64,000 nucleotides of DNA, from positions 1 through 64,000 of IMG/VR virus record IMGVR_UViG_3300005617_000005, one strand, 5' to 3'. The position numbers and the translations under genes were made by a program. A model generated the notes under the pieces. The model was not told the DNA's origin. It saw nothing but the letters and a program-made list of their open reading frames with translations, and made no database searches. The first letter of the stretch is position 1, and the number at the start of each line of letters is the position of its first letter. Below, piece after piece: positions 1 through 64,000 of the stretch. This DNA comes from a virus.

Positions 1-510
1 AGACAAGCGACGGCGACGCCGGTGTTCGACGCGTTCGGTCGCATCACCGCTGTCAACCTCACCGACATGGGCTCGGGCTACACGCGCATCCCGAACATCG
101 CGTTCATGGTGCGTAGCGGTGTACCGCCGCGAAAGATCGCGAAGGCGTTCGCCGTCATGGCGAATGGCACGCCGGCGCTCGCGCACGCAACACTCGCTGG
201 ACCCGCCGTCAACGCGGTGGTCCTCGACAGCCCCGGTCGTGGCTACGTCAACGTGCCGGATGTCGTTCTCACCGGTGGAGGTGGAACCGGTGCGGCGGCT
301 CACGCACGACTCGAGCTCGATCGCGTCGACGTCTTGTTCCGAGGCGCTGCGTACCCGCAAGTCGGAACGACCGTCGTCTTCACGACGTACTTCAAGAATC
401 TTTTCCCGAACGGACCCGCGCAGGCCGGCCCGTTCTCGCATCTGTTCAAGTCGCTGTTCAATGTCGGTGCGCGAGCGCCGATCATTGCTACGGCGCCCGT
501 TCTGGCCTGA
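1..510 (+). CDS. Partial virion fibre/spike-type protein with GxGY-xx-P repeats
   Basis: Frame is open from base 1. Repeats ITAVNLTDMGSGYTRIP and VNAVVLDSPGRGYVNVPDVVLTGGGGTGAAAHA are typical of phage structural proteins. Confidence 0.6.
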   Translation, partial: RQATATPVFDAFGRITAVNLTDMGSGYTRIPNIAFMVRSGVPPRKIAKAFAVMANGTPALAHATLAGPAVNAVVLDSPGRGYVNVPDVVLTGGGGTGAAAHARLELDRVDVLFRGAAYPQVGTTVVFTTYFKNLFPNGPAQAGPFSHLFKSLFNVGARAPIIATAPVLA

Positions 511-524
511 TCGACACCTAGGGG

Positions 525-2126
525 ATGCACATGTCTGACATCGACGATGACGACCGCCCGCAAAACGAAGACGACCTCGACGAGGACGAGGAAGAGGAAG
601 AGGAAGAAGAGGTAGCGGAAACCGCTCCTGCGCAACCAGCGCCGGCGGCGCCGAATCCTGTTCCTCCCGCCTCGGTCGGTGTCGGAAAGCCTGTCGATCG
701 CAACGGGCAACCAAGAAAGCGCAAGAAAAAGAAGCGCGGCGAGCAAGAACCGCGTGAGGCAAAACCACAAGATCCCGCAAAGCCAAAAGAGGGCGATCTC
801 ATGTGGGAGTGGGTCATTGACAAGTGCACCGAGCGGGGCATCTACCCCGGTCACGTCAACATCCGCATCGCACGCATCGATGTTGGGCGCGAGGTGACCG
901 TCGGCAACCTGCAAGGCGACCGCGTTCTTGGCGACGACAACCAGACGGCCGCCGAAGCGCTCTACGAAGCAATCGTCGAGTCCTTTCACATCCCCGCGCA
1001 GCTTCGCGGACCGATTCTTTACAATGTGATCTTCTCGATCAAAGGCGACCGCGGCTTCAGTCACCGCGGGCAGATCAATCTGCCTTCAGTCGAAGAGATC
1101 AACCGCCGCAGGCAGAGCGAGTGGTACCCCGGTGCGCCGCAAGCGCACCACGGCGGCTACGTTCCTCCGCCGCCGCGCTACTCTCGCAGCGACCGCGATC
1201 GCGAAGGGCCACGCGGTTATGGTCGCCGCGATCGTGACGACCGCGATCGCGATTACGACGATCGTGATCGTTATGATGATCGGCGCGATGCACGTCGCGG
1301 TGTTGGCGCGCCGCCGCCGGCGACCCATTCACAACCGTACCCGCCGCAATACGGACCGCCGCCGGGCTACTACGACGATCGCTACGATCGTGGCCGCCGA
1401 CGTGATCGGCTCGAGCGCGAGATCGACGATCTCAAAGACCTCGTGCGCGATTTCATCCGTGGCGGCGGCAATGCCCAACCGCAACAGCAACAAGGACCCG
1501 ACTTCGCTGCGCTTCAAGCACAAATCCAACATCTCGAAAAGACGTTCGGTGTGAAGTTCACCGTCGCTGGTCTGGGAGCACCTCCCGCACCCGCACAACT
1601 TCCGCAACAAGCGCGCGATCCCGAGAGCCAAGAGTTCGAGCAGGTCATCGCTCGAAAGGTCCGAACTGGCGTCGGCAAGCGCATCGATACGCTCCTCGAA
1701 GAAATTCTCGATCCTGAAACCGCAGAGAAGAGGCGCGCTAGGCGCCAAGCTGAGGAAGAAGACGAGGAGGACGAAGACAAGCCGGAACAAGACATCGACG
1801 TCGTCGATCTACCGGTGCCCTTTCCCGGTACGGAAGTTCCGCTTCGCTATGCGAAGAGCAGAGAGACCGGTGAATTCTCCATTTGGCCAAGCATCGGTCT
1901 CAACTTGCCGGTCGTCATGGATCGACACGGCGACAAACTGATCGATCTCCTGTCGCAGTTCGCGAAGGGCGGCTTTGCCGGGCTCGGTGGAAGGCCGCAA
2001 CCCCCACAACAAATGCCTCCACGGCAGAACGTGAACGGCAGCGGAGTCGGGCACGCGCCTCCACCACCCGCTCACGAGCCGCCACCGCCTCCGCCGAGGG
2101 ATGACGACGACGATTTCCGGCTCTAG
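525..2126 (+). CDS. Large low-complexity protein (acidic N-terminus, RD- and Pro-rich tracts), probable virion/assembly protein
   Basis: 533-aa ORF with six G[VL]G motifs; start could be 525 or 531. Confidence 0.7.
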   Translation: MHMSDIDDDDRPQNEDDLDEDEEEEEEEEVAETAPAQPAPAAPNPVPPASVGVGKPVDRNGQPRKRKKKKRGEQEPREAKPQDPAKPKEGDLMWEWVIDKCTERGIYPGHVNIRIARIDVGREVTVGNLQGDRVLGDDNQTAAEALYEAIVESFHIPAQLRGPILYNVIFSIKGDRGFSHRGQINLPSVEEINRRRQSEWYPGAPQAHHGGYVPPPPRYSRSDRDREGPRGYGRRDRDDRDRDYDDRDRYDDRRDARRGVGAPPPATHSQPYPPQYGPPPGYYDDRYDRGRRRDRLEREIDDLKDLVRDFIRGGGNAQPQQQQGPDFAALQAQIQHLEKTFGVKFTVAGLGAPPAPAQLPQQARDPESQEFEQVIARKVRTGVGKRIDTLLEEILDPETAEKRRARRQAEEEDEEDEDKPEQDIDVVDLPVPFPGTEVPLRYAKSRETGEFSIWPSIGLNLPVVMDRHGDKLIDLLSQFAKGGFAGLGGRPQPPQQMPPRQNVNGSGVGHAPPPPAHEPPPPPPRDDDDDFRL

Positions 2127-2149
2127 AGGAGATCGAGTACACTCGCGGC

Positions 2150-2491
2150 ATGAGCCGTAAGCGCCGACGACGCAACCCCATCACGGGTTCAGCCAAAGTT
2201 CGCTGGAATCCCATCGACACGAAAAAAGTCGTGTGGGCGGTTGGCATCCTCGCCGGCGCCGGCGCCCTCGGCACCATCATCTACTTTGCAACGAAGAAGA
2301 AAGAGCCCGAGCTCACGACGAACGAGGCGACACCTCCGACCCCCTCGACGGTCACGCCCGCAAAAGATTCGCACGCCGTAGCACCGACGCGATCGACCCC
2401 CCAGGGAGCAGCATCCGAAGCGCCGATGGCGTTCGCGCAGGCTCTTCGCTACTCGCCGCCGCCACTCAATCCTGACACCGGCGATTACTGA
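2150..2491 (+). CDS. Small membrane protein with Arg-rich-NP leader
   Basis: MSRKRRRRNP, then TM VVWAVGILAGAGALGTIIYFATKKK. TACACT lies 6 nt upstream of the ATG. Confidence 0.8.
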   Translation: MSRKRRRRNPITGSAKVRWNPIDTKKVVWAVGILAGAGALGTIIYFATKKKEPELTTNEATPPTPSTVTPAKDSHAVAPTRSTPQGAASEAPMAFAQALRYSPPPLNPDTGDY

Positions 2492-2500
2492 GGCGCGCCC

Positions 2501-3544
2501 GTGCGGCTGCCGCGAATCGTCAACCGTCTTCGCTGGTCGCGCTTGTCGCCGACTGAGAAGAAAGTTGCGATCGGTCTGGGTGCCGCCAGTGTACTTGGTA
2601 CGATCGTGTACTTCGCTACGCGAAAGAAAGAGCTGACGTTCGCCGAGCTCGCGGCAGCGGTCCCGAACGATCAGCGCATCGCCTACGGAAGCACCATCCA
2701 CGGACAGATGGTGTTCAACGACGCGATCGGGCGCCTCGCACCGCTTCTCGGACAAATGCTCGAAGGCAACATCATCATCATGCAAGATGCTTCGGCGCTG
2801 CGGCGCATCGTCGAGCACCAAGGTGTAAAGGCGTTCAACCTGGCAGTCGGCGCGTTCTATCCCAGCGGCACCTACTCGACGGACGAATTGGCGAATCAAG
2901 CGCACTGCCAAACGATCGCAGCGCAGCTCGTGACCTTGCACGACGATTGGCTCTGGCCGTTCGAGCACACCGTGTATCGCGAGCCGGACATCGTGCAGCC
3001 GCAAACAGGAGCGCGCTACGCCGGCAATCCGATTCCGGTCGATGATCCGCGGTGGCATGAAGCGCGACAAGTGGCGATCAATGCGAGCGTCAACAAGACG
3101 ATGCACGCAATGGACTTCGGCACGGCTGTCGACACGTACAAGGCGCTCACCGGCACGCCGAACCCAGCACCGATGGGCTACCTCTACGTGATGAAAGTGC
3201 CCGCCGAGACACGCGATGCGCTCGCGCGGCTCGCGCGTGACATGGCGGCGAAGAACAACAAAACGCTTCCGACGGTAGACGCCAACAACAAACCGATCCT
3301 CGAGCCGCAACTCACGATCATTCACGCATCAGTCGGTGCGGTGATCGCATCGCAGATGATTGATTTGCTCGAAGGCCCAAACAGCCCGTGCATCCGCAAG
3401 CTCACGCCAGAACTCGTCTTCTCGATGTTCGCCGCAACGCTCGGAACGGTGCTTGGACTCGCGTTCGGGCCCGCTTTGTCCGCAGTCAGCGTTGCGGTTC
3501 AGATCGTGTCGACGATCAACAAGCTCGCGAACCTCTCGAAGTAG
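2501..3544 (+). CDS. Membrane-anchored protein with N- and C-terminal hydrophobic segments
   Basis: N-terminal anchor LGTIVYFATRKKELT is paralogous to that of 2150..2491. Confidence 0.75.
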   Translation: MRLPRIVNRLRWSRLSPTEKKVAIGLGAASVLGTIVYFATRKKELTFAELAAAVPNDQRIAYGSTIHGQMVFNDAIGRLAPLLGQMLEGNIIIMQDASALRRIVEHQGVKAFNLAVGAFYPSGTYSTDELANQAHCQTIAAQLVTLHDDWLWPFEHTVYREPDIVQPQTGARYAGNPIPVDDPRWHEARQVAINASVNKTMHAMDFGTAVDTYKALTGTPNPAPMGYLYVMKVPAETRDALARLARDMAAKNNKTLPTVDANNKPILEPQLTIIHASVGAVIASQMIDLLEGPNSPCIRKLTPELVFSMFAATLGTVLGLAFGPALSAVSVAVQIVSTINKLANLSK

Positions 3545-3560
3545 CGATAGGCTCTCGCAC

Positions 3561-4121
3561 ATGCCCCTCAGGAGTGGCTCGAGCCGGAAGACCATCAGCT
3601 ACAACATCCGGAAGCTACGCCACGAGGGCTACCCCCAGAAGCAAGCGGTGGCAATCGCGATGAACAATGCACGAAGACACCCGACGCGGCGCCGACGCGC
3701 GCGCGAAAACCCGATCAAGAAGACGACGCTCTACTGGATTCTCGGCGGCGTCGGCGTCGTCGGCGTGGGCGGCCTCATCTACTGGCTCGCAACGCGCAAC
3801 AAAACGGCCGCGATGCAGGGCGGCGGAGGCGCACCCCTTCCTCCCCCGCAAGGCGGAGGCGGTGGTGGCGGAGGTGGCGGTGGCGGAGGTGGCGGCTCAC
3901 CGACTCCTGCGGGCCCACCACCGAATCCAGCGAACTACAACGGCGGCGCGAACAACCCGAACTTCGCGAACGACATCAACAAATGGGTGCAAAGCGCGGT
4001 CGGCATCCTCAACACAATCAAAATGGGGAGCGAGACGTTCAACGTTCTCTACTCCACGATCCAAGGCGTGATCGCGCAATTCGGCTTCCTGCTCCCGGCC
4101 AATCCGCTCCCGGTTTTCTGA
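3561..4121 (+). CDS. Membrane protein: phage MPLxxG...KQAVAIA module, RRRRARENP, TM, Gly/Pro linker
   Basis: Start refined to ATG 3561 (TAGGCT 7 nt upstream). TM is YWILGGVGVVGVGGLIYWLATRNK. Confidence 0.8.
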   Translation: MPLRSGSSRKTISYNIRKLRHEGYPQKQAVAIAMNNARRHPTRRRRARENPIKKTTLYWILGGVGVVGVGGLIYWLATRNKTAAMQGGGGAPLPPPQGGGGGGGGGGGGGGGSPTPAGPPPNPANYNGGANNPNFANDINKWVQSAVGILNTIKMGSETFNVLYSTIQGVIAQFGFLLPANPLPVF

Positions 4122-4149
4122 TCGCCAAACGGCGTGATAGGCTCGTCTC

Positions 4150-4386
4150 GTGCGTCGACGAAGGCGTAAGCGCAATCCCAGCGACCATTCGTTTCGCGCG
4201 ATCGCGTGGACGATCGGAATCACCGCGCTCACGGCCGCGACCGGCGCGGTCGTCGTCTGGTACATCAACAAACGGCTCTCGCCGCCTCCGGAAAAACCGG
4301 CGATCGACGTCGAAGTCGGCGGTAAAATTCCCGAAGACATCAAGAACTGGTGGGCACGACAGCCGCCGGGATCACAGGTGGCGTGA
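4150..4386 (+). CDS. Small membrane protein with RRRRRKRNP leader
   Basis: Basic leader, NP, then TM. TAGGCT lies 6 nt upstream of the GTG. Confidence 0.75.
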   Translation: MRRRRRKRNPSDHSFRAIAWTIGITALTAATGAVVVWYINKRLSPPPEKPAIDVEVGGKIPEDIKNWWARQPPGSQVA

Positions 4387-4724
4387 TGCGACGCAAACGA
4401 CGACGAGCTCGACACAACCCGATCCCGACCTACGCGTATTGGATCGCCGGCGCCGTTGGCGTTTCAGCGGTCGGCGGCCTGATCTATTGGCTCGCTACGC
4501 GCAATAAAGCGCCTCAGCTCACCACCCCGAAGAGCACGCCAGCGACATCTTCACCGTCACCGTCGCCGTCGCCTCCGCCCCAAGTACCACCGCAAACCAT
4601 TCCGTCGTCACCGAGCCCGTCACCATCACCGTCGCCTACTCCACCACCATCGCCGTGGGCGGAAGCGCAGTCTCCAGATGTGGGCATGTGGCGCCTCGCA
4701 ACGGCAACTCAATTCTCGCAGTAA
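4386..4724 (+). CDS. Small membrane protein with RRKRRRARHNP leader and Pro/Ser-rich tail
   Basis: TGATG overlap with the previous gene. TM ends GGLIYWLATRNK, identical to 3561..4121. Confidence 0.8.
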   Translation: MRRKRRRARHNPIPTYAYWIAGAVGVSAVGGLIYWLATRNKAPQLTTPKSTPATSSPSPSPSPPPQVPPQTIPSSPSPSPSPSPTPPPSPWAEAQSPDVGMWRLATATQFSQ

Positions 4725-4733
4725 GAGGGCAAT

Positions 4734-6353
4734 TTGTTCACCGCAGCCGACGACGCAAAATTGGGCGTGAAGGTGGTGCATTCGCGGTACCCCGACGGCG
4801 AAGAGGGCATCCAAAAGTCGCTCGCGACGATCTGCCAAAAGATTCGCGACGGCGCACCGACCGCTGCGATGAAGAGCTTTGCAGCAAACGTCATGCGGGA
4901 GTACGGACTCCCGACGGGCGCCCGAGCGCAGGGTGCAGCCGCGCTCGATCACATCCGAAAAAACGTGCTCTACGCACCGGACGCGCTCGGGACGGAGCAG
5001 ATTCAAAGCGCCAACATCACACTTTGCGTAGAAGGTGCACCGATCTGCATTCCATGCGGCGACTGCGATGATCTCGTCACGGCGCTCGGCACCGAGCTCG
5101 CTGCGCTCGGGCTCGAGGTCCGCGTCGTGCGCCAGATTTTCGGCGGCGGCCACCAGCAACACGTGCTCATCGAGGTCAAAGACGAGGACGGGATGTGGTT
5201 CCCGCTCGATCCTTCGAGCAAGACGATGCCGGCGGGCCAGAAGGTTCCTGCACAAGAAGAGACGTACCACTCACCGTTCGACGACGCGCCGCCGGGCGCG
5301 CAGTTCGTCGGCATCGGCGCTCTACCGATGTTCCGAGCTGTCGGGCGTTTCGAGGACGATGGATCACAACAGGTCTGGAAACACGAGCGGTGGGAGCAGA
5401 TCGGGCTCGGAGCACCGCTCGAACAGGTCGCGGCTTCGTGCTGCTCCGCGTGTGATAAGAAGAAGGAAGACGCGATGACGCATCACGAGCAGCGACCGCA
5501 CTTCAGCCGACCGAGCAGCGGATTCGGCGCACCGTGGCCGGGCGTGACGGCGTTCGTGCCGCAATGGGCATGGCTCCGGCAGTTCTGGCCCGCGTTCGAT
5601 GCGCAAAGTCGCTCGTGGGAGGACACGATTCACGCCGCGTACCTGCGCGGCGAGGCAAAGAAGTGGGTCCCGAACGATCCGGTCTCGCGAAGCGATCTCA
5701 CCGCGTTGATTCTCGCGTCGGCATTCTCGGCTCGAGCCGTCTCCACGATGCCCGACCAGGGTCTCCGCGCATCAGATGCGTTGAACCGCACCTGGTACAT
5801 CATCGCCGAGAAGCTCGGGTACACGCCCGACACGACGATCGACTCGCTCAAGTCGCGCGTCCAGAAAGAGCAAAACCCAACGACGGCCGCGGCGCAGATC
5901 GCTCTCTTCGAGCTCCTCATCATCGTCGTCTACGTTGCAGCGCTCGCGGTCGTGTACTGCTTCGCCATCTACTTCGCGGCGAAGATCATTGACTCGCTAC
6001 TCGCGCGAATCGTTGCGTTCGCCGAGCTGATCTATCTCCAGATCCAGGTGCAGAAGATCGTCGATCGGCATCTTGCTGATCCGAACCTTCCGTGGACCGA
6101 CGCTGAAAAGAAGATGCTCGACAACCTCGAAGCATTGCAGCGCGGCGCGCACAACGCGGTGACCGCTGCACCCGCGCTCACACCACCGGGCAGTGACGAA
6201 ACACCGGCGTGGGTCTGGATCGGTGGCGGTGTCGTGGTCGTCGGCGGCGTGCTCGCGATCGTCTACAGAGACGAGATCAAGCGTTGGCTCAACAGGTCCT
6301 CGCACAAACAGCTATCGGCGGGCGAAGCGCGTCGACGCAGGAGAGCAGCATGA
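4734..6353 (+). CDS. Transglutaminase-like (Cys-His-Asp) protease domain fused to a membrane-associated C-terminal region
   Basis: GDCDD, QHVLIEV and WFPLDPS motifs in transglutaminase-core order. Hydrophobic helices and a basic tail lie C-terminally. Confidence 0.8.
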   Translation: MFTAADDAKLGVKVVHSRYPDGEEGIQKSLATICQKIRDGAPTAAMKSFAANVMREYGLPTGARAQGAAALDHIRKNVLYAPDALGTEQIQSANITLCVEGAPICIPCGDCDDLVTALGTELAALGLEVRVVRQIFGGGHQQHVLIEVKDEDGMWFPLDPSSKTMPAGQKVPAQEETYHSPFDDAPPGAQFVGIGALPMFRAVGRFEDDGSQQVWKHERWEQIGLGAPLEQVAASCCSACDKKKEDAMTHHEQRPHFSRPSSGFGAPWPGVTAFVPQWAWLRQFWPAFDAQSRSWEDTIHAAYLRGEAKKWVPNDPVSRSDLTALILASAFSARAVSTMPDQGLRASDALNRTWYIIAEKLGYTPDTTIDSLKSRVQKEQNPTTAAAQIALFELLIIVVYVAALAVVYCFAIYFAAKIIDSLLARIVAFAELIYLQIQVQKIVDRHLADPNLPWTDAEKKMLDNLEALQRGAHNAVTAAPALTPPGSDETPAWVWIGGGVVVVGGVLAIVYRDEIKRWLNRSSHKQLSAGEARRRRRAA

Positions 6354-6604
6354 ATCACGTCGGAGCACTCGCCGCTGTCGCACGAGCACATCCACGCGCA
6401 GGGCTCGGTGCCAACCTCCCCGCGGAGATCGTGCAGGGCGTGAAAGAGCTGATCACGCTGCAAACCGACACCACGAAGGCCGAGATCAAGGCCGAGGTCG
6501 ACAAGAAGGGCGAAGAGGCCAAGACGCGAGCTACCTATGTCGCGTTCGGCTTCGGCGCCGCCGGCGTCGTCGTAGGTGCGCTCATCATGCGCGCGGTGCG
6601 ATGA
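6350..6604 (+). CDS. Small protein with NHV-AL-GLG leader and C-terminal TM
   Basis: ATGA overlap; MNHVGALAAVARAHPRAGLGA; C-terminal hydrophobic helix. Confidence 0.75.
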   Translation: MNHVGALAAVARAHPRAGLGANLPAEIVQGVKELITLQTDTTKAEIKAEVDKKGEEAKTRATYVAFGFGAAGVVVGALIMRAVR

Positions 6605-6720
6605 GCGAGCAGCCCAAAACTGATTTTGGATCGTGGGCTCCGTTCGCGTGGGCCGCAGTCGTCACAACCACGTTCGGCATCTTTCTCGGCACGCTCTACC
6701 TGAAGAAGAAGTCGCAATGA
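6601..6720 (+). CDS. 39-aa single-TM protein
   Basis: MSEQPKTDFGSWAPFAWAAVVTTTFGIFLGTLYLKKKSQ, with ATGA overlaps at both ends. Confidence 0.65.
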   Translation: MSEQPKTDFGSWAPFAWAAVVTTTFGIFLGTLYLKKKSQ

Positions 6721-7355
6721 ACCCGATCGAACAGCTCGCGCGCGGACTCGGCGCAGGACCCTTCCAGCGAATCCCATCAGCCGGAACGATCGCGCCGCCG
6801 CAACCGCGTGTCGGCCCATCACCGATGGCGACTGCGACACCGCCCGTGCTGACGTCGGAGGGAACGAGCCGTCGGATGCGCATGGAGCAAGCCCTACCGA
6901 CGAACCAATCGTCGGTCGGCTCCAACTATCAGTGGGCGATCTTGAACGTGGCGGCGAACATCGGCGGTCACACGTTCCAGGCTGGCACACGGATCGCGGT
7001 CGCACCGTCACAAACGTCGACGAGCGGCGGCGGAAAAGCGCACACGACGTCCATCGTGACGAAAGTTTGGGCCAAATTCGGCCAGACGTTCGACGCCTCA
7101 AGCTGGGTCGAGGGCGCGATCTCCTCAAGCTTGTACACGCTCACCGGGCAGACGGCGACGTGGAGCACCTCGACTGGATTTGGCGCGATCGACGAAGGCG
7201 CGAAAACCGCAGCGGTTGGCGGACTCGGATTCGCCGGCGGTTTTCTCATCGGTGCGGCCGTCGGCGCGGTTGCGCTCTTGATCGGCGCGGACATCTATTA
7301 CACACGAAAAGAGCAGAACGAGCGCTACCGACGCGCCGGCTACAGCGGCCGTTGA
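6717..7355 (+). CDS. Protein with LARGLG leader and C-terminal TM anchor
   Basis: ATGA overlap; MNPIEQLARGLGA; Gly/Ala-rich TM near the C-terminus. Confidence 0.75.
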   Translation: MNPIEQLARGLGAGPFQRIPSAGTIAPPQPRVGPSPMATATPPVLTSEGTSRRMRMEQALPTNQSSVGSNYQWAILNVAANIGGHTFQAGTRIAVAPSQTSTSGGGKAHTTSIVTKVWAKFGQTFDASSWVEGAISSSLYTLTGQTATWSTSTGFGAIDEGAKTAAVGGLGFAGGFLIGAAVGAVALLIGADIYYTRKEQNERYRRAGYSGR

Positions 7356-7369
7356 TGTAGACTGCGCTC

Positions 7370-7846
7370 ATGCTCTTGTGCATGGGCAGAGACGTCGCGT
7401 TCCTGATGCGCAGCGGCCACGAGTTCGAGGCCAAGCGCAAACGAGACGGCATGTTGTACGACTCGACCGGCAAACACTGGTCGAAAGACAGCCTGCTCAT
7501 CGCGCCGTTCGAGCAAGGCGAAGACGAGGTCGAGCACGACGGCGCGCGCGACTACTTCGGTTCCGACTACGCGATCTTCCGCGGCGGCATGATCCCACCA
7601 CCGCGTTCTTTGAAAGATGGCTGGCGCAACCTCGGCGAAGTGAAAGAGATCTACTACGACCGCGCCGGCAAGTACGAAGGGCCGTTCAAGCATGCGTTCA
7701 ACAGACCGCGCGGAATGTGGCGTCTGATTTTCCCGTTCTCGCGCCGCGCGAAAGGGCCCGCGCTGCTCTACGCGCGCAAAGGTTGCTACCGCGTCGAATT
7801 TCCCGAAGGCGCGCTCATCGACACACGCGGAATCGTTTTGCCCTAG
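7370..7846 (+). CDS. Hypothetical protein
   Basis: 158-aa ORF; TAGACT lies 6 nt upstream of the ATG. Confidence 0.7.
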   Translation: MLLCMGRDVAFLMRSGHEFEAKRKRDGMLYDSTGKHWSKDSLLIAPFEQGEDEVEHDGARDYFGSDYAIFRGGMIPPPRSLKDGWRNLGEVKEIYYDRAGKYEGPFKHAFNRPRGMWRLIFPFSRRAKGPALLYARKGCYRVEFPEGALIDTRGIVLP

Positions 7847-8136
7847 CGCTTCTTGCGCGGCCAGAGCGTGTAGACCGCAAGGCTCGTGCTGATCAGCGAA
7901 CCGATCCCGAAGACGAGTGCTGCCCGACGATACGACGTCGCAGCTTCGTCGTACTTGTTCGCGGAAGACAAAAGAAGCGCGCGAGAATCCGGATCGGCTC
8001 GAGGTGCCATGTCGCGAGCAGCATTCGCGTCTTGTGACGCCGCCGATGCCTTCGTGTAGTCGTCGTACGCTTTGTACCCCGTGAGGCTCGCGGCAACGAG
8101 ACTGCTCACACCGAAGACCCACTTCTCGGCTGCCAT
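7843..8136 (-). CDS. Small two-TM membrane protein
   Basis: MAAEKWVFGVSSLVAA...LAVYTLWPRKKR; TACTCT lies 7 nt upstream. Confidence 0.65.
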   Translation of the reverse strand: MAAEKWVFGVSSLVAASLTGYKAYDDYTKASAASQDANAARDMAPRADPDSRALLLSSANKYDEAATSYRRAALVFGIGSLISTSLAVYTLWPRKKR

Positions 8137-8169
8137 GCTCGCGAGAGTAACGCGCAGGCGGTGCAATTT

Positions 8170-8337
8170 CTATGTGGGCGAACCCGAAGCGCCACCGGCG
8201 GCGCCGCCTTGCGCGATGCCCTTGGCCGTATCCGACGTCGGAAGGCTCTTCGGGCGGATGAAGAGAAAGTAGACGGCCGTCCCTACAATTCCGAGGCCGC
8301 CAACCACCAAAAGTGCCTTCTTCGTCGACTTCTTCAT
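8170..8337 (-). CDS. 55-aa single-TM protein (absent from the ORF track)
   Basis: Hand translation: MKKSTKKALLVVGGLGIVGTAVYFLFIRPKSLPTSDTAKGIAQGGAAGGASGSPT. TAGTGT lies 6 nt upstream. Confidence 0.7.
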   Translation of the reverse strand: MKKSTKKALLVVGGLGIVGTAVYFLFIRPKSLPTSDTAKGIAQGGAAGGASGSPT

Positions 8338-8402
8338 TCCCTGACACTACCACGGGTGGAAATTGCACCGCATCGCCTGGGACGAAGTCTCTGCGCCAGT
8401 GA

Positions 8403-8432
8403 TTGCATCGGTGCCCGATCCGCGCGTACACT
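8403..8432 (+). promoter_or_regulatory. Sigma70-type promoter TTGCAT-N18-TACACT (leaderless)
   Basis: The -10 ends 7 nt before in-frame GTG 8440. The same TTGC-N18 spacing recurs at 16346, 41776, 42582 and 62029. Confidence 0.6.
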
Positions 8433-8439
8433 CCCCGGT

Positions 8440-10083
8440 GTGGCCAGCTACAGCGAGATCATGGCAAAGCAGCGTGACGCTGCACCCGATCACGCCGCAG
8501 CGTCGCGCAAACGCGTACCGGTCCTTCATGCAGACGAGAGGAAAAAAATGAAGCGCAAGCGACGAGCAACGAAAGCCCAGCTTCGGGCGCTCAAGAAAGC
8601 TCGAGCGGCGAAGCGCCGCAAGCACGCCGGCGAGGGCGTCGTCCGTCGCGCGAAGAGCGGCAAGTTCTCGAAGCGCGGCAAACACATTGCCGGTCGCGTC
8701 GGTGCGGAAGCACGTCGTCGTCGGCGAGGAAAGAAGCGTCGTCGCAGCGCGCGCGAGGCAGCACCGCCGCGCACGAAGCGAAACCGCGCAGCCACGAAGG
8801 CGCAGAAGCGCTATTTGCGCGCCGCACGCAAGGCGAAAAAGCGCCGGAACACGTCGTCGCAGAAGGAGCTTCTGGCCGCGATCCGCGGATTGAAGCCCTA
8901 CGCACCTCGTCGCAAGAAGCGAAAAAAGGGCAAGCGACGCAGTGGCAAGAGCACCAAGCGCTTGACGAAGCGCACGAAACGCGCTTCGCTACGGAAAGCG
9001 AGCACTCGTGCGGGGATGTCGAGGCGTTCAGCGAAAAAGAGGAAGAGCATGGCCCGCAAGAGGAAAAAGTCAGGTCGTCGTCGCAAGGGACATCGTCGCG
9101 CCACGAAGAAACAACTTCGTGCGCTCTCGAAGGCGCGTGCTCAGCGCAAGCGCAACTTGCGCCGCGGTCGTGGCCGTCGCCATCGAGTGAAGGGCTACGT
9201 CGCTCGTCGGCGCAAGTCGCGTTGGCGAGTTCCGTCGCACCTCTCGCGAGAGGCGCGTCGTCGTCGCCACGCGCACGCATTCGACAACCCGATGGACGGG
9301 ATCGAGTTCGGCATCGCGCTCTTCACCGGTCTCATCGGCTACGGCGCGATGAGCTTCGGTCGCCGCTACCTCGCTGCTCACCGACCGGAGGCGAGCGGAT
9401 CGCTTTCGGGCGTGATGGCGATGGAGCTCGCACCGATGGATTGGAAGCAGTGGTTGCTCGGCGCCGTTCTCACGATCGGTCCGACAGTCGGCGGCCACTT
9501 CATCAAGAACAAACCGCTTCGCAGCGTCGTCCAGGGCTTCGGCTTTGGCGCCGGCATCGCGACCGCGGGCAAAGCGCTCGACGACGGCATCGCCATGCTC
9601 ACGAAGAAGACCGAGCTCGGCGCGCTGCTCTACGCGCCGGAAGTTTCGGCGCAGGCGTACACCAAGCCGCAAGGCACGGGCGCCGGCGCTCTTCCGGAAG
9701 GCGAGTGCGAAACGTGCGGGCGCAGCGACGGTCTCGGCAAGTGCTGCCGTTCGTCGTACACGGGCGCACCGAACCGCATGGACGTGCGAGACAACCCGCC
9801 GTCCGTTCCTCCGGCGCAAGCCCAACCCCCGATCGAGGCACCGCCGCCCGTCGTCAACAACATGACGCCGCGTGACATCCCCGTGCCGCCGGCGCCTCCT
9901 CCGCCGCCGCAGATCGCGCAACCGCAGACGCCGACGTTCACGCCGCAAGTGCCCATCGGGCAAGCGTCGCCGAGCCCGGTGCCCGCAGCACCGATGCCGC
10001 AATCGCCGATCGTCGGCGTGCGTGGCTTCCCGAACAGGATCGCCGGACCCAACTACAACTGGGGCAACCCGAGCGACAACTGA
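8440..10083 (+). CDS. Very Arg/Lys-rich (protamine-like) putative core protein with membrane segments and Pro-rich tail
   Basis: About 250 aa of R/K-rich sequence, then AFDNP, hydrophobic helices, a CxxC...CC cluster and a Pro-rich C-terminus. Alternative start at ATG 8548 (GAGAGG upstream). Confidence 0.75.
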   Translation: MASYSEIMAKQRDAAPDHAAASRKRVPVLHADERKKMKRKRRATKAQLRALKKARAAKRRKHAGEGVVRRAKSGKFSKRGKHIAGRVGAEARRRRRGKKRRRSAREAAPPRTKRNRAATKAQKRYLRAARKAKKRRNTSSQKELLAAIRGLKPYAPRRKKRKKGKRRSGKSTKRLTKRTKRASLRKASTRAGMSRRSAKKRKSMARKRKKSGRRRKGHRRATKKQLRALSKARAQRKRNLRRGRGRRHRVKGYVARRRKSRWRVPSHLSREARRRRHAHAFDNPMDGIEFGIALFTGLIGYGAMSFGRRYLAAHRPEASGSLSGVMAMELAPMDWKQWLLGAVLTIGPTVGGHFIKNKPLRSVVQGFGFGAGIATAGKALDDGIAMLTKKTELGALLYAPEVSAQAYTKPQGTGAGALPEGECETCGRSDGLGKCCRSSYTGAPNRMDVRDNPPSVPPAQAQPPIEAPPPVVNNMTPRDIPVPPAPPPPPQIAQPQTPTFTPQVPIGQASPSPVPAAPMPQSPIVGVRGFPNRIAGPNYNWGNPSDN

Positions 10084-10100
10084 TCTCCGAGATTTCGAGA

Positions 10101-10149
10101 TGCTTGAGCCCCAACGACGAAAGTCCGAGGGGCTGAGGCATTGAAAAGA
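10101..10149 (+). repeat. Structured intergenic element, copy 1 (GAAA-capped stem-loop)
   Basis: TGCTTGAGCCCC-AAC-GAC-GAAA-GTC-CGA-GGGGCTGAGGCA-TTGAAAAGA. Confidence 0.8.
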
Positions 10150-10206
10150 CCAGAGTCGCTCGTCATACAGGTCTAGGAACTACCGAGCGAAAAGAAAGAA
10201 GAAGAC

Positions 10207-11673
10207 ATGCAGAAGATCACGCAAGAGCGCAGCCGTCCCGAGCCGACCCGAAGCATCAACCGCACCCCGATCGTCAATCGGATCAAGGTCGACAAGGACC
10301 TTCGTGACCGACGCACGATCGGTCTCGGCGTGCGCCCCGACGAGAGCAAGCTGAAGGCGGCGAACGCCGGCCTCGGCAAGCTCAAGGACGGACACATGCC
10401 CGATCCGAAGGAGCTCGGACTCGGCGCTCCGTTCAAGGGCGGCGAAGGCGCGCCCCCGATCGCGTCGCAGATCGTTCGTCGTGGCCTCGGCGATTTCGTC
10501 GACGCCATCCGCAACTCGGTCGCGTGCCCGATCTGGAACATGCCGGTCGTCGAGAGCTCGCGCGGCACCTTCGGTGGCCCGCTGCTCGACACGGACATCA
10601 CCCGCCTCTTCGGAGCGAGGATCAATCCGTTCGGCTGGAACGACACGACCGAGGGTCTCGACTCGTTCGACACCACGCTCGCGGAGAACGGCAAGACGCA
10701 GACGGCGATGCTCGTTTGCGCGGTCGGCTGGAAGCTCCAGCCCGAGCCGCTCTGCTTCACGCAGGAGATCAACGCGTGGACGGCGCCGGAGTCGACGGCG
10801 ACGCAGCCGTTCTCGCCGAACAACTTCACCACGAACGACCTCGCTGCGATCCTCGGCCAAGCCGTGGACACGCAGGACTTCGAGCCCGCCGTGCTCGAGT
10901 GGGGCTGGCCGCAGAACTACGCGTGCTGGCACATGGTCCGTGGCTACCACCTCCGCTGGATGGTCGGTCAGCACACGAACATCTTCGACGAGTCGCTCCG
11001 CAACACCGCGGTGATGCCGACGAACGCGCAAGAGGGCTCGGCGTCCTCGAGCGAGGTCGACATCAACGAGTTCATCCGTCGGGTGAACGACCGGTACACG
11101 GGTACCGGCGGTCTCGGCAGCAACATGGTCGCCCTCAAGTTCGACACGATCCGCCTCGGCGTCGTGGCGGGCGGTGGCAACGTCGGTCGCTTCGCTCCGT
11201 CGCGTACGGGCGAGCTCGCTGGCGCGACCTACGGCGGCATGGACCTCCGCAGCTTGCTCAAGAACAACGACGAGTTCCGCAAGCTCACGATCCCGTACTT
11301 CCTCAACGCGGCGATCCCGATCGGGCTCTTCGCGCAGGAGTCGGACAAGTTCCAGGCGGACATCATGCGCGCGTACCTCTCGGCGACCCAGTCGCCGGGC
11401 AACGCGGGCGGAACCGTTCCCCCGGCGATCGTCGACGCGGCGAACATCGCGCTCGGCCCGACGTCGGCGTTCCTCGAACGCACGATGGATGGCGCTGCGG
11501 ACGTCTCGCAGACCGTCTTCTCGCAGCGACGCCTGTTCAAGGGTGGCGATCTCAAGGTCGAGGTCGACATCAAGGGCTTCGAGGTCGACGAGGACTGGTA
11601 CAACGTCCTCAAGAACAACCCGGAGCTCCGGGACGCGTTCATGTGCGAGTGCGGCTGCGGCTGGCCGAAGTGA
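10207..11673 (+). CDS. Putative major capsid protein (non-HK97; jelly-roll type inferred)
   Basis: 488 aa with very strong G/C-ending codon bias, central in the virion module and bracketed by twin hairpins. Four GLG motifs lie in the first ~95 aa. Fold not verified. Confidence 0.55.
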   Translation: MQKITQERSRPEPTRSINRTPIVNRIKVDKDLRDRRTIGLGVRPDESKLKAANAGLGKLKDGHMPDPKELGLGAPFKGGEGAPPIASQIVRRGLGDFVDAIRNSVACPIWNMPVVESSRGTFGGPLLDTDITRLFGARINPFGWNDTTEGLDSFDTTLAENGKTQTAMLVCAVGWKLQPEPLCFTQEINAWTAPESTATQPFSPNNFTTNDLAAILGQAVDTQDFEPAVLEWGWPQNYACWHMVRGYHLRWMVGQHTNIFDESLRNTAVMPTNAQEGSASSSEVDINEFIRRVNDRYTGTGGLGSNMVALKFDTIRLGVVAGGGNVGRFAPSRTGELAGATYGGMDLRSLLKNNDEFRKLTIPYFLNAAIPIGLFAQESDKFQADIMRAYLSATQSPGNAGGTVPPAIVDAANIALGPTSAFLERTMDGAADVSQTVFSQRRLFKGGDLKVEVDIKGFEVDEDWYNVLKNNPELRDAFMCECGCGWPK

Positions 11674-11732
11674 TTCGGCACGAAGCAGATTGACGGCGCG
11701 CGAGCGCAATCTTTTCGCTTCGACATTCTAAC

Positions 11733-11781
11733 TGCCTGAGCCCCGACGGAGAAATCCCGAGGGGCTAAGGCATTGAAGAGG
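11733..11781 (+). repeat. Structured intergenic element, copy 2
   Basis: TGCCTGAGCCCC-GAC-GGA-GAAA-TCC-CGA-GGGGCTAAGGCA-TTGAAGAGG. Confidence 0.8.
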
Positions 11782-11785
11782 CCCG

Positions 11786-12532
11786 ATGCCGAAGCTGACA
11801 GAAGAAGAGACCGAACGCCTCCTGGACAAGATGGTCGAAGACCGCATCAAAGCGGTCGGCCTCGGTGGTCTCGGACAGCATTCGCCGATCGTCTCGCCGT
11901 CCGGCCTTGGAGCTGCACCGCGCGTCGGGCTCGGCTGCGGTGAAGATGCGGTCGTCCAGATGCTCCACCACGGCTACCCGCGGCTCGCGCTCGTTCGCGC
12001 GCTCGGCGTGCCGCTCGCTCCGTGGGTCATCAGCATCCCCTTCACGTTCGACACGCCAGAAGCAGAGCAGACGCTCGCGAACCAGGGCACGGACGGCACG
12101 ATCACGCAGGATGTGTTCGTCGAGGCAATGGTCACACGCGTGACCATCGATCGCGTGCCCGTCAGCCCGTTCGATGCTCCGGGCGACTACGCCTACAACT
12201 TCACGTCCGGCATCGAAGCAACGCTGCAAGTCGACGGGACGCCGCGCTACGAAGTCACGACCGACTTCACGCCGCTCTCGACGCTCACCGACGTGTTCAA
12301 CGGCAACTCGAAGTGGCCGTTCTCGTGGTGCTTCACGTACATGCAGCAACTCAAGATGCAGCTCCGGAATCGCATCCAGCTTCCGGATGCGCCGGTGACC
12401 GTGATCATCAGCTTCCGCGGTTGGCAGCCGGTGACCGATCTCCTCGTCAACATGACGAACCGAAACGCCGTCGAGCGTTTGCGGCAACTCGGCTACACCG
12501 TTCCGGACAGCTATCTCGACTACTTGCGCTGA
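11786..12532 (+). CDS. Putative second (small) capsid protein
   Basis: 248 aa with alternating beta-strand-like patterns; four GLG motifs in the first ~50 aa; follows the capsid candidate. Confidence 0.5.
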   Translation: MPKLTEEETERLLDKMVEDRIKAVGLGGLGQHSPIVSPSGLGAAPRVGLGCGEDAVVQMLHHGYPRLALVRALGVPLAPWVISIPFTFDTPEAEQTLANQGTDGTITQDVFVEAMVTRVTIDRVPVSPFDAPGDYAYNFTSGIEATLQVDGTPRYEVTTDFTPLSTLTDVFNGNSKWPFSWCFTYMQQLKMQLRNRIQLPDAPVTVIISFRGWQPVTDLLVNMTNRNAVERLRQLGYTVPDSYLDYLR

Positions 12533-12551
12533 TGGGCGCTGAAGGGCGCTC

Positions 12552-13571
12552 ATGAGTGACGACGAGAAAAAGGAGCTGAGAGGACGAATCGAGGTGCTCG
12601 AGCGCCGCCTCGTTGGTCTCGGCGATCGTCCGAGCCCGACGTCGTCGTTGTTCGGCAGCAAGATTCTCTCAGCGGCCAAGCCGAAGAGCATCGAGTTCAC
12701 GTCGAAGGGCGTCGACGAGGCGCTTCAAGGCATCGCGTCCGATGCGTGGGGCGGTCTACTCTGGCCGGGCCTTCGCGTGCCGACGCTGCCAACGCCGGAC
12801 CCGGAGCATCGCTATCTCTTTCTGCTCTGCTCGTTCACGATGTCCGCCGGCGACACCGCGCGCATCGACGGTCTCCGCAACGGCTGGTCGATGGGCTTCG
12901 ATCAAGTCACAAATCCGGGACAACAGGGGGAAACGCACCGCATCGTTGAGCAATGGATCAAGAGCCCGCTCTACAAAGGGCCGGACTTCAACGTGCTCTT
13001 CCACTTGCGCAAGCTCACGATCAACGAGCCACGACGCCCGAACCCGAGTGCCGTCGTCGATCCCGTGACGGGCTTTCTCGTTAGCACGGCGTTCAAGACG
13101 TCGGACACGCCCGCGCTGCTCTACAACACGATCGGCGGCGCCGTCGGCAACCCGTTCTACACCGGCCTCACCGGCTACGTGCCGCCGAACCGCGGACGTC
13201 CGTGGGGAAAACCTCTCGGCGGTCTCGGATCGTTTCAGGACATCAAGGCCGATTGGAGCAACCCCGGCGCGTGGCACGCGCTCGACATTCCGCTCAGGGG
13301 CCCGTGCCGCGTCGCGCTCTACGCGAGCGTGCAGCAAGGCAACCCCGCGACGCGCACGTTGCTCGACGTGCCGGGTGGGTCGATGGCGGATTTCCCGCTC
13401 GGACTTTCGGCCGAGGAGCAGTTCCTCGCGAAGTGGAGCGTCGCGCCGCTGACAGCGCAGCGACCGGGCCCGATCGCGTGGCGCGTCGCCGGCGCGCTTC
13501 GAGTGAAGTTCGAGGACATCACTCCGGGCTCGTCGATGTTCCGGAACTTCGTCATGGACGGTGAGAAATGA
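12552..13571 (+). CDS. Putative minor capsid/vertex protein
   Basis: 339 aa; N-terminal coiled coil ELRGRIEVLERRLV followed by GLG. Confidence 0.5.
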   Translation: MSDDEKKELRGRIEVLERRLVGLGDRPSPTSSLFGSKILSAAKPKSIEFTSKGVDEALQGIASDAWGGLLWPGLRVPTLPTPDPEHRYLFLLCSFTMSAGDTARIDGLRNGWSMGFDQVTNPGQQGETHRIVEQWIKSPLYKGPDFNVLFHLRKLTINEPRRPNPSAVVDPVTGFLVSTAFKTSDTPALLYNTIGGAVGNPFYTGLTGYVPPNRGRPWGKPLGGLGSFQDIKADWSNPGAWHALDIPLRGPCRVALYASVQQGNPATRTLLDVPGGSMADFPLGLSAEEQFLAKWSVAPLTAQRPGPIAWRVAGALRVKFEDITPGSSMFRNFVMDGEK

Positions 13572-14560
13572 GACGCAATCTTCTTGCGCTGGTTCGTGAA
13601 CCCGTTTTCCGGACGCCGGCGATCGACCAGAACGCGCCGCTTCCGACGCCGGCGCCGGGTGAAGCACTGCCCGGCGAGTACGGAGCCGCGGAGATCGCTC
13701 GTCGAGCTCGAATGGAGCAAGCGCTTCCGTCCGGTGAGAAAAAGTCTCCGCCGTATCGTCCGCCGCCGTACCAGTGGGGCGGCCTCCACGGAATCTCGAA
13801 GCAGAACCACGTCGCTGCGCTGAAACACCTCGCCGGTCTCGGTGGTGTGTGGTGCATGCACAAAGACAATCCGCCGCAGCGCGCGCCGCGCGGGTTCGGC
13901 GCCGGCGGCGCATCGGCGTTCACGATGACGGCCGCGCAAGCGCTCAACGATCATCTCGATACGAACAACTGCGCCGGCTGCAACGACATGACGTCGCAGC
14001 TTCGACAGCTCACGTTCGCGTTCAAGGCCGCGTACCTCACGGACACGGGGATCGCGCCGCAGGTGAACCTCAACATGAGCAGCGCGCTCGCGATGACGGC
14101 CTACGGGCCGGGCACCGATCAAGCGCTCGCGCTCGTTCTCGGCGCTGCGAAGTCGTACACGAACGGTCCGTGCACCGACGACAGCGGCAACTGCCTCGGA
14201 AAAACCCCGACGCCGATCATCCCGCCGGCGGTCTCGGCGCTCGAGCAGCAAATCGTCAAAGCGATCATGAGCGCGATCCAGCAAGCGCAATTCCTTCCGC
14301 AGCCCGAGCTCGTGAACGGGCTCGTGCAGGGCTTCGCCGCGCTGGTCAACCAGATCGGATTCGAGCTCGCGAAGCTCAATCAGCCGAAGGACGGCCCGAC
14401 GTTGATCGTCGACAAAACCGATCCGACCAAGACCGTCGTCGTGACAACGCCCCCGAAAGAGGGCTGGACTACGGGCGAGAAGATCGCCGCCGGCGTCGGC
14501 GCCGGCGTCGCGCTCACGGCAGTGGCGCTTCTCGTGTACAATGTCGCCAAAAGGAGCTGA
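13568..14560 (+). CDS. Membrane-anchored virion protein with Cys pairs and C-terminal TM
   Basis: Internal NHVAALKHLAGLG; C-terminal TM IAAGVGAGVALTAVALLVY. Confidence 0.7.
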   Translation: MRRNLLALVREPVFRTPAIDQNAPLPTPAPGEALPGEYGAAEIARRARMEQALPSGEKKSPPYRPPPYQWGGLHGISKQNHVAALKHLAGLGGVWCMHKDNPPQRAPRGFGAGGASAFTMTAAQALNDHLDTNNCAGCNDMTSQLRQLTFAFKAAYLTDTGIAPQVNLNMSSALAMTAYGPGTDQALALVLGAAKSYTNGPCTDDSGNCLGKTPTPIIPPAVSALEQQIVKAIMSAIQQAQFLPQPELVNGLVQGFAALVNQIGFELAKLNQPKDGPTLIVDKTDPTKTVVVTTPPKEGWTTGEKIAAGVGAGVALTAVALLVYNVAKRS

Positions 14561-14564
14561 GACT

Positions 14565-15209
14565 ATGAACCGTGTAGCGGCACTTCACCAATTGGCTCGA
14601 GCGCATCACGGGCTCGGGCGTGCGCGCGGAGAAGGTCTCGGCATTCCTGGTCCGTGGGGCAACGTTCCGGGGCAAGCGATCGCCGCTGGCACGTACGAGA
14701 TCAGCGGCACGCAGGTCTACCTGCGCGAGCAGCCGTCGACGTCGTCGGCCGACAAGGGCGCGTTCAACGCCACGTACGGCGACAACGGCGGGAAGGTCGT
14801 CGGCGAGCCGGATCAGGTCGACTTCGATGGTCAGACCGGCGATCAGGGCGGTCTGCGCTTCGCTTCCGTCACCGTGAAGACCGGCGCGCTCGCCGGCAAG
14901 AGCGGTTTCGTCGCGATGAAGTACATGGCGCCGGTCGGTTGGACCGCGTCGCACGGCGGAACGGGCTCTGCACCCGCGGCACCGCCGCCGGTCGATCAGG
15001 GCGGTGGGGGTGGAGGCTCGACGCCGCCGCTCGCAATGACGGGCGACGCGTCCGAGAAGTGGAAGCCGTGGCTCATCGGCGGGATCGCGGCGCTCGGCGC
15101 CGGCGGTCTCCTCTATCTGCTCTTCGGCACGAAGACAGGCAAGAAAGCTCGCCGGCGCGGCAAAGCACGCAGGCGTTTGCGCCGCATCCGTCGCGGCCGG
15201 AAGCGCTAG
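14565..15209 (+). CDS. SH3b-like domain protein with GLG leader, C-terminal TM and Arg-rich tail
   Basis: VYLREQPSTSS and GKSGFVAMKYM resemble bacterial SH3 motifs; AGGAG RBS upstream. Confidence 0.65.
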   Translation: MNRVAALHQLARAHHGLGRARGEGLGIPGPWGNVPGQAIAAGTYEISGTQVYLREQPSTSSADKGAFNATYGDNGGKVVGEPDQVDFDGQTGDQGGLRFASVTVKTGALAGKSGFVAMKYMAPVGWTASHGGTGSAPAAPPPVDQGGGGGGSTPPLAMTGDASEKWKPWLIGGIAALGAGGLLYLLFGTKTGKKARRRGKARRRLRRIRRGRKR

Positions 15210-16320
15210 TTCAGTTTCTTCCTGAACGGCGACGTGCCCGTCTTGTCGTAGTACGCCGTCTCCCACGCGTGCATCGCGTCGCGAAGCGTCGTTTCGAGCG
15301 GAAGCGCGTCGACCGCCTCGTCAGCCGCGCGCCGGCCGCGAGGATCAGGAAAAATCTGCTCGATCGTTTGGCCCTTGCGACTCAACCGAGCCGACTCCTG
15401 CCAGGGCCGGGCTTTTGGAGCGGTGGCGGTGCGGACGGTGCGGGCGGAGGCGTTCGATAAGGGCCAGTGAACAATCCGGGATCGCACAACGGACACGGCA
15501 CCGGTATTTTCCCGTGCGTCTCGCACTGAATGCTCCCCGCTTCGCGGCTCGCTTCTAGGTTGAGCTTTTTGGTCATGCGAAGCGTTGCGCGAAGACTCCA
15601 CACCTCGATCGTTTGCATGACGGCGTACACCGCGATGGCGGCGAGCGAGTAGACGAGCCACTGATCGGTCATGCCGGTTTCGCTTCGAGCGCAGCGTCGC
15701 GGATGCGCAGCCACGCTTCGATGTTGGCTGTTCGACCCGTTTCCTTCGCGTACTTTTCGGCTGCGTCGACGAAACGTCGCGCCGAGTCGATGATGAACTT
15801 CGCGTCTTCTGCATCGAGCTCGATCTTCACTTTCATTCTTCCCACCGTTCCGGATGCTCTGGAATCCAGTCTTGAATTGGTACGCGCTCGGGGTCGCTCT
15901 CGAACGTGTTGATGCAGCGTCCGTCCGGCAATGTGATCTCTTTGATGTAGTCCCACTCACCGACGTCCCAGAAAATCTCGACGACCCACCCGTTGCCGAG
16001 CTTGTAGTGTTCGTACCTCAGCTTCGTGATCGAAATCTCGCCGCGATCGACAGCGTTGAGCACGGCGAGAATCTCAGCGTCCGTGATCCCTTCGCGTTCG
16101 TCTCGCGCGAGAATCTTTTTGTCGAACCAGTCGGTCATTTCGCATCTCCGACGCGTGTGGCGCCGTTCGCTGACGCCATGAACATGTGGCCATCACAATA
16201 GTTCGCATGGTCGTACGCATCGTTTCGACCGTCAGCGGCAGCGCGATGCCATTTCGCGTGATGCTTCGCCGGCTCGGTGCATCGTTCCCACTCGCACTGC
16301 GGTTTTTTCTCGTCTGTCAC
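15206..16320 (-). other. Leftward run of five small coupled hypothetical genes (16135-16320, 15833-16138, 15669-15836, 15382-15672, 15206-15385)
   Basis: Successive 4-nt stop/start overlaps. Confidence 0.65.
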
Positions 16321-16382
16321 GGGATGCGCTAGAGCATAGAACTACTTGCGCTTGAGCACAACTCTGGCGTATCGTTGGGCCC

Positions 16383-16745
16383 ATGAAAAAGAAGAGGCTC
16401 AAGCCCCTCGGTGATCGCATCATCGTCAAGCGGGCGGAAGCAGAGAAGACGTCGCGAGGCACGCACGGCTCGCCCATCATCATCCCGGACAGCGCTCTCG
16501 AAAAGATGTCCGAGGGTGTCATCATCCGAATCGGCCAGGGCAAAACCCAAGAGGACGGCTACGTGCGTCCGTTGGATGTGGCGGTTGGCCAAACCGTGCT
16601 CTTCAGCAAGCACGCTGGCACCGACGTCAAGGTCAACGGCGAGGAGCTGCTCATTCTTCACGAGGAAGACCTCTTCGGCGTGCTCGAGGAGTTCGACGAC
16701 GAGGAAAAAGAAGCACCGACCGCGGACGCTACTGCTCCCTCATGA
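16383..16745 (+). CDS. groES: Co-chaperonin GroES
   Basis: LKPLGDRIIVKR...IIIPDSA...GQTVLFSKHAGTDVKVNGEELLILHEEDLFG. Leaderless promoter TTGCGC-N18-TATCGT upstream. Confidence 0.92.
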   Translation: MKKKRLKPLGDRIIVKRAEAEKTSRGTHGSPIIIPDSALEKMSEGVIIRIGQGKTQEDGYVRPLDVAVGQTVLFSKHAGTDVKVNGEELLILHEEDLFGVLEEFDDEEKEAPTADATAPS

Positions 16746-17143
16746 GCGTCGCGTACGCATCCGTCACGCACGTTGAAGCGGCAGGGCTGCACGCGCTGCA
16801 CGATCGTTTTTTGATCCTGCCCGACCCCGAAGAGAAGCGGTTGATCTGGCTTCCCGAGGACAAGTTCGCGAAGAACCGCACCGGCCACATCGTTTCGATG
16901 GGCAAGGGCATGAAGGTCAACGGCAAGGGCACGATCTCTTGGGGCCATCGCGTCTTCAAGTGGAAGGGCGCGCTCGACGAGCTCGGCTTCAACCGCTGGA
17001 AGATGCCGCCCGTGAACATCGGCGACCACGTTGTTTATCTGACGTGGAGCTTGCACGTCATCTATATCAGCGGGGTCGAACACCATCTCGTTCGCGATAC
17101 GTCGATCGAGGCTACGATCGAAGAGGAAGAAGAGAGCACATGA
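16742..17143 (+). CDS. Divergent GroES-like protein
   Basis: LHALHDRFLI...TGHIVSMGKG...VNIGDHVVY...ISGVEHHLVRDTSIEATIE follows the GroES pattern, with an insertion. Confidence 0.7.
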   Translation: MSVAYASVTHVEAAGLHALHDRFLILPDPEEKRLIWLPEDKFAKNRTGHIVSMGKGMKVNGKGTISWGHRVFKWKGALDELGFNRWKMPPVNIGDHVVYLTWSLHVIYISGVEHHLVRDTSIEATIEEEEEST

Positions 17144-17303
17144 GCGGATCACGTCCTGCATACCGAAAACCGATTCGTCGCAAACCGGCGGTGTGCAAAA
17201 CCAAAGGTTGCGGCAAACTCTGCACGAAGGGCGAGCGTCTCTGCAACGGGTGCAAGCTCGACATCGAGCACGGTCGCTACGGCAAGAAGAAACCTACGAA
17301 GGC

Positions 17304-17573
17304 ATGAGCAAAGCTACGTGCGCTTTCAAGGGATGCTCTTGTCCGGGAAAATACACCGAGCAGAGCAAGACCTGGTGCGGCTACCACCGCCCCTCGAAGC
17401 CGAAACGCGGCTTTGCGCTGGTCTCTCCCGCGAAGCGCTCGTCGTACGGCCGCAAGGGCGCGAAGAAAGCACACGCGACGGGCCGCGCGCATCGATGGAC
17501 GCAACGTGAAGCGTCGAAAGCGGCGCGAACGGGTTGGGACAAGACACCGAGACGAAGAAGGAGAAAATCATGA
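17304..17573 (+). CDS. KGG-type stress-protein motif fused to a small Cys/His motif
   Basis: RGFALVSPAKRSSYGRKGAKKAHATGRAHRWTQREASKAARTG resembles KGG-repeat proteins. Confidence 0.6.
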   Translation: MSKATCAFKGCSCPGKYTEQSKTWCGYHRPSKPKRGFALVSPAKRSSYGRKGAKKAHATGRAHRWTQREASKAARTGWDKTPRRRRRKS

Positions 17574-17731
17574 CGCTACAAATTCTACCGGTCGTTGCTG
17601 TCATCCTTGGCCTGATCCTCTACTACCCGGACAAGCTCGGCGGAAAAACGAACGCGGTCGGTCTGAAACTTTTCTTCGCCGGGGTCCTTGCATTCTTGTT
17701 CTCGGGTGCGCATAGCATCTCGATTCACTGA
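17570..17731 (+). CDS. Small two-TM protein
   Basis: AGGAG RBS, ATGA overlap, two hydrophobic helices. Confidence 0.6.
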   Translation: MTLQILPVVAVILGLILYYPDKLGGKTNAVGLKLFFAGVLAFLFSGAHSISIH

Positions 17732-17741
17732 GGAGACCGCG

Positions 17742-18047
17742 ATGGATTTCGGGGATGCAATTCGCGCATTGAAAAGTGGAAAGCGCGTTTCGCGCACTGG
17801 CTGGAACGGCAAAGGCATGTACCTGTTCTGGGGGCGTGCAATCGCGCTTGAACATCTGCCGCACGGCGTGAAAATCAATACAGGGGCGTACGGCCATCCA
17901 CCTCCCGAAGAAGTCGTGAAGATCATGGACAACGAGGGCCCCACGCCATCGATCTGCATGAAGACAGCGCAGAACACGATCACCGTCGGCTGGCTTGCGT
18001 CGCAGACCGACATGCTCGCTGAGGATTGGGAGGTCGTCGATGGCTAG
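17742..18047 (+). CDS. DUF2829 (Tad2-like) protein
   Basis: MDFGDAIRALKSGKRVSRTGWNGKGMYL...WLASQTDMLAEDW; GAGGAG RBS. Confidence 0.85.
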   Translation: MDFGDAIRALKSGKRVSRTGWNGKGMYLFWGRAIALEHLPHGVKINTGAYGHPPPEEVVKIMDNEGPTPSICMKTAQNTITVGWLASQTDMLAEDWEVVDG

Positions 18048-18513
18048 CGGAAGAATGCATCCAGTCGCCGAGCGTGCGCTTCACGCACTCGGCAAAGCCG
18101 GCCGGAAGGCGCTCGAGCGCGCCGGCGTCGAAGCAGCAACCACGCTCGCCGACAGTCTGCTCGAAGACGTCGAGCAGAGCAGCGGCGGGCTTTCGGAGAG
18201 AGCACGCGACGCACGCGCGAAGATCAACGACAGAAAAGAGGAGCACATGGGGAAACGATCGAAGAAGCGAGCAGCCGACGAAGAAGATGACGACGACGTC
18301 GAAGAGGAAGAGGTCGAAGAGGACGAAGACGAGGACGAAGACGACGACGAGGAGCTCGACGCTACCGAGTTGATCGACGACGCCGAGGTCATGGTCCGCA
18401 ACGCGCTCTACATCCTCGAAGCCGGCATCAAGACCGGCAAGGTGTCCAAGAAGCTCGTGGCCAAGCTCGGCGACGTGCACGAAGAAATCATCGAGTTGCT
18501 CGAAGACGAATGA
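18040..18513 (+). CDS. Hypothetical protein with poly-acidic tract
   Basis: Long D/E run. Confidence 0.65.
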   Translation: MASGRMHPVAERALHALGKAGRKALERAGVEAATTLADSLLEDVEQSSGGLSERARDARAKINDRKEEHMGKRSKKRAADEEDDDDVEEEEVEEDEDEDEDDDEELDATELIDDAEVMVRNALYILEAGIKTGKVSKKLVAKLGDVHEEIIELLEDE

Positions 18514-19736
18514 TCGACGTACCCGACGAGAAGACCATCACGGGGCTCACGCGAAGCGAGCTGATCGCGATGGTCTACTCGTTGAAGAACGAACGTGACG
18601 AGAAAGAGCGCACGATCGTCAACTTTGGAAGCTGGATTGACCGTACAGGGTTTCGCACCGTGTATTCGCCCGGCGAGGTCGTTGGCGCTTGGGACGACGC
18701 GCGCGAGAAAGCAAAAACGCCGTGAGCTTCGCCCGCAAAGTCGCACGCCGCGCGCTTCGCAAAGAGTTGAAGAAGCCCGGCATCGGCAACCAGCGCGTCA
18801 TCTGCAAAGAACACGGCAAGAAGCCGTGGCGCGGTGATCTCGTTTGTGGGAAGTGCGGCAAGATTCACTTCATCGTCGAGGAAACCGGCGAGCATCCGTC
18901 GATGCCCGACGATGTCTGCCCGTGCGGCGCGATCATGTTTCCGGTGCGCAACGAAGCGGGCGAGTTGTTGAAGGACATTCCATTCTTCGGCCGCGTCGCT
19001 TGTCGACAATGCGCGTTGGCAGAAGCAGAGAAACAGAAAAATGCCGAAGCCGACGCCAAAAAACTCATCGAGCTCAAACTCGAACCGCCCTAGCCAGTGG
19101 CAGCGCTGGCGGAAGAGCACGCCGAAGAGTCGCATCGCAGCGGACAAGGCGATGATCGATGCCATCCGCGAGCTTTTCAAGATGGTGCCCCTCTACGACA
19201 GCGATCCGCTTTGCAGCGATCGAAAAGTGGGCGAGCGCTTCGAGCGACCGATCTACACCGAGATTCGCGGTCGTGGCATGCGCACGCGCTATGAGCTGTC
19301 TTGACGCGTCAGGTGCGCATCGCTAGATGAGTCGTTGGGGCATGATCGATTCCGACGTTCCGACGAAGCCGAGCGAGCACGGTCCGTGCGACCATCGCGA
19401 CATGGCCGGTGATTCCCTCGTCGAGTCGAGAGGCAACAGGCACCGCTGTACGTCGTGCTCGGCGGAGTGGACCGTTGGACCGCACGAGGTCGTCATCGTG
19501 AACGACGAAACGATCGATACGAGGGCTGCATGACGGACAAGAAAATTATCGGCGGTGAAGATCTACGAGCACTTCTCGTCTTCAAGCCCAAAGCCATTCA
19601 CGGAGCCTTCGGCTCGTTGTACGCGTGTGGCGGCACGCGTGAGATTTGGAGCGAAGACGAGCAGAAGAATGTGGTGTGCAGCGGTTGCTGCGATTGCCGT
19701 GAGGAGCCACTCGACGTCGACGAGAAGATCTCGTAA
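18510..19736 (+). other. Cluster of small hypothetical genes, several Cys-rich (18510-18725, 18722-19093, 19041-19304, 19327-19533, 19530-19736)
   Basis: Coupled ORFs with CxxC motifs. Confidence 0.55.
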
Positions 19737-19839
19737 AGTGCTTCTCTAGGCCCGTCCGACCAGCGCGAACAAGCAAGAGGCGCAAGCCTCACCAACGCCA
19801 TTGGGTACTCCTGCGTTGGTCACTCGGGCCGCATTCTTC

Positions 19840-20289
19840 ATGCCCACGCAAATCGTTCCGCACCTCTGGCAAGGATCGCAGCCCATCGAGGGCACGGCGG
19901 TATCGAAAGCTGGTTACCGCGTGCTCGTGCTCTGCGCAGACGAGTACCAACCGCCGATGGATCGCTTCGTCGGGCTCGAGGACGTCATCTACGCGCCGAA
20001 CGACGACGGTTTCAGACCGTTCTCGCCGCTCCAAAAGGTCACCGCGCAGATGGCCGCAGGTCGCGTCGCCGACTACATCCGTCAGGGCAAGAATGTTCTC
20101 GTGACGTGCATGCAGGGGCGCAACCGCAGCGGGCTCGTCACCGCGCTCGCGCTCCACAATCTCTACGGGTGGGGCGGGACGCGGTGCGTCGACCACGTGC
20201 AATCGCGTCGTGCAAACGCGCTCACGAACGATGAATTCACGCGCTACCTGCGCTCGATCCCGGCAAAACAGTTCGCTCGGACCGGCTGA
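19840..20289 (+). CDS. Dual-specificity/tyrosine protein phosphatase
   Basis: PTQIVPHLWQG N-terminus and VLVTCMQGRNRSG (CX5R) active site. Confidence 0.85.
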   Translation: MPTQIVPHLWQGSQPIEGTAVSKAGYRVLVLCADEYQPPMDRFVGLEDVIYAPNDDGFRPFSPLQKVTAQMAAGRVADYIRQGKNVLVTCMQGRNRSGLVTALALHNLYGWGGTRCVDHVQSRRANALTNDEFTRYLRSIPAKQFARTG

Positions 20290-20307
20290 TCCGGGTAGCA
20301 TGCACCC

Positions 20308-20508
20308 ATGAAGCTTGTGGCCCTGAAAACGCCCGCGATCGTGCTCGTCGACGGGCACCACGGGCGGCAGTGGACCGCTCAAGACGTCGAGACCGGTGCC
20401 GTCGTGCGCGTTACGCTCGTCGATCGCGGGCAAGCCTCTGAAAACGAGCCCGAAACGATCGAGATCGACGTCGAGGAGCTTGCGCTTCCCGGAAAGGCGA
20501 AGCCGTGA
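20308..20508 (+). CDS. Hypothetical protein
   Basis: TAGCAT lies 6 nt upstream; coupled to the next gene. Confidence 0.6.
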   Translation: MKLVALKTPAIVLVDGHHGRQWTAQDVETGAVVRVTLVDRGQASENEPETIEIDVEELALPGKAKP

Positions 20509-21083
20509 AATTCAGCCGACTGCGTGAAATCGTCCGCTCCTTCTTCGGCGCCGGCGCGGAGCTCGCGAAGGATGCCGACACCAAGCACTCCGTCTCGATC
20601 GAGCACCACTACCACGTCGAATGTCTCGATCGAGACGGCAACCTGAAGTGGGAGGCGGACTTCGACAATCTCGTCGTCACCGCCGGCTTGAACAAATACC
20701 TCGACGCGACGTTGAAGACCGGTCTCGCGTCGCCGTCCTGGTTCGTTTTCCTCGTCACGGGCCCCGGCGGCAGCAACACATACGCGCCCGCGGACACGAT
20801 GGCGTCGCACGCGGGTTGGGCGGAGAACACAACGTACTCGCAAGGCACGCGCCCCGCGTTCACTCCCGGCTCGATCGCCGCTGGCTCCGTCGACAACAGC
20901 GCCGCGAAGGCCAGCTTCAGCATCACCGGCACTGTCACGATCGCTGGCGCGGGCATGGTCGACAACTCGACGAAGGGCGGCTCGACGGGCACGCTCCTCG
21001 GCGTCGGAAACTTCACCGGTGGTGACCGCGCCGCCGCGAACGGTGACACGATCAACGTCACCGTCACGGCCTCGATCGCGTAA
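20505..21083 (+). CDS. Phage structural (fibre/appendage-associated) protein
   Basis: NLVVTAGLNKYLD...GDTINVTVT; Gly/Thr/Ala beta-rich composition. Confidence 0.6.
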   Translation: MKFSRLREIVRSFFGAGAELAKDADTKHSVSIEHHYHVECLDRDGNLKWEADFDNLVVTAGLNKYLDATLKTGLASPSWFVFLVTGPGGSNTYAPADTMASHAGWAENTTYSQGTRPAFTPGSIAAGSVDNSAAKASFSITGTVTIAGAGMVDNSTKGGSTGTLLGVGNFTGGDRAAANGDTINVTVTASIA

Positions 21084-21088
21084 GCGCC

Positions 21089-21910
21089 GTGGGCTTCCAG
21101 AACCAAAACGATCTCATCGCGGGCCTCATCAACGGTCAGCGCTTCAACATCTTCAAGGCATCGCAGACGTCCGAGGGCGCAGGCACATGGCACTCGCTCT
21201 GGAAAGCGATTGGCTCGCCCGCGGCCGGTGCGAACCCGCCGGCGTTCACTGCGGGCTCGGGCTACACGCCGACGCGCACGACGACGGGCGCCGTTCCGTT
21301 TACGAACCCCGCGAATCCAAAGATTTCAGCGCTCGGACGGCTTGGGCTCGCCGGCGCGACGGTTGGAGCGCTCACAATCTACGATCGTCTTTGGGCGTGC
21401 AGCGGTTTCGACACGACGGTGACGACCGCGCAAAACGTCACGACGCCGGGCAATCTCCCGAGCGGTCGCGATCCGAACACGGGCGGCGACGTCGAGCCGT
21501 GGCTTGAGGTCTACACGGCACCGGGCGCTACCGGCGCGACGTGGACGCTCACGGGCGTCGACGGCGCTGGCAATACCGGCCGCACGTGGACGTACACGCA
21601 CCCAGCGAACGCGGAGAGCGTTGGGCAAATGGCTCCGTTCGTTCCCGGAACCGCGGCAGTGCTCGGGTGCCGCCAAGTGACATCGCTCACGTGCAGCGTT
21701 TCGAGCGGCACGGCCGGAAGCGTCGGCATCACGCTCTTGCGTCGCCTCGCGGACATTCCACTCACCGCCGCGAACATCGAGCAGGTTCTCGACGCGTACG
21801 GGCTTGGGCTTCCGCAAGTCTTCGATGATTCGTGCCTCGCGTTCCTCGTTCTCTGCTCGGCGACCAACACCGGCATCATCCAAGGGCTTCTTTCGCTCCC
21901 GCAGAACTAA
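21089..21910 (+). CDS. Putative structural protein, beta-rich
   Basis: 273 aa, T/G/A-rich, in an operon with fibre-like genes. Confidence 0.6.
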   Translation: MGFQNQNDLIAGLINGQRFNIFKASQTSEGAGTWHSLWKAIGSPAAGANPPAFTAGSGYTPTRTTTGAVPFTNPANPKISALGRLGLAGATVGALTIYDRLWACSGFDTTVTTAQNVTTPGNLPSGRDPNTGGDVEPWLEVYTAPGATGATWTLTGVDGAGNTGRTWTYTHPANAESVGQMAPFVPGTAAVLGCRQVTSLTCSVSSGTAGSVGITLLRRLADIPLTAANIEQVLDAYGLGLPQVFDDSCLAFLVLCSATNTGIIQGLLSLPQN

Positions 21911-23020
21911 ATGGGCACGCCGGCGCTTTCTCGACGCTATCCAATGAACGGCGGCGCGAGCGCCATGTACATCGGCGTCGACAAATTCACGCGGTGGCAA
22001 TTCTCGCAGAGCCCAGAAGCGCAGCCCGAGTTCTTCGGCAACATCTACGAGGACTCCGAAACGCTGTCCGCAACCGCGACGATGACCGAAACGTCAGAGC
22101 GTGTGGTGGAAACTGCACTGCCGCTCGTGTCAACGGCCGCGATCACAGAGAGCTCGATTGCCACAAGAGAGGCGACGCAGCCGCTCGCCGCCACGAGCGG
22201 CTTTGCTCCGGCCGCGATCGAGACCATCGAGGTCGCCGAAACGCTTGCGGCGACCTCGAGCTTCTCGCCGGCGGCCACGCGCACCCAAGATGCCGCCGTT
22301 CCGCTCGCTGCGACAGCCGCGATCGCGGAGTCCGCAACGCGAACGCAGGACGTCGGCGTCCCGTTGGCGGGCACATCGACGTTTTCACCGTCGGCGGTCA
22401 AGACGATCGAGGCGTCGCAGGTGCTTTCGGCCACGTCCGTGCTCGCCGTCGCCGCCGTGATGGTCAAAGAGCCCACTCAAACGCTCGCAGCAACAGCCGC
22501 GATCGCGCTCGGTGCGAGCACCACACGCGACGCCGGCGTTGCACTCGCGGCCACGAGCGGTCTCTCACTGCTCGCGCAACGCGTGATCGATGCACTGCAA
22601 CCGCTTTCGGCCGTCGCCGGCGTCGCTTTCGACGGCGCGAAGGTCACCGAGGCGATTCAGGCACTCGCCGCGACCGCCGGATACAGCGCGCACGGCTACG
22701 CCGGCGCCGATCAAGACGTGGAGCTCGACGCGATCGCGGACATCGACGTCGAGCAACAGCTCGTTCTCGACGCGATCGCCGCGCTGGTCTGTACCGCGAC
22801 GTTCTCCCCAGAAGATCCGCCCGCGCCGCCGGCGGGACCACCGGTCGAACTCGTCGCGCAGGTGTACGCACTCGCTGCGTCGTGGCGAAAAATGTCGACG
22901 CCGGCGGTGCTCGCCGACCTAGAACAGCTCGAGCAGCTCGCGCGCCAGGCCGGCTACGCCGCGATCCCCGTTCTTCCCATCCTGATCGAACTCCGCGCAC
23001 GAATTCGCCGCCGGAAGTAG
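21911..23020 (+). CDS. Fibre/stalk-like protein with ~13 tandem 20-aa LAAT repeats
   Basis: Units such as LAATSGFAPAAIETIEVAET and LAATSSFSPAATRTQDAAVP. Confidence 0.7.
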   Translation: MGTPALSRRYPMNGGASAMYIGVDKFTRWQFSQSPEAQPEFFGNIYEDSETLSATATMTETSERVVETALPLVSTAAITESSIATREATQPLAATSGFAPAAIETIEVAETLAATSSFSPAATRTQDAAVPLAATAAIAESATRTQDVGVPLAGTSTFSPSAVKTIEASQVLSATSVLAVAAVMVKEPTQTLAATAAIALGASTTRDAGVALAATSGLSLLAQRVIDALQPLSAVAGVAFDGAKVTEAIQALAATAGYSAHGYAGADQDVELDAIADIDVEQQLVLDAIAALVCTATFSPEDPPAPPAGPPVELVAQVYALAASWRKMSTPAVLADLEQLEQLARQAGYAAIPVLPILIELRARIRRRK

Positions 23021-23030
23021 AATCACGGGC

Positions 23031-23654
23031 ATGCCTACCGCGCTCATCATCGGTGACAGCCACGTCGATCACAGTCCGATGGCGGCCGAATTGAAGCGGC
23101 TTCTTGAAGCGGACGGCTTCACGGTCACTGTCGGCGGCGTCGGAGGCTCGACGGCGAAGCAGTGGCTCACGACGAATCCTGTCTGCCGGCCGAAAAACGA
23201 CTGGTGCGTCGACGCAAACACGCTTCCGCAACGTCCCGATCTGCTTCTCGTGTCGCTCGGCAGCAACGACATCGCGAACATGGCCTTGAACAAACAGCGC
23301 CCCGAGCCGATCGTCGCCGACGTCGTCAAGCTCATCGCTCGCTTCGCGCCGAAAACGTCGATGTGGATCGGTCCGCCGTGGTTCCGCGACTACGGTTGGT
23401 ACAAAAATCAGTACAGCAAGCAGCTCTACGACGCCGCGCGCGCCGCCGACGTTCCGATTTTCGACTCGTGGTCGCCGACGCGCGCCGCTGTCGACGCAGG
23501 ATCAGGCGACGGCGTGCACCTCGGCGCTGAAGGATCGAAGGTCTGGGCCGCGGCTGTTGTGAAAGCGGCCAAGAAATCATTCCCGTGGCTCGCGCTCGTC
23601 GCGATCGCGGGTGCTGCGGCCGTGGCTGCGGTGGTCATTTCGCGTCGTCGCTGA
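23031..23654 (+). CDS. SGNH/GDSL hydrolase with C-terminal TM anchor
   Basis: IIGDSH, LGSND and DGVH blocks; TM followed by RRR; TAGAAT lies 7 nt upstream. Confidence 0.85.
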   Translation: MPTALIIGDSHVDHSPMAAELKRLLEADGFTVTVGGVGGSTAKQWLTTNPVCRPKNDWCVDANTLPQRPDLLLVSLGSNDIANMALNKQRPEPIVADVVKLIARFAPKTSMWIGPPWFRDYGWYKNQYSKQLYDAARAADVPIFDSWSPTRAAVDAGSGDGVHLGAEGSKVWAAAVVKAAKKSFPWLALVAIAGAAAVAAVVISRRR

Positions 23655-23661
23655 CGGGCAA

Positions 23662-23967
23662 CTAGCGCTTGAAGCCGCGCGTTGCGCGTTTGTGCCGCAC
23701 TTTTTTCTCGTCCGGCAGCGTGTCAGTGTCTACATCGTCAGCATCGTCGACCACGCCGTACGATGTCTTCACCGGCGAGAAGTATTTGTTCAAGACCCAC
23801 TCGACGAAATCGATCGCGACGTTCTCGTTCTTTGCGGGAACGAGCAGCACCGTGCGAACGTGGATGTAGTGACCCTCGACCCCCCACTTCTCTTTCGAGT
23901 TGTTCCCTGCCCGCGCGACAACCTTTCCACGTTTCTTCGTCTTCTTCTTCGACATGCTCATCTCCAT
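23662..23967 (-). CDS. Hypothetical protein downstream of the recombinase
   Basis: 101-aa ORF coupled to the recombinase stop. Confidence 0.55.
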   Translation of the reverse strand: MEMSMSKKKTKKRGKVVARAGNNSKEKWGVEGHYIHVRTVLLVPAKNENVAIDFVEWVLNKYFSPVKTSYGVVDDADDVDTDTLPDEKKVRHKRATRGFKR

Positions 23968-25124
23968 TCAATTCGACGTGCTGGATCACTTCGTTCGCCG
24001 CCCTTGCACTCGCCACGGCAACAGAAAAGGCCGACCTCTTTGCTCGTGTAGACGTGCCCGCGCGCGCACGCCGGCGGCGCCGCAGGCTCGCCGTCTGGAA
24101 GCGCGACCAGGCCCGCCAGACGACCACCTTCGTCGCGGCGGTTGTCGTCGTAGAGCGTGACCGTTTGGATGCTTCGATGCCGACTGAAGCGCTGTACGGC
24201 GCGTACGTCGCCGCCGGTTTTGTCGAGAGCGGCCGTGATCGCAGAGTGCCGAAGGCCGTGCGGGCGCGCTTTCACACCCACATCCAGACCGAGCGCCACG
24301 ATCACCGAGTAAAGGCCCTCGCCCGACAGCCGATGACCGCGGTGATTGTCGTCGAGCGCAGTGAAAAGGGGCCCTGGCGACGCTCCACGGACCGCCAGCC
24401 ACGCTTCGAGGGCCTGTTTGGTCGCCGGCGGCAGCGTGATCCACTGGCGCTCGTGGCGGCCTTTTCCGAGGATCGCCAGACCGCGCATGGCGTTGTAGTG
24501 CTTTCGATCGAGCTCGAGCACCTCTGACCGCCGTAGCGCGCAGTCGAAGAGCAGACGAACGAGCGCCGCGTCGCGCAAACCCTTGGGATCACCCCGCTCG
24601 GTAACACGTTGTAACATCGCCGAAATAGCCGCGGCACCTGGACCACGTGTGTCGCGGTACTGATCGGAGCGGATCCGGTCTACTTCGATCGACCACGCGC
24701 AGAGGCCCAGCATGCGCCCCAACTTGAGCAAAGCCTTCAGCGCAGACAAACGGCGGTTGATCGTGGCCGGTGTGAGCCGATCTTCGACCATGACGCTGCG
24801 ATAACGGAGCACGAGCGCGTTTCCGTCGCCGCTGTCGCACGCGAGCAGTCTGCGCGCCGCTTCCTCGGCGGTTGGTAACTTGAGGAATGCAGTGAAATTT
24901 TCGATGTCGCGCGTGTACGCCCGCAGTGTGTTCGGGTTTCGGCCGCGAAAGAACGCCTCCAGGAGCTCGCGCGCGCCGTTTCGCGGCGGTGCAACGCTCG
25001 GCGCTGCTATTTCCACCGCCGTCGGCACTGTTATCGCGTGATCGGACCGCGGTGAACCGCCGTCGACGGTTGCTCGAGCGAGCTCGCCGCCAGTGTTTTC
25101 GCGCAAATCCCCATCGCGCATCAC
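23958..25124 (-). CDS. int: Tyrosine recombinase/integrase
   Basis: NTLRAY..., RDAAL...LRRSE, HGLRH, HRSIQTVTLY (R-H-R-H-Y catalytic set). Exact start uncertain. Confidence 0.9.
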   Translation of the reverse strand: MMRDGDLRENTGGELARATVDGGSPRSDHAITVPTAVEIAAPSVAPPRNGARELLEAFFRGRNPNTLRAYTRDIENFTAFLKLPTAEEAARRLLACDSGDGNALVLRYRSVMVEDRLTPATINRRLSALKALLKLGRMLGLCAWSIEVDRIRSDQYRDTRGPGAAAISAMLQRVTERGDPKGLRDAALVRLLFDCALRRSEVLELDRKHYNAMRGLAILGKGRHERQWITLPPATKQALEAWLAVRGASPGPLFTALDDNHRGHRLSGEGLYSVIVALGLDVGVKARPHGLRHSAITAALDKTGGDVRAVQRFSRHRSIQTVTLYDDNRRDEGGRLAGLVALPDGEPAAPPACARGHVYTSKEVGLFCCRGECKGGERSDPARRIEWR

Positions 25125-25408
25125 GGATCACGGTACCGATAACAGTTATTTCTGCAAGCGCAGCAGTGTTTGAAGTTGACGTAACTACTTGAAATCATTG
25201 ATGAATTCGACGAAAACGACGTGATCTCTCACGGATCGCGACGATCGCGCGATCGTCGTTTGCGCCAGCACAAATGCTGCGCGCCCAGTGCGCGCGGCGT
25301 GCGAAACGCCAGCACGGAGCAACGCGCGGATCGGGTCACGGATGGATCGGCCAGTCCGCGCGCAATGTGGGGGCCTGTTTTCAGGGTCGAAAAAAGAGCG
25401 CGGCAACG

Positions 25409-25443
25409 TTGACAGATACGCTAGAGTGCATTAGTATGCACTC
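25409..25443 (+). promoter_or_regulatory. Sigma70 promoter TTGACA-N17-TAGTAT overlapped by operator-like inverted repeat GAGTGCAT-N4-ATGCACTC
   Basis: Read directly; ATG 25445 lies 7 nt after the -10. Confidence 0.75.
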
Positions 25444-25444
25444 A

Positions 25445-28400
25445 ATGAGCCAGCATCCCCCACACCGGAAAGCTACGCACGTAGCCACGGACCTTGGACG
25501 GGATGAAAGCGGATCGTTTCGTGCCGTCACTTTGGAGTGTGGGCACGTCCTAAAACTGAACGCGATCTACGCCTACCGGACGGGAGACCAGCACGTGTGC
25601 TGGGAATGCCTCAAAAAAGAATCTTCAAAAAAGAGTGCATAACAACGCACGGTGCTACGTCTGACTTTGAAACCAGGGAGAATCGAGACGATGAAACGGA
25701 AAATCACGCGAGAAAAGGACGGGCGCTTCTGTACCGTCGAAATCGAGATCACGGACGGTCGCCTGTCCGTGTGCGGCGAGGAGGGGCGGATCGTGTCCTC
25801 GCGCGTGGCAAAGAAGCAAGCGTTGGAATACTGGCGCTCATTCTTCGAGGACAGCCCCGAAGAAATGATCGCGATGAACAAGCGTTGCGGTACGCGGTTC
25901 ACTTCGCCCACGAGTGCAGCGCGCTACGTGCTGAACACGGACGGAGAATTCCACGGCTTGGACGCACGCGAAGCGCCCGACGGTAGGATTCGGCTGCTCG
26001 AATCGTGCGGACAGATCCGCGAAACGATCGTCGAGTGGTTTCCGGAAGTAGCGCCGCTGCTTCCGTGGCACCTGAACGACATGAAAGCCGCGTGCGAGCA
26101 TCAGGAAGCGGAGGGTTGGGACAAGCGCCCGATCGATTCGTCCAAGCCGCTGAACGCATACGGACGTTTTTTCGACGGACAGAAACAAGACTCTTGGAAC
26201 ATGCTCGCGTGGATCCGTCGCGACGAGCATCCCGAAGGTTTGCTTAGCGAGCCGTGCCCTACGTGCGGGTACCGCTACGGGACGGCATGGCTAAAGCGCG
26301 ATCTTCCATCCGAGATCATCGCGCTCGCTGGATCGGTTTGCAAAGACGATCGCGCGGCTTAGTTCGCGGCTCGACACACGGCGCGCGATCCATCGATCGC
26401 GCTCCGTAGTCGGTTCACGAAGTGTGAAACGAAACCAGGGAGACACGGGGATGCGTTGGTCAATCTACAATCCAAAGGGGCGTTGCATTGCGAAAGTCAT
26501 GCACGCCGAAGACGCGGCGATGTTCGTCGGGTCTCTTGGCGCGAACTACACCGTCCGGAACGGGCGCACGATCGTGTGGCATGAAGGCCACGAGACGATT
26601 AGCGCGTGCGAAAGTTTCGACGCGTGCGCGGACGTCATGATCCAGCGCGCGGGTAACCCCTACCTCCGTCACGTGGTGACGTCATGAATTGCCAGATCCA
26701 ATGGATCGATTGTGACGGGCGCAGCACTGCGCACGACGCGCAAGCCGTGGCCTACGCGGTTCACAAGGGGAAGCGCTATCCGATCTGCGCGGCTCACCTG
26801 GAGACCTTGAAGGGTCGCCGATCGCATCACTCGCCCGATTGCCCACACCTTGGCGGTTTCTACTTCGCCGGTCTCTGGGACGTTGAGCCGTTGGTCGATC
26901 CCGACCTTGCGAAGCGCTACCGCTTCTTCGTCGAGCACGCGGGCTACTGCTCGCCTCCCGGTCGCGTTGCATGCGCGCTGGCGCTCGCGAAAGCAGAGCA
27001 GGCGGCAGAGCGCCGCGGCTTGAAGGTGCAATGGGAGGAAGAGTGCATGCCGTGGGATGGCGATTGCCCACCCCCGAAGGTGCACCTGATGGCCAGCATC
27101 TACCACCCCGATCGCTCGCCGACTGCTCGCCTAGGTGACGCGCACTATTTCGTGCTGGCGCACCTTGGATCCATCGGGCTCGATTCGTGGCGCGATCCGT
27201 ATATGCGCGTTGTAGCCGCTGAATTGTTCAGCGAAGCGCTTGGCGTGCTCGACGACGAGGACAGCGAAAAAGCCGAAACGCTGGCGCAACGCGCGACCTA
27301 CGCGGGGGTTTTCTGATGGGCCTCGAAGTGATTCGCGATCTTTGGTTCTGCGTCGACTGCACGATCGCCGAAGTGAATGGCGATTGGTCGGGGGTCGAAG
27401 GTGAGGAGCGCGTTGCACAAATGGACGCTGGGTTCAAAAGGCTTGGCGAGCAATACGGCCACGTGTCCGCGAATTTCGACAGTGAGACCGAGGAAGGGAT
27501 CCGCGAATTCTCCTCGTGCGGCTGCGATTGTTGCGGCTCGCGTCTCGCTGGAACGTTCCACCGCTTCGCTGTCCTGGGGGAAAAGTCATGAGCCGCGAAA
27601 CGATCCTGGACGGCATGGCGACGATCCTTTGGGGATCGGCGTGGGCCGATCACGCCGACGAGTGCAAATGCACGAACCTCTCCGGCTGCGAAATCACGGA
27701 GATCATGCCGGCGATCCCCAAGGAAGCGCGCGAGCATGCCGAGCGCATCGCGAGCACGTACGAAAAAATGAATGAGTGCAGTCTCGAAGCGCTCTACCAG
27801 CGCGCGCTCGACGCGGATGCGAAGGAAGGCATCGAAGCGTGCGACGAAAATGCGAGCCTGGAACGGTTCGGGGAATGTCTCGCGTGGGAAGCGATGGGCG
27901 CTGGCGTCTCGTGGGAAGACGATCACGCGGAGTATGAACACGACTACCCGCACGACGCTGGCGTCGCCGCGTGCGAATTGATGTACCTCGCCGAAACCAC
28001 GTGCGACGAGTGCAAGGCGAAGCGCCGGAAATACACCGTGCTCTCCCTGGATATGTGGGGCCACGTCCCGGCCGACTGCCATAAGCACGGCTGCCCGTGC
28101 ATGCTCACCACGGACGAACGGGGCCCGTTCCACGACGACGATGCGTGCGAGTGCCACGAGGATTGCAACAATCAGCACAAGGTCGGCACGATCGAGACGC
28201 GTAACGACGAGGACAAGACGATCTTGGAAGCGCTACTCGACGCGGAATTTCTGTCTGCCGAGGGGCGCGAGAAATGTGAAATCGACGACTACACGGACGG
28301 CACGATGCTGGACGTGCTCGACGACGACGGGCGGCGAGTGTTCGCTCTGCACTTGGTCGAGGAAGATGAGGAAGATTCGACGACGGTCCCGTCCGATTTT

Positions 28401-29880
28401 GTCGTGCGTCCCCTCGCGACGGACCAAGAGAAAAAGAACGCCAAGGATCTGGTTACGTGCGGGACGTGCGGTCGATCATGGGACGATGCCGTCCCGACTG
28501 CCTACACGCCAGCACCAAGCGCGCGCTGTCCATTCGAGGCGTGGCACGCAGAAAGCAAGGAGCCGTGAGCAAGCCCAAACGCAAAAAAGCCGGACCGCAC
28601 ACGTGGGCGATCCCGTTCACGATTACCGTGACTGGCCACGTCTACATCACAGGCTCGCGCAAGGCTGCCGAAGCAAAGGCGCGCGAAATGGACGAACACG
28701 GTTTCGACCTACGCGCCGAAGGACAGAACGTCGAAATCGACGAGTGGACGGAAGTGCACCAAGACCGCATCGAAGACATGGGAGAATACTGATGAGCAAC
28801 GGCACGCAATTGGTTCAGGTGATTGGAGTCGACGGGCGCGCGTTCAGCGTAGTGCTCGTGCAAAAGGGCGAGCGCTACGGGCTCAACGATTGTCTCGTCC
28901 ACGATCGGAACGATCCGCTCGTGGAATTCTGGGACGATTCGGCAGACCGCAAGAAATTCCCCGCGCGTGGACAGTTCGTCTCGCGCTACTACCTCAACAC
29001 GCTTCTGCAAAGCCCCAAGACCGCGGGGCTCGATCTGGTCGGCTACGTCGCCGCGTGGAAGATCGACGCGCCGGAAATGGCGAAGGTTCGCGCCGCGCTC
29101 GAAACGTGGTGCCTCGCGAAAGGAGCAGCATAGAAAAATTACTGGCCCATTCGTGGGCCGGACTAGTCGCGCGATTGGTGGACGGAGGTTCCCTCCCTGG
29201 TTCCCCGGTCAATCGCGCGCCTAGTCCGGCGCATGACGCGACGGACAACAAGGAAACGGGGATGCAAGAGACGAGCGTGACAATGACGTGGACGTGCGAC
29301 GTGTGCGGCGGTACCGCCACGACGCCGCGCGGTCTGCCGGACGGGTGGCGCGAAGTGCGCATCGCTCAGTGGAACAACGCGGGTCACGAAGGTGACAAGC
29401 ATCACGTCTGCGGCAGCGACGAGCCGTCGTGCTTTCGACGGTTGCTGATCAAGCTCGCGAACGAGGACAAGCGGAAATGACCGCGCTCGCCGACGCCATG
29501 TGGGCCGGAGACGTTGACTTGCTCAACGAATTGGCTCCGTGCCAGTGCTGTTGCGACGAGCACACGTACGGCGAGGGTTGCCCCGCCTATCAGTGGGGCG
29601 GCTGCCGTGGCCAAGGGGCCATGACGCGCGCAGAAGAAGCTTCGTGGAAACGGCACTACATGCAGCACCACGGAATGACTGAGAACGAATTCTACGGTTA
29701 CGAACAAGGAGAACGGGGATGAACACTGCACGATTGCGTGAGCACGTTCGCATGATCGCAGATCACGCGAAGGAAACCGAAGAAGCCGGCACGCCGGACG
29801 TTGGAGCGGCGCTCGCTGACATCGCCGATCTTCTCGAAGATCTGGAACGGCGCGTCGAGCGCTTGGAGAAACGATCGTGA
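25445..29880 (+). other. Probable early operon of hypothetical phage genes (25445-25642, 25691-26362, 26451-26687, 26684-27316, 27316-27591, 27588-28568, 28565-28792, 28792-29133, 29262-29480, 29477-29722, 29719-29880)
   Basis: Coupled ORFs, many acidic or Cys-rich, downstream of a consensus promoter. Confidence 0.7.
29157..29230 (+). other. Long intergenic stem-loop (20 of 21 bp paired)
   Basis: GCCGGACTAG-T-CGCGCGATTG pairs with CAATCGCGCG-C-CTAGTCCGGC. Confidence 0.7.
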
Positions 29881-31460
29881 AAACACGAGCGACCAAGATC
29901 ACTCTCAGCCGCGAATTGATCGTCGACAACTTCGCCGGTGGTGGTGGCGCATCCGAAGGCATCGAAATGGCGCTCGGCTACTCGCCGGACGTCGCGATCA
30001 ATCACGACGCGGAAGCCATCGCGATGCACGAGACGAACCATCCCGAGACCGCGCACTACACGGCAGACGTGTGGGACGTCGATCCGTCCGAAGTGTGCGA
30101 CGGTCGTTTCGGCTCGCGCAAGGTCGGGCTCGCGTGGTTCTCGCCCGACTGCAAACACCACTCGAAGGCCAAAGGCGGCAAGCCCTTGGACAGCAAGCTT
30201 CGCGGGCTCGCGTGGGTCGTCGTCAAATGGGCGCAGAAGGTTCGCCCGCGCGTCATCATTCTCGAAAACGTCGAGGAGTTTCAGGACTGGGGCCCGCTCA
30301 ACAACGCGGGACGTCCGATCGAGGAGCGCAAGGGCGAGACGTTCAAGAAATGGTGGAACGATCTCAAGGCGTGCGGCTACGAAATCGAGGCGCGCGAGCT
30401 TCGCGCATGCGACTACGGCGCGCCGACGACGCGAAAGCGTCTCTTCATCATCGCGCGCTGCGACGGACAGCCGATCGTGTGGCCCGAACCGTCGCACGGT
30501 CCTGGACGCAAGCCGTACCGCACTGCCGCAGAGATTGTGGACTGGGACCAACCGATCCTGTCGATCTTCGCGACGCGCGACGAGGCAAAGGCTTTCGCGA
30601 AGAAGCATGATCTCGACGGCACGCCGCAACGGCCCCTCGCCGAGAAAACGCTCGCGCGCGTTGCTCGCGGCGTCGATCGCTACGTCCTGAACGCGGCGAA
30701 GCCGTGGATCGCGCCGACGCGCGGGTTCATCGCGCCGACCGCGCACGGTGGCGTCGGCCGGAAAGATCACCGCGTGCATTCTCTCGACGAGCCGCTTCGC
30801 ACCGTGACAGGTGGAAGCCGTGGCGATCACGCTCTCGTGATCCCGTCGCTCATCCAAACGGGCTACGGCGAGCGCAAGAGCACGAAGCGCGCGCCGAAGG
30901 CTCAAGAGCCGCGCATCCTCGACATCCACGCGCCGCTCGGGACCGTCGTCGCCGGTGGACAGAAGCACGGGCTCGTCGCGGCCTTCCTCTCGAAGCACAA
31001 CGGAGGCCACGAGCCGACCGGCACGCAGCTACACAACCCGATGGACACCGTGACGGCTCGCGACTCGCACGCGCTCACGACGGCCTTCCTGTCAAAGTAT
31101 TACGGCACGTCGACGGGCTCGTCGATGAACGAACCGGTCGCGACGATCACGGCAGAGGGCAATCACCTCGCGCTTGTGCGCGCCTTCCTCAAGAAGTTTC
31201 GAGGCAGCGCGAAGAACACGATCAAGATCGGGGGCGACGTCTACGCCATCGTCGACATCGGGATGCGCATGCTCCAACCGCGCGAGCTTTTCCGCGCGCA
31301 GTCGTTCGGCGACCACTACCGCATCGAGCACGATGCGTACGGCACGCCACTGACCAAAGGCGCGCAGATCAAGATGGCTGGCAACAGCGTGCCGCCCGAA
31401 ATGGCGTGCGCACTCGTTCGTGCCAACTACAGCTCGCGCTCCGAGCGGAGGGCAGCATGA
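29877..31460 (+). CDS. DNA (cytosine-5) methyltransferase
   Basis: DNFAGGGG, FSPDC, ILENV, RKRLF, and a C-terminal RELFRAQ...GNSV. Confidence 0.93.
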   Translation: MKTRATKITLSRELIVDNFAGGGGASEGIEMALGYSPDVAINHDAEAIAMHETNHPETAHYTADVWDVDPSEVCDGRFGSRKVGLAWFSPDCKHHSKAKGGKPLDSKLRGLAWVVVKWAQKVRPRVIILENVEEFQDWGPLNNAGRPIEERKGETFKKWWNDLKACGYEIEARELRACDYGAPTTRKRLFIIARCDGQPIVWPEPSHGPGRKPYRTAAEIVDWDQPILSIFATRDEAKAFAKKHDLDGTPQRPLAEKTLARVARGVDRYVLNAAKPWIAPTRGFIAPTAHGGVGRKDHRVHSLDEPLRTVTGGSRGDHALVIPSLIQTGYGERKSTKRAPKAQEPRILDIHAPLGTVVAGGQKHGLVAAFLSKHNGGHEPTGTQLHNPMDTVTARDSHALTTAFLSKYYGTSTGSSMNEPVATITAEGNHLALVRAFLKKFRGSAKNTIKIGGDVYAIVDIGMRMLQPRELFRAQSFGDHYRIEHDAYGTPLTKGAQIKMAGNSVPPEMACALVRANYSSRSERRAA

Positions 31461-34400
31461 AGCAGTGGCTTGTACTGGAGCGTCGCCCATTGGAAGTGCG
31501 CGCGCGGAAGGTCTCAATCTTTCGCTACACCGTGATCGCGGAGACGCCCGAGGAGGCGGTGCAGATCGTGAAAGACGATCACGGATCAACGCGTGCCTCG
31601 AAGTGGAGCGCGCGACCTATTGACGGATCGTTGTGCTGGGGGTGCGAGCTGCACGAGCCGACGCCCGAAGAGAAAAAAGAGCAGCGCGCGAAAGGTTGGA
31701 CGCCATGAAACGACAAAAGCACGACGAAGTGATCACGGTCCGCAACGCTGATGGGGAGTTGATCGCGCTCGTCGAGCCCGAATCGAGCGAGCCGCTTCTC
31801 ACGCGAACGCGCTTGAAGAAGTTTCTCCCGCGCGGGTGGATCGTCGAAGTCAAAAACGTTGTCGAAGTGACGCGCTTCGAGGAGTGGGCGCTCGAAAAAG
31901 GCTTGGCGGTTCACGGCCAACGGCTCATCGAAGAGCAAGAGAAGCGATGAGCCTCACCAAGATCCGAGCGCTCACGCCCGAGCAGCAAGAGACCCTTCGC
32001 ACGGCGCGGGAGATCATCCGCGCCGCGTACTACGGAGAATTCGCGCCGCACGCGAGCAACGCGCATTCGGTCTGCGACAAACTTTCCGCGCTCATCGGCG
32101 AGCGCTACAGCTTTCGTTCTGGCGAAGTGCTCGAACCCCCGAGGCCAAGACGATGACGCACATCCCGAAGCCCGACGGGCGAACCTACTGCGGACGTCTC
32201 GTGGCCAAGGTCACATGCGTCAACCTCGCGAAGGACGCGATCGACGACGCCACGTGTCGAAGCTGCCAACGTAGCGACGACCGGCGCACGCGCGAGGAGT
32301 ACAAGAAGACCGACGAGTACAAGAAACAGCGCGAGCTCCTTGCGACCGATACGGGTTGGGAGCCGACATGACCCGCAAAGAAATCTACGCGGCCGTACTC
32401 GAGGCGATGCAACCCGCCGAAGAACTCAACGGACCCGAGGGCGACGAGTACCTCAGGCTGATGGCCGACATCGCTTGTGAGGCGACCAAACGCATCACGA
32501 CGCAACTCGAACGCGGCTACGCGCCCAAGGTCACGATCTTCTTTCACGACCCGCTCTGCGGCATGAGCACGTGCTTCGGGCCGCCGGCGTGCAACTGCGC
32601 GTGCCACGAGGCAAAGCCGTGAGCCGCCATCGCGTTTGGGTTCACGATAGCGCCGGCGTTCACACGCCAAGCCACCCGCTCGGCTCGCGCCGCGCCGCGG
32701 AAGTCTTCGCCGCGAACCGTTCGCGCTTCCGGCGTGACTGCTTCGTGGTCGTCATCGTCGACGGCCAACAGCAAAAGCTCGTCGCCTACCGCAACGGGCG
32801 TCTCAGCGGATCGGTGTTCGACAATTCGTTCGATCCCGAACCGGTCATCGTGCAGGTTTCAGCCGATGGCCTCGTCTATGCTCTAGCGCAAAAGGTTTCC
32901 GCATGAAAAAGCAGATCGCACAAGCACGGGCCACGCCCGAACAACTCGCCGCGCTTCAACGTGCTCGCGACAAGAAGCACGGCATCGTCAAAGCCCGCGT
33001 CGAAGAAAACGTCTGGTGCCCGGTTCACGGGCTACTGAGAGACGAAACGAAGAAGTGCGACTGCAACGTCGTCGTGTCGAGTGACATCATCAAACGCTGC
33101 CCGAAGTGCGACAAGGAATTCACGAAGCTCACGTGGAAGCTTCTCGACTTCGCCTACTACATGGACGACGACGCGCCGGCGGACCCGGAGCATCCGGAGT
33201 GGGGCGAGCCGCAAGGCAGGCTCGAATTCCGCAACTGCGAGTGCGGCTCGACGATCGCCATTCCGACGAAACAACTGGAGGAGCCGTGAACCCCGAAGAT
33301 TGGAAGAGCATTCACGACGAAGTCGACAAGGCGATCGACGCGTGCACGAACTTCAAAAAGACCCCGCCGCCGCCCGGCGCTGTCTTGTACGACGGCACGT
33401 CGAACGGCTGGCGCATCCTCGTGATCTCGTTCCCAATGCCCGGCCGCAACGGTAATGGGTACGACGGCTCAGCGAGCGGCATCCGGCAATGTGAGCTCGC
33501 GCTCGCTGCCCCGAAGCTGACCATCTACCGTCTCCCGCGCGAGATGGCAGAGAAAGCGTTCAAGCTCGCGGAAAGGCTGACGCACTCATGATCAGCGTCG
33601 GCGAAGCCATCGCAGCCATGACGTTCGTCACGTCGACTTCCTTGTGGCAGTGGTACAAGGCGCGACGCGCGCTCGCGAAAGCAAACAAGCGCATCGAGTG
33701 CTTGGAAGAACAACAGGGAGAGCCCAAGAGCGAGTCGTTGCCGGGCAGTGGTCCGTTCCGCACGAACGTGTTCGCACCGCACGAGTTCCCGCCGCGGCTT
33801 GAAAGCTCGAAACGGCTGTACCCGTACGCACCGGGCAGCAACAAGACCATCCACGTTTGCTGTCCGATGTGCGGCGGCATGGGCTTGCCGAAGGCGTGCC
33901 AGTGCAGCGATCACGCCGAGCCGCACCTTCACCAGAAGTGTGACAACGGCGGCTGCGGTTTTCGCTACGCGATGCAGAGCAGAATCGCATCCGAACGAGA
34001 AAAAGCCGAACGAGAGAAAGCGCAGAAAAAATGAGAGGCAACCCGAACGCAGAACGACTCTCCGCGAGGCTCCGCCTCACCGACAGGGAGGGCGCTCTCA
34101 AAGAGATCACCGACGCGATCAACAAGGCCGGCGGCAACGTTCAGGGCGCGGCCGACGAGCTTGGCATCGCGCGACGAACGCTCTTCATGTGGGCGAGCGA
34201 GTACAGCGAGATTTCCAACGCGCTGAAGAAGGCACGACGCAAGAAGGCGAAGGAGGCAACGTGAAAACTTTCTCAAAAATACTCGACGACCTCACCTCGT
34301 ACATCGGCGTCGAGATTGTGGTCAATCACGTGCCGCCGGACGACATGATCAAGGCCGTGCTCTTTCAAGCGGTCGCGGGTTGCTACACCCGCGGCGAAAG

Positions 34401-35130
34401 CAAAGAGCAGTTTCTCGAACACTGCGCGACTTCTTGGGATCACGCGGTGTCGCTGGAAGAGAGAAAGAAGCTTTCATGATCGCCAAGCTCATTCTCTGGC
34501 TGTACTCGGTGATTTTTCCGCAGTGCATGGTCCACGTCTACACCGGCCCGATGCACGACTACACTGACGAATACTTCAGCGAGCAGCTCAACGCGGATTC
34601 ATTCGCGCGGCGCGACATCGTTTTCAAACGCGACTTCAAGCGCGAGATGCGCATGCTCAGCATGCCGTTCGTATACGGCGTCGCGTGCCGGGAGACGCCA
34701 TGAACCTGCAACTAGGCGAGCGAGAAATCACCGTCACCGTCGCCCGAACCGACCGAATCGCCGGAGGTGTCTCCATAGAATTTCGTGAGGTAACAAGCCC
34801 GAACTCGGCCATCGTGCAGTGCGTTCACCTCTCGAAAGATGAAGCCGAAAAATTGCTCCTCGATCTCAAGGAGATCCTCACATGAGCCGCGAAGCATTCC
34901 AGATCGCGCTGCTCCGAGCGCGCTACGAAGCGTGGGAGCGCATCGGCGAGGCCGTGCGCGAGCTCGCCGACACCGGCACGTGCGAAGAAGCGAAAGTCGT
35001 CGCCGCAGAGAACGCCGTCGCGATCCACAACGAAATCGCCAGCGCAGGAGCCGCGGAGTACGTGGGGTACAACATGTCGGTCGAGAAAAAAGTCATCGAG
35101 GCTTTTCAGCGCTTCCCGGAGCGGTCGTGA
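31457..35130 (+). other. Run of ~14 small translationally coupled hypothetical genes
   Basis: Continuous ATGA/GTGA overlaps (e.g. 31457, 31705, 31947, 32153, 32368, 32619, 32903, 33286, 33588, 34031, 34261). Confidence 0.7.
34031..34264 (+). CDS. Fis-like helix-turn-helix protein
   Basis: AINKAGGNVQGAADELGIARRTL. Confidence 0.8.
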   Translation: MRGNPNAERLSARLRLTDREGALKEITDAINKAGGNVQGAADELGIARRTLFMWASEYSEISNALKKARRKKAKEAT

Positions 35131-35372
35131 TGCCGGCGTGGGGATGGATCGTGCTCTGCATCGGAGCGTTCTGCTTCGGCTGGACGCTCGGCGCCGACTG
35201 GCTTCGGAATCGCGGGCCGTTTCTCAAGTTTCGTCTGGCTGGCGAACGCATCAAGCCGTACCGAGACGACTATTTCGTTTGTGCCGAGCGCGGCGATGAC
35301 GAAACCGGCGACGGCTCGAAAGAGAAACCGTTCAAGACACTGGCGCGACTCAAAAAGGAATTCGAGAAATGA
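35130..35372 (+). CDS. Small TM protein ending in a GDD-x-GDGS-xx-PFKT motif
   Basis: FVCAERGDDETGDGSKEKPFKTL. Confidence 0.6.
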   Translation: MPAWGWIVLCIGAFCFGWTLGADWLRNRGPFLKFRLAGERIKPYRDDYFVCAERGDDETGDGSKEKPFKTLARLKKEFEK

Positions 35373-35746
35373 ACCGAGTTGAAGCAGCGGTCGCACTCAT
35401 CACGCGATCCGACACCAAGATCCTCGTCGTGTGGAACAAGCGCTACGGGCGATGGGCGATGCCCGGCGGACGGGTCGAAGACGGCGAGACCCCGGTCGAT
35501 GCCGTTTGCCGCGAGGTCACCGAAGAGACCGGCCTCGAAGTCAGAAATCTGATCCACATCTATGAAGGACCTCACAATGAAAGCGTCGCGTCGACGCGCG
35601 GTTCGTACGTGCACGTTTTTGCGGTGACGCCGATCGGCGAGCCACGCGAGCGCGAAGAGGGGTGTCCGATCACGTGGTTCTCGCGCGAAGAATTCCTGAA
35701 GTGGGGCCTCGCGCCGGACTTCTACCGAAAGATGTTCGACCGATGA
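35369..35746 (+). CDS. NUDIX hydrolase
   Basis: Nudix box PGGRVEDGETPVDAVCREVTEETGL. Confidence 0.93.
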   Translation: MNRVEAAVALITRSDTKILVVWNKRYGRWAMPGGRVEDGETPVDAVCREVTEETGLEVRNLIHIYEGPHNESVASTRGSYVHVFAVTPIGEPREREEGCPITWFSREEFLKWGLAPDFYRKMFDR

Positions 35747-35954
35747 GCGTGGTCAACCAAGCGCCCCCGCCCCCGTGGCTCAAGCCGGTCTACCTCGGAC
35801 CTGAGGAGCCGCCGATACCGCTAATCACTTCGATGGTGGGACACTTCCCGCGTGAAGCTCGATACGACGCGACGATCACGCCCGAGGTGATCGTGTACGT
35901 GCAATGTGGGGGCGAACGCCGAACGTTCCTCTCGACGGGCTGGAAGAGGATTCG

Positions 35955-37286
35955 ATGACCGACAAGAACCTCAAGCGCACCGACCTCTCACGCGATCAAG
36001 CGGAGGTCTACGACGCGATTCTCGAATGGACGCGCGGTCGGCTCAAGACCAAGCCCGCGCCGAAGAAGAAGCAGCTCTCGTTCGACTTCGATCAACCGCA
36101 GCGCTTGCTCACCGTCGGCGGCTACGCCGGCACCGGCAAGACGAGCCTGCTCGGCGTGTTCGCGAGCGACACGAAGATGCTCGTCGCGTACGTGACGTAC
36201 ACGGGCCGCGCGTCGAGCATTCTCCACCGCAAGCTCAAGGCGTCGGGCGCGAAGACGACGGGCCTCCAGCGTCCGAGCGAAAGCAACGACGACTACGACG
36301 ATCGCTACTACGACGCGTCGCTTCCTCGCCGCGGCGGTCCGTCGTTCGTCGGAACGATCCATCGACTGCTCTACTCGCCGATCATCAACAAGCACGAAGA
36401 GCTGATCGGCTGGCGAAAGCGCGAAGAACTCGACCGCGAGTACGATCTCATCGTCGTCGACGAGGCGTCGATGGTCGGCGACGAGCTTCTCGAAGACCTC
36501 CAGAAGCATCGCGTGCCGATCCTCGCGGTCGGCGACCACGGTCAGCTTCCGCCGGTGATGGCGTCCGGTGAGCTGATGAAAGACCCCGAGCTCCGGCTGG
36601 AAAAGATCCATCGACAGGCCGAGAAGAACCCGATCATCGCGCTCTCGAAGGTCATCCGCGAAGACGGATTCCTCGACGACACGTTCGCGGACGGCAAACA
36701 CATTCGCTTCCGGCCGAAGAAGAAGATCAAGGGCGTGCTCCGCAAGGCGTACAACAACCACCCGCCGATCCACGTTGGCATCATCTGCCACACGAACCGC
36801 CGGCGCATCCAACTCAACATGGCGGCTCGAGCCGCGCTCGGCTACAGCGGCGTGCCCTCCGGCGGCGAGATCGTGCTCTGCCTCAAGAACAACCCGCCTG
36901 TCTTCAACGGCATGCGCGGCATCGTCACGAAAGACGGCGCGGAGGACGAGGAGAGCCCGTGGTTGCTCCGCACGGCGGTGCAATTTCTAGATGAGAAGAT
37001 CAACACCGGCGACATCGACATGTGCTGCGCGACGTTCAACCGCGAGCGGACCTTCTCTTCTATCGAGGAGATCCAAGCGCTCGGTATTCCGGTCAAGAAG
37101 TTCGGTGAAGCCGGTCTTCCGTACGACTTCGGCTACGCGATGACCTGCCACAAGGCGCAGGGCTCGCAGTTCAAACACGCGATCCTCTACCTCGATCGTC
37201 GTCCCGATCCGAACAGCGAAGACTGGCGCCGCTTCGCGTACACGGCCGTAACCCGCGCGTCAGAGAAGCTCACGGTGCTCGAATGA
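35955..37286 (+). CDS. SF1B Dda/RecD-like helicase
   Basis: GYAGTGKT, VDEASMV, GDHGQLPPV, HKAQGS, YTAVTRA. Confidence 0.92.
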   Translation: MTDKNLKRTDLSRDQAEVYDAILEWTRGRLKTKPAPKKKQLSFDFDQPQRLLTVGGYAGTGKTSLLGVFASDTKMLVAYVTYTGRASSILHRKLKASGAKTTGLQRPSESNDDYDDRYYDASLPRRGGPSFVGTIHRLLYSPIINKHEELIGWRKREELDREYDLIVVDEASMVGDELLEDLQKHRVPILAVGDHGQLPPVMASGELMKDPELRLEKIHRQAEKNPIIALSKVIREDGFLDDTFADGKHIRFRPKKKIKGVLRKAYNNHPPIHVGIICHTNRRRIQLNMAARAALGYSGVPSGGEIVLCLKNNPPVFNGMRGIVTKDGAEDEESPWLLRTAVQFLDEKINTGDIDMCCATFNRERTFSSIEEIQALGIPVKKFGEAGLPYDFGYAMTCHKAQGSQFKHAILYLDRRPDPNSEDWRRFAYTAVTRASEKLTVLE

Positions 37287-38029
37287 AGAACGTCGCAAAA
37301 CCCGTATGGGGCTCACGCTCCGGTTGGCGTTCACGTCTCTACGCGATCTGGAACATTATTTTGGGCCGCAGTGTAATGTTCAATTGTTGGATCGAGTTCG
37401 ACGCTCGTGGCGCGATCGGCTTCGACAAAAAAGTGTACATCGTCGCCGGCGGCTTTCGTCCGCGCCCGATCCCCGTGTACGCATCACCCGGCAACGACTG
37501 GTTCAAGCCATGAGCGACGACATCGACAAGGCGACACGAGCGTTTCTGCTCGACATCGCAGAGTTCGACGGTACGCCGGACGAAGCGAAGAAGTTCGACG
37601 AGCTCGTCGAGATGACGGCCAAGTTCGTGAGGGAACAAATCAAGATCGCTTCGACACCGGCAGTCCCGGACGTGGTCTTCACCGTTCTATTTCACAAAGA
37701 CCTCTTTCAAGAGGACGCGATCGACATTGACAGCGCGATCAAGACGCTCGCGGTCATCGCGGCGCGTCGTGGTGGCGGCATCATCATCAAGTCGAGCAAA
37801 GCAGACGGCACACAAGCCAGTGTGCCCGTGTTGGTCCCGATGCTCGCACCCGACAAGAGCGTCAACTGATGGTCATGTACATTCGAGAGATCAAAGTTCG
37901 CGTCTACATCGACACGAACAAGGACACGCACGACGAGGAGCATCGACCGCAAGAGGACGAATCCCTTCCCGACATGCTTCGTCGCCTCGCCGACGAATAC
38001 GAAGAACACTGGATGGTCCGGAGAGATTG

Positions 38030-39712
38030 ATGGAGATCATCCGCTACGACCGCTATTCGTACGGCATCCACGCCGACTACTCGAACGCCCTTCGCGAGAT
38101 CGCGCGCGGGACGCCGGGCATGCAGTGGGATGGCACAAAGCGTGCGTGGGTCGGATGGCCCGATGCCGTGCGCGCGTGTGCTCGTCGACTTCAAAAAGAG
38201 ACGACACTCGAAGTTGAGGGCAAGCTTCCGAGTAGAAAATACACCGCGCGCGTTATCGACCCGGCGCTCACCTCCGATCTGCGGGGGTACCAGAAGGTTG
38301 GCGTCGACTTCCTCGTGCGCCACGCTTCGGGCGGCGCGCTGCTCGCCGACGACCTCGGACTCGGCAAGACGGTGCAGACGTGTCGTTCGTTGATGGCGTT
38401 TCGTAAAGACGCGGTCGTCGTCTGTCCGATGTTCGTGCGCGACACGTGGCTTCGCGAGATCAAGAAGTGGATGGGCGACGACGTTCGCGTCATCGAGCTC
38501 GATGGCACGAAGCCGAAGCGGCCCGTGTGCCCTGTACCTTGCGAGATCTATCGCGGTAAAAAGGAATGCCCCGCGCACGGCAGCGAGCCGTGTCCGTACT
38601 GCTCCTGCGCTGGTCGCCAGACGATCTACCTCGTGCACTACGACATCGTCTACGCGTGGACCGATGTTCTTCGAGAGTCGACGGTGAAAGCGCTCGTGCT
38701 CGACGAGATCCAGATGCTTCAGTCGGCAGACAGCCGGCGGAGTCAGTCGTGTCGCAGCATCGCGATGGGCTGCAAGTACCGCATCGGGCTCTCGGGCACG
38801 CCGATGACGAATCGCCCGGCCGATCTCTGGAATCCGATCGACGTGCTCAGCCCCGGTCGCTTCGGGCGCGATTGGGACTTCTACCGTCGCTACTGCGATG
38901 CGAAGCAAATCACGATCGAGACGCGCTCGCAGGGTCAGATCACGGTGTGGAACAAGGACGGTGCGTCGCACCTCAAGGAGCTTCGCAGCCGGCTGAAGTT
39001 CTTCATGCTCCACCGAACGAAGAGCGACGTGCGCATGGAGCTTCCGCCGCGCACGAGGCAGATGGTCGGCGTGACCGTCGCCAAGAACTACCAAGCGCTG
39101 CCGTCGAAGGCGATCAAGGGCTCGAAGAAGTGGCTGCGCCGAGCGTTCGCGATCGCGGCTGACGGGAAGATTCCGCAAGCGGTCGATCTCATCGAGAGCC
39201 ACGTCAGGAACGGCAGCAAGGTCGTCGTCTACTCGCACCGCAAGGTCGTCGCCGAACTAGTGACGGCGATGCTGATGAAGAAGAAGATCGACGCGCGCAC
39301 GATCACGGGCAAGCTCAATCGCCGGCAGCGCACGAAGTTCATCGACGAGCGGCACGACGTGCTCTCGTGCACGATGGACTCGGTGCAGGTCGGTATCGAT
39401 CTGAGTTACGCCGACGTCGCCGTGTTCGTCGAGCTCGACTACGTGCCGAGCAAGCTCTTGCAGTGCGAAGGCCGCGTCTACCGCTTCGGACAGAAGAAGC
39501 GGACGCTCGTCCAGTACGTGATCGCGAAGGACACCGCCGACGAGACGGTGCGCGACGCCGTGCTTCTCAAGCTGGAGAACTTCGAGAAGGTCATCGGCGA
39601 GACCGACGACGAGCTCGAGGAGGATCTCGCGGCGACGAAGCTCTCGACACCGAAGCAGCTTCGGTCGCTGGCGATGAAGGTGAAGGAACAATCAAGAAAG
39701 TGGGCAGCATGA
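38030..39712 (+). CDS. SNF2-family helicase/ATPase
   Basis: LRGYQ, LLADDLGLGKT, DEIQ, LSGTPMTN, QCEGRVYRFGQ. Confidence 0.9.
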   Translation: MEIIRYDRYSYGIHADYSNALREIARGTPGMQWDGTKRAWVGWPDAVRACARRLQKETTLEVEGKLPSRKYTARVIDPALTSDLRGYQKVGVDFLVRHASGGALLADDLGLGKTVQTCRSLMAFRKDAVVVCPMFVRDTWLREIKKWMGDDVRVIELDGTKPKRPVCPVPCEIYRGKKECPAHGSEPCPYCSCAGRQTIYLVHYDIVYAWTDVLRESTVKALVLDEIQMLQSADSRRSQSCRSIAMGCKYRIGLSGTPMTNRPADLWNPIDVLSPGRFGRDWDFYRRYCDAKQITIETRSQGQITVWNKDGASHLKELRSRLKFFMLHRTKSDVRMELPPRTRQMVGVTVAKNYQALPSKAIKGSKKWLRRAFAIAADGKIPQAVDLIESHVRNGSKVVVYSHRKVVAELVTAMLMKKKIDARTITGKLNRRQRTKFIDERHDVLSCTMDSVQVGIDLSYADVAVFVELDYVPSKLLQCEGRVYRFGQKKRTLVQYVIAKDTADETVRDAVLLKLENFEKVIGETDDELEEDLAATKLSTPKQLRSLAMKVKEQSRKWAA

Positions 39713-40176
39713 AAGCGTTTTTCTTCGGGTATCGAAAAGGCTCGGGTCACGTTTTGATCGTGCCGGGTGGCCAGTCGGCGTTTCACGCGGGCTTTCAAGA
39801 AGAAGATCGCACCATCGTTCACGTGTTCAAGGGGCACGTCGATGGCGGCCTCGCGCCGAAGTGGTCCGGCACGAAAGAGACGATCACGTTCACGGCGAAC
39901 TGGGATCACGCCAGCGACGAGTATCGCCGCGTCGAGTACCGCCTCACGGAGATGCCTCAAGGGCACTACTTGATCCATCACGCGAACGGCTACACGTACA
40001 TGTCGTGGTGGGATCGTACGCAGGGCGACACGCGCGGAGCGTGCAACAGCAACTTCATTCTCGAAGGCACGCACGACGCGGTGAAGATGTTCGACGAGCT
40101 CGTCGTTCACTTTCCACACGTTGTGGAGAACCTGCGGAAAGCCGAAGTCTCGCTTCGTCAGGTGGTGCTGCCGTGA
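39709..40176 (+). CDS. Hypothetical protein
   Basis: ATGA-coupled ORF starting MKAFFFG. Confidence 0.6.
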   Translation: MKAFFFGYRKGSGHVLIVPGGQSAFHAGFQEEDRTIVHVFKGHVDGGLAPKWSGTKETITFTANWDHASDEYRRVEYRLTEMPQGHYLIHHANGYTYMSWWDRTQGDTRGACNSNFILEGTHDAVKMFDELVVHFPHVVENLRKAEVSLRQVVLP

Positions 40177-40548
40177 GCGAGAAAATCGCCGTGCGCGTGC
40201 TGCGTTGTCTTTGCGGCAAGCGCGGGAAATACATCAATGGGTGGTGCGGCGCGTGCCACTACGGCTACATGATGACGCTCACGTATGCCGAACGGACGCG
40301 CGGCATCCGATGGGGATTCGGCGAGCCGCCGAAGGAGAACGACCGATGATCGCTACGATCATCATCGCGGCGGTGTTTTTCGTGTCGGGCTTTGGCTTCG
40401 GCTGGTGCCTTCGTGGCGATCGTCGCTACGTGGTGCGCGAGCGCGACATCACGCGAAGGGTTTGGCCCGAGATCGAGCGGGAGATTTTCGAGGGGCTTGC
40501 ACGTGAACGTGCAGCGCTGCAACAGAAGAAGGACAAGGAGAGAAGTCG

Positions 40549-41034
40549 ATGGAATTGAAGGGGATGTTTCTGCTCTTGCTCACCGCGTGCGGCCCGGACG
40601 CATTCTTCACCATTGGGCCGCTCGTGCCCAACGACGCCGGCGATGCCGAAACGAGCGCGCCTGATCTCGACGCCGGCGACGCGCGCGTCGATGTGCAAGG
40701 CGACTCGAGTGCCGAGGCCGCGGTCGACGCCGGCGACGGCTCGTGTCTCGATGGTACCGAGGCGTGCACCGACGCGTGGATGTCGTACTGCGCGCGCGTG
40801 AAGACGTGCTGCAACGGAGGATGCGCGAATTCGTGGCAGAACAACGGCGGCGCCGAGTGCTACCAGAACTTTTTCGGTGGAAGTGGCATCGCGTGGTGCT
40901 CGAACAATCGGAGCTCGGACATGCGGTGCGCCGAGAAGTGCATCAGCGACATTCAGAACGTGAGCTGCACGACGATCAAGTCGACCAACGGGCTCTGGAT
41001 GGTCTCATCGACCTGCAATACGTACTGGCAGTGA
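40549..41034 (+). CDS. Cys-rich lipoprotein with DAG-rich linker (myxobacterial style)
   Basis: Lipobox LLTAC, several DAG motifs, Cys-rich C-terminal domain. Confidence 0.7.
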   Translation: MELKGMFLLLLTACGPDAFFTIGPLVPNDAGDAETSAPDLDAGDARVDVQGDSSAEAAVDAGDGSCLDGTEACTDAWMSYCARVKTCCNGGCANSWQNNGGAECYQNFFGGSGIAWCSNNRSSDMRCAEKCISDIQNVSCTTIKSTNGLWMVSSTCNTYWQ

Positions 41035-41218
41035 TGCCAAAGCCGATTCCGCTTCACTTCGAGTGCGTCGCTTGTCAGGCGGAGATCAACGAAGCCGAAG
41101 GGGCTCAAGGCGCGCTCGCCGTGTTGATTTTGGTCACCGAGTTCGATGCGGAAACTATCGTGAAGCAGCTTTGCTTTTCACATCGCCGGCAGTTCGAGCG
41201 CGCGAAAGCCGAAAAGGG

Positions 41219-41755
41219 CTAGTCGTCGCAGCGATACGGCCACTCGACTTTTTCGTAGAGCTTGATCGCGAGGTTGTACCGCTTTCGTGCGGGGCCAGCG
41301 GTACCGGCGTAGCTGAAAAGAGGCTCGTCTTTGTTGGCCTTCAACGAGTCCCGCATGATCTCGCGACCCGCGCGAGCGCACGCGAGCGGATCCTTCATCA
41401 GCTCCTCGGGGGTGTACCCCTTTACCCGGTCGATGCCGTCCGCGAAGTGCACCTGGAGAAAGCAGAAAGAGGTCGGTTTGCTCCCTTCTTCCTTGCCGCA
41501 CCCCGGCCAACCCGGCGGCTTGTCCTTACAATCGCCCGCGATTTGCTTGTAGCCGCTCTCGAAGACGCCAATCGCCGTCATCAGAGCCGCCGTTCGGCGC
41601 TCGTTGTTGCCGCCCTTGAATTCCAGCGGTTTTTCATTGCTGGCAGTCGCGATCGCGACGGCGATGTCCTTCGGCGTCACACCGACAATCGTCCCAACCG
41701 ACAGCCATGCGACGACCATCGCCTTCAAAGTCCAGGTGGTGAGCTGTTCGATCAT
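41219..41755 (-). CDS. Putative secreted lysozyme/transglycosylase-like protein
   Basis: N-terminal hydrophobic segment and AALMTAIGVFESG with candidate catalytic Glu; TAGGGT lies 6 nt upstream. Confidence 0.5.
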   Translation of the reverse strand: MIEQLTTWTLKAMVVAWLSVGTIVGVTPKDIAVAIATASNEKPLEFKGGNNERRTAALMTAIGVFESGYKQIAGDCKDKPPGWPGCGKEEGSKPTSFCFLQVHFADGIDRVKGYTPEELMKDPLACARAGREIMRDSLKANKDEPLFSYAGTAGPARKRYNLAIKLYEKVEWPYRCDD

Positions 41756-41811
41756 GCCCGGACCCTAATCCAGCCTTGCGTGCGGCGCAAAAGTGCGCGT
41801 ATTCTCTCGCC

Positions 41812-42579
41812 ATGGGTAGCCCGTCCGAAAAAGAAGCCGATCTCCAAGCACGTGTCGAACGCCTCGAGCAACTGCTCGCGATCTTGCAAGGCCAGAGCGG
41901 TGCTCTCGGATTGCAAACGCCCGGCGCGGCGCGCAACGTCATCAACTCCGCACTGCCCGCGTACACGTACTCGAACGGTGTGATCACCGGCAACGCAGTC
42001 GGCGCGATGGGCGCGAAGGACGGCGTGCTCAACGTCGCGAACGACGTCGTCTTCCTCCCTGGAGGAATCGCGGTCGTCGCATCGCAGCAAGGTGCGTACG
42101 TCGTCACCAACCCCGGAAGCGCGACCGAAGCGTTCGTGCTCACGCGCGTTTCGTGGATGCCCGAGGGCGCCACCATCAAAACCGGCTACCTCGTCCGCAT
42201 GGGCGGTGAGGGCACCGTCTTCCAGAACACCGTTTGGGAGTCGATGGCCGTTGCAGAAGAGTTCGTGGTCGGCGCGATCGACTCGCAGTTCTTCCCGCAG
42301 AAGGTCGAGATTCGAGCGCAGCTCGTGGGTGGACAAATCGCCGGTCTCGCGACCGTGCCGATTCTCTCGACGAGCAGCTACATCGGCCTCACGCGCGCGG
42401 TGTTCGACACCGGCGCGGCGACGGTCATGTACGCCGCAACTGTCGGTGGCGTCGAAGGCATCACGCCCGGCTATCTCGGAACCGCAGCGCTCACCGTCCA
42501 AGCGGTCATCGCGGCAGGCACGATCAACGCGGCCGACGTTTCGACGCTGCACATCCTGATCACCAACGGCCAGCGCTAA
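41812..42579 (+). CDS. Putative spike/fibre protein with N-terminal coiled-coil module
   Basis: MGSPSEKEADLQARVERLEQLLAILQG; promoter TTGCGT-N18-TATTCT-N6-ATG. Confidence 0.65.
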   Translation: MGSPSEKEADLQARVERLEQLLAILQGQSGALGLQTPGAARNVINSALPAYTYSNGVITGNAVGAMGAKDGVLNVANDVVFLPGGIAVVASQQGAYVVTNPGSATEAFVLTRVSWMPEGATIKTGYLVRMGGEGTVFQNTVWESMAVAEEFVVGAIDSQFFPQKVEIRAQLVGGQIAGLATVPILSTSSYIGLTRAVFDTGAATVMYAATVGGVEGITPGYLGTAALTVQAVIAAGTINAADVSTLHILITNGQR

Positions 42580-42617
42580 CGTTGCTCTTACCGTGGGTCA
42601 GCGTGTAAGCTGACGCC

Positions 42618-44360
42618 ATGGGCGCACCGAACGAGAAAGAATCCGACCTCCGAGCTCGTGTCGAACGGCTCGAGCACCTCCTCGCCATGTTGCAGGGAGG
42701 CAGTGCACCGGGTCAGACCTTTGCCGGTCCCATCGTCGCGAACGAAGCGGCAATGGTCGCGCTCACCGGCATTCAAGACGGTGAGCAGGTCTTCGTTCTG
42801 AGCCACCGCTCGATCTGGACGAAGCGAAACGGCGTCGCCGGCACACAAGGTGTCCCGCCGCTCTTTCCACACGAGGTCGATCAAGCCACCGACCTCACCG
42901 GCGTCTTTGCCCGAACGCCATATTCCGATCCCGCGCTCCGTACCGGCATCAACGACGTCTTCATCGATCCGGCGAATCCAGCGGCAGACGATGAGAATGA
43001 TGGCCTCACTGCGCTGACACCGCTCGCGACAGGCTACGAGCTTTTCCGCCGCTGGGGTTGGGGCGCATCGAAACCGATCGTTGGACCAAACCTCGCGACG
43101 TCGCCCGACGGTTTCACAAACGTCCACATTCAAAGCGCCATCCTTTCGCCCGACACGCTTCCGGTGCGCATCACGATCGCGACCAACGGCAGCATGCGCT
43201 TCATTGGCGGCGCGCCGACGACGATTCGCGCGGGAACACTCACCGCTGCGAGCGTCGCAATGAATGCGGCAGTACCGCTCGGGGGAACGCGCCTTCGACT
43301 CACCGACGCCGCTGTCGTTTCGTGGGTCCCGGACATGGCCCCGAATCGTCGCGGTCGAATCACAACGGGGGCGCAAGCCGGCGCGACCTTCCAACCACAA
43401 AGCAATGTCGGAGCTGGCGGCGCTGTCGATTGCAGCGCAGCGCAAACAACCAACGAGCCGGGCTTCAGCCAAGTGCCGACGACCGTCACGCCGGCTGCGG
43501 GCAGTGCCTACGTGATCGAAGCGCTCGTGCAGTGCAACTTCGGTCAAGTGGAGATCACGCAAGAGCAAAATCCTGATTTCGGTGGGTTCAACAGCTTCAT
43601 CAACTTCATCGATCTGAATTTCCCCGTCATCGGAACAAACGCTGTCGGGTGGGAACCCGTCACGGCAGCGGGCACATTCAGCCAACCGTTCTTCAATTTC
43701 TACCAGTGCACGTTCGAGCGAAACCTCGATGTCACCTCGTGCTCCTCCGTGCAGCTCATCGCTTGCTACTTCTTCAACATGCTCGTGCTCAACTACTGCA
43801 CGGGCGGCATTCAAGCGGTCAACGGCGGTGGGATGAATTCCATCGCGCCTGGCGTCTCGGGCGTCAAATGGGCGGCGGTCAGTGATCAGAGCTTGCTCGA
43901 TTTCAACTTCGTCGCGAACCACTCCCTGATCAACCTGATGGGGAATTCGGTCGGAGGCGGGTTCGCGTCGTGGAACGCTGACACTCTTGCCGGGTACAAC
44001 ACCGCAGGGCACGGCGTGATCGTCGGCGTTCGAGGCTTCGCAGGAATGCGCGCGCAAGTCACCTTCGCCAGACTCGTTTGGGGAAACGGCAACGCTGGCG
44101 CCGGTCTTCTCATCGGTGCGAATTGCAATGGAACCGGCGCGCCACAAAACATCACCGGGGTACAGAGCGACTTCAAGCTCGGCAACAAGCTCGTCGGTTG
44201 GTGGTTCAACGATGCGACGGCGGCGTACAATCCGATCGGCGGTAGCGTCGCGACGACATGGGCAGCTCTCGCAGCGGCCGAAGGTGCAGCGGGCTTCGGC
44301 GGAAACGCCCACGAGCTCGACTCGAACAGCCACTTTGCCGCAGCCGAGACGACAGCGTAA
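42618..44360 (+). CDS. Putative receptor-binding spike (beta-helix-like) with the same N-terminal module
   Basis: MGAPNEKESDLRARVERLEHLLAMLQG; FIDPANPAADDENDGLT motif; N/G/F-rich C-terminal half. Confidence 0.65.
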   Translation: MGAPNEKESDLRARVERLEHLLAMLQGGSAPGQTFAGPIVANEAAMVALTGIQDGEQVFVLSHRSIWTKRNGVAGTQGVPPLFPHEVDQATDLTGVFARTPYSDPALRTGINDVFIDPANPAADDENDGLTALTPLATGYELFRRWGWGASKPIVGPNLATSPDGFTNVHIQSAILSPDTLPVRITIATNGSMRFIGGAPTTIRAGTLTAASVAMNAAVPLGGTRLRLTDAAVVSWVPDMAPNRRGRITTGAQAGATFQPQSNVGAGGAVDCSAAQTTNEPGFSQVPTTVTPAAGSAYVIEALVQCNFGQVEITQEQNPDFGGFNSFINFIDLNFPVIGTNAVGWEPVTAAGTFSQPFFNFYQCTFERNLDVTSCSSVQLIACYFFNMLVLNYCTGGIQAVNGGGMNSIAPGVSGVKWAAVSDQSLLDFNFVANHSLINLMGNSVGGGFASWNADTLAGYNTAGHGVIVGVRGFAGMRAQVTFARLVWGNGNAGAGLLIGANCNGTGAPQNITGVQSDFKLGNKLVGWWFNDATAAYNPIGGSVATTWAALAAAEGAAGFGGNAHELDSNSHFAAAETTA

Positions 44361-44368
44361 GGAGAGTC

Positions 44369-45826
44369 ATGGGTACCTATCGAGAAGCAATTCAGCATGC
44401 GCGCGTAGGCGGTACGGCGCGCTGCGGCGGCAAAGAGATTCGGTTTCTCACCTTCGAGGAAGCGGAGCCGATCATCTTGGATGCAATCCCATCGCGTCGA
44501 ACGGTTATCGGCGCAAATGGAAAACCGCTTATCGAGGACACCAAGATCGTGGTCGAGACGTTCGCTGACCCGAACTTCGACACGAAGAAGTTCGGTCTCT
44601 ACGACGTTGGCGTACACCCTGCCGCTCCGTTCACTCCAAGCGACGAGGACATCTACCTTCCCCTCGAGCACGATGACGAGGGCAATCCGAAGCCGCGCGC
44701 GCTTCGAGCCGACTGGGAGCTTCTCAGCGACGAAAAACCTGAAGTCGTCGAGCCCGAAGTCGTCGCACCCGAAGTCGTCGACGAGGCGCTCAGCGAAACG
44801 ATCCCCGAAACACTCGGCGCGATCGACACGGAGCCACCGCAATGATTCAGGTCGGCGACATACTTCTCCTCACGGACACGGCCACACTCGTCCAAGTCAT
44901 CGACGGCAACGATGACGACGGATGGGATTGTCTCAACGAGCAGCACGGCGTGCTCTTCAAGATCGGCGACACCGCTGCACTGCAAGCGCAAGCCACTTTC
45001 GGTGCAACGCCCGAGGCCGATCGCCCGGCGCCCGGCACGCTCGTTTGCACGTTTGCGTCGAAGCCTACCGCGAAGTGGAACCTCGACGGCTACGCGACAA
45101 CCCCCGCATTCGGCCCCGGTCAGATTTGGGCCGTTCTCACCAACATCGACGACCCCACGATCTCGTGCTTCGTCGATCAAAACAGCATTTTCCTTCCATC
45201 CGGTGCGCCATGAACGACAAACAGAAAAAGTGCTCTGGCTTCCCCGGCAAGCCGGGCGAATGCAAAGCGGCAGCGACCGCCGTGGTGATCCGCGCGCGCC
45301 AGCACGTGTGTGAGGAGCACGCGAAGCAGGCCGAAGCCAAAAAGTTCCAAGCGCAGCGCGCGGAGAAAAAGTCATGACCACGCTTGGACAGTTCGTAGGC
45401 TTCGCGGGACGAAGCGTCGGTTCCGTGATCGACGGATCGGGCACGGACGCTGATCCGTGGAAGTTCGAGTTTCAGAGCAAGGACGGCGGCTCCACCTCCG
45501 TGGAGGTCCGCGACGAGACGGGCTTCTACTTCGAGTACATTCCGCTGCTCGACACGCCAGCCGGCTATCACGCCGCAGGTGATCTCGTCGACTTCAGGCC
45601 CGTCGAAGCAGTCTTTCAAGGCTTCGTCGGCGGTCCCTACCCCAAGGGCGTCGTCTCGCGAACGCTTCAGGTCTTCGGCTGGGTGAACTACACCTTCCAC
45701 TACAACGGCGAGGCGTATCCGAACACGACCGATCCGTACGCTGTCCTCGCAGATCCCGACAACGCGGGCTGCTACATTCTCGCCAATCTCCTCGAGCTCG
45801 AAAATCTCACGCCCGTCGCCGCATGA
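44369..45826 (+). other. Small hypothetical genes in the spike region (44369-44845, 44842-45213, 45210-45377, 45374-45826)
   Basis: Coupled ORFs. Confidence 0.6.
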
Positions 45827-47214
45827 TGACCCCCAACGAGCTCGCCAGGCTCGAGCGGCTCGAGTTGCTCGTTGGCCTTCTCCAGAATTCATCTGGAATC
45901 GAGCCGCTCATCGGCGACGTCAACGGCCCGAGCAACGCGAACGCGCTCACGCAGATTGCCGCTCTCGCCGGCGGCGGCAACCAGCTCGTCGGCGTGGACA
46001 ACGCCGGCTTCATCACTGTCGGTGTCGTCCCGCCGCCCGGCCCACAAGCAATGGGTGGCGACGTCACGGGCACCACGGCTGCCAGCGTCATCTCGAAAAT
46101 CCAAGCGCTCGCGGGCGGTGGTGTTCGCTTCGTAGCGGTCGACAACGCCGGCAACGTCGGCACGGCGGTTCCGCCCGCGCCGCCGGCGAACTACCCGATG
46201 GGTGGCGACGTCACGGGCACCACCAGCGCCTCCACCGTCGTGAAGATCAACGGCGCTTCCGTACCTGTTTCCGGCGCGCTCACGACAGGCAATCTTCTGC
46301 AAGTCACGGGAGCAGCGGCACTCGGCTACGCGGCGCTCAACCTTGCAGGCGGAGCCAACTTCGTCACCGGCGTTTTGCCGGAAGCGAATCAAGCCGATCA
46401 GACCATGGGCGGCGACGTCACTGGCTCGACGAGCGCTGCGACCGTCGTCAAGGTCAACGGTGCGACCGTCCCGGCAGCCGGCGCACTGACTCCTGGCAAC
46501 TCGCTGCTCGTCACGGGTGCAGGCGCGCTCGGCTACGGCGCAGTGAATCTCGCTGGCGGTGCAGCGTCCGTCACCGGCGTCCTTCCCGAGGCGAACCAGG
46601 CCGACCAAACGATGGCCGGCGACGTCACGGGTTCAACAGGCGCGAGCGTTCTCTCGAAGATTGCGGCACTCGGTGGAAGCGGCACGGTTGCCGTCAACGT
46701 AGACAACGCAGGCAATGTCATCTCGGGCGGCGCGCCGGCGACGGCCGATCCGTTTGCTTTTCTCTCGACAACCACGGACAACCTCGTCGCATCGTCGGCG
46801 GTGAAGAACTACGACTTCGATCTCTCGGGCGCTGCGTTCACGAACAAGCTGATCCGCATGCGTGCGCGTGGCTACGCGACGACGAAAGACACGGGCGGCG
46901 TTGCGGGTGCGAACCTTACGGGCAGCGCGCACGTGCAGACCGATGCGGTCTACGAGAACAAGAACGGCACGGTGACGTTCGTGTCGGCTGCCGCCGGCGG
47001 CGCCGCGAACCCGATGCCGGCAGTCAACAACGAGATGACCCTTCAACCGCAAGCATGCGATGCGGCGCTTCAGTCGGGCGGCGGCGCGCCTCCCAACCTC
47101 GCGTGGACGGTAACGGGCGGAACGACCGCGCGCTTACAGCTCACGGCTACGAACAACGTGAACCGCGGAAGCTGGGAGATCGACGTATACCAACGCGTGA
47201 AGGCGGCTCCATGA
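45823..47214 (+). CDS. Fibre protein with GDVTG repeats
   Basis: Four M[GA]GDVTG repeats plus IGDVNG; N-terminal LARLERLELLVGLLQ. Confidence 0.7.
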   Translation: MMTPNELARLERLELLVGLLQNSSGIEPLIGDVNGPSNANALTQIAALAGGGNQLVGVDNAGFITVGVVPPPGPQAMGGDVTGTTAASVISKIQALAGGGVRFVAVDNAGNVGTAVPPAPPANYPMGGDVTGTTSASTVVKINGASVPVSGALTTGNLLQVTGAAALGYAALNLAGGANFVTGVLPEANQADQTMGGDVTGSTSAATVVKVNGATVPAAGALTPGNSLLVTGAGALGYGAVNLAGGAASVTGVLPEANQADQTMAGDVTGSTGASVLSKIAALGGSGTVAVNVDNAGNVISGGAPATADPFAFLSTTTDNLVASSAVKNYDFDLSGAAFTNKLIRMRARGYATTKDTGGVAGANLTGSAHVQTDAVYENKNGTVTFVSAAAGGAANPMPAVNNEMTLQPQACDAALQSGGGAPPNLAWTVTGGTTARLQLTATNNVNRGSWEIDVYQRVKAAP

Positions 47215-47509
47215 AGTGCGATTGGTGCGGAAAAAGCGTCGACAGCCTCGCGGCAACCCTTCTGGATGCGCTCGATGGCGGCCCGTGGCGCTGCGACGAA
47301 TGCCGCATGCGTGGTCACTGCAACGATTGCGGGGGCCCGTGCAAAGGCCACACGCGCGATTTCTGCGACGCCCGCTGGCCAGAAGTGAAGTGCACGCATC
47401 CACCGGGCTCGCGGCGATGCGACCACACGACGCTTCACGATGACGACGAGACGTCGGAGCAAGCGCGCGAAGCCAAGAGGCTGAAAACGCGCCGATACTC
47501 GAAAGACGC

Positions 47510-47746
47510 CTAGTCGTCGGGATCGTCGATCGCTTCCATCACGATTGTGTCGAGGTCTTCGAGTCTCGGACCCGCCGCGGGCTCCGTGATGACGTTCGCA
47601 TCCTGAACCGTCTTCTCGATGTCGGCCGAGATTTTCAAAAGTTCATCGCCAGACATCTTGAGGAGTTTTTCGAGTGTCAGTCCTGACACCGTACCGCGCA
47701 CTTCCAACAGAGCGCGGATGACGCAACGACGTCGATGCGGACTCAT
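47510..47746 (-). CDS. Small hypothetical protein
   Basis: MSPHRRRCVIRALLEV...; TATGAT lies 7 nt upstream. Confidence 0.55.
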   Translation of the reverse strand: MSPHRRRCVIRALLEVRGTVSGLTLEKLLKMSGDELLKISADIEKTVQDANVITEPAAGPRLEDLDTIVMEAIDDPDD

Positions 47747-47782
47747 GGGTCGGATCATACCTGCCGCATGGTAGATTGAACC

Positions 47783-48139
47783 ATGCCGCCGACGTCGCCC
47801 TGGGACAAACTTCTCGAACACGGCGTTCTGGGAATTGTCCTCCTGATTGCGCTCTACGTGATCTCGTACCTTTGGCGACGACTCAATCAAGAGCGCGATG
47901 CGAAAGACGAGATGCAAAAAGCGCACGCCGCTGCAATGTTGGCGCAGCAAAAAGAGCACACTGCGACGATCGCGGCGCTTCAAGAGCAACGGCTTCAGAG
48001 CACGGAAAAAATAACCGGGGCGCTCATCAATGCGACCGCTGCCGTGAACAAATCGGCTGAAACCGGTAGCGAGACCAACGATCTCTTGCGTTCGATCGCG
48101 AACGACTATCAGAATAGGCATCGGGGGCCACCACGATGA
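47783..48139 (+). CDS. Holin-like protein (N-terminal TM plus coiled coil)
   Basis: TM GVLGIVLLIALYVISYLW; lies upstream of a lipoprotein and the endolysin. Confidence 0.5.
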   Translation: MPPTSPWDKLLEHGVLGIVLLIALYVISYLWRRLNQERDAKDEMQKAHAAAMLAQQKEHTATIAALQEQRLQSTEKITGALINATAAVNKSAETGSETNDLLRSIANDYQNRHRGPPR

Positions 48140-48380
48140 CGCAACAACAGCCACCAAAAACACCGAGTCTTCCACCGAAGTCAAAGGAAGAAGAAGACGC
48201 GGAAGCGAAGCTCGACGCCGCGTGCGCCGACCTGGACAAGGGTGCGCAAAAACTCGATGCATCCGCGACGAAAATTCGTCGAACGATCTCCGACTCGAAG
48301 ATGCGCGCCGTTCGGCTGCCAACACCGAGCCAGATCGAGCTCGATCCCAAGCCTCTGCCGAAGTGATGTAACCTAGGTGC

Positions 48381-48605
48381 ATGCGCACCTTGTTCATCCC
48401 GCTCCTCGCCTTCTCCACGGCGTGCCACGACGAATCGAAACCTGTCGTTACGCCAAACGGCCCCTCGGCAGATTGCAGCGCTGAGCGTATCCAGCAAGAG
48501 CTGGAGTGCGTGAAAACGAACTCGACGCGCGCCGGCGCCGACAAGTGCATCGCCGATCTACCGAAGAAGGACTGCACGAAGCTCGCGCCTGACGGAGGTG
48601 CGTGA
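48381..48605 (+). CDS. Small lipoprotein, possibly spanin-like
   Basis: MRTLFIPLLAFSTAC lipobox; TAACCT lies 6 nt upstream. Confidence 0.5.
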   Translation: MRTLFIPLLAFSTACHDESKPVVTPNGPSADCSAERIQQELECVKTNSTRAGADKCIADLPKKDCTKLAPDGGA

Positions 48606-49230
48606 TGGGACTCCTTGATCCGAAAGACATCATCGAGATGATCCCGGTGGCGATCGGCACGGCGCAAAAACTCGTCGGTTTGATCTCGCCCAAGGCGGCT
48701 TCGGCAGTCGGCTTCGGCGGCCAAGTCGCGCTCTACGTCATCGACGCGGAGCAGAAGGGCATGACGCCCGAGGCGATCGTCGCCGGCGTGGGCGAGTTGT
48801 ACGTCGGGCTCGTCGAGGATTTGAAGTACGGAGTCCCGTGAGCGAGAAGCGCCCGTGGTCGACGAAGAGTGCGGCGCATCGCTTCGGGTTCGTGGCGTGC
48901 CCGAACTGCAACCCGAAGGGCTTGCCGTCCGGCGAGATTTTCATCATGTGCGCGGTCTGCTGGGAGCCGGAAGAGAACACCCATCGACGCTTCATCCTGC
49001 GCGAGAAAGCCGAAGAGTGGGCGCGCGATCGCGGGCTTTCGGAGGACGACATCACGACGTCGCCCGAAGCGCGAAGCGCCATGTCGAATCCGCCGGCGCT
49101 TCCCGGCTCCGGCGATCGCATCCCCGACACGGAGCCAGCACCGTTCAAGCCGCCAATTCCGCGTGAGGACGACGAATACCACGAGCTCATCGACTCCGAT
49201 CCCGTCCCGAAGAAGTGGTAGTCTTCGGCC

Positions 49231-49818
49231 ATGGCCAAGTTCGACTCGAAGGACTTCTGGATCGCCGCCGGCGGTGCGCTGGCATTTCTACTTGGCTGGC
49301 GTCGCCTCTCCGGCGTGATCTGGGGCATCGGCGGCATCTACGAGTACAGCAAAGGCCACAAGGTCGCCGGCAGTCTCGGCATGGCGGGCGGTGCCTCCTT
49401 CGTGCTCTTCCCGGATTGGCCGGGATCGCTCGCGGACTTCGCGCGCGCGAAGTTGAGCAGTTCGGGCTCGAGCTCGTCGGCGCCCAAGCAATTGCCCGCG
49501 CCCCAAGAGCTTCAGATCCAACCGTTCCAGCGCACGAGCTACCCCACCCTCGATCGTGATCTCGACGGCGACTGGCGCATGCTCGACGTGCGCGACATCC
49601 GCGACAAGTCCGTCAAGGAACGCGCGAACGGTCTCAAGCCCGGCGACGTCGCGAGCCTGGTGCTCCAAAACAAGAACGGTCCATACATGGTCTTCAACGC
49701 GCGCGTGATCAGCGGCGGCAACGGCATCATGTACGCTGGACAGTGGGCCTCCGGACCGCCCAAGAGCGGACCGCAAATGGCAGAGTTCGGACCCGAGCAC
49801 ATCTTCACTATTCACTGA
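49231..49818 (+). CDS. Membrane protein
   Basis: Hydrophobic N-terminal helices; TAGTCT lies 6 nt upstream. Confidence 0.65.
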   Translation: MAKFDSKDFWIAAGGALAFLLGWRRLSGVIWGIGGIYEYSKGHKVAGSLGMAGGASFVLFPDWPGSLADFARAKLSSSGSSSSAPKQLPAPQELQIQPFQRTSYPTLDRDLDGDWRMLDVRDIRDKSVKERANGLKPGDVASLVLQNKNGPYMVFNARVISGGNGIMYAGQWASGPPKSGPQMAEFGPEHIFTIH

Positions 49819-50744
49819 TGCGATCCGCGCAGTCACCGCAAAAGAGCGTGTTGGCACCGAGAGTCATCGAGAACTTCGAGGACATCGAGACCGAGGCCGA
49901 TGCACTCGTGTGGCTGAATGACAACGAAGACATCGCGTACGGCGAAGCGGACGATCTCATCAAGTCGTTCCCGGAAATGTTTCGGCTCGTGCCGTACATG
50001 GTAGAAAACGAGTACGAAACGGATCTCGCGCTCACGTCGAATCGACGTAGCTGGATCCGCGAGTACGAAAAGACCAAGGGCGTCAACTGGTGGGAAGACG
50101 ACGACGGCCGCTTCTTCGTGCGCATTCTCGATGACGACGGCGCAACAACGTCCGAAGCCGACGACGCCGAGAAGCTCGATGACTACCCCCTTTTCGATGA
50201 GGAGGATCACTCCAATCTGGAGATGGAGACGCAGGCCGAGAATTGGAACGACTACGGACGACAAGAGCTACGCGACAAAATCGAAGAGGAAGCGAACGAA
50301 GTCGACGCCGAAGCGATCGAGCGGTTGATGCTCACCATCGACGACGAAACGCTCGACAAGTACGTCCACGCGATTTGGGAAGACAAGGGTCAATACCCCG
50401 AGCAAGAGCAGGGCGGCGGCACTATCTTCCCGAAGATCCTCGCGAACTGGGATGGCTCCGTCCTCGAGCTCGGCGATCTGTTCAGCCTTGCGGATCACGG
50501 CTACACCGTCGCGATACAACTGACGCCAGCCGCGTTCGACCGCAACGGCCGGCTCTTGTTGCGTCCGCAAGACGTTCCGCGCTCGATGCGCGCGCTCATC
50601 GACAATCCGAAGTCCACGCTGGAGATACCCTACGAGGGCGCGATCTGCGACTCGCCGTACTTCGCGTGCACGTGGACGGGCGGGAAGGAAGAACCGCAGC
50701 TAAAATTACCGGGCGTGGCCGAACGACGAAAGAGGCGGGCATGA
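49818..50744 (+). CDS. Highly acidic hypothetical protein
   Basis: D/E-rich throughout; basic tail AERRKRRA. Confidence 0.7.
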   Translation: MRSAQSPQKSVLAPRVIENFEDIETEADALVWLNDNEDIAYGEADDLIKSFPEMFRLVPYMVENEYETDLALTSNRRSWIREYEKTKGVNWWEDDDGRFFVRILDDDGATTSEADDAEKLDDYPLFDEEDHSNLEMETQAENWNDYGRQELRDKIEEEANEVDAEAIERLMLTIDDETLDKYVHAIWEDKGQYPEQEQGGGTIFPKILANWDGSVLELGDLFSLADHGYTVAIQLTPAAFDRNGRLLLRPQDVPRSMRALIDNPKSTLEIPYEGAICDSPYFACTWTGGKEEPQLKLPGVAERRKRRA

Positions 50745-51499
50745 TTCGCGGACCAGACGTTTCAGCGTACCAACCGAACGTTCTCTGGAAGAAAGTTCGC
50801 GACGCCGGCGCCGAGTTCTCGATCATCAAAGTCACCGACGGCAACAACTACACGAACCCGCTCGCGAAGGCGCAAGTGCTCGGCGCGTTCGCGGTCGGCT
50901 TGCTGGTGATGCTTTATCACTTCGCGCAGCCCAACGGAAAACCGGGCGACCTCGAATCGTGGAAAGCGGACGCGCGCGCGGAAGCGAAGCGGCTCGATGA
51001 TCTCGCCGACGAGTTCGAGGGCGCACTCGGTACATATCCTGTCGGTCATCCGCGTCAGGGCGAAGCGATCAAGCTCTTCTGCTTTCTCGACGTCGAGCGC
51101 AACACACCGCTCACTGCGGAAGAGAGACCGTACTGGCGAGCGTGGTGCAACGAGTTCCGCCGGTGGTGCCGCGAAGAGGGCAAGCGCGTGATCGGCTTCT
51201 ACAGCGGGAAGTTCTTCACGATGGATCTCGGCTTCGACTCGAGCTGGTCGCAGACGATTCTCTGGGTCGCGCAATACCCACGCCCGTACAGAGAGGACGC
51301 GAACTACGGCTACTGGCCAAAAACGATTGTGCCGTGGTGGCGCGGGGACATCTGGCAGGACGGTGGGGGCATGTCGAACGCCGCCGGCGGCAACGAATCG
51401 AAGTGGCCCGGCGTCGGCGACGGCAGCACGTTTTCCGACGTCAATGTGTTCGCCGGTTCACGCTCGGAGCTCGAAGAATTGCTTCAAGCCGCCGCGTGA
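50741..51499 (+). CDS. GH25 muramidase (endolysin)
   Basis: GPDVSAYQ, IIKVTDG, YHF, LDVE, LWVAQY, DVNVF. Confidence 0.88.
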   Translation: MIRGPDVSAYQPNVLWKKVRDAGAEFSIIKVTDGNNYTNPLAKAQVLGAFAVGLLVMLYHFAQPNGKPGDLESWKADARAEAKRLDDLADEFEGALGTYPVGHPRQGEAIKLFCFLDVERNTPLTAEERPYWRAWCNEFRRWCREEGKRVIGFYSGKFFTMDLGFDSSWSQTILWVAQYPRPYREDANYGYWPKTIVPWWRGDIWQDGGGMSNAAGGNESKWPGVGDGSTFSDVNVFAGSRSELEELLQAAA

Positions 51500-51998
51500 C
51501 GCTGGTATAGTTGGGCTGGTGCTCGACGACTGAGCCCGTGACCAAAAGGGGATGCAATGAACAAGGAACCGCTTGCGCGCGGCGTGGTGCACTGATGCCG
51601 CTCATCGAATCCGTTTTCACCACCGGACAAGACCCTGAGCAGCTTGTTGCGCGCGTACGTGTAGACCGCACTGAAGTCATCCGAAACGGTGACGTCTTTC
51701 CGCACTTCGCCGGCCACCAATACTACGCGCTCAGCACGATGCGACTGATCGACGGACCGGAGGGCGAGTGGCGCGGCTCTCCAACGGAGCACGAGCTCCC
51801 GTGGCCATCGGACACGAGGTTGGTCGAAGTCGTCGTGCGCCCCATCAACGGATCCGCACGAGTGTTCACCTCGCGTGCACCGGGACACGGAAAACGTGGG
51901 CCAAAGCCAAAATCCAACGGCGTGATCCCCCACGAGCCCTTTTCCAGCGACAAAGCAGCGGAGTAGCGACCTCGAGCGTGTTCGGCTAGTCTCGGCAC

Positions 51999-52526
51999 GT
52001 GGCCACCCCGCTCGCCTTCGCCGCGGCCGTTCTCGACCGGCTGGGGCTGTCCAGGACCGAAAACCGGCTCGTAGGGCTGGTTGCCTTCGTCGCCATCGAG
52101 GGCGGGCATTGGCACGACAGCGCGCGGTTCAACCCGCTCAACACCATGAAGAGCGCTCCGGGCGCGACCCAGGCGCCGGGGCTCCTCACGGGCATCAAGT
52201 CGTACCCGGATTGGCAGACGGGCATCAATGCGACCGCCGCAACGATCGTGCAAAGCAACATGCACTCGATCGCCCAAGCGTTGAAAGATGACGTCGACCC
52301 GCGATCGTTTCTCCGTGCCGTGACGCAGTCCGCGTGGTGTCCTGGGTGCGACTACACGCCGTTCGACCCGTACGCGCTCTACAAAGCGAAGGCGAACGAG
52401 AACGACTCCAGCGCTCTCGCGTACAGCGCGAGCGGCACGAACTGGAAAACCGTAGCGGTCGTCGGCGGCATCTTCGCCGGCGCCGGCGCGGCGGTGTGGT
52501 GGGTCAAGAAACGCTTTCTGAGGTGA
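51999..52526 (+). CDS. Lysozyme-like domain with C-terminal TM anchor (putative virion muralytic enzyme)
   Basis: AIEGG...FNPLNT...GIKSYPDWQTGINATAATI; TM followed by KKR. Confidence 0.6.
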   Translation: MATPLAFAAAVLDRLGLSRTENRLVGLVAFVAIEGGHWHDSARFNPLNTMKSAPGATQAPGLLTGIKSYPDWQTGINATAATIVQSNMHSIAQALKDDVDPRSFLRAVTQSAWCPGCDYTPFDPYALYKAKANENDSSALAYSASGTNWKTVAVVGGIFAGAGAAVWWVKKRFLR

Positions 52527-52936
52527 TGACAATGCAAGGTCTTCAAAAAACAGTTCACGCCGACACGGAGTTCTGGTCCCTGCCGCCGAACTACCCGAAC
52601 GCGATCATGGCCTACAAGCTCCCGGCGGGAGTGAAGATTCGGCCCGACGCCCAAGGCACCGAGCGTGACGGCTACGCGCACGTGTACGATCCGGCGAACA
52701 AAGAAGGTTGGATCGCGGTCGGCGACCTCACACCGTTCGAGGACTCTGTTCGTACGCCGATTCCGACGCCGGCGCCCGCGCCGAAGCCGTCGACGCCACC
52801 GCCCGCGTCCAACAGCTCGATGATCGGCTCCGGCATCGACTGGAAGACCGTCGGTTACGCCGCTGGTGCGGTGGGCGGTGCGTTGCTGCTCTTCGGCGGC
52901 GCCGCGTACTACCTCAAGAAGCGCCGCCGGCGCTGA
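52526..52936 (+). CDS. SH3-like domain, Pro linker, C-terminal TM with KKRRRR
   Basis: DGYAHVYDPANKEGWIAVGDL; its WKTV anchor is paralogous to that of the previous gene. Confidence 0.6.
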   Translation: MTMQGLQKTVHADTEFWSLPPNYPNAIMAYKLPAGVKIRPDAQGTERDGYAHVYDPANKEGWIAVGDLTPFEDSVRTPIPTPAPAPKPSTPPPASNSSMIGSGIDWKTVGYAAGAVGGALLLFGGAAYYLKKRRRR

Positions 52937-54392
52937 GCCTTCTTTTTTCGTCGACGCCGCGGCTTCAACGCGTACATCGCATTGAGCAACTCTTCGAGCA
53001 CGAGCGACGGGGGCATCCTCGCGGGAAACGGGTGGATGCGCTTGAAGTCCTTGTCGAACTGATCGCGCTCCTTTTTCGTGAGCTTTACTCGTCGGTTCAC
53101 GACGCTTCGCCGCGACGAATCAATGCCATGATTTGACTGTCGGGCCGTACCTTCGGTTTCATCCACTCGACGGTTTGCTGCCATGCGCTCGCGAGTGCGC
53201 TGTCAAAGTCGGCACCACCCGCTCTCACGATGACATCGAAGGTGACTTCCATGCGCGGACCAACACTTTTGTGCGCGCGGCGCAGCCACTTGTCCGTGAA
53301 TACTTCTCGGTGTGAAATCTCTTCGAGCACTACAACGTCGTAACCGATGATGGACGTACCGGCGCCACCAGGACGACGCCCGCTCGCGATGACGGAGTAG
53401 CGGTGCTTCTCGTCAGAAGCGTTGGTCCAAATCTCGACGAGCAATCCTACCGTTTTCATTCGTCCGTCCAGCGCTCGACCTCGCCGCTGGGCTTCGCGCA
53501 CTCGTGGTGCCCGTCGTGAAGCTTCCAGAGCGTACAGCGGACGTATTGCATGGGCTGAACCATAAGGGCCGGCATCATCTGCGCCACGCCCGCTCGATAG
53601 CGCGGCGTGTGACACGGCAAGCGAGCGAACGCATAGGCGACTTGCAAAATCGGACGTCCGAAGCGCTTCAGCACTCCGACGAAAATGCCGAGCAGCACGA
53701 ACATCAACACCCACTCGATCCAGCTCATGATTTCTTCTCGCCTTCCGTGATTGTCATGACAGCGCACTCGCGACACATCGGCCGCATCGTGAAGTCCGAG
53801 CCGCCGAAGAGACGCTTGCCGCATTTGCACAAGCCCCTCGGGGGTGCCTGCGGGTAGAGGCGCTTGCGTTTGCCGGCCTCATCGACGGTGATGCCTTCGC
53901 AAAGGTAGATCTGTTTGCACTCCTTGCACACGACGTCGCCGCGCCACTCGACCACACCGTGAACGCCGCACGTCACGGTGAGAACGACGTAGAGCCGACC
54001 ACCGCATCCGCCGTGCTCTCCGGGCGTCGTGAGCATCAGATCGTCGTCAGCGACCTCGATGTCTTCGTCGCACTTCTCGCAGCGGAGCGTCTTCATCGAT
54101 CCTTCGACACGGTGTACGTGCCGTCCACGAACCACTTCTCGATCTTGACGCCGTCCGTTGAAATCGTGATGACCAGCGCCATCAGATCGTCGGTGAGGGT
54201 CTCCGCGTTGCCCGTTTCGAGAAGGGCTTTGTCGCTCGCCGCTTTCGCGCGCGCAGCGTTCTCCGCGACGTCGTTCCACGAGTCGCCGCTCACATCGAGA
54301 TTGATCGCAAATCGTTTCACGAGACCTCCAAGAGCGGGGATGCGGGAAGCCAACCCGCTGCTCGCCTTCCACCCGGCGAGCCCGTGCACCCC

Positions 54393-54430
54393 GGCACGAG
54401 AGGGACTCGAACCCTCGGACGCCTCATGCC
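54393..54430 (-). ncRNA. tRNA-like top-half element (7-bp acceptor-like stem plus T-arm; no D or anticodon arm)
   Basis: Minus strand reads GGCATGA-GGCGTCC-GAGGG-TTCGAGT-CCCTC-TCGTGCC. Confidence 0.45.
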
Positions 54431-54593
54431 CGCCCCGTGAGCTTCGTGTAGTACCCGCCGAGTCGATCGAGCAACGCGACGTACCAGGGATAGCCGACGC
54501 GATCGAGCCGCGCGGCCCAGCGCAGGAAGATGTTCATGTTCGTCTCGTGCTGCTCGAGCGCGCGCATCGTGAAGATACGCTAGAGCATCCGGC

Positions 54594-54824
54594 TTACGCC
54601 GTCAACGACTTACGCTTGAGTAGAAACTCTGCCATCGAGATGACATTCGGGAACAACGGCTTCCGCAGCGGAGGAGCCCCGATGCCGGTCTTCGCGCGGT
54701 CCTTGTCGCTCATGTTCTTGTAGGCCCAGATGGCGACGCCACCGACGACGATCGCGCTCAACACGATCCAGTACGTCACGGCCGGGTCACTCGGGTTGTG
54801 CCTTCGCTTGCGCCGATGCCTCAT
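54594..54824 (-). CDS. Small membrane protein with RHRRKRRHNP leader
   Basis: Same leader/TM design as the 2-4.7 kb genes; TAGCCT lies 6 nt upstream. Confidence 0.75.
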   Translation of the reverse strand: MRHRRKRRHNPSDPAVTYWIVLSAIVVGGVAIWAYKNMSDKDRAKTGIGAPPLRKPLFPNVISMAEFLLKRKSLTA

Positions 54825-55249
54825 GAAGGGAGGCTAGCATGCTTCAGCCGCTCTTTGAGCGTGTCGATCGCTTGTTGCGTTTGCTTCGCGAGCGAATCGA
54901 GCTGAGGAGCGACGGGATCGGCTGGGCGCTCGCGGAGAAGCTCGTTCGCGGCTTCGTACAAACAACCCTTGGCGTCTTCGAGCTCGCGGATGGCCCACTC
55001 AATGGTTTGTTTTTTCATTGTTACCCCACTCGTGGAGTGCTTCACGAAGAACGTTGAGCTTGGCCGGCACACCGCTCACGTTGCCGACAAGCGACGAGCC
55101 CGTGTGGTTGATGAGCACGATCACGATATCGGAGTGGCCCGACGCGTGCGGATCGACGCTAGTACGAACGATTTCAGCAATTCGCTCGGCAGCGCTCTCG
55201 CGATTGGCTTGGCAGTCGCACCGCTCGGCGAGTGAGTGACTCTTCTTTT

Positions 55250-55513
55250 TCATCTGAACAACTTCCCCTGAAAATTGTGCGGTGGATGCTCGAATTCTTC
55301 TTCGTGTGTGACTGCTTCCGGGTTGTCGTACATGAACGCGGCAGCGCTGAGGACCTTCGCGGGCCCGAGTCCCGGATAGCGCTTGAAGAGCGTCTCGAAC
55401 GTCGTTCCGCGTCGATGCCACGTGTAGATCCGAAATACCGGCACCTTCGTGCCCTTCACGTACCAACGACCGTCGACGAACTCGACGTGCGGGTGCTCGA
55501 TGACGTTGCTCAC
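55250..55513 (-). CDS. DUF433-like protein
   Basis: GRWYVKGTKVPV...LFKRYPGL...VLSAAAF. Confidence 0.7.
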   Translation of the reverse strand: MSNVIEHPHVEFVDGRWYVKGTKVPVFRIYTWHRRGTTFETLFKRYPGLGPAKVLSAAAFMYDNPEAVTHEEEFEHPPHNFQGKLFR

Positions 55514-56465
55514 CGCATCCTCGCGCGTTGCAGCTTTCGCTTGAGCACCCGGACGCGCTCGTTCAAGCGCTCGTTCTCTTCCTTCAACCGAATCACTTCG
55601 TAGCCGGCGGCGGCGAAGCCGGCGGTGTTGATTCCTTGCACGACGCGCTCAATCGGCGCCGCCTTCCAGAACGAGACGACCTTTTCCTTCAGGCTGACCT
55701 CGGGCGCGTCGAGCAGCTTGTGCTGATGAATGAACAGGATCGCCTTGTGCGCGAACGAGCGCGCTTCCTCTTTCGTCACGCCGGGATCGACAGCTTGTGC
55801 GACAAGTTTGATTGCGGTCTCGCGAGGATCACTCATGTGCCACCGTAGAATTTGAGAAGACGGCCGCAGCGATGACACACGCTCCACGCCCGGATGGGCT
55901 CGTTGCGCGAGATCATGCCACGGAAAAACTGCCCGAAGTGGAGATAGCTCTTGTGGCCGATGAGGAAGCAAACGAAACGGCGAAGTCTCATTGGGCCATC
56001 ACCAATAGTTGGCGCTCGAGCTGATCGATCACGCCGTCACGAATGTCGAGACAGATCACGCACGCGCACGCCCCGAAGCAATGTGGGCACTTCACGGCTG
56101 GTCTCGCGGCGTGATTGCGCCGGATGTTCTTCAGATTCCGGATCCGTTGGATCGTTTCCATCAGAGTCATCGAAGCGTCTCCCAAAGTTTGCCCACTCGC
56201 GAAGTGACGTGCACCTCTTCGTGCTCGTCGAAGTCGACGAGAACCCCGAAAACGGGATCGAAGTGATTGTCGACGATCTCGCGCGCGGCGTCGATAACCG
56301 CCGGCCCTTTCGACATGAACTCGATGAACTCGTCGACGAGCGCGTTCGGCACGTAGAGACATTGCTGCGCGCCGGGATCATCTTCCGTATCGAAGATGAT
56401 GCGGACCTGCGTCCACGTGTGCGTGCGGCCCTTGCGCTCGCCGAGCTTCTCGATCGCCCTGAACT

Positions 56466-56642
56466 TCAAGGCTTCACCAGGTGCGGCGCGCCGTAACGAC
56501 GCACGATGTCGTGGTCGTGATCCAACTTCACCAACATGCGAATCGCGTTCGCCACGCTGAGGCCATGTTTCTCGGCAACGGCCTCGAAGCGCGCGAGTTC
56601 CTCCTCGTTGACGCGAATGTTGATCTGTTTCACTCGACTCAT
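56466..56642 (-). CDS. Ribbon-helix-helix regulator
   Basis: KQINIRVNEEELARFEAVAEKHGLSVANAIRML. Confidence 0.75.
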   Translation of the reverse strand: MSRVKQINIRVNEEELARFEAVAEKHGLSVANAIRMLVKLDHDHDIVRRYGAPHLVKP

Positions 56643-57901
56643 CTGTCTCTCACCGCGATGAGCTCGTCGTAGGTGACGGTGTCGATCACGCCCTCTTTCT
56701 CTAGCTCCGCGATGCGCTTCGCGCCCTTCACGGGCCCGTACTTTCGCGTGACGCTCGCCATCGAGAGGTTGCGGCGGGTCTTCGGGCGCAAAATGACCAA
56801 CTCGCCGTCCGGTCGCTGCGCCGGCCCATGCGCGCGCACCCACGGTCGGATGATGGTCTCCTTGTACTGTCTCGCCCACGCCTCGAATCGAACGAGGGTC
56901 TCGTGCGCCGCGCCGATGCGCTTGCCGGTCATCGCCGAGCCCTTCATGTCGAACTTCTCGATCGCCGATGTGTAGATTGGGCACACGGCGAACGCCGGAC
57001 ACGCGGCGCCGGCCTTGTAGCACCACGGACCCGGCCGAAGAGCACCCGTCCCGATGCCACGCCACGCGCGCCGGATGGCATTCGCGTGATCCGACAGCTC
57101 ACCGCGCTCGAACTCCTCGGTGTAGAGATGCGGCGCGCCCTCGCGCGGCGCGTGAAAGATGCCGCCGACGACACGCTTCGCACCCGTGCGCTTGGCGGCG
57201 ACCATCATGAGCGACCGAAGCTGCGCCGAGTGCTTCGGCAAGTCGCAGTTCTCACCAGTCTTGTTGTCGATCACGATGAGATCGGGCGCGTCCTTCTTCG
57301 TGTTGATGTCGTCGATCGCGATGTCCGACGTGCCGGGAAATTCGTCGGGGCTCTTCAGACCCTTGTAGACGTGGCGGTTCCCGTCGAGGAGCACCGGGCG
57401 TTTCGACGGCCTCGCCTTCTTGCTCGTGACGTTCCAGATGTACGACTGCTCAACGTGAAGCTTGCTGCGCTTCGTGAAGTCGACCTTCCACACGTTGTCG
57501 CCACGCAGCCACTCGCGAAGGTATTCATCCGCGAGCCGCGAGTGACGTTTCAGCTCCCTCGAGTCGAGCTGAAAATCCTTCGTGCTCCAATTCTTGGCGG
57601 TCCTTCGAGCCGAGAACGGACGACCCGCGAGTCGCGCCGCGATCAACTCGTGGAACGCCGAGCCGTACGCTGCGGGCTCCTCTTGCGTTTCGACCGGGAG
57701 ACGCCGGCGGGCCCACCACTGACAGTTCAAGACGAGCTCGCTCTTGCTCATCGACGGATCGACCTCGACGAGTTCGATCTCTCCCGGCTGCTCGTCGTCA
57801 CCCTTTGATACGGCTCGATACGTATCGAGTCGGGGCTTCTTTTTCTTCTCCTCTTTGACGAGCTTGCCTGTCGCCGGATCGCGCTTCCAAAGCGTGCTCA
57901 C
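56639..57901 (-). CDS. PD-(D/E)XK RecB/Cas4-like exonuclease
   Basis: AAYGSAFHE, FPGTSD, VIDNKTG, QL and a C-terminal Cys cluster. Confidence 0.8.
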   Translation of the reverse strand: MSTLWKRDPATGKLVKEEKKKKPRLDTYRAVSKGDDEQPGEIELVEVDPSMSKSELVLNCQWWARRRLPVETQEEPAAYGSAFHELIAARLAGRPFSARRTAKNWSTKDFQLDSRELKRHSRLADEYLREWLRGDNVWKVDFTKRSKLHVEQSYIWNVTSKKARPSKRPVLLDGNRHVYKGLKSPDEFPGTSDIAIDDINTKKDAPDLIVIDNKTGENCDLPKHSAQLRSLMMVAAKRTGAKRVVGGIFHAPREGAPHLYTEEFERGELSDHANAIRRAWRGIGTGALRPGPWCYKAGAACPAFAVCPIYTSAIEKFDMKGSAMTGKRIGAAHETLVRFEAWARQYKETIIRPWVRAHGPAQRPDGELVILRPKTRRNLSMASVTRKYGPVKGAKRIAELEKEGVIDTVTYDELIAVRDR

Positions 57902-58247
57902 AAGAAGTTCTCCCATCCGCATCCGGCGAGAGCGATCGTCAAGCGCTGCCCCTCCGCGTCCATGTGCTTGAACCTGTCGGTGTCGTGAGCGAGCTCCGCC
58001 TTCGCTTTCGCGATCGCGGTTCGGTTCGACGGATCATCGACCACGCCGGCGAGCACCGTCCGAAGCGTCAAGATGCGCTTCTCCTGGTTTGCGGCCCTTC
58101 CCCACGTCGTCGCGACGTAATCGACAGCACGATCTATCTCGTGGCCACGGCCATCGCCGAAGTCTTTTTCGAGAAGCTCGTCGACAGCTTTTCGCAATCG
58201 CAGAAGCGACTCTCGTTGTTCCTTGTCCATGTCATCCCCTACTTTCG

Positions 58248-58430
58248 TCACGTCTTGTCGTGCATTCGCCCACACTCTTTGCAGATCTTGCGGTCGAGAA
58301 CTTCGCGCGCTTCCTTGACTGCGGCCTCCTCGACGAACGCAGAGAACGTCACGTCCTTCTTGTTCGCCGCAGTCGTCACGATGCGCGCGCTCTCTTTCGA
58401 GAATTTGATCGAGTGCGATCGTTTCGGCAT
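58248..58430 (-). CDS. Ribbon-helix-helix-like regulator with C-terminal CxxC
   Basis: HSIKFSKESARIVTTAANKKDVTFSAFVEEAA. Confidence 0.6.
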   Translation of the reverse strand: MPKRSHSIKFSKESARIVTTAANKKDVTFSAFVEEAAVKEAREVLDRKICKECGRMHDKT

Positions 58431-58443
58431 TGACGTACCGACC

Positions 58444-58473
58444 ACAGTAATGACAGGGTAATGCCTTCGTCAA
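58444..58473 (-). promoter_or_regulatory. Leftward promoter TTGACG-N18-TACTGT
   Basis: Lies in the divergent gap between the RHH gene and the D5 gene. Confidence 0.5.
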
Positions 58474-58485
58474 CTGAAAACGGGG

Positions 58486-60180
58486 ATGAAGAAAAAGAAA
58501 CGCAGGGAACGATCCCGTCGCGAACGCGCTGACACGGCTGACGCGACAGATCGCGTGACGTTCAACCTCACGGAGATGAGGAACGCCGAACGTCTGCTCG
58601 AATTCCGTGGCGATGATCTCCGCTACGTCGGCCCGTGGAAGATGTGGCTCACGTGGGACGGGCGACGCTGGAAACTCGACGAGGATGGGGGCGCGCTCCG
58701 CTACGCAAAGGAAAACGCGCAGGTCATGGCAGCCGAAGCCGACGTCGCGGTGAAGAACGCGCAATCGACCGTCGACGAGGAGATCGAAGAGGACGCCGAA
58801 TCGATCGCGAGCGAAGAGAAGAAGCGCGGTCGACCGCGAAAGCCGAAGGCGTCGACCGAAGCGCTCGGAATGCTCAAGGGCGCGTCCGCCTACAAGAAGT
58901 GGTGCGAGCAGAGCCAGAACTTCCGGAACCTCCAGAGCACGCTCTCCGTTGCGGCGTGCGACAAATCGGTCGCGCTCGTTCACGACCAACTCGACACGCA
59001 CCACTTTCTCTTCAACGTCGAGAACTGGACGATCAACCTGAAGACCGGCAAGAAGCAGCCGCAGTCGCGCGACGATCTCATCACGAAGGTCGCTGCCGTC
59101 GAGTTCCACTCGAAAGCGAAGTGCCCGCTCTGGGACAGGTTCGTGCGCGAGGCAATGGGCGGCGACATGGAGCTCGTCGGGTACCTGAAACGCTTCGTGG
59201 GCTACTCACTGACGGGCTCGACGGAGGAGCAAGCGCTCGTCTTCTTCTGGGGCTCGGGCAACAACGGCAAGAGCACGTTCCTCACGACGCTCTACAAAAT
59301 CTTCGGCGACTACGCCCTACGCGCCGCGCGCGGCATGCTCTTTCGCTCGAAGCACGGCGGCGAGCGCCATCCGACGACGCTCGTCAGCCTCCACGGCAAG
59401 CGCTTCGTGACGTGCAGTGAGATCGACGAGAACCAGGAGCTCGACGAGGGCCTCACGAAAGATCTCACCGGCAGCGATCCCATCAACGCGCGCCGCATGC
59501 GCGAAGACGAGTGGGTGTTCTTGCCGACGCACAAACTCTTTCTCGCCGGCAACCACAAGCCGCGCATCACGGGCACCGACAAAGGGATCTGGCGCCGAAA
59601 CAATCTCGTCCCGTGGACCGTCGCGGTCGCGAAGGACAAGGTGAACAAGAAGCTCGGCGACGAGCTGCTCGAAGAGGCCAGCGGCATCCTCAACTGGTGC
59701 ATCGAGGGCTGCATGGAATGGCAAGAGCGCGGACTTGATCCGCCCGAGGCCGTCATCGAAGCGACGAAGGAGTACCGCAAAGAGCAGGACGTCCTCGGTC
59801 AGTTCTTCGACGAGCGACTCGTGTTCGAGGAGAACGCACTGGCGGCTCGAGCCGACCTGCGAAAGATCTACGAGGACTGGTGCGAGGAGTTTGGCTACTT
59901 GCCCGTCGGCGCGCGGAAGTTCGCGCAGGCGCTCCGCGAGCTGAGCGTCGTTGATGGCTACGTGTGGGATCCGAACAAGGCCCAATCCGTCGACGGCTGG
60001 CGCGGCGTGCGCATCGCGACGAAGGCCGATCGCGCCAAGAAGGAGCTCGAGCGGCGCGGAAAACAGATGTCGAAGAAGGAACGGCGCGCGTTCAAGACGA
60101 TGGTGAAGAAGGCGAATAAAGGAGCAGTGAAGCTTCGGATCGTCCGGAACGACGAAACGAAGTCCCGAGGAGATCGCTAA
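58486..60180 (+). CDS. D5/P4-family primase-associated SF3 helicase
   Basis: WLTWDGRRW D5_N region, GSGNNGKST Walker A, KDLTGSDPINAR, GIWRR. Confidence 0.93.
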   Translation: MKKKKRRERSRRERADTADATDRVTFNLTEMRNAERLLEFRGDDLRYVGPWKMWLTWDGRRWKLDEDGGALRYAKENAQVMAAEADVAVKNAQSTVDEEIEEDAESIASEEKKRGRPRKPKASTEALGMLKGASAYKKWCEQSQNFRNLQSTLSVAACDKSVALVHDQLDTHHFLFNVENWTINLKTGKKQPQSRDDLITKVAAVEFHSKAKCPLWDRFVREAMGGDMELVGYLKRFVGYSLTGSTEEQALVFFWGSGNNGKSTFLTTLYKIFGDYALRAARGMLFRSKHGGERHPTTLVSLHGKRFVTCSEIDENQELDEGLTKDLTGSDPINARRMREDEWVFLPTHKLFLAGNHKPRITGTDKGIWRRNNLVPWTVAVAKDKVNKKLGDELLEEASGILNWCIEGCMEWQERGLDPPEAVIEATKEYRKEQDVLGQFFDERLVFEENALAARADLRKIYEDWCEEFGYLPVGARKFAQALRELSVVDGYVWDPNKAQSVDGWRGVRIATKADRAKKELERRGKQMSKKERRAFKTMVKKANKGAVKLRIVRNDETKSRGDR

Positions 60181-60377
60181 ATTACCGATGTTTTTGGGGT
60201 GCCTCGGGACTTCAGAGGGTTTTCTGGGTTAGCACGCACACGAAACCAAAATAAATACCGATGCAGAATGCACACATGAATATTTCTCGTTTCTACAGAG
60301 CTGATATGCGGATCAAGTCCCGATGTCCCGAGACCCCTCAAAAACACCGAGAATTTGACGATCTCCTCGGGACTTCG
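60158..60377. repeat. 53-bp imperfect inverted repeat (45/53) around an AT-richer spacer; candidate replication origin
   Basis: 60158-60210 matches the reverse complement of 60325-60377. Each arm is itself bounded by GTCCCGAG/CTCGGGAC. Confidence 0.75.
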
Positions 60378-60872
60378 ACATGAGCCGAACGCCTCGAAAG
60401 GTGCTCGCGCGTTGTAAAAGCCTCGTCGGCGCCCGCGTTCGACTCACGCGCGTCGTGACCACGAAGGGCGGAGAGTCGTACGAGATCGGCTCGCTTTGGC
60501 GCGTTTCTTCGACGTGGCGCGGGCGATTCACACTGATCGGCATCACCGCCAACGGCAGCGATCAAATGAAGAACGGCTGCATCGCGCGGTACGTTCGCTG
60601 CGTCGGCGAATACTCCTTCGAGCTCGTTTCATGAAGACGCACGTCTTGGCTCCGCACGGCCGGCACTCGGTGTGCGGCCTTCAGTGGATGCGAATGGGCG
60701 ATCTCTCGAAGGGGCGCTTTGTTGGAGAGAACGCTGCAACCTGCAACCTCTGTCGTCGCGGTCGACAGGGTCAACGCCGAAAAGAGGCGTGTGCTCTTTG
60801 CAACGAACCGAGCAGCGCGCATCCGGTCGGCGAGGGCGTGTTCCAGCATGACTTCAAAGCTAAGGAACCCGA

Positions 60873-61988
60873 ATGAAGCGCGACGCTCTCCGCTACGCCC
60901 GCGAACTCGAGTGGCCGATCTTTCCGATCTACGCCCCGCTCGAAGACGGATCCTGCTCCTGCGGCAAGCGTCACAAATCCGCCGGCAAGCATCCGCGAAC
61001 GTGGCGTGGTGTGAAAGCGGCGACGACGAACGTGAAACAGATCAAGAAGTGGTGGCGCTTGTGGCCTGACGCGAACATCGGTCTGTCGACGGACAACGGT
61101 CTTGTGCTCGACATCGACGGCCCGAAAGGCGAACGCGATCTGCGGCGACTCGAAAAGAAGTACGGCAAGCTCCCAAAGACCGTCGAGGCTGTCACGCGCA
61201 AGGGTCGACATCTGTTCTTCGGCGTTCGCAAACGTGTTCCGTGCGGCACGCACGTGCTCGGCTCTCTACAGATCGACGCGCGCGGCAAGGGCGGCTACGT
61301 GCTCCTCGCGCCGTCGCGGCATGCGAGTGGCTTCTGCTACCGCTGGAAGCGTTCGCCGTTCGATTGCGCTCTGGCGGATGCTCCACGATGGCTGGAGAAG
61401 CGGCTGCGGTGCAATTTCAACAAGCAGACATCGAAGAAGAAGCTCAAGGATCGAAAGGCACTGCGTCTGGGCGCGTCCGGGGCCAGAGATCAATCACGGT
61501 CCGGTGTAGACGCCCGCAACGTGCTCGCGCTGATGCGACAGGGCGCGAGCGACGACGAGGCGCGCGACATGCTGCTCAAGTCGTCGAGCAAAGCGCGTGA
61601 GGAGGGCGATCGCTACATCGATCTCACCATCGAATGGGCTCGCAGCTTCCATCAAGAGGGCTTGGCGCGCGTGCGTGTGCTCTCTGCGCGGATCGAACGC
61701 CTGGGGGCCACTGCGGCGCAGGGCCGACTTGTGCGGATCGTGCTCATCACGACGACGCGCTTCTGGAAGCGCATCAAGTTGCAGGTCGTCGTACCGTCGA
61801 AATCCTACTGCTCGAAGAAGATCAAAGACACGTTTCGCGCGGTCGTCGGCAAGCGCGCAAAGCCCCGTGAATTGCGGCGCTTTGCGCACGGCCGCGACGT
61901 TCTATTTTTGTTCCCTACAGAGCTGCGTTTCGACGTTGCGCGCGATCGTTTCGGCAATGTGCGCTTTGTGCGCGCTCTGGCGCAGTGA
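60873..61988 (+). CDS. Bifunctional primase/polymerase (Prim-Pol) domain protein
   Basis: WPIFP, CSCG...GKHP, WPDANIG, VLDID, GRHLFF, GGYVLLAPSRH. Confidence 0.9.
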   Translation: MKRDALRYARELEWPIFPIYAPLEDGSCSCGKRHKSAGKHPRTWRGVKAATTNVKQIKKWWRLWPDANIGLSTDNGLVLDIDGPKGERDLRRLEKKYGKLPKTVEAVTRKGRHLFFGVRKRVPCGTHVLGSLQIDARGKGGYVLLAPSRHASGFCYRWKRSPFDCALADAPRWLEKRLRCNFNKQTSKKKLKDRKALRLGASGARDQSRSGVDARNVLALMRQGASDDEARDMLLKSSSKAREEGDRYIDLTIEWARSFHQEGLARVRVLSARIERLGATAAQGRLVRIVLITTTRFWKRIKLQVVVPSKSYCSKKIKDTFRAVVGKRAKPRELRRFAHGRDVLFLFPTELRFDVARDRFGNVRFVRALAQ

Positions 61989-62028
61989 TTGCGCCAATCA
62001 TTGGCGCAGAGACCGAAAACAGAAGCAC

Positions 62029-62058
62029 TTGCACACAGTCAAGATCTTGTTGTACATT
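62029..62058 (+). promoter_or_regulatory. Promoter TTGCAC-N18-TACATT (second candidate TTGCCG-N17-TATAAC at 62150-62178)
   Basis: Intergenic, upstream of the AAA/SSB genes; preceded by inverted repeat TGCGCCAAT-C-ATTGGCGCA (61990-62008). Confidence 0.55.
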
Positions 62059-62242
62059 TCATCCTGTCACGGCGACGCCAGTTCTCCTTGGATGGCGAAA
62101 CCTCGAAACGGCCTGCTCACATCCCCGAGCGGGCCGTTTCCCTTTTTGGTTGCCGACAAGTTCACGCCTGAGTATAACGGTGGGGCTCGATCGATTTCAT
62201 TCGTCGATCTAGCGGGGATGACAATGAACAAGGAAAAGGCAC

Positions 62243-62965
62243 ATGGCGCGCGCCGCCAGTGAGCTGAAGCGATCACGTTTCATCAAGGTCTTGCTGATGG
62301 GACCGCCCAAAATCGGCAAGACGACAATGGCCGTCGCCACGGCCCCGAAGCCCGTTCGGTGCTTTCTCTGCGAAAGCGACAGCGCGCTCCATAGCGCGCG
62401 CCGGTACGTCGGCGACAATTTCACGTTCGAGCGCACGCGCACGCACAAACGGATGCTTAGCGCTCTGCACGAAGCGCGCACCGACGTGAAAAAGGGGCGG
62501 CTCAGGACGATTGTGGTCGATCCGCTGTCGCTTCTCGCGGCGAACATCGAGGAGCACTGCCTGAAAGCTCACAACCAGAACACGTACAAGGCGTACCCGA
62601 TGTACGGCCGGCTGATCCGCCAAGTGATCGAGCAACTTCTTGATCTGAAGTGCCACGTCATCGTCGTGACGCACTACATCGAGACTGGCGGCGAGATGCC
62701 TGAGGGCACCGCGCACACGGGTGAAGGCATCGTTCCCATGCTCGCCGGCAAGGCGCGCGCGACGGTCTCTGCGCTCTTCCCGGACGTCGTGTGGATGGAC
62801 TACTACAAGGGCAAGCGCATCTTGGTCACCGGACCGCAAGGAGCCTGGGGACCCGGCTGCCGAAGCACGAACGGCACGCGGGTCATCCCCGCGGACATAG
62901 AGCTCGATGAGGGCCGCATTGGTGTGCGCGCTCTCATTCGCGAGTTCCGCTCGACGAAAAATTAG
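62243..62965 (+). CDS. AAA_24/Sak4-like recombination ATPase
   Basis: LMGPPKIGKT, TIVVDPLS, HVIVVTH; sits next to an SSB-like gene. Confidence 0.8.
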   Translation: MARAASELKRSRFIKVLLMGPPKIGKTTMAVATAPKPVRCFLCESDSALHSARRYVGDNFTFERTRTHKRMLSALHEARTDVKKGRLRTIVVDPLSLLAANIEEHCLKAHNQNTYKAYPMYGRLIRQVIEQLLDLKCHVIVVTHYIETGGEMPEGTAHTGEGIVPMLAGKARATVSALFPDVVWMDYYKGKRILVTGPQGAWGPGCRSTNGTRVIPADIELDEGRIGVRALIREFRSTKN

Positions 62966-63051
62966 CTCGCCTCGTCAACGAGCAGAAAGACACCGCGGCT
63001 GCCTGAAGGGCCGTTGTGATTGCAATCACGTCACGCAAGGAGAATCGAACA

Positions 63052-63762
<711 letters not shown>

Positions 63763-63774
63763 TCGTCACGGGCT

Positions 63775-63798
63775 CGAGTGCCGCTTCGGCGGCGCTCG
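63775..63798 (+). terminator. UUCG-capped hairpin after the SSB-like gene
   Basis: CGAGTGCCGC-TTCG-GCGGCGCTCG; no U tract. Confidence 0.4.
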
Positions 63799-64000
63799 CA
63801 GCTCGAACGATGCGCACGTCAACCTGGAGGGCAACGGCCCCTCGAAAGAGGATGTGAATCCTCCGGGTCAATGCGTGCGCATCGTTCGAGGTGCGAGGGA
63901 TGAAGAAAGAATCGTGTTTGCCGGCCGTGAAGTGGGCAGGAGGAAAGCGTCGGCTTCTGCCGGAGCTACTCAAGTACGTGCCGAAGAAAATCGACATGTA

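Follow-up and report, generated by a model that had tools for sequence, protein, structure and literature searches.

Why should several membrane proteins of one virus carry a run of arginines that ends in Asn-Pro (NP) and leads into a hydrophobic helix? The window analysed here comprises 64,000 nucleotides from the start of a circularly permuted genome of 77.9 kb, that of an uncultured soil virus (~78 kb) whose relatives number in the hundreds. A sequence-only reading had described these leaders as a family on otherwise unrelated proteins and proposed a virus-specific sorting or cleavage tag. Our analysis points to a conserved, undescribed tag on viral membrane anchors, perhaps a mark for cutting or docking.

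Tagged genes and their setting

The leaders are real: six genes (A, C, D, E, F and G) encode an Arg/Lys run, Asn-Pro and then a hydrophobic, Gly-rich helix of ~21-23 residues. The helix begins 0-8 residues after NP, or within 3-9 residues of the motif gene by gene; in A it lies 17 residues from a first NP and 6 from a second. Proteins B and H have anchors with neither the Arg run nor NP.

Protein A, 2150..2491, + strand: 113 aa; N-terminal MSRKRRRRNP (Met, then the Arg/Lys run and NP at nt 2156-2179)
Protein B, 2501..3544, + strand: 347 aa; paralogous N-terminal anchor, helix ending IVYFATRKK; no Arg run or NP
Protein C, 3561..4121, + strand: 186 aa; phrog_2423 domain, Arg run-NP, transmembrane (TM) helix
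Protein D, 4150..4386, + strand: 78 aa; GTG start; (M)RRRRRKRNP, NP at nt 4174-4179; TM helix
Protein E, 4386..4724, + strand: 112 aa; leader MRRKRRRARHNP; RRKRRRARH-NP, NP at nt 4416-4421
Protein H, 8170..8337, - strand: 55 aa; Gly-rich N-terminal anchor with a short MKKSTKK-type leader; no Arg run or NP
Protein F, 8440..10083, + strand: 547 aa; internal RRRRHAHAFDNP; AFD-NP, NP at nt 9286-9291, residues 283-284
Protein G, 54594..54824, - strand: 76 aa; MRHRRKRRH-NP, NP at nt 54792-54797; TM helix; start at 54824

Some of the positions first given are those of reading-frame starts and not of the motif: 3561 is the start of the C reading frame, with the motif RRRRARENP at nt 3687-3713 (residues 43-51). 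G, on the minus strand, starts at 54824 rather than 54594. In A, the second NP is residues 20-21, the Gly-rich TM helix spans ~nt 2231-2296 and the tail is Pro/Thr/Ser-rich. The motif of C is preceded by a 47-residue small domain, phrog_2423 (nt 3561-3701, E 5e-16), and followed by a TM helix (~nt 3729-3797), which a poly-Gly linker connects to a small C-terminal domain. The ATG of E overlaps the stop codon of D (TGATG); its TM helix ends LIYWLATRNK, with a Ser/Pro-rich tail behind it. In F, a ~280-residue protamine-like Arg/Lys-rich domain comes first and AFD-NP next; beyond it are a hydrophobic domain of helices and a Cys motif, with the Pro-rich tail last. Orthologues were found of B (in L003) and of G (P0180 and P0216).

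Calling the cargo unrelated proved an overstatement. Sequence comparison shows A-E and G to be paralogous in leader and helix (C-E, 48% identity over 90 aa; A-E, 35%; D-G, 37%; E-G, 44%), and A, C, D, E and G form a tandemly duplicated family in which the tails are mostly low-complexity (37-70% Pro/Ser/Thr/Gly/Ala). The helix ending IY[WF](L)AT[RK]xK, reported for several members, occurs in A, C and E, and in B without Arg-NP, but not in D, F or G. Searches of Pfam and PHROGs with the leader proteins and ten longer family members returned no family except phrog_2423 at the N terminus of C. Across the 139 predicted proteins NP is not enriched overall (55 observed versus 42 expected); six proteins have at least four basic residues in the 10-12 residues before NP, with a helix straight after NP in 6/6. 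The codons for Asn and Pro vary among copies, indicating selection at the protein level.

The virion module upstream of the capsid candidate contains A, C, D, E and F; G sits outside it, among small minus-strand genes, and the 14 kb of genome beyond the window hold no further Arg-NP copies. The capsid candidate had no sequence matches in Pfam, PHROG or PDB; VIA-align matched it to jelly-roll proteins at Z 5-6 only, and Foldseek returned only papillomavirus L1 rows, which are meaningless. The modelled fold is suggestive, but not decisive, of a jelly roll. The genome encodes a HerA/FtsK-type ATPase and no terminase was found in its 77.9 kb; the virus is probably of the jelly-roll type with a membrane inside. 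A scan of genome contigs gave two short MAG contigs (Polyangiaceae and Chloroflexota); the hosts may be Myxococcota or other bacteria of soil.

Conservation and spread of the tag

Loss of NP in homologues was the outcome that the sequence-only reading had named as fatal to it. NP is kept in ~25 distinct F orthologues, with no replacement at the junction, while flanking residues vary and capsid identity falls to 37%; orthologues with 37-52% capsid identity retain it, and the most distant relatives retain it only in F. This conservation contradicts the view that the positive-inside rule plus recent tandem duplication explains the pattern, with no special function involved. Such a view would fit the tandem paralogy of A-E, the 48% identity of C and E included, and the universal occurrence of basic N-terminal flanks in signal anchors. 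It is nevertheless very improbable: the leader and helix of F are non-homologous to those of A-E, NP recurs in hundreds of clusters with differing codons, the relatives are not near-identical recent copies, and topology, for which MKKSTKK-type leaders suffice, needs far fewer than six to nine basic residues in a row.

The metagenome search proposed earlier was productive. The leader profile (NP is present in all 20 seed leaders), run against 1.84 billion representatives, found the module in small metagenomic proteins that form 262 clusters at 50% identity, a figure that reflects abundance rather than unbiased conservation because the profile itself contains NP. Nearly all of these proteins are 50-290 aa long, with the module within residues 1-45. 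Among the matches, R/K occupies the second position before Asn in 92%, and E, R or K the position immediately before it in 77%; residues after Pro are variable. NP-unbiased sampling of orthologues, with the C-terminal part of C as query, returned 3 close relatives only. When IMG/VR was scanned for (CGN)5-AAY-CC, a helix came next in 1 of the 80 matches listed, most being out-of-frame noise in GC-rich DNA; the scan, unusable as an enrichment test, was the source of records L063 and L106. So far the tag has been met only in metagenomic or viral sequence, and searches of the literature on Asn-Pro cleavage in virions of phages, on transglutaminase-like enzymes of membrane phages and on Arg-rich anchors turned up no mention of the motif.

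Arg run and NP are evidently gained and lost as one unit. With a profile of the helix only, NP was found in 21 of ~24 Arg-run anchors versus 0 of 9 short MKKSTKK-type anchors (a hand count from the profile list, in which 20 of the 21 were profile seeds). Complete genomes have from 0 to 5 or 6 tagged anchors, and the syntenic anchors in L004/L005, L011 and L012 have neither Arg run nor NP. The tag thus appears optional for anchors, those of B and H among them, which argues against an obligatory signal recruiting proteins to the viral membrane, the main idea of the earlier reading. That idea drew strength from a conserved tag common to several membrane proteins whose genes lie together in the virion module; it sits poorly with the varying count per genome, the location of G and the internal position of the tag in F and C, and we consider it unlikely. 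What survives of the original proposal is a conserved, virus-associated tag for which cleavage is plausible.

Basic-x-Asn-Pro also marks joints between independently occurring modules. The L003 orthologue of C keeps Arg-NP and lacks phrog_2423; in L106 the phrog_2423 module has basic-NP on both sides; in L063 Arg peptides stand in a chain, with NP between them, ahead of a hydrophobic Gly-rich domain. Helix-free settings for basic-NP include joints between soluble modules and positions ahead of C-terminal Arg tails, and the RadC-JAB protein of the source genome has RRAAENP 35 residues before its JAB domain. As in other modular viral proteins with such joints, modules are exchanged precisely at the seam (phrog_2423, C versus L106); the difference is that here a membrane anchor follows, and often only Met and the Arg run precede.

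Probable topology of the anchors, and the neighbouring enzyme

By hand count, net charge is ~+6 to +7 in the N-terminal flanks against ~0 to +3 in the 15 residues that follow the helix, the N-flank being the more positive as in N-in type II anchors. We infer that the tagged anchors are single-pass and N-in, with the Arg run on the cytoplasmic face. They resemble type II (N-in) signal anchors in the N-terminal basic flank, the single ~21-23-residue helix, the lack of a signal-peptidase site and a protein body on the far side of the membrane, but have six to nine consecutive Arg/Lys rather than 1-4 and an invariant Asn-Pro, gained or lost with the tail, between tail and helix. With Tat signal peptides they share N-terminal arginines preceding a hydrophobic stretch. 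The Tat consensus (S/T)-R-R-x-F-L-K is nevertheless absent, as had been claimed: the Arg runs lead into N-P, never x-F-L-K, and the helix is of membrane-spanning length, with an aromatic plus Thr/Lys/Arg end and no A-x-A. To judge from these sequences, the leaders lie outside the Tat class.

In an AlphaFold2 model of F, residues 1-39 (model numbering) are of low confidence, with NP at 36-37 in a stretch of pLDDT ~52-61, and the first helix (40-66, pLDDT >90) begins three residues past NP, suggesting that the seam is exposed. Across ~25 orthologues the N-terminal domain of F comprises 170-350 aa with 31-48% R/K and 1-6% D/E, a protamine-like composition (at least 30% Arg/Lys, few acidic residues) that makes F a putative DNA condenser. 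Because this domain lies on the same side as the Arg tails, it is possible that the basic part faces the DNA, as first proposed. In PRD1-type assembly, the cytoplasmic face of the membrane is oriented to the capsid, not the DNA; with the Arg tails confined to that face, they may instead be turned to the capsid.

Immediately after A-E comes a gene for an enzyme:

Transglutaminase-fold protein, 4734..6353, + strand: 539 aa; PF01841 E 1.4e-4, just under the cut-off

Its Cys111-His143-Asp159 triad is invariant in 16 orthologues. Two hydrophobic helices and an RRRRR tail stand at its C terminus, and no signal peptide was found in the protein, so the transglutaminase-fold domain should be on the Arg-tail face. 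A profile of the enzyme matched 5 of 5 records with basic-NP proteins versus 0 of 10 control viral records. The five include G006 and G007, picked by DNA pattern only; in neither could a capsid homologue be detected. Co-occurrence beyond close relatives amounts to these 2 records, and, given their common anchor style and gene order, the two may be remotely related to the virus and so not independent lineages. The order of NP-seamed genes followed by the enzyme gene recurs in G006. We regard the transglutaminase-fold enzyme as the candidate reader of the NP seam. The RadC-JAB protein, considered for the same role, is present in 3 of 3 relatives tested and was not found in the incomplete G006 and G007; it is not the preferred candidate.

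Proposed roles: a processing seam or a permanent tether

Our leading reading, still a tentative one, is that NP is a processing seam. The Arg-run/Asn-Pro unit would be a portable extension on the cytoplasmic-face (N-in) side of anchors A, C, D, E and G, and in F it would join the protamine-like basic domain to the helical membrane domain. Because an Arg run cannot cross the membrane, it would stay on the face of the F basic domain and the enzyme's catalytic domain, where it may bind a polyanion: the genome, anionic lipids or an acidic neighbour protein. Asn-Pro, in a flexible linker near the helix, would mark the site for a virus-encoded enzyme, most likely the Cys-His-Asp enzyme, and a cut there during maturation would let poly-Arg peptides and the protamine-like domain of F leave the membrane anchors. 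We infer polyanion binding, cleavage and the identity of the enzyme; cleavage is plausible given the flexible junction and the adjoining, co-conserved, membrane-anchored Cys-His-Asp enzyme.

Some observations speak against a seam. Few proteases accept Pro right after the scissile bond, and the transglutaminase-fold enzyme could equally be an entry cell-wall peptidase, a deamidase or a cross-linker. G is encoded away from the virion genes, and the most distant relatives have NP in F alone.

It is also possible, though we doubt it somewhat more, that the tag is never cut: a permanent Arg tail would clamp the anchor electrostatically to DNA, anionic lipids or an acidic scaffold, with NP as a helix-breaking hinge or cap. 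Asn-Pro makes a good helix start, for which the NPA boxes of aquaporins are a precedent, and NP always stands close ahead of the helix, as in the F model. In the same virus group, anchors at the C terminus have poly-Lys/Arg tails straight after a similar helix and no NP, suggesting that membrane-adjacent polybasic tails are a general design. Ser, Thr and Asp are equal as caps, however, and none replaces NP in the F orthologues; short-leader anchors dispense with NP, the small proteins have no consistent capping box after it, and basic-NP occurs where no helix needs capping.

Enzyme-free cleavage through a succinimide, of the asparagine-lyase type, would involve the identical scissile dipeptide, and susceptibility to this chemistry is intrinsic to Asn-Pro bonds. 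Self-cleavage at Asn-Pro is documented for RsgI and FlhB (PMC10328401, PMC3430611). Known sites of this kind lie in folded domains, at a turn with a fixed catalytic environment and conserved neighbours (for example, NPTH), whereas the NP of F falls in a low-confidence, Arg-rich flexible stretch, its neighbours vary and Thr-His never comes next. The F model and the profile matches thus depict a flexible basic linker, and self-cleavage here seems quite improbable. Other cases of the same dipeptide are YscU (NPTH) and reovirus mu1 (Asn42-Pro43), the released N-terminal piece of which acts on membranes. Two further ideas were set aside: a dual translation start in holin/antiholin style, as Met follows NP in only a few members, and a 2A-like skipping site, as no Gly-Pro follows NP and the viruses are of bacterial type.

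A seam would place the motif among virion maturation codes. T4 uses a capsid-targeting sequence and L/I-x-E, phiKZ S/A/G-x-E and African swine fever virus (ASFV) Gly-Gly-X; the adenovirus code, (M/I/L)XGX-G, acts on the basic core precursors pVII and mu. The likeness lies in the recurrence of one short motif, itself conserved, where the parts of several particle-module proteins meet, in basic DNA-condensing parts made as precursors and in a candidate protease gene within the structural module. The differences are that basic-x-Asn-Pro fits none of the T4, phiKZ, adenovirus or ASFV codes, that the candidate enzyme is of the transglutaminase fold and not of the adenain, Ulp1 or herpes/T4 type, and that cleavage here is putative.

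A bolder proposition, which we offer as a speculation with the odds against it, is that basic-x-Asn-Pro is an unrecognised maturation code of very many uncultured prokaryotic viruses and that its reader is a membrane-tethered transglutaminase-fold enzyme acting on Asn by an Asn|Pro cut or a Lys-Asn isopeptide cross-link. The cut would set poly-Arg peptides and a protamine-like protein free onto the genome; the cross-link would fix membrane proteins onto the core or capsid. If the motif is read by an enzyme, it would represent a new viral processing or cross-linking code of unusual bond specificity, with Pro after the scissile bond, common to hundreds of uncultured virus lineages, and would offer a simple sequence rule by which proteins of the particle interior and of membranes could be spotted in viral dark matter. 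In its membrane-anchored form the seam is pinned on one membrane face beside the candidate enzyme, which makes the hypothesis testable. Even if uncut, a portable unit of poly-Arg and Asn-Pro would be an undescribed way to tie a viral membrane to a polyanion.

Six proteins with an arginine-NP unit

All six instances proposed by the sequence-only reading were confirmed by six-frame and ORF analysis. In each protein a run of Arg/Lys leads into Asn-Pro (NP) and, a few residues on, into a Gly-rich hydrophobic helix. The proteins and nearby TANNNT boxes are as follows.

2138-2149, TANNNT box region
2150-2491, protein A
3548-3560, TANNNT box region
3561-4121, protein C; motif at residues 43-51
4138-4149, TANNNT box region
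4150-4386, protein D
4386-4724, protein E; start codon overlaps the stop of D
8440-10083, protein F; NP is residues 283-284
54594-54824, minus strand, protein G
54825-54836, minus strand, TANNNT box region

Across the proteome NP is not enriched (55 observed versus 42 expected); of the proteins with at least four basic residues just before NP, six of six carry a helix immediately behind it. Codons for Asn, Pro and Arg vary among the copies of the tag, indicating that the constraint acts on the protein. The leaders lack the Tat consensus, as had been noted, and an A-x-A site is likewise absent. TANNNT boxes lie 6-7 nt ahead of the A, C, D and G starts (TACACT, TAGGCT, TAGGCT and TAGCCT, respectively), which suggests leaderless transcripts starting at the start codon of the Arg run.

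The cargo had been described as otherwise unrelated, which fails for the small proteins. These are paralogues (33-48% identity): C and E share 48% over 90 residues, and identities are 35% for A-E, 33% for A-B, 37% for D-G and 44% for E-G, with tails mainly of Pro/Ser/Thr/Gly/Ala. Similarity between F and the small proteins is not significant in the leader or helix, the sole significant matches (E-F) lying in Pro-rich tails. The anchor type of the small proteins recurs, with neither Arg run nor NP, in two further proteins, B (2501-3544) and H (8170-8337, minus strand).

Conservation and optional use of the unit

Among relatives gathered by capsid-based searches (ten IMG/VR loci and 33 metagenome loci; capsid identity 37-52%), the particle module is syntenic. 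About 25 distinct F orthologues have an N-domain of 170-350 residues that is 31-48% Arg/Lys, followed by the junction consensus [A/Y/G]-[M/L/F]-[E/D]-N-P-[L/M/I/V]-x-G-x-E, in which NP is always kept. Orthologues of A, C and D at several loci retain Met, Arg run, NP and helix. A 44-position leader profile built from 20 leaders and run against 1.84 billion representatives (E up to 0.001) matched 262 clusters (50% identity), a figure that measures abundance rather than unbiased conservation because NP is built into the profile; nearly all are proteins of 50-290 residues with the module at residues 1-45. Among the matches listed, 141 hits had a script-scored basic-flanked NP. In these, the position two before Asn is R/K in 92%, the position before Asn is E (40%), R (29%) or K, Pro is followed by S, T, L or I, and the helix begins 0-8 residues past NP; some 20 of the 141 carry an extra domain of 40-70 residues ahead of the Arg run. 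The unit is real, conserved and portable, occurring both on F and on a family of paralogous anchors, and chance or duplication is a very improbable account of it.

At these loci a helix-only profile found one Gly-rich helix both in N-terminal anchors and in C-terminal ones. The C-terminal anchors finish in poly-Lys/Arg tails after this helix and mirror the N-terminal class; such ends occur at 6230-6353 and in several proteins of L004, L007, L008, L010, L012 and L030. N-terminal anchors are of two kinds, one with Arg run and NP (NP in 21 of about 24 by our own count, 20 of the 21 being profile seeds) and one with a short MKKSTKK-type leader (NP in 0 of 9). This second leader (M-K-K/R-S/T-T-K), directly ahead of the Gly-rich helix in H and in L004, L008, L010 and L011, takes the place of the Arg-NP leader in certain relatives. 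What follows NP is often similar to the short leader (NP-V-MKKST in L009), so that the Arg-NP unit looks like an add-on to the anchors. Complete relatives have from zero to five fully tagged small anchors; in the most distant, L011 and L012, the small anchors detected at their loci bear no tag and NP is retained in F. This optional use argues against NP being required merely for helix start and against an obligatory sorting signal; we regard a sorting signal, one of the roles first suggested, as improbable.

Basic-NP joints also occur without a membrane helix. The first 47 residues of C (3561-3701) match phrog_2423 (E 5e-16), a small phage protein family of unassigned function; the L003 orthologue lacks this domain and keeps MARRRENP. 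At L106, located via a DNA pattern only, the domain sits between two basic-NP pairs, and neighbouring proteins end in NP then an Arg tail. L063 encodes eight Arg-rich peptides with NP between them, followed by a hydrophobic domain rich in Gly, an arrangement that closely resembles F. The RadC-like JAB protein of this genome (492 aa; genome 75154-76632, or 11154-12632 of L168, the part beyond the window) carries RRAAENP about 35 residues ahead of its JAB domain, a basic-NP joint within a soluble protein.

Genome and particle type

The full record is 77,874 bp (GC ~62%) with a 50-bp terminal repeat, the 64-kb window being its first part; one gene spans both ends, and the genome is therefore circular or permuted. 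Identified replication and accessory genes encode a tyrosine integrase, C5 methylase, SF1 and SNF2 helicases, D5-type primase-helicase, Prim-Pol, PolA fused to UDG, ThyX, RadC-JAB and a GH25 muramidase. The first 23 kb, presumed to be the particle module, have almost no match in Pfam or PHROG. Two genes bear on particle type.

10207-11673, capsid candidate, 488 aa; gene highly expressed-looking
genome 68277-70172 (L168 4277-6172), HerA/FtsK-type ATPase (DUF87, AAA_10)

Neither terminase nor portal was found in the genome, which together with the ATPase is consistent with a non-tailed packaging system. The capsid candidate has more than 187 metagenomic homologues, none named. AlphaFold2 predicts a beta-rich structure for it (pLDDT 76), and its closest structural neighbours, at Z scores of only 5-6, are jelly-roll capsid proteins of HHIV-2, SPV1, P23-77 and HCIV-1, all membrane-containing viruses; a tailless jelly-roll virus with a membrane is therefore plausible. 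Its ~92 N-terminal residues (10207-10480) are mostly modelled with low confidence (pLDDT < 50 at 1-42, 56-60 and 71-92) and carry conserved G-x-G motifs, G39 being invariant and G41 nearly so. Elsewhere, three proteins (41812-42579, 42618-44360 and 45823-47214) have different bodies behind a shared N-terminal coiled-coil-like segment (ExDLxARVERLExLLAxLQG) and are possible alternative spikes or fibres that use one adaptor.

A candidate enzyme and the role of NP

Directly after the A-E genes lies a candidate processing enzyme.

4734-6353, predicted membrane-anchored transglutaminase-fold protein; transglutaminase-core match just below the Pfam cut-off

Sixteen orthologues all retain its Cys111-His143-Asp159 triad unchanged. 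The protein has two C-terminal hydrophobic helices, a C-terminal RRRRR tail and no signal peptide, an arrangement that should place the catalytic domain on the same face as the Arg tails. A profile of the enzyme matched all three relatives tested; ten control viral records (58-131 kb) gave no match. The triad also aligned in matches to G006 and G007, the records that contain L106 and L063, and neither of these showed a capsid homologue. In G006 the enzyme gene again lies downstream of NP-seamed genes and its product closes with a C-terminal anchor of the same type, and because gene order and anchor style recur, G006 and G007 may be distantly related and not independent evidence.

In an AlphaFold2 model of the F junction and membrane part (24 sequences), residues 1-39, which include NP at 36-37, have low confidence; a first helix spans 40-66 (pLDDT >90), with more helices up to residue 161. 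The model thus places NP in an exposed joint rather than a folded autoproteolytic turn. Self-cleavage at Asn-Pro is considered highly improbable.

The Arg tails are predicted to stay cytoplasmic, a face that becomes the capsid side in PRD1-type assembly and the core side in a budding-type envelope. Immediately before A, 525-2126 encodes a protein of 533 aa, conserved in L003, whose two ends carry long stretches of poly-Glu/Asp and whose centre is rich in Arg/Asp; it is a possible acidic scaffold or partner for these tails. The main rival explanation, which we consider somewhat unlikely, is an electrostatic tether that is permanent and in which NP serves as a hinge. Our preferred reading, held tentatively and at a little under an even chance, is that a viral enzyme, most probably the adjoining transglutaminase-fold protein, recognises NP as a processing seam. 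Cutting at the seam would free poly-Arg peptides and the protamine-like domain of F from the membrane. In some F orthologues (L006 9047-9106; L037 8762-8830) a short peptide rich in Arg is enclosed by two NPs 16-18 residues apart; cutting at both would release a small basic product resembling adenovirus mu.
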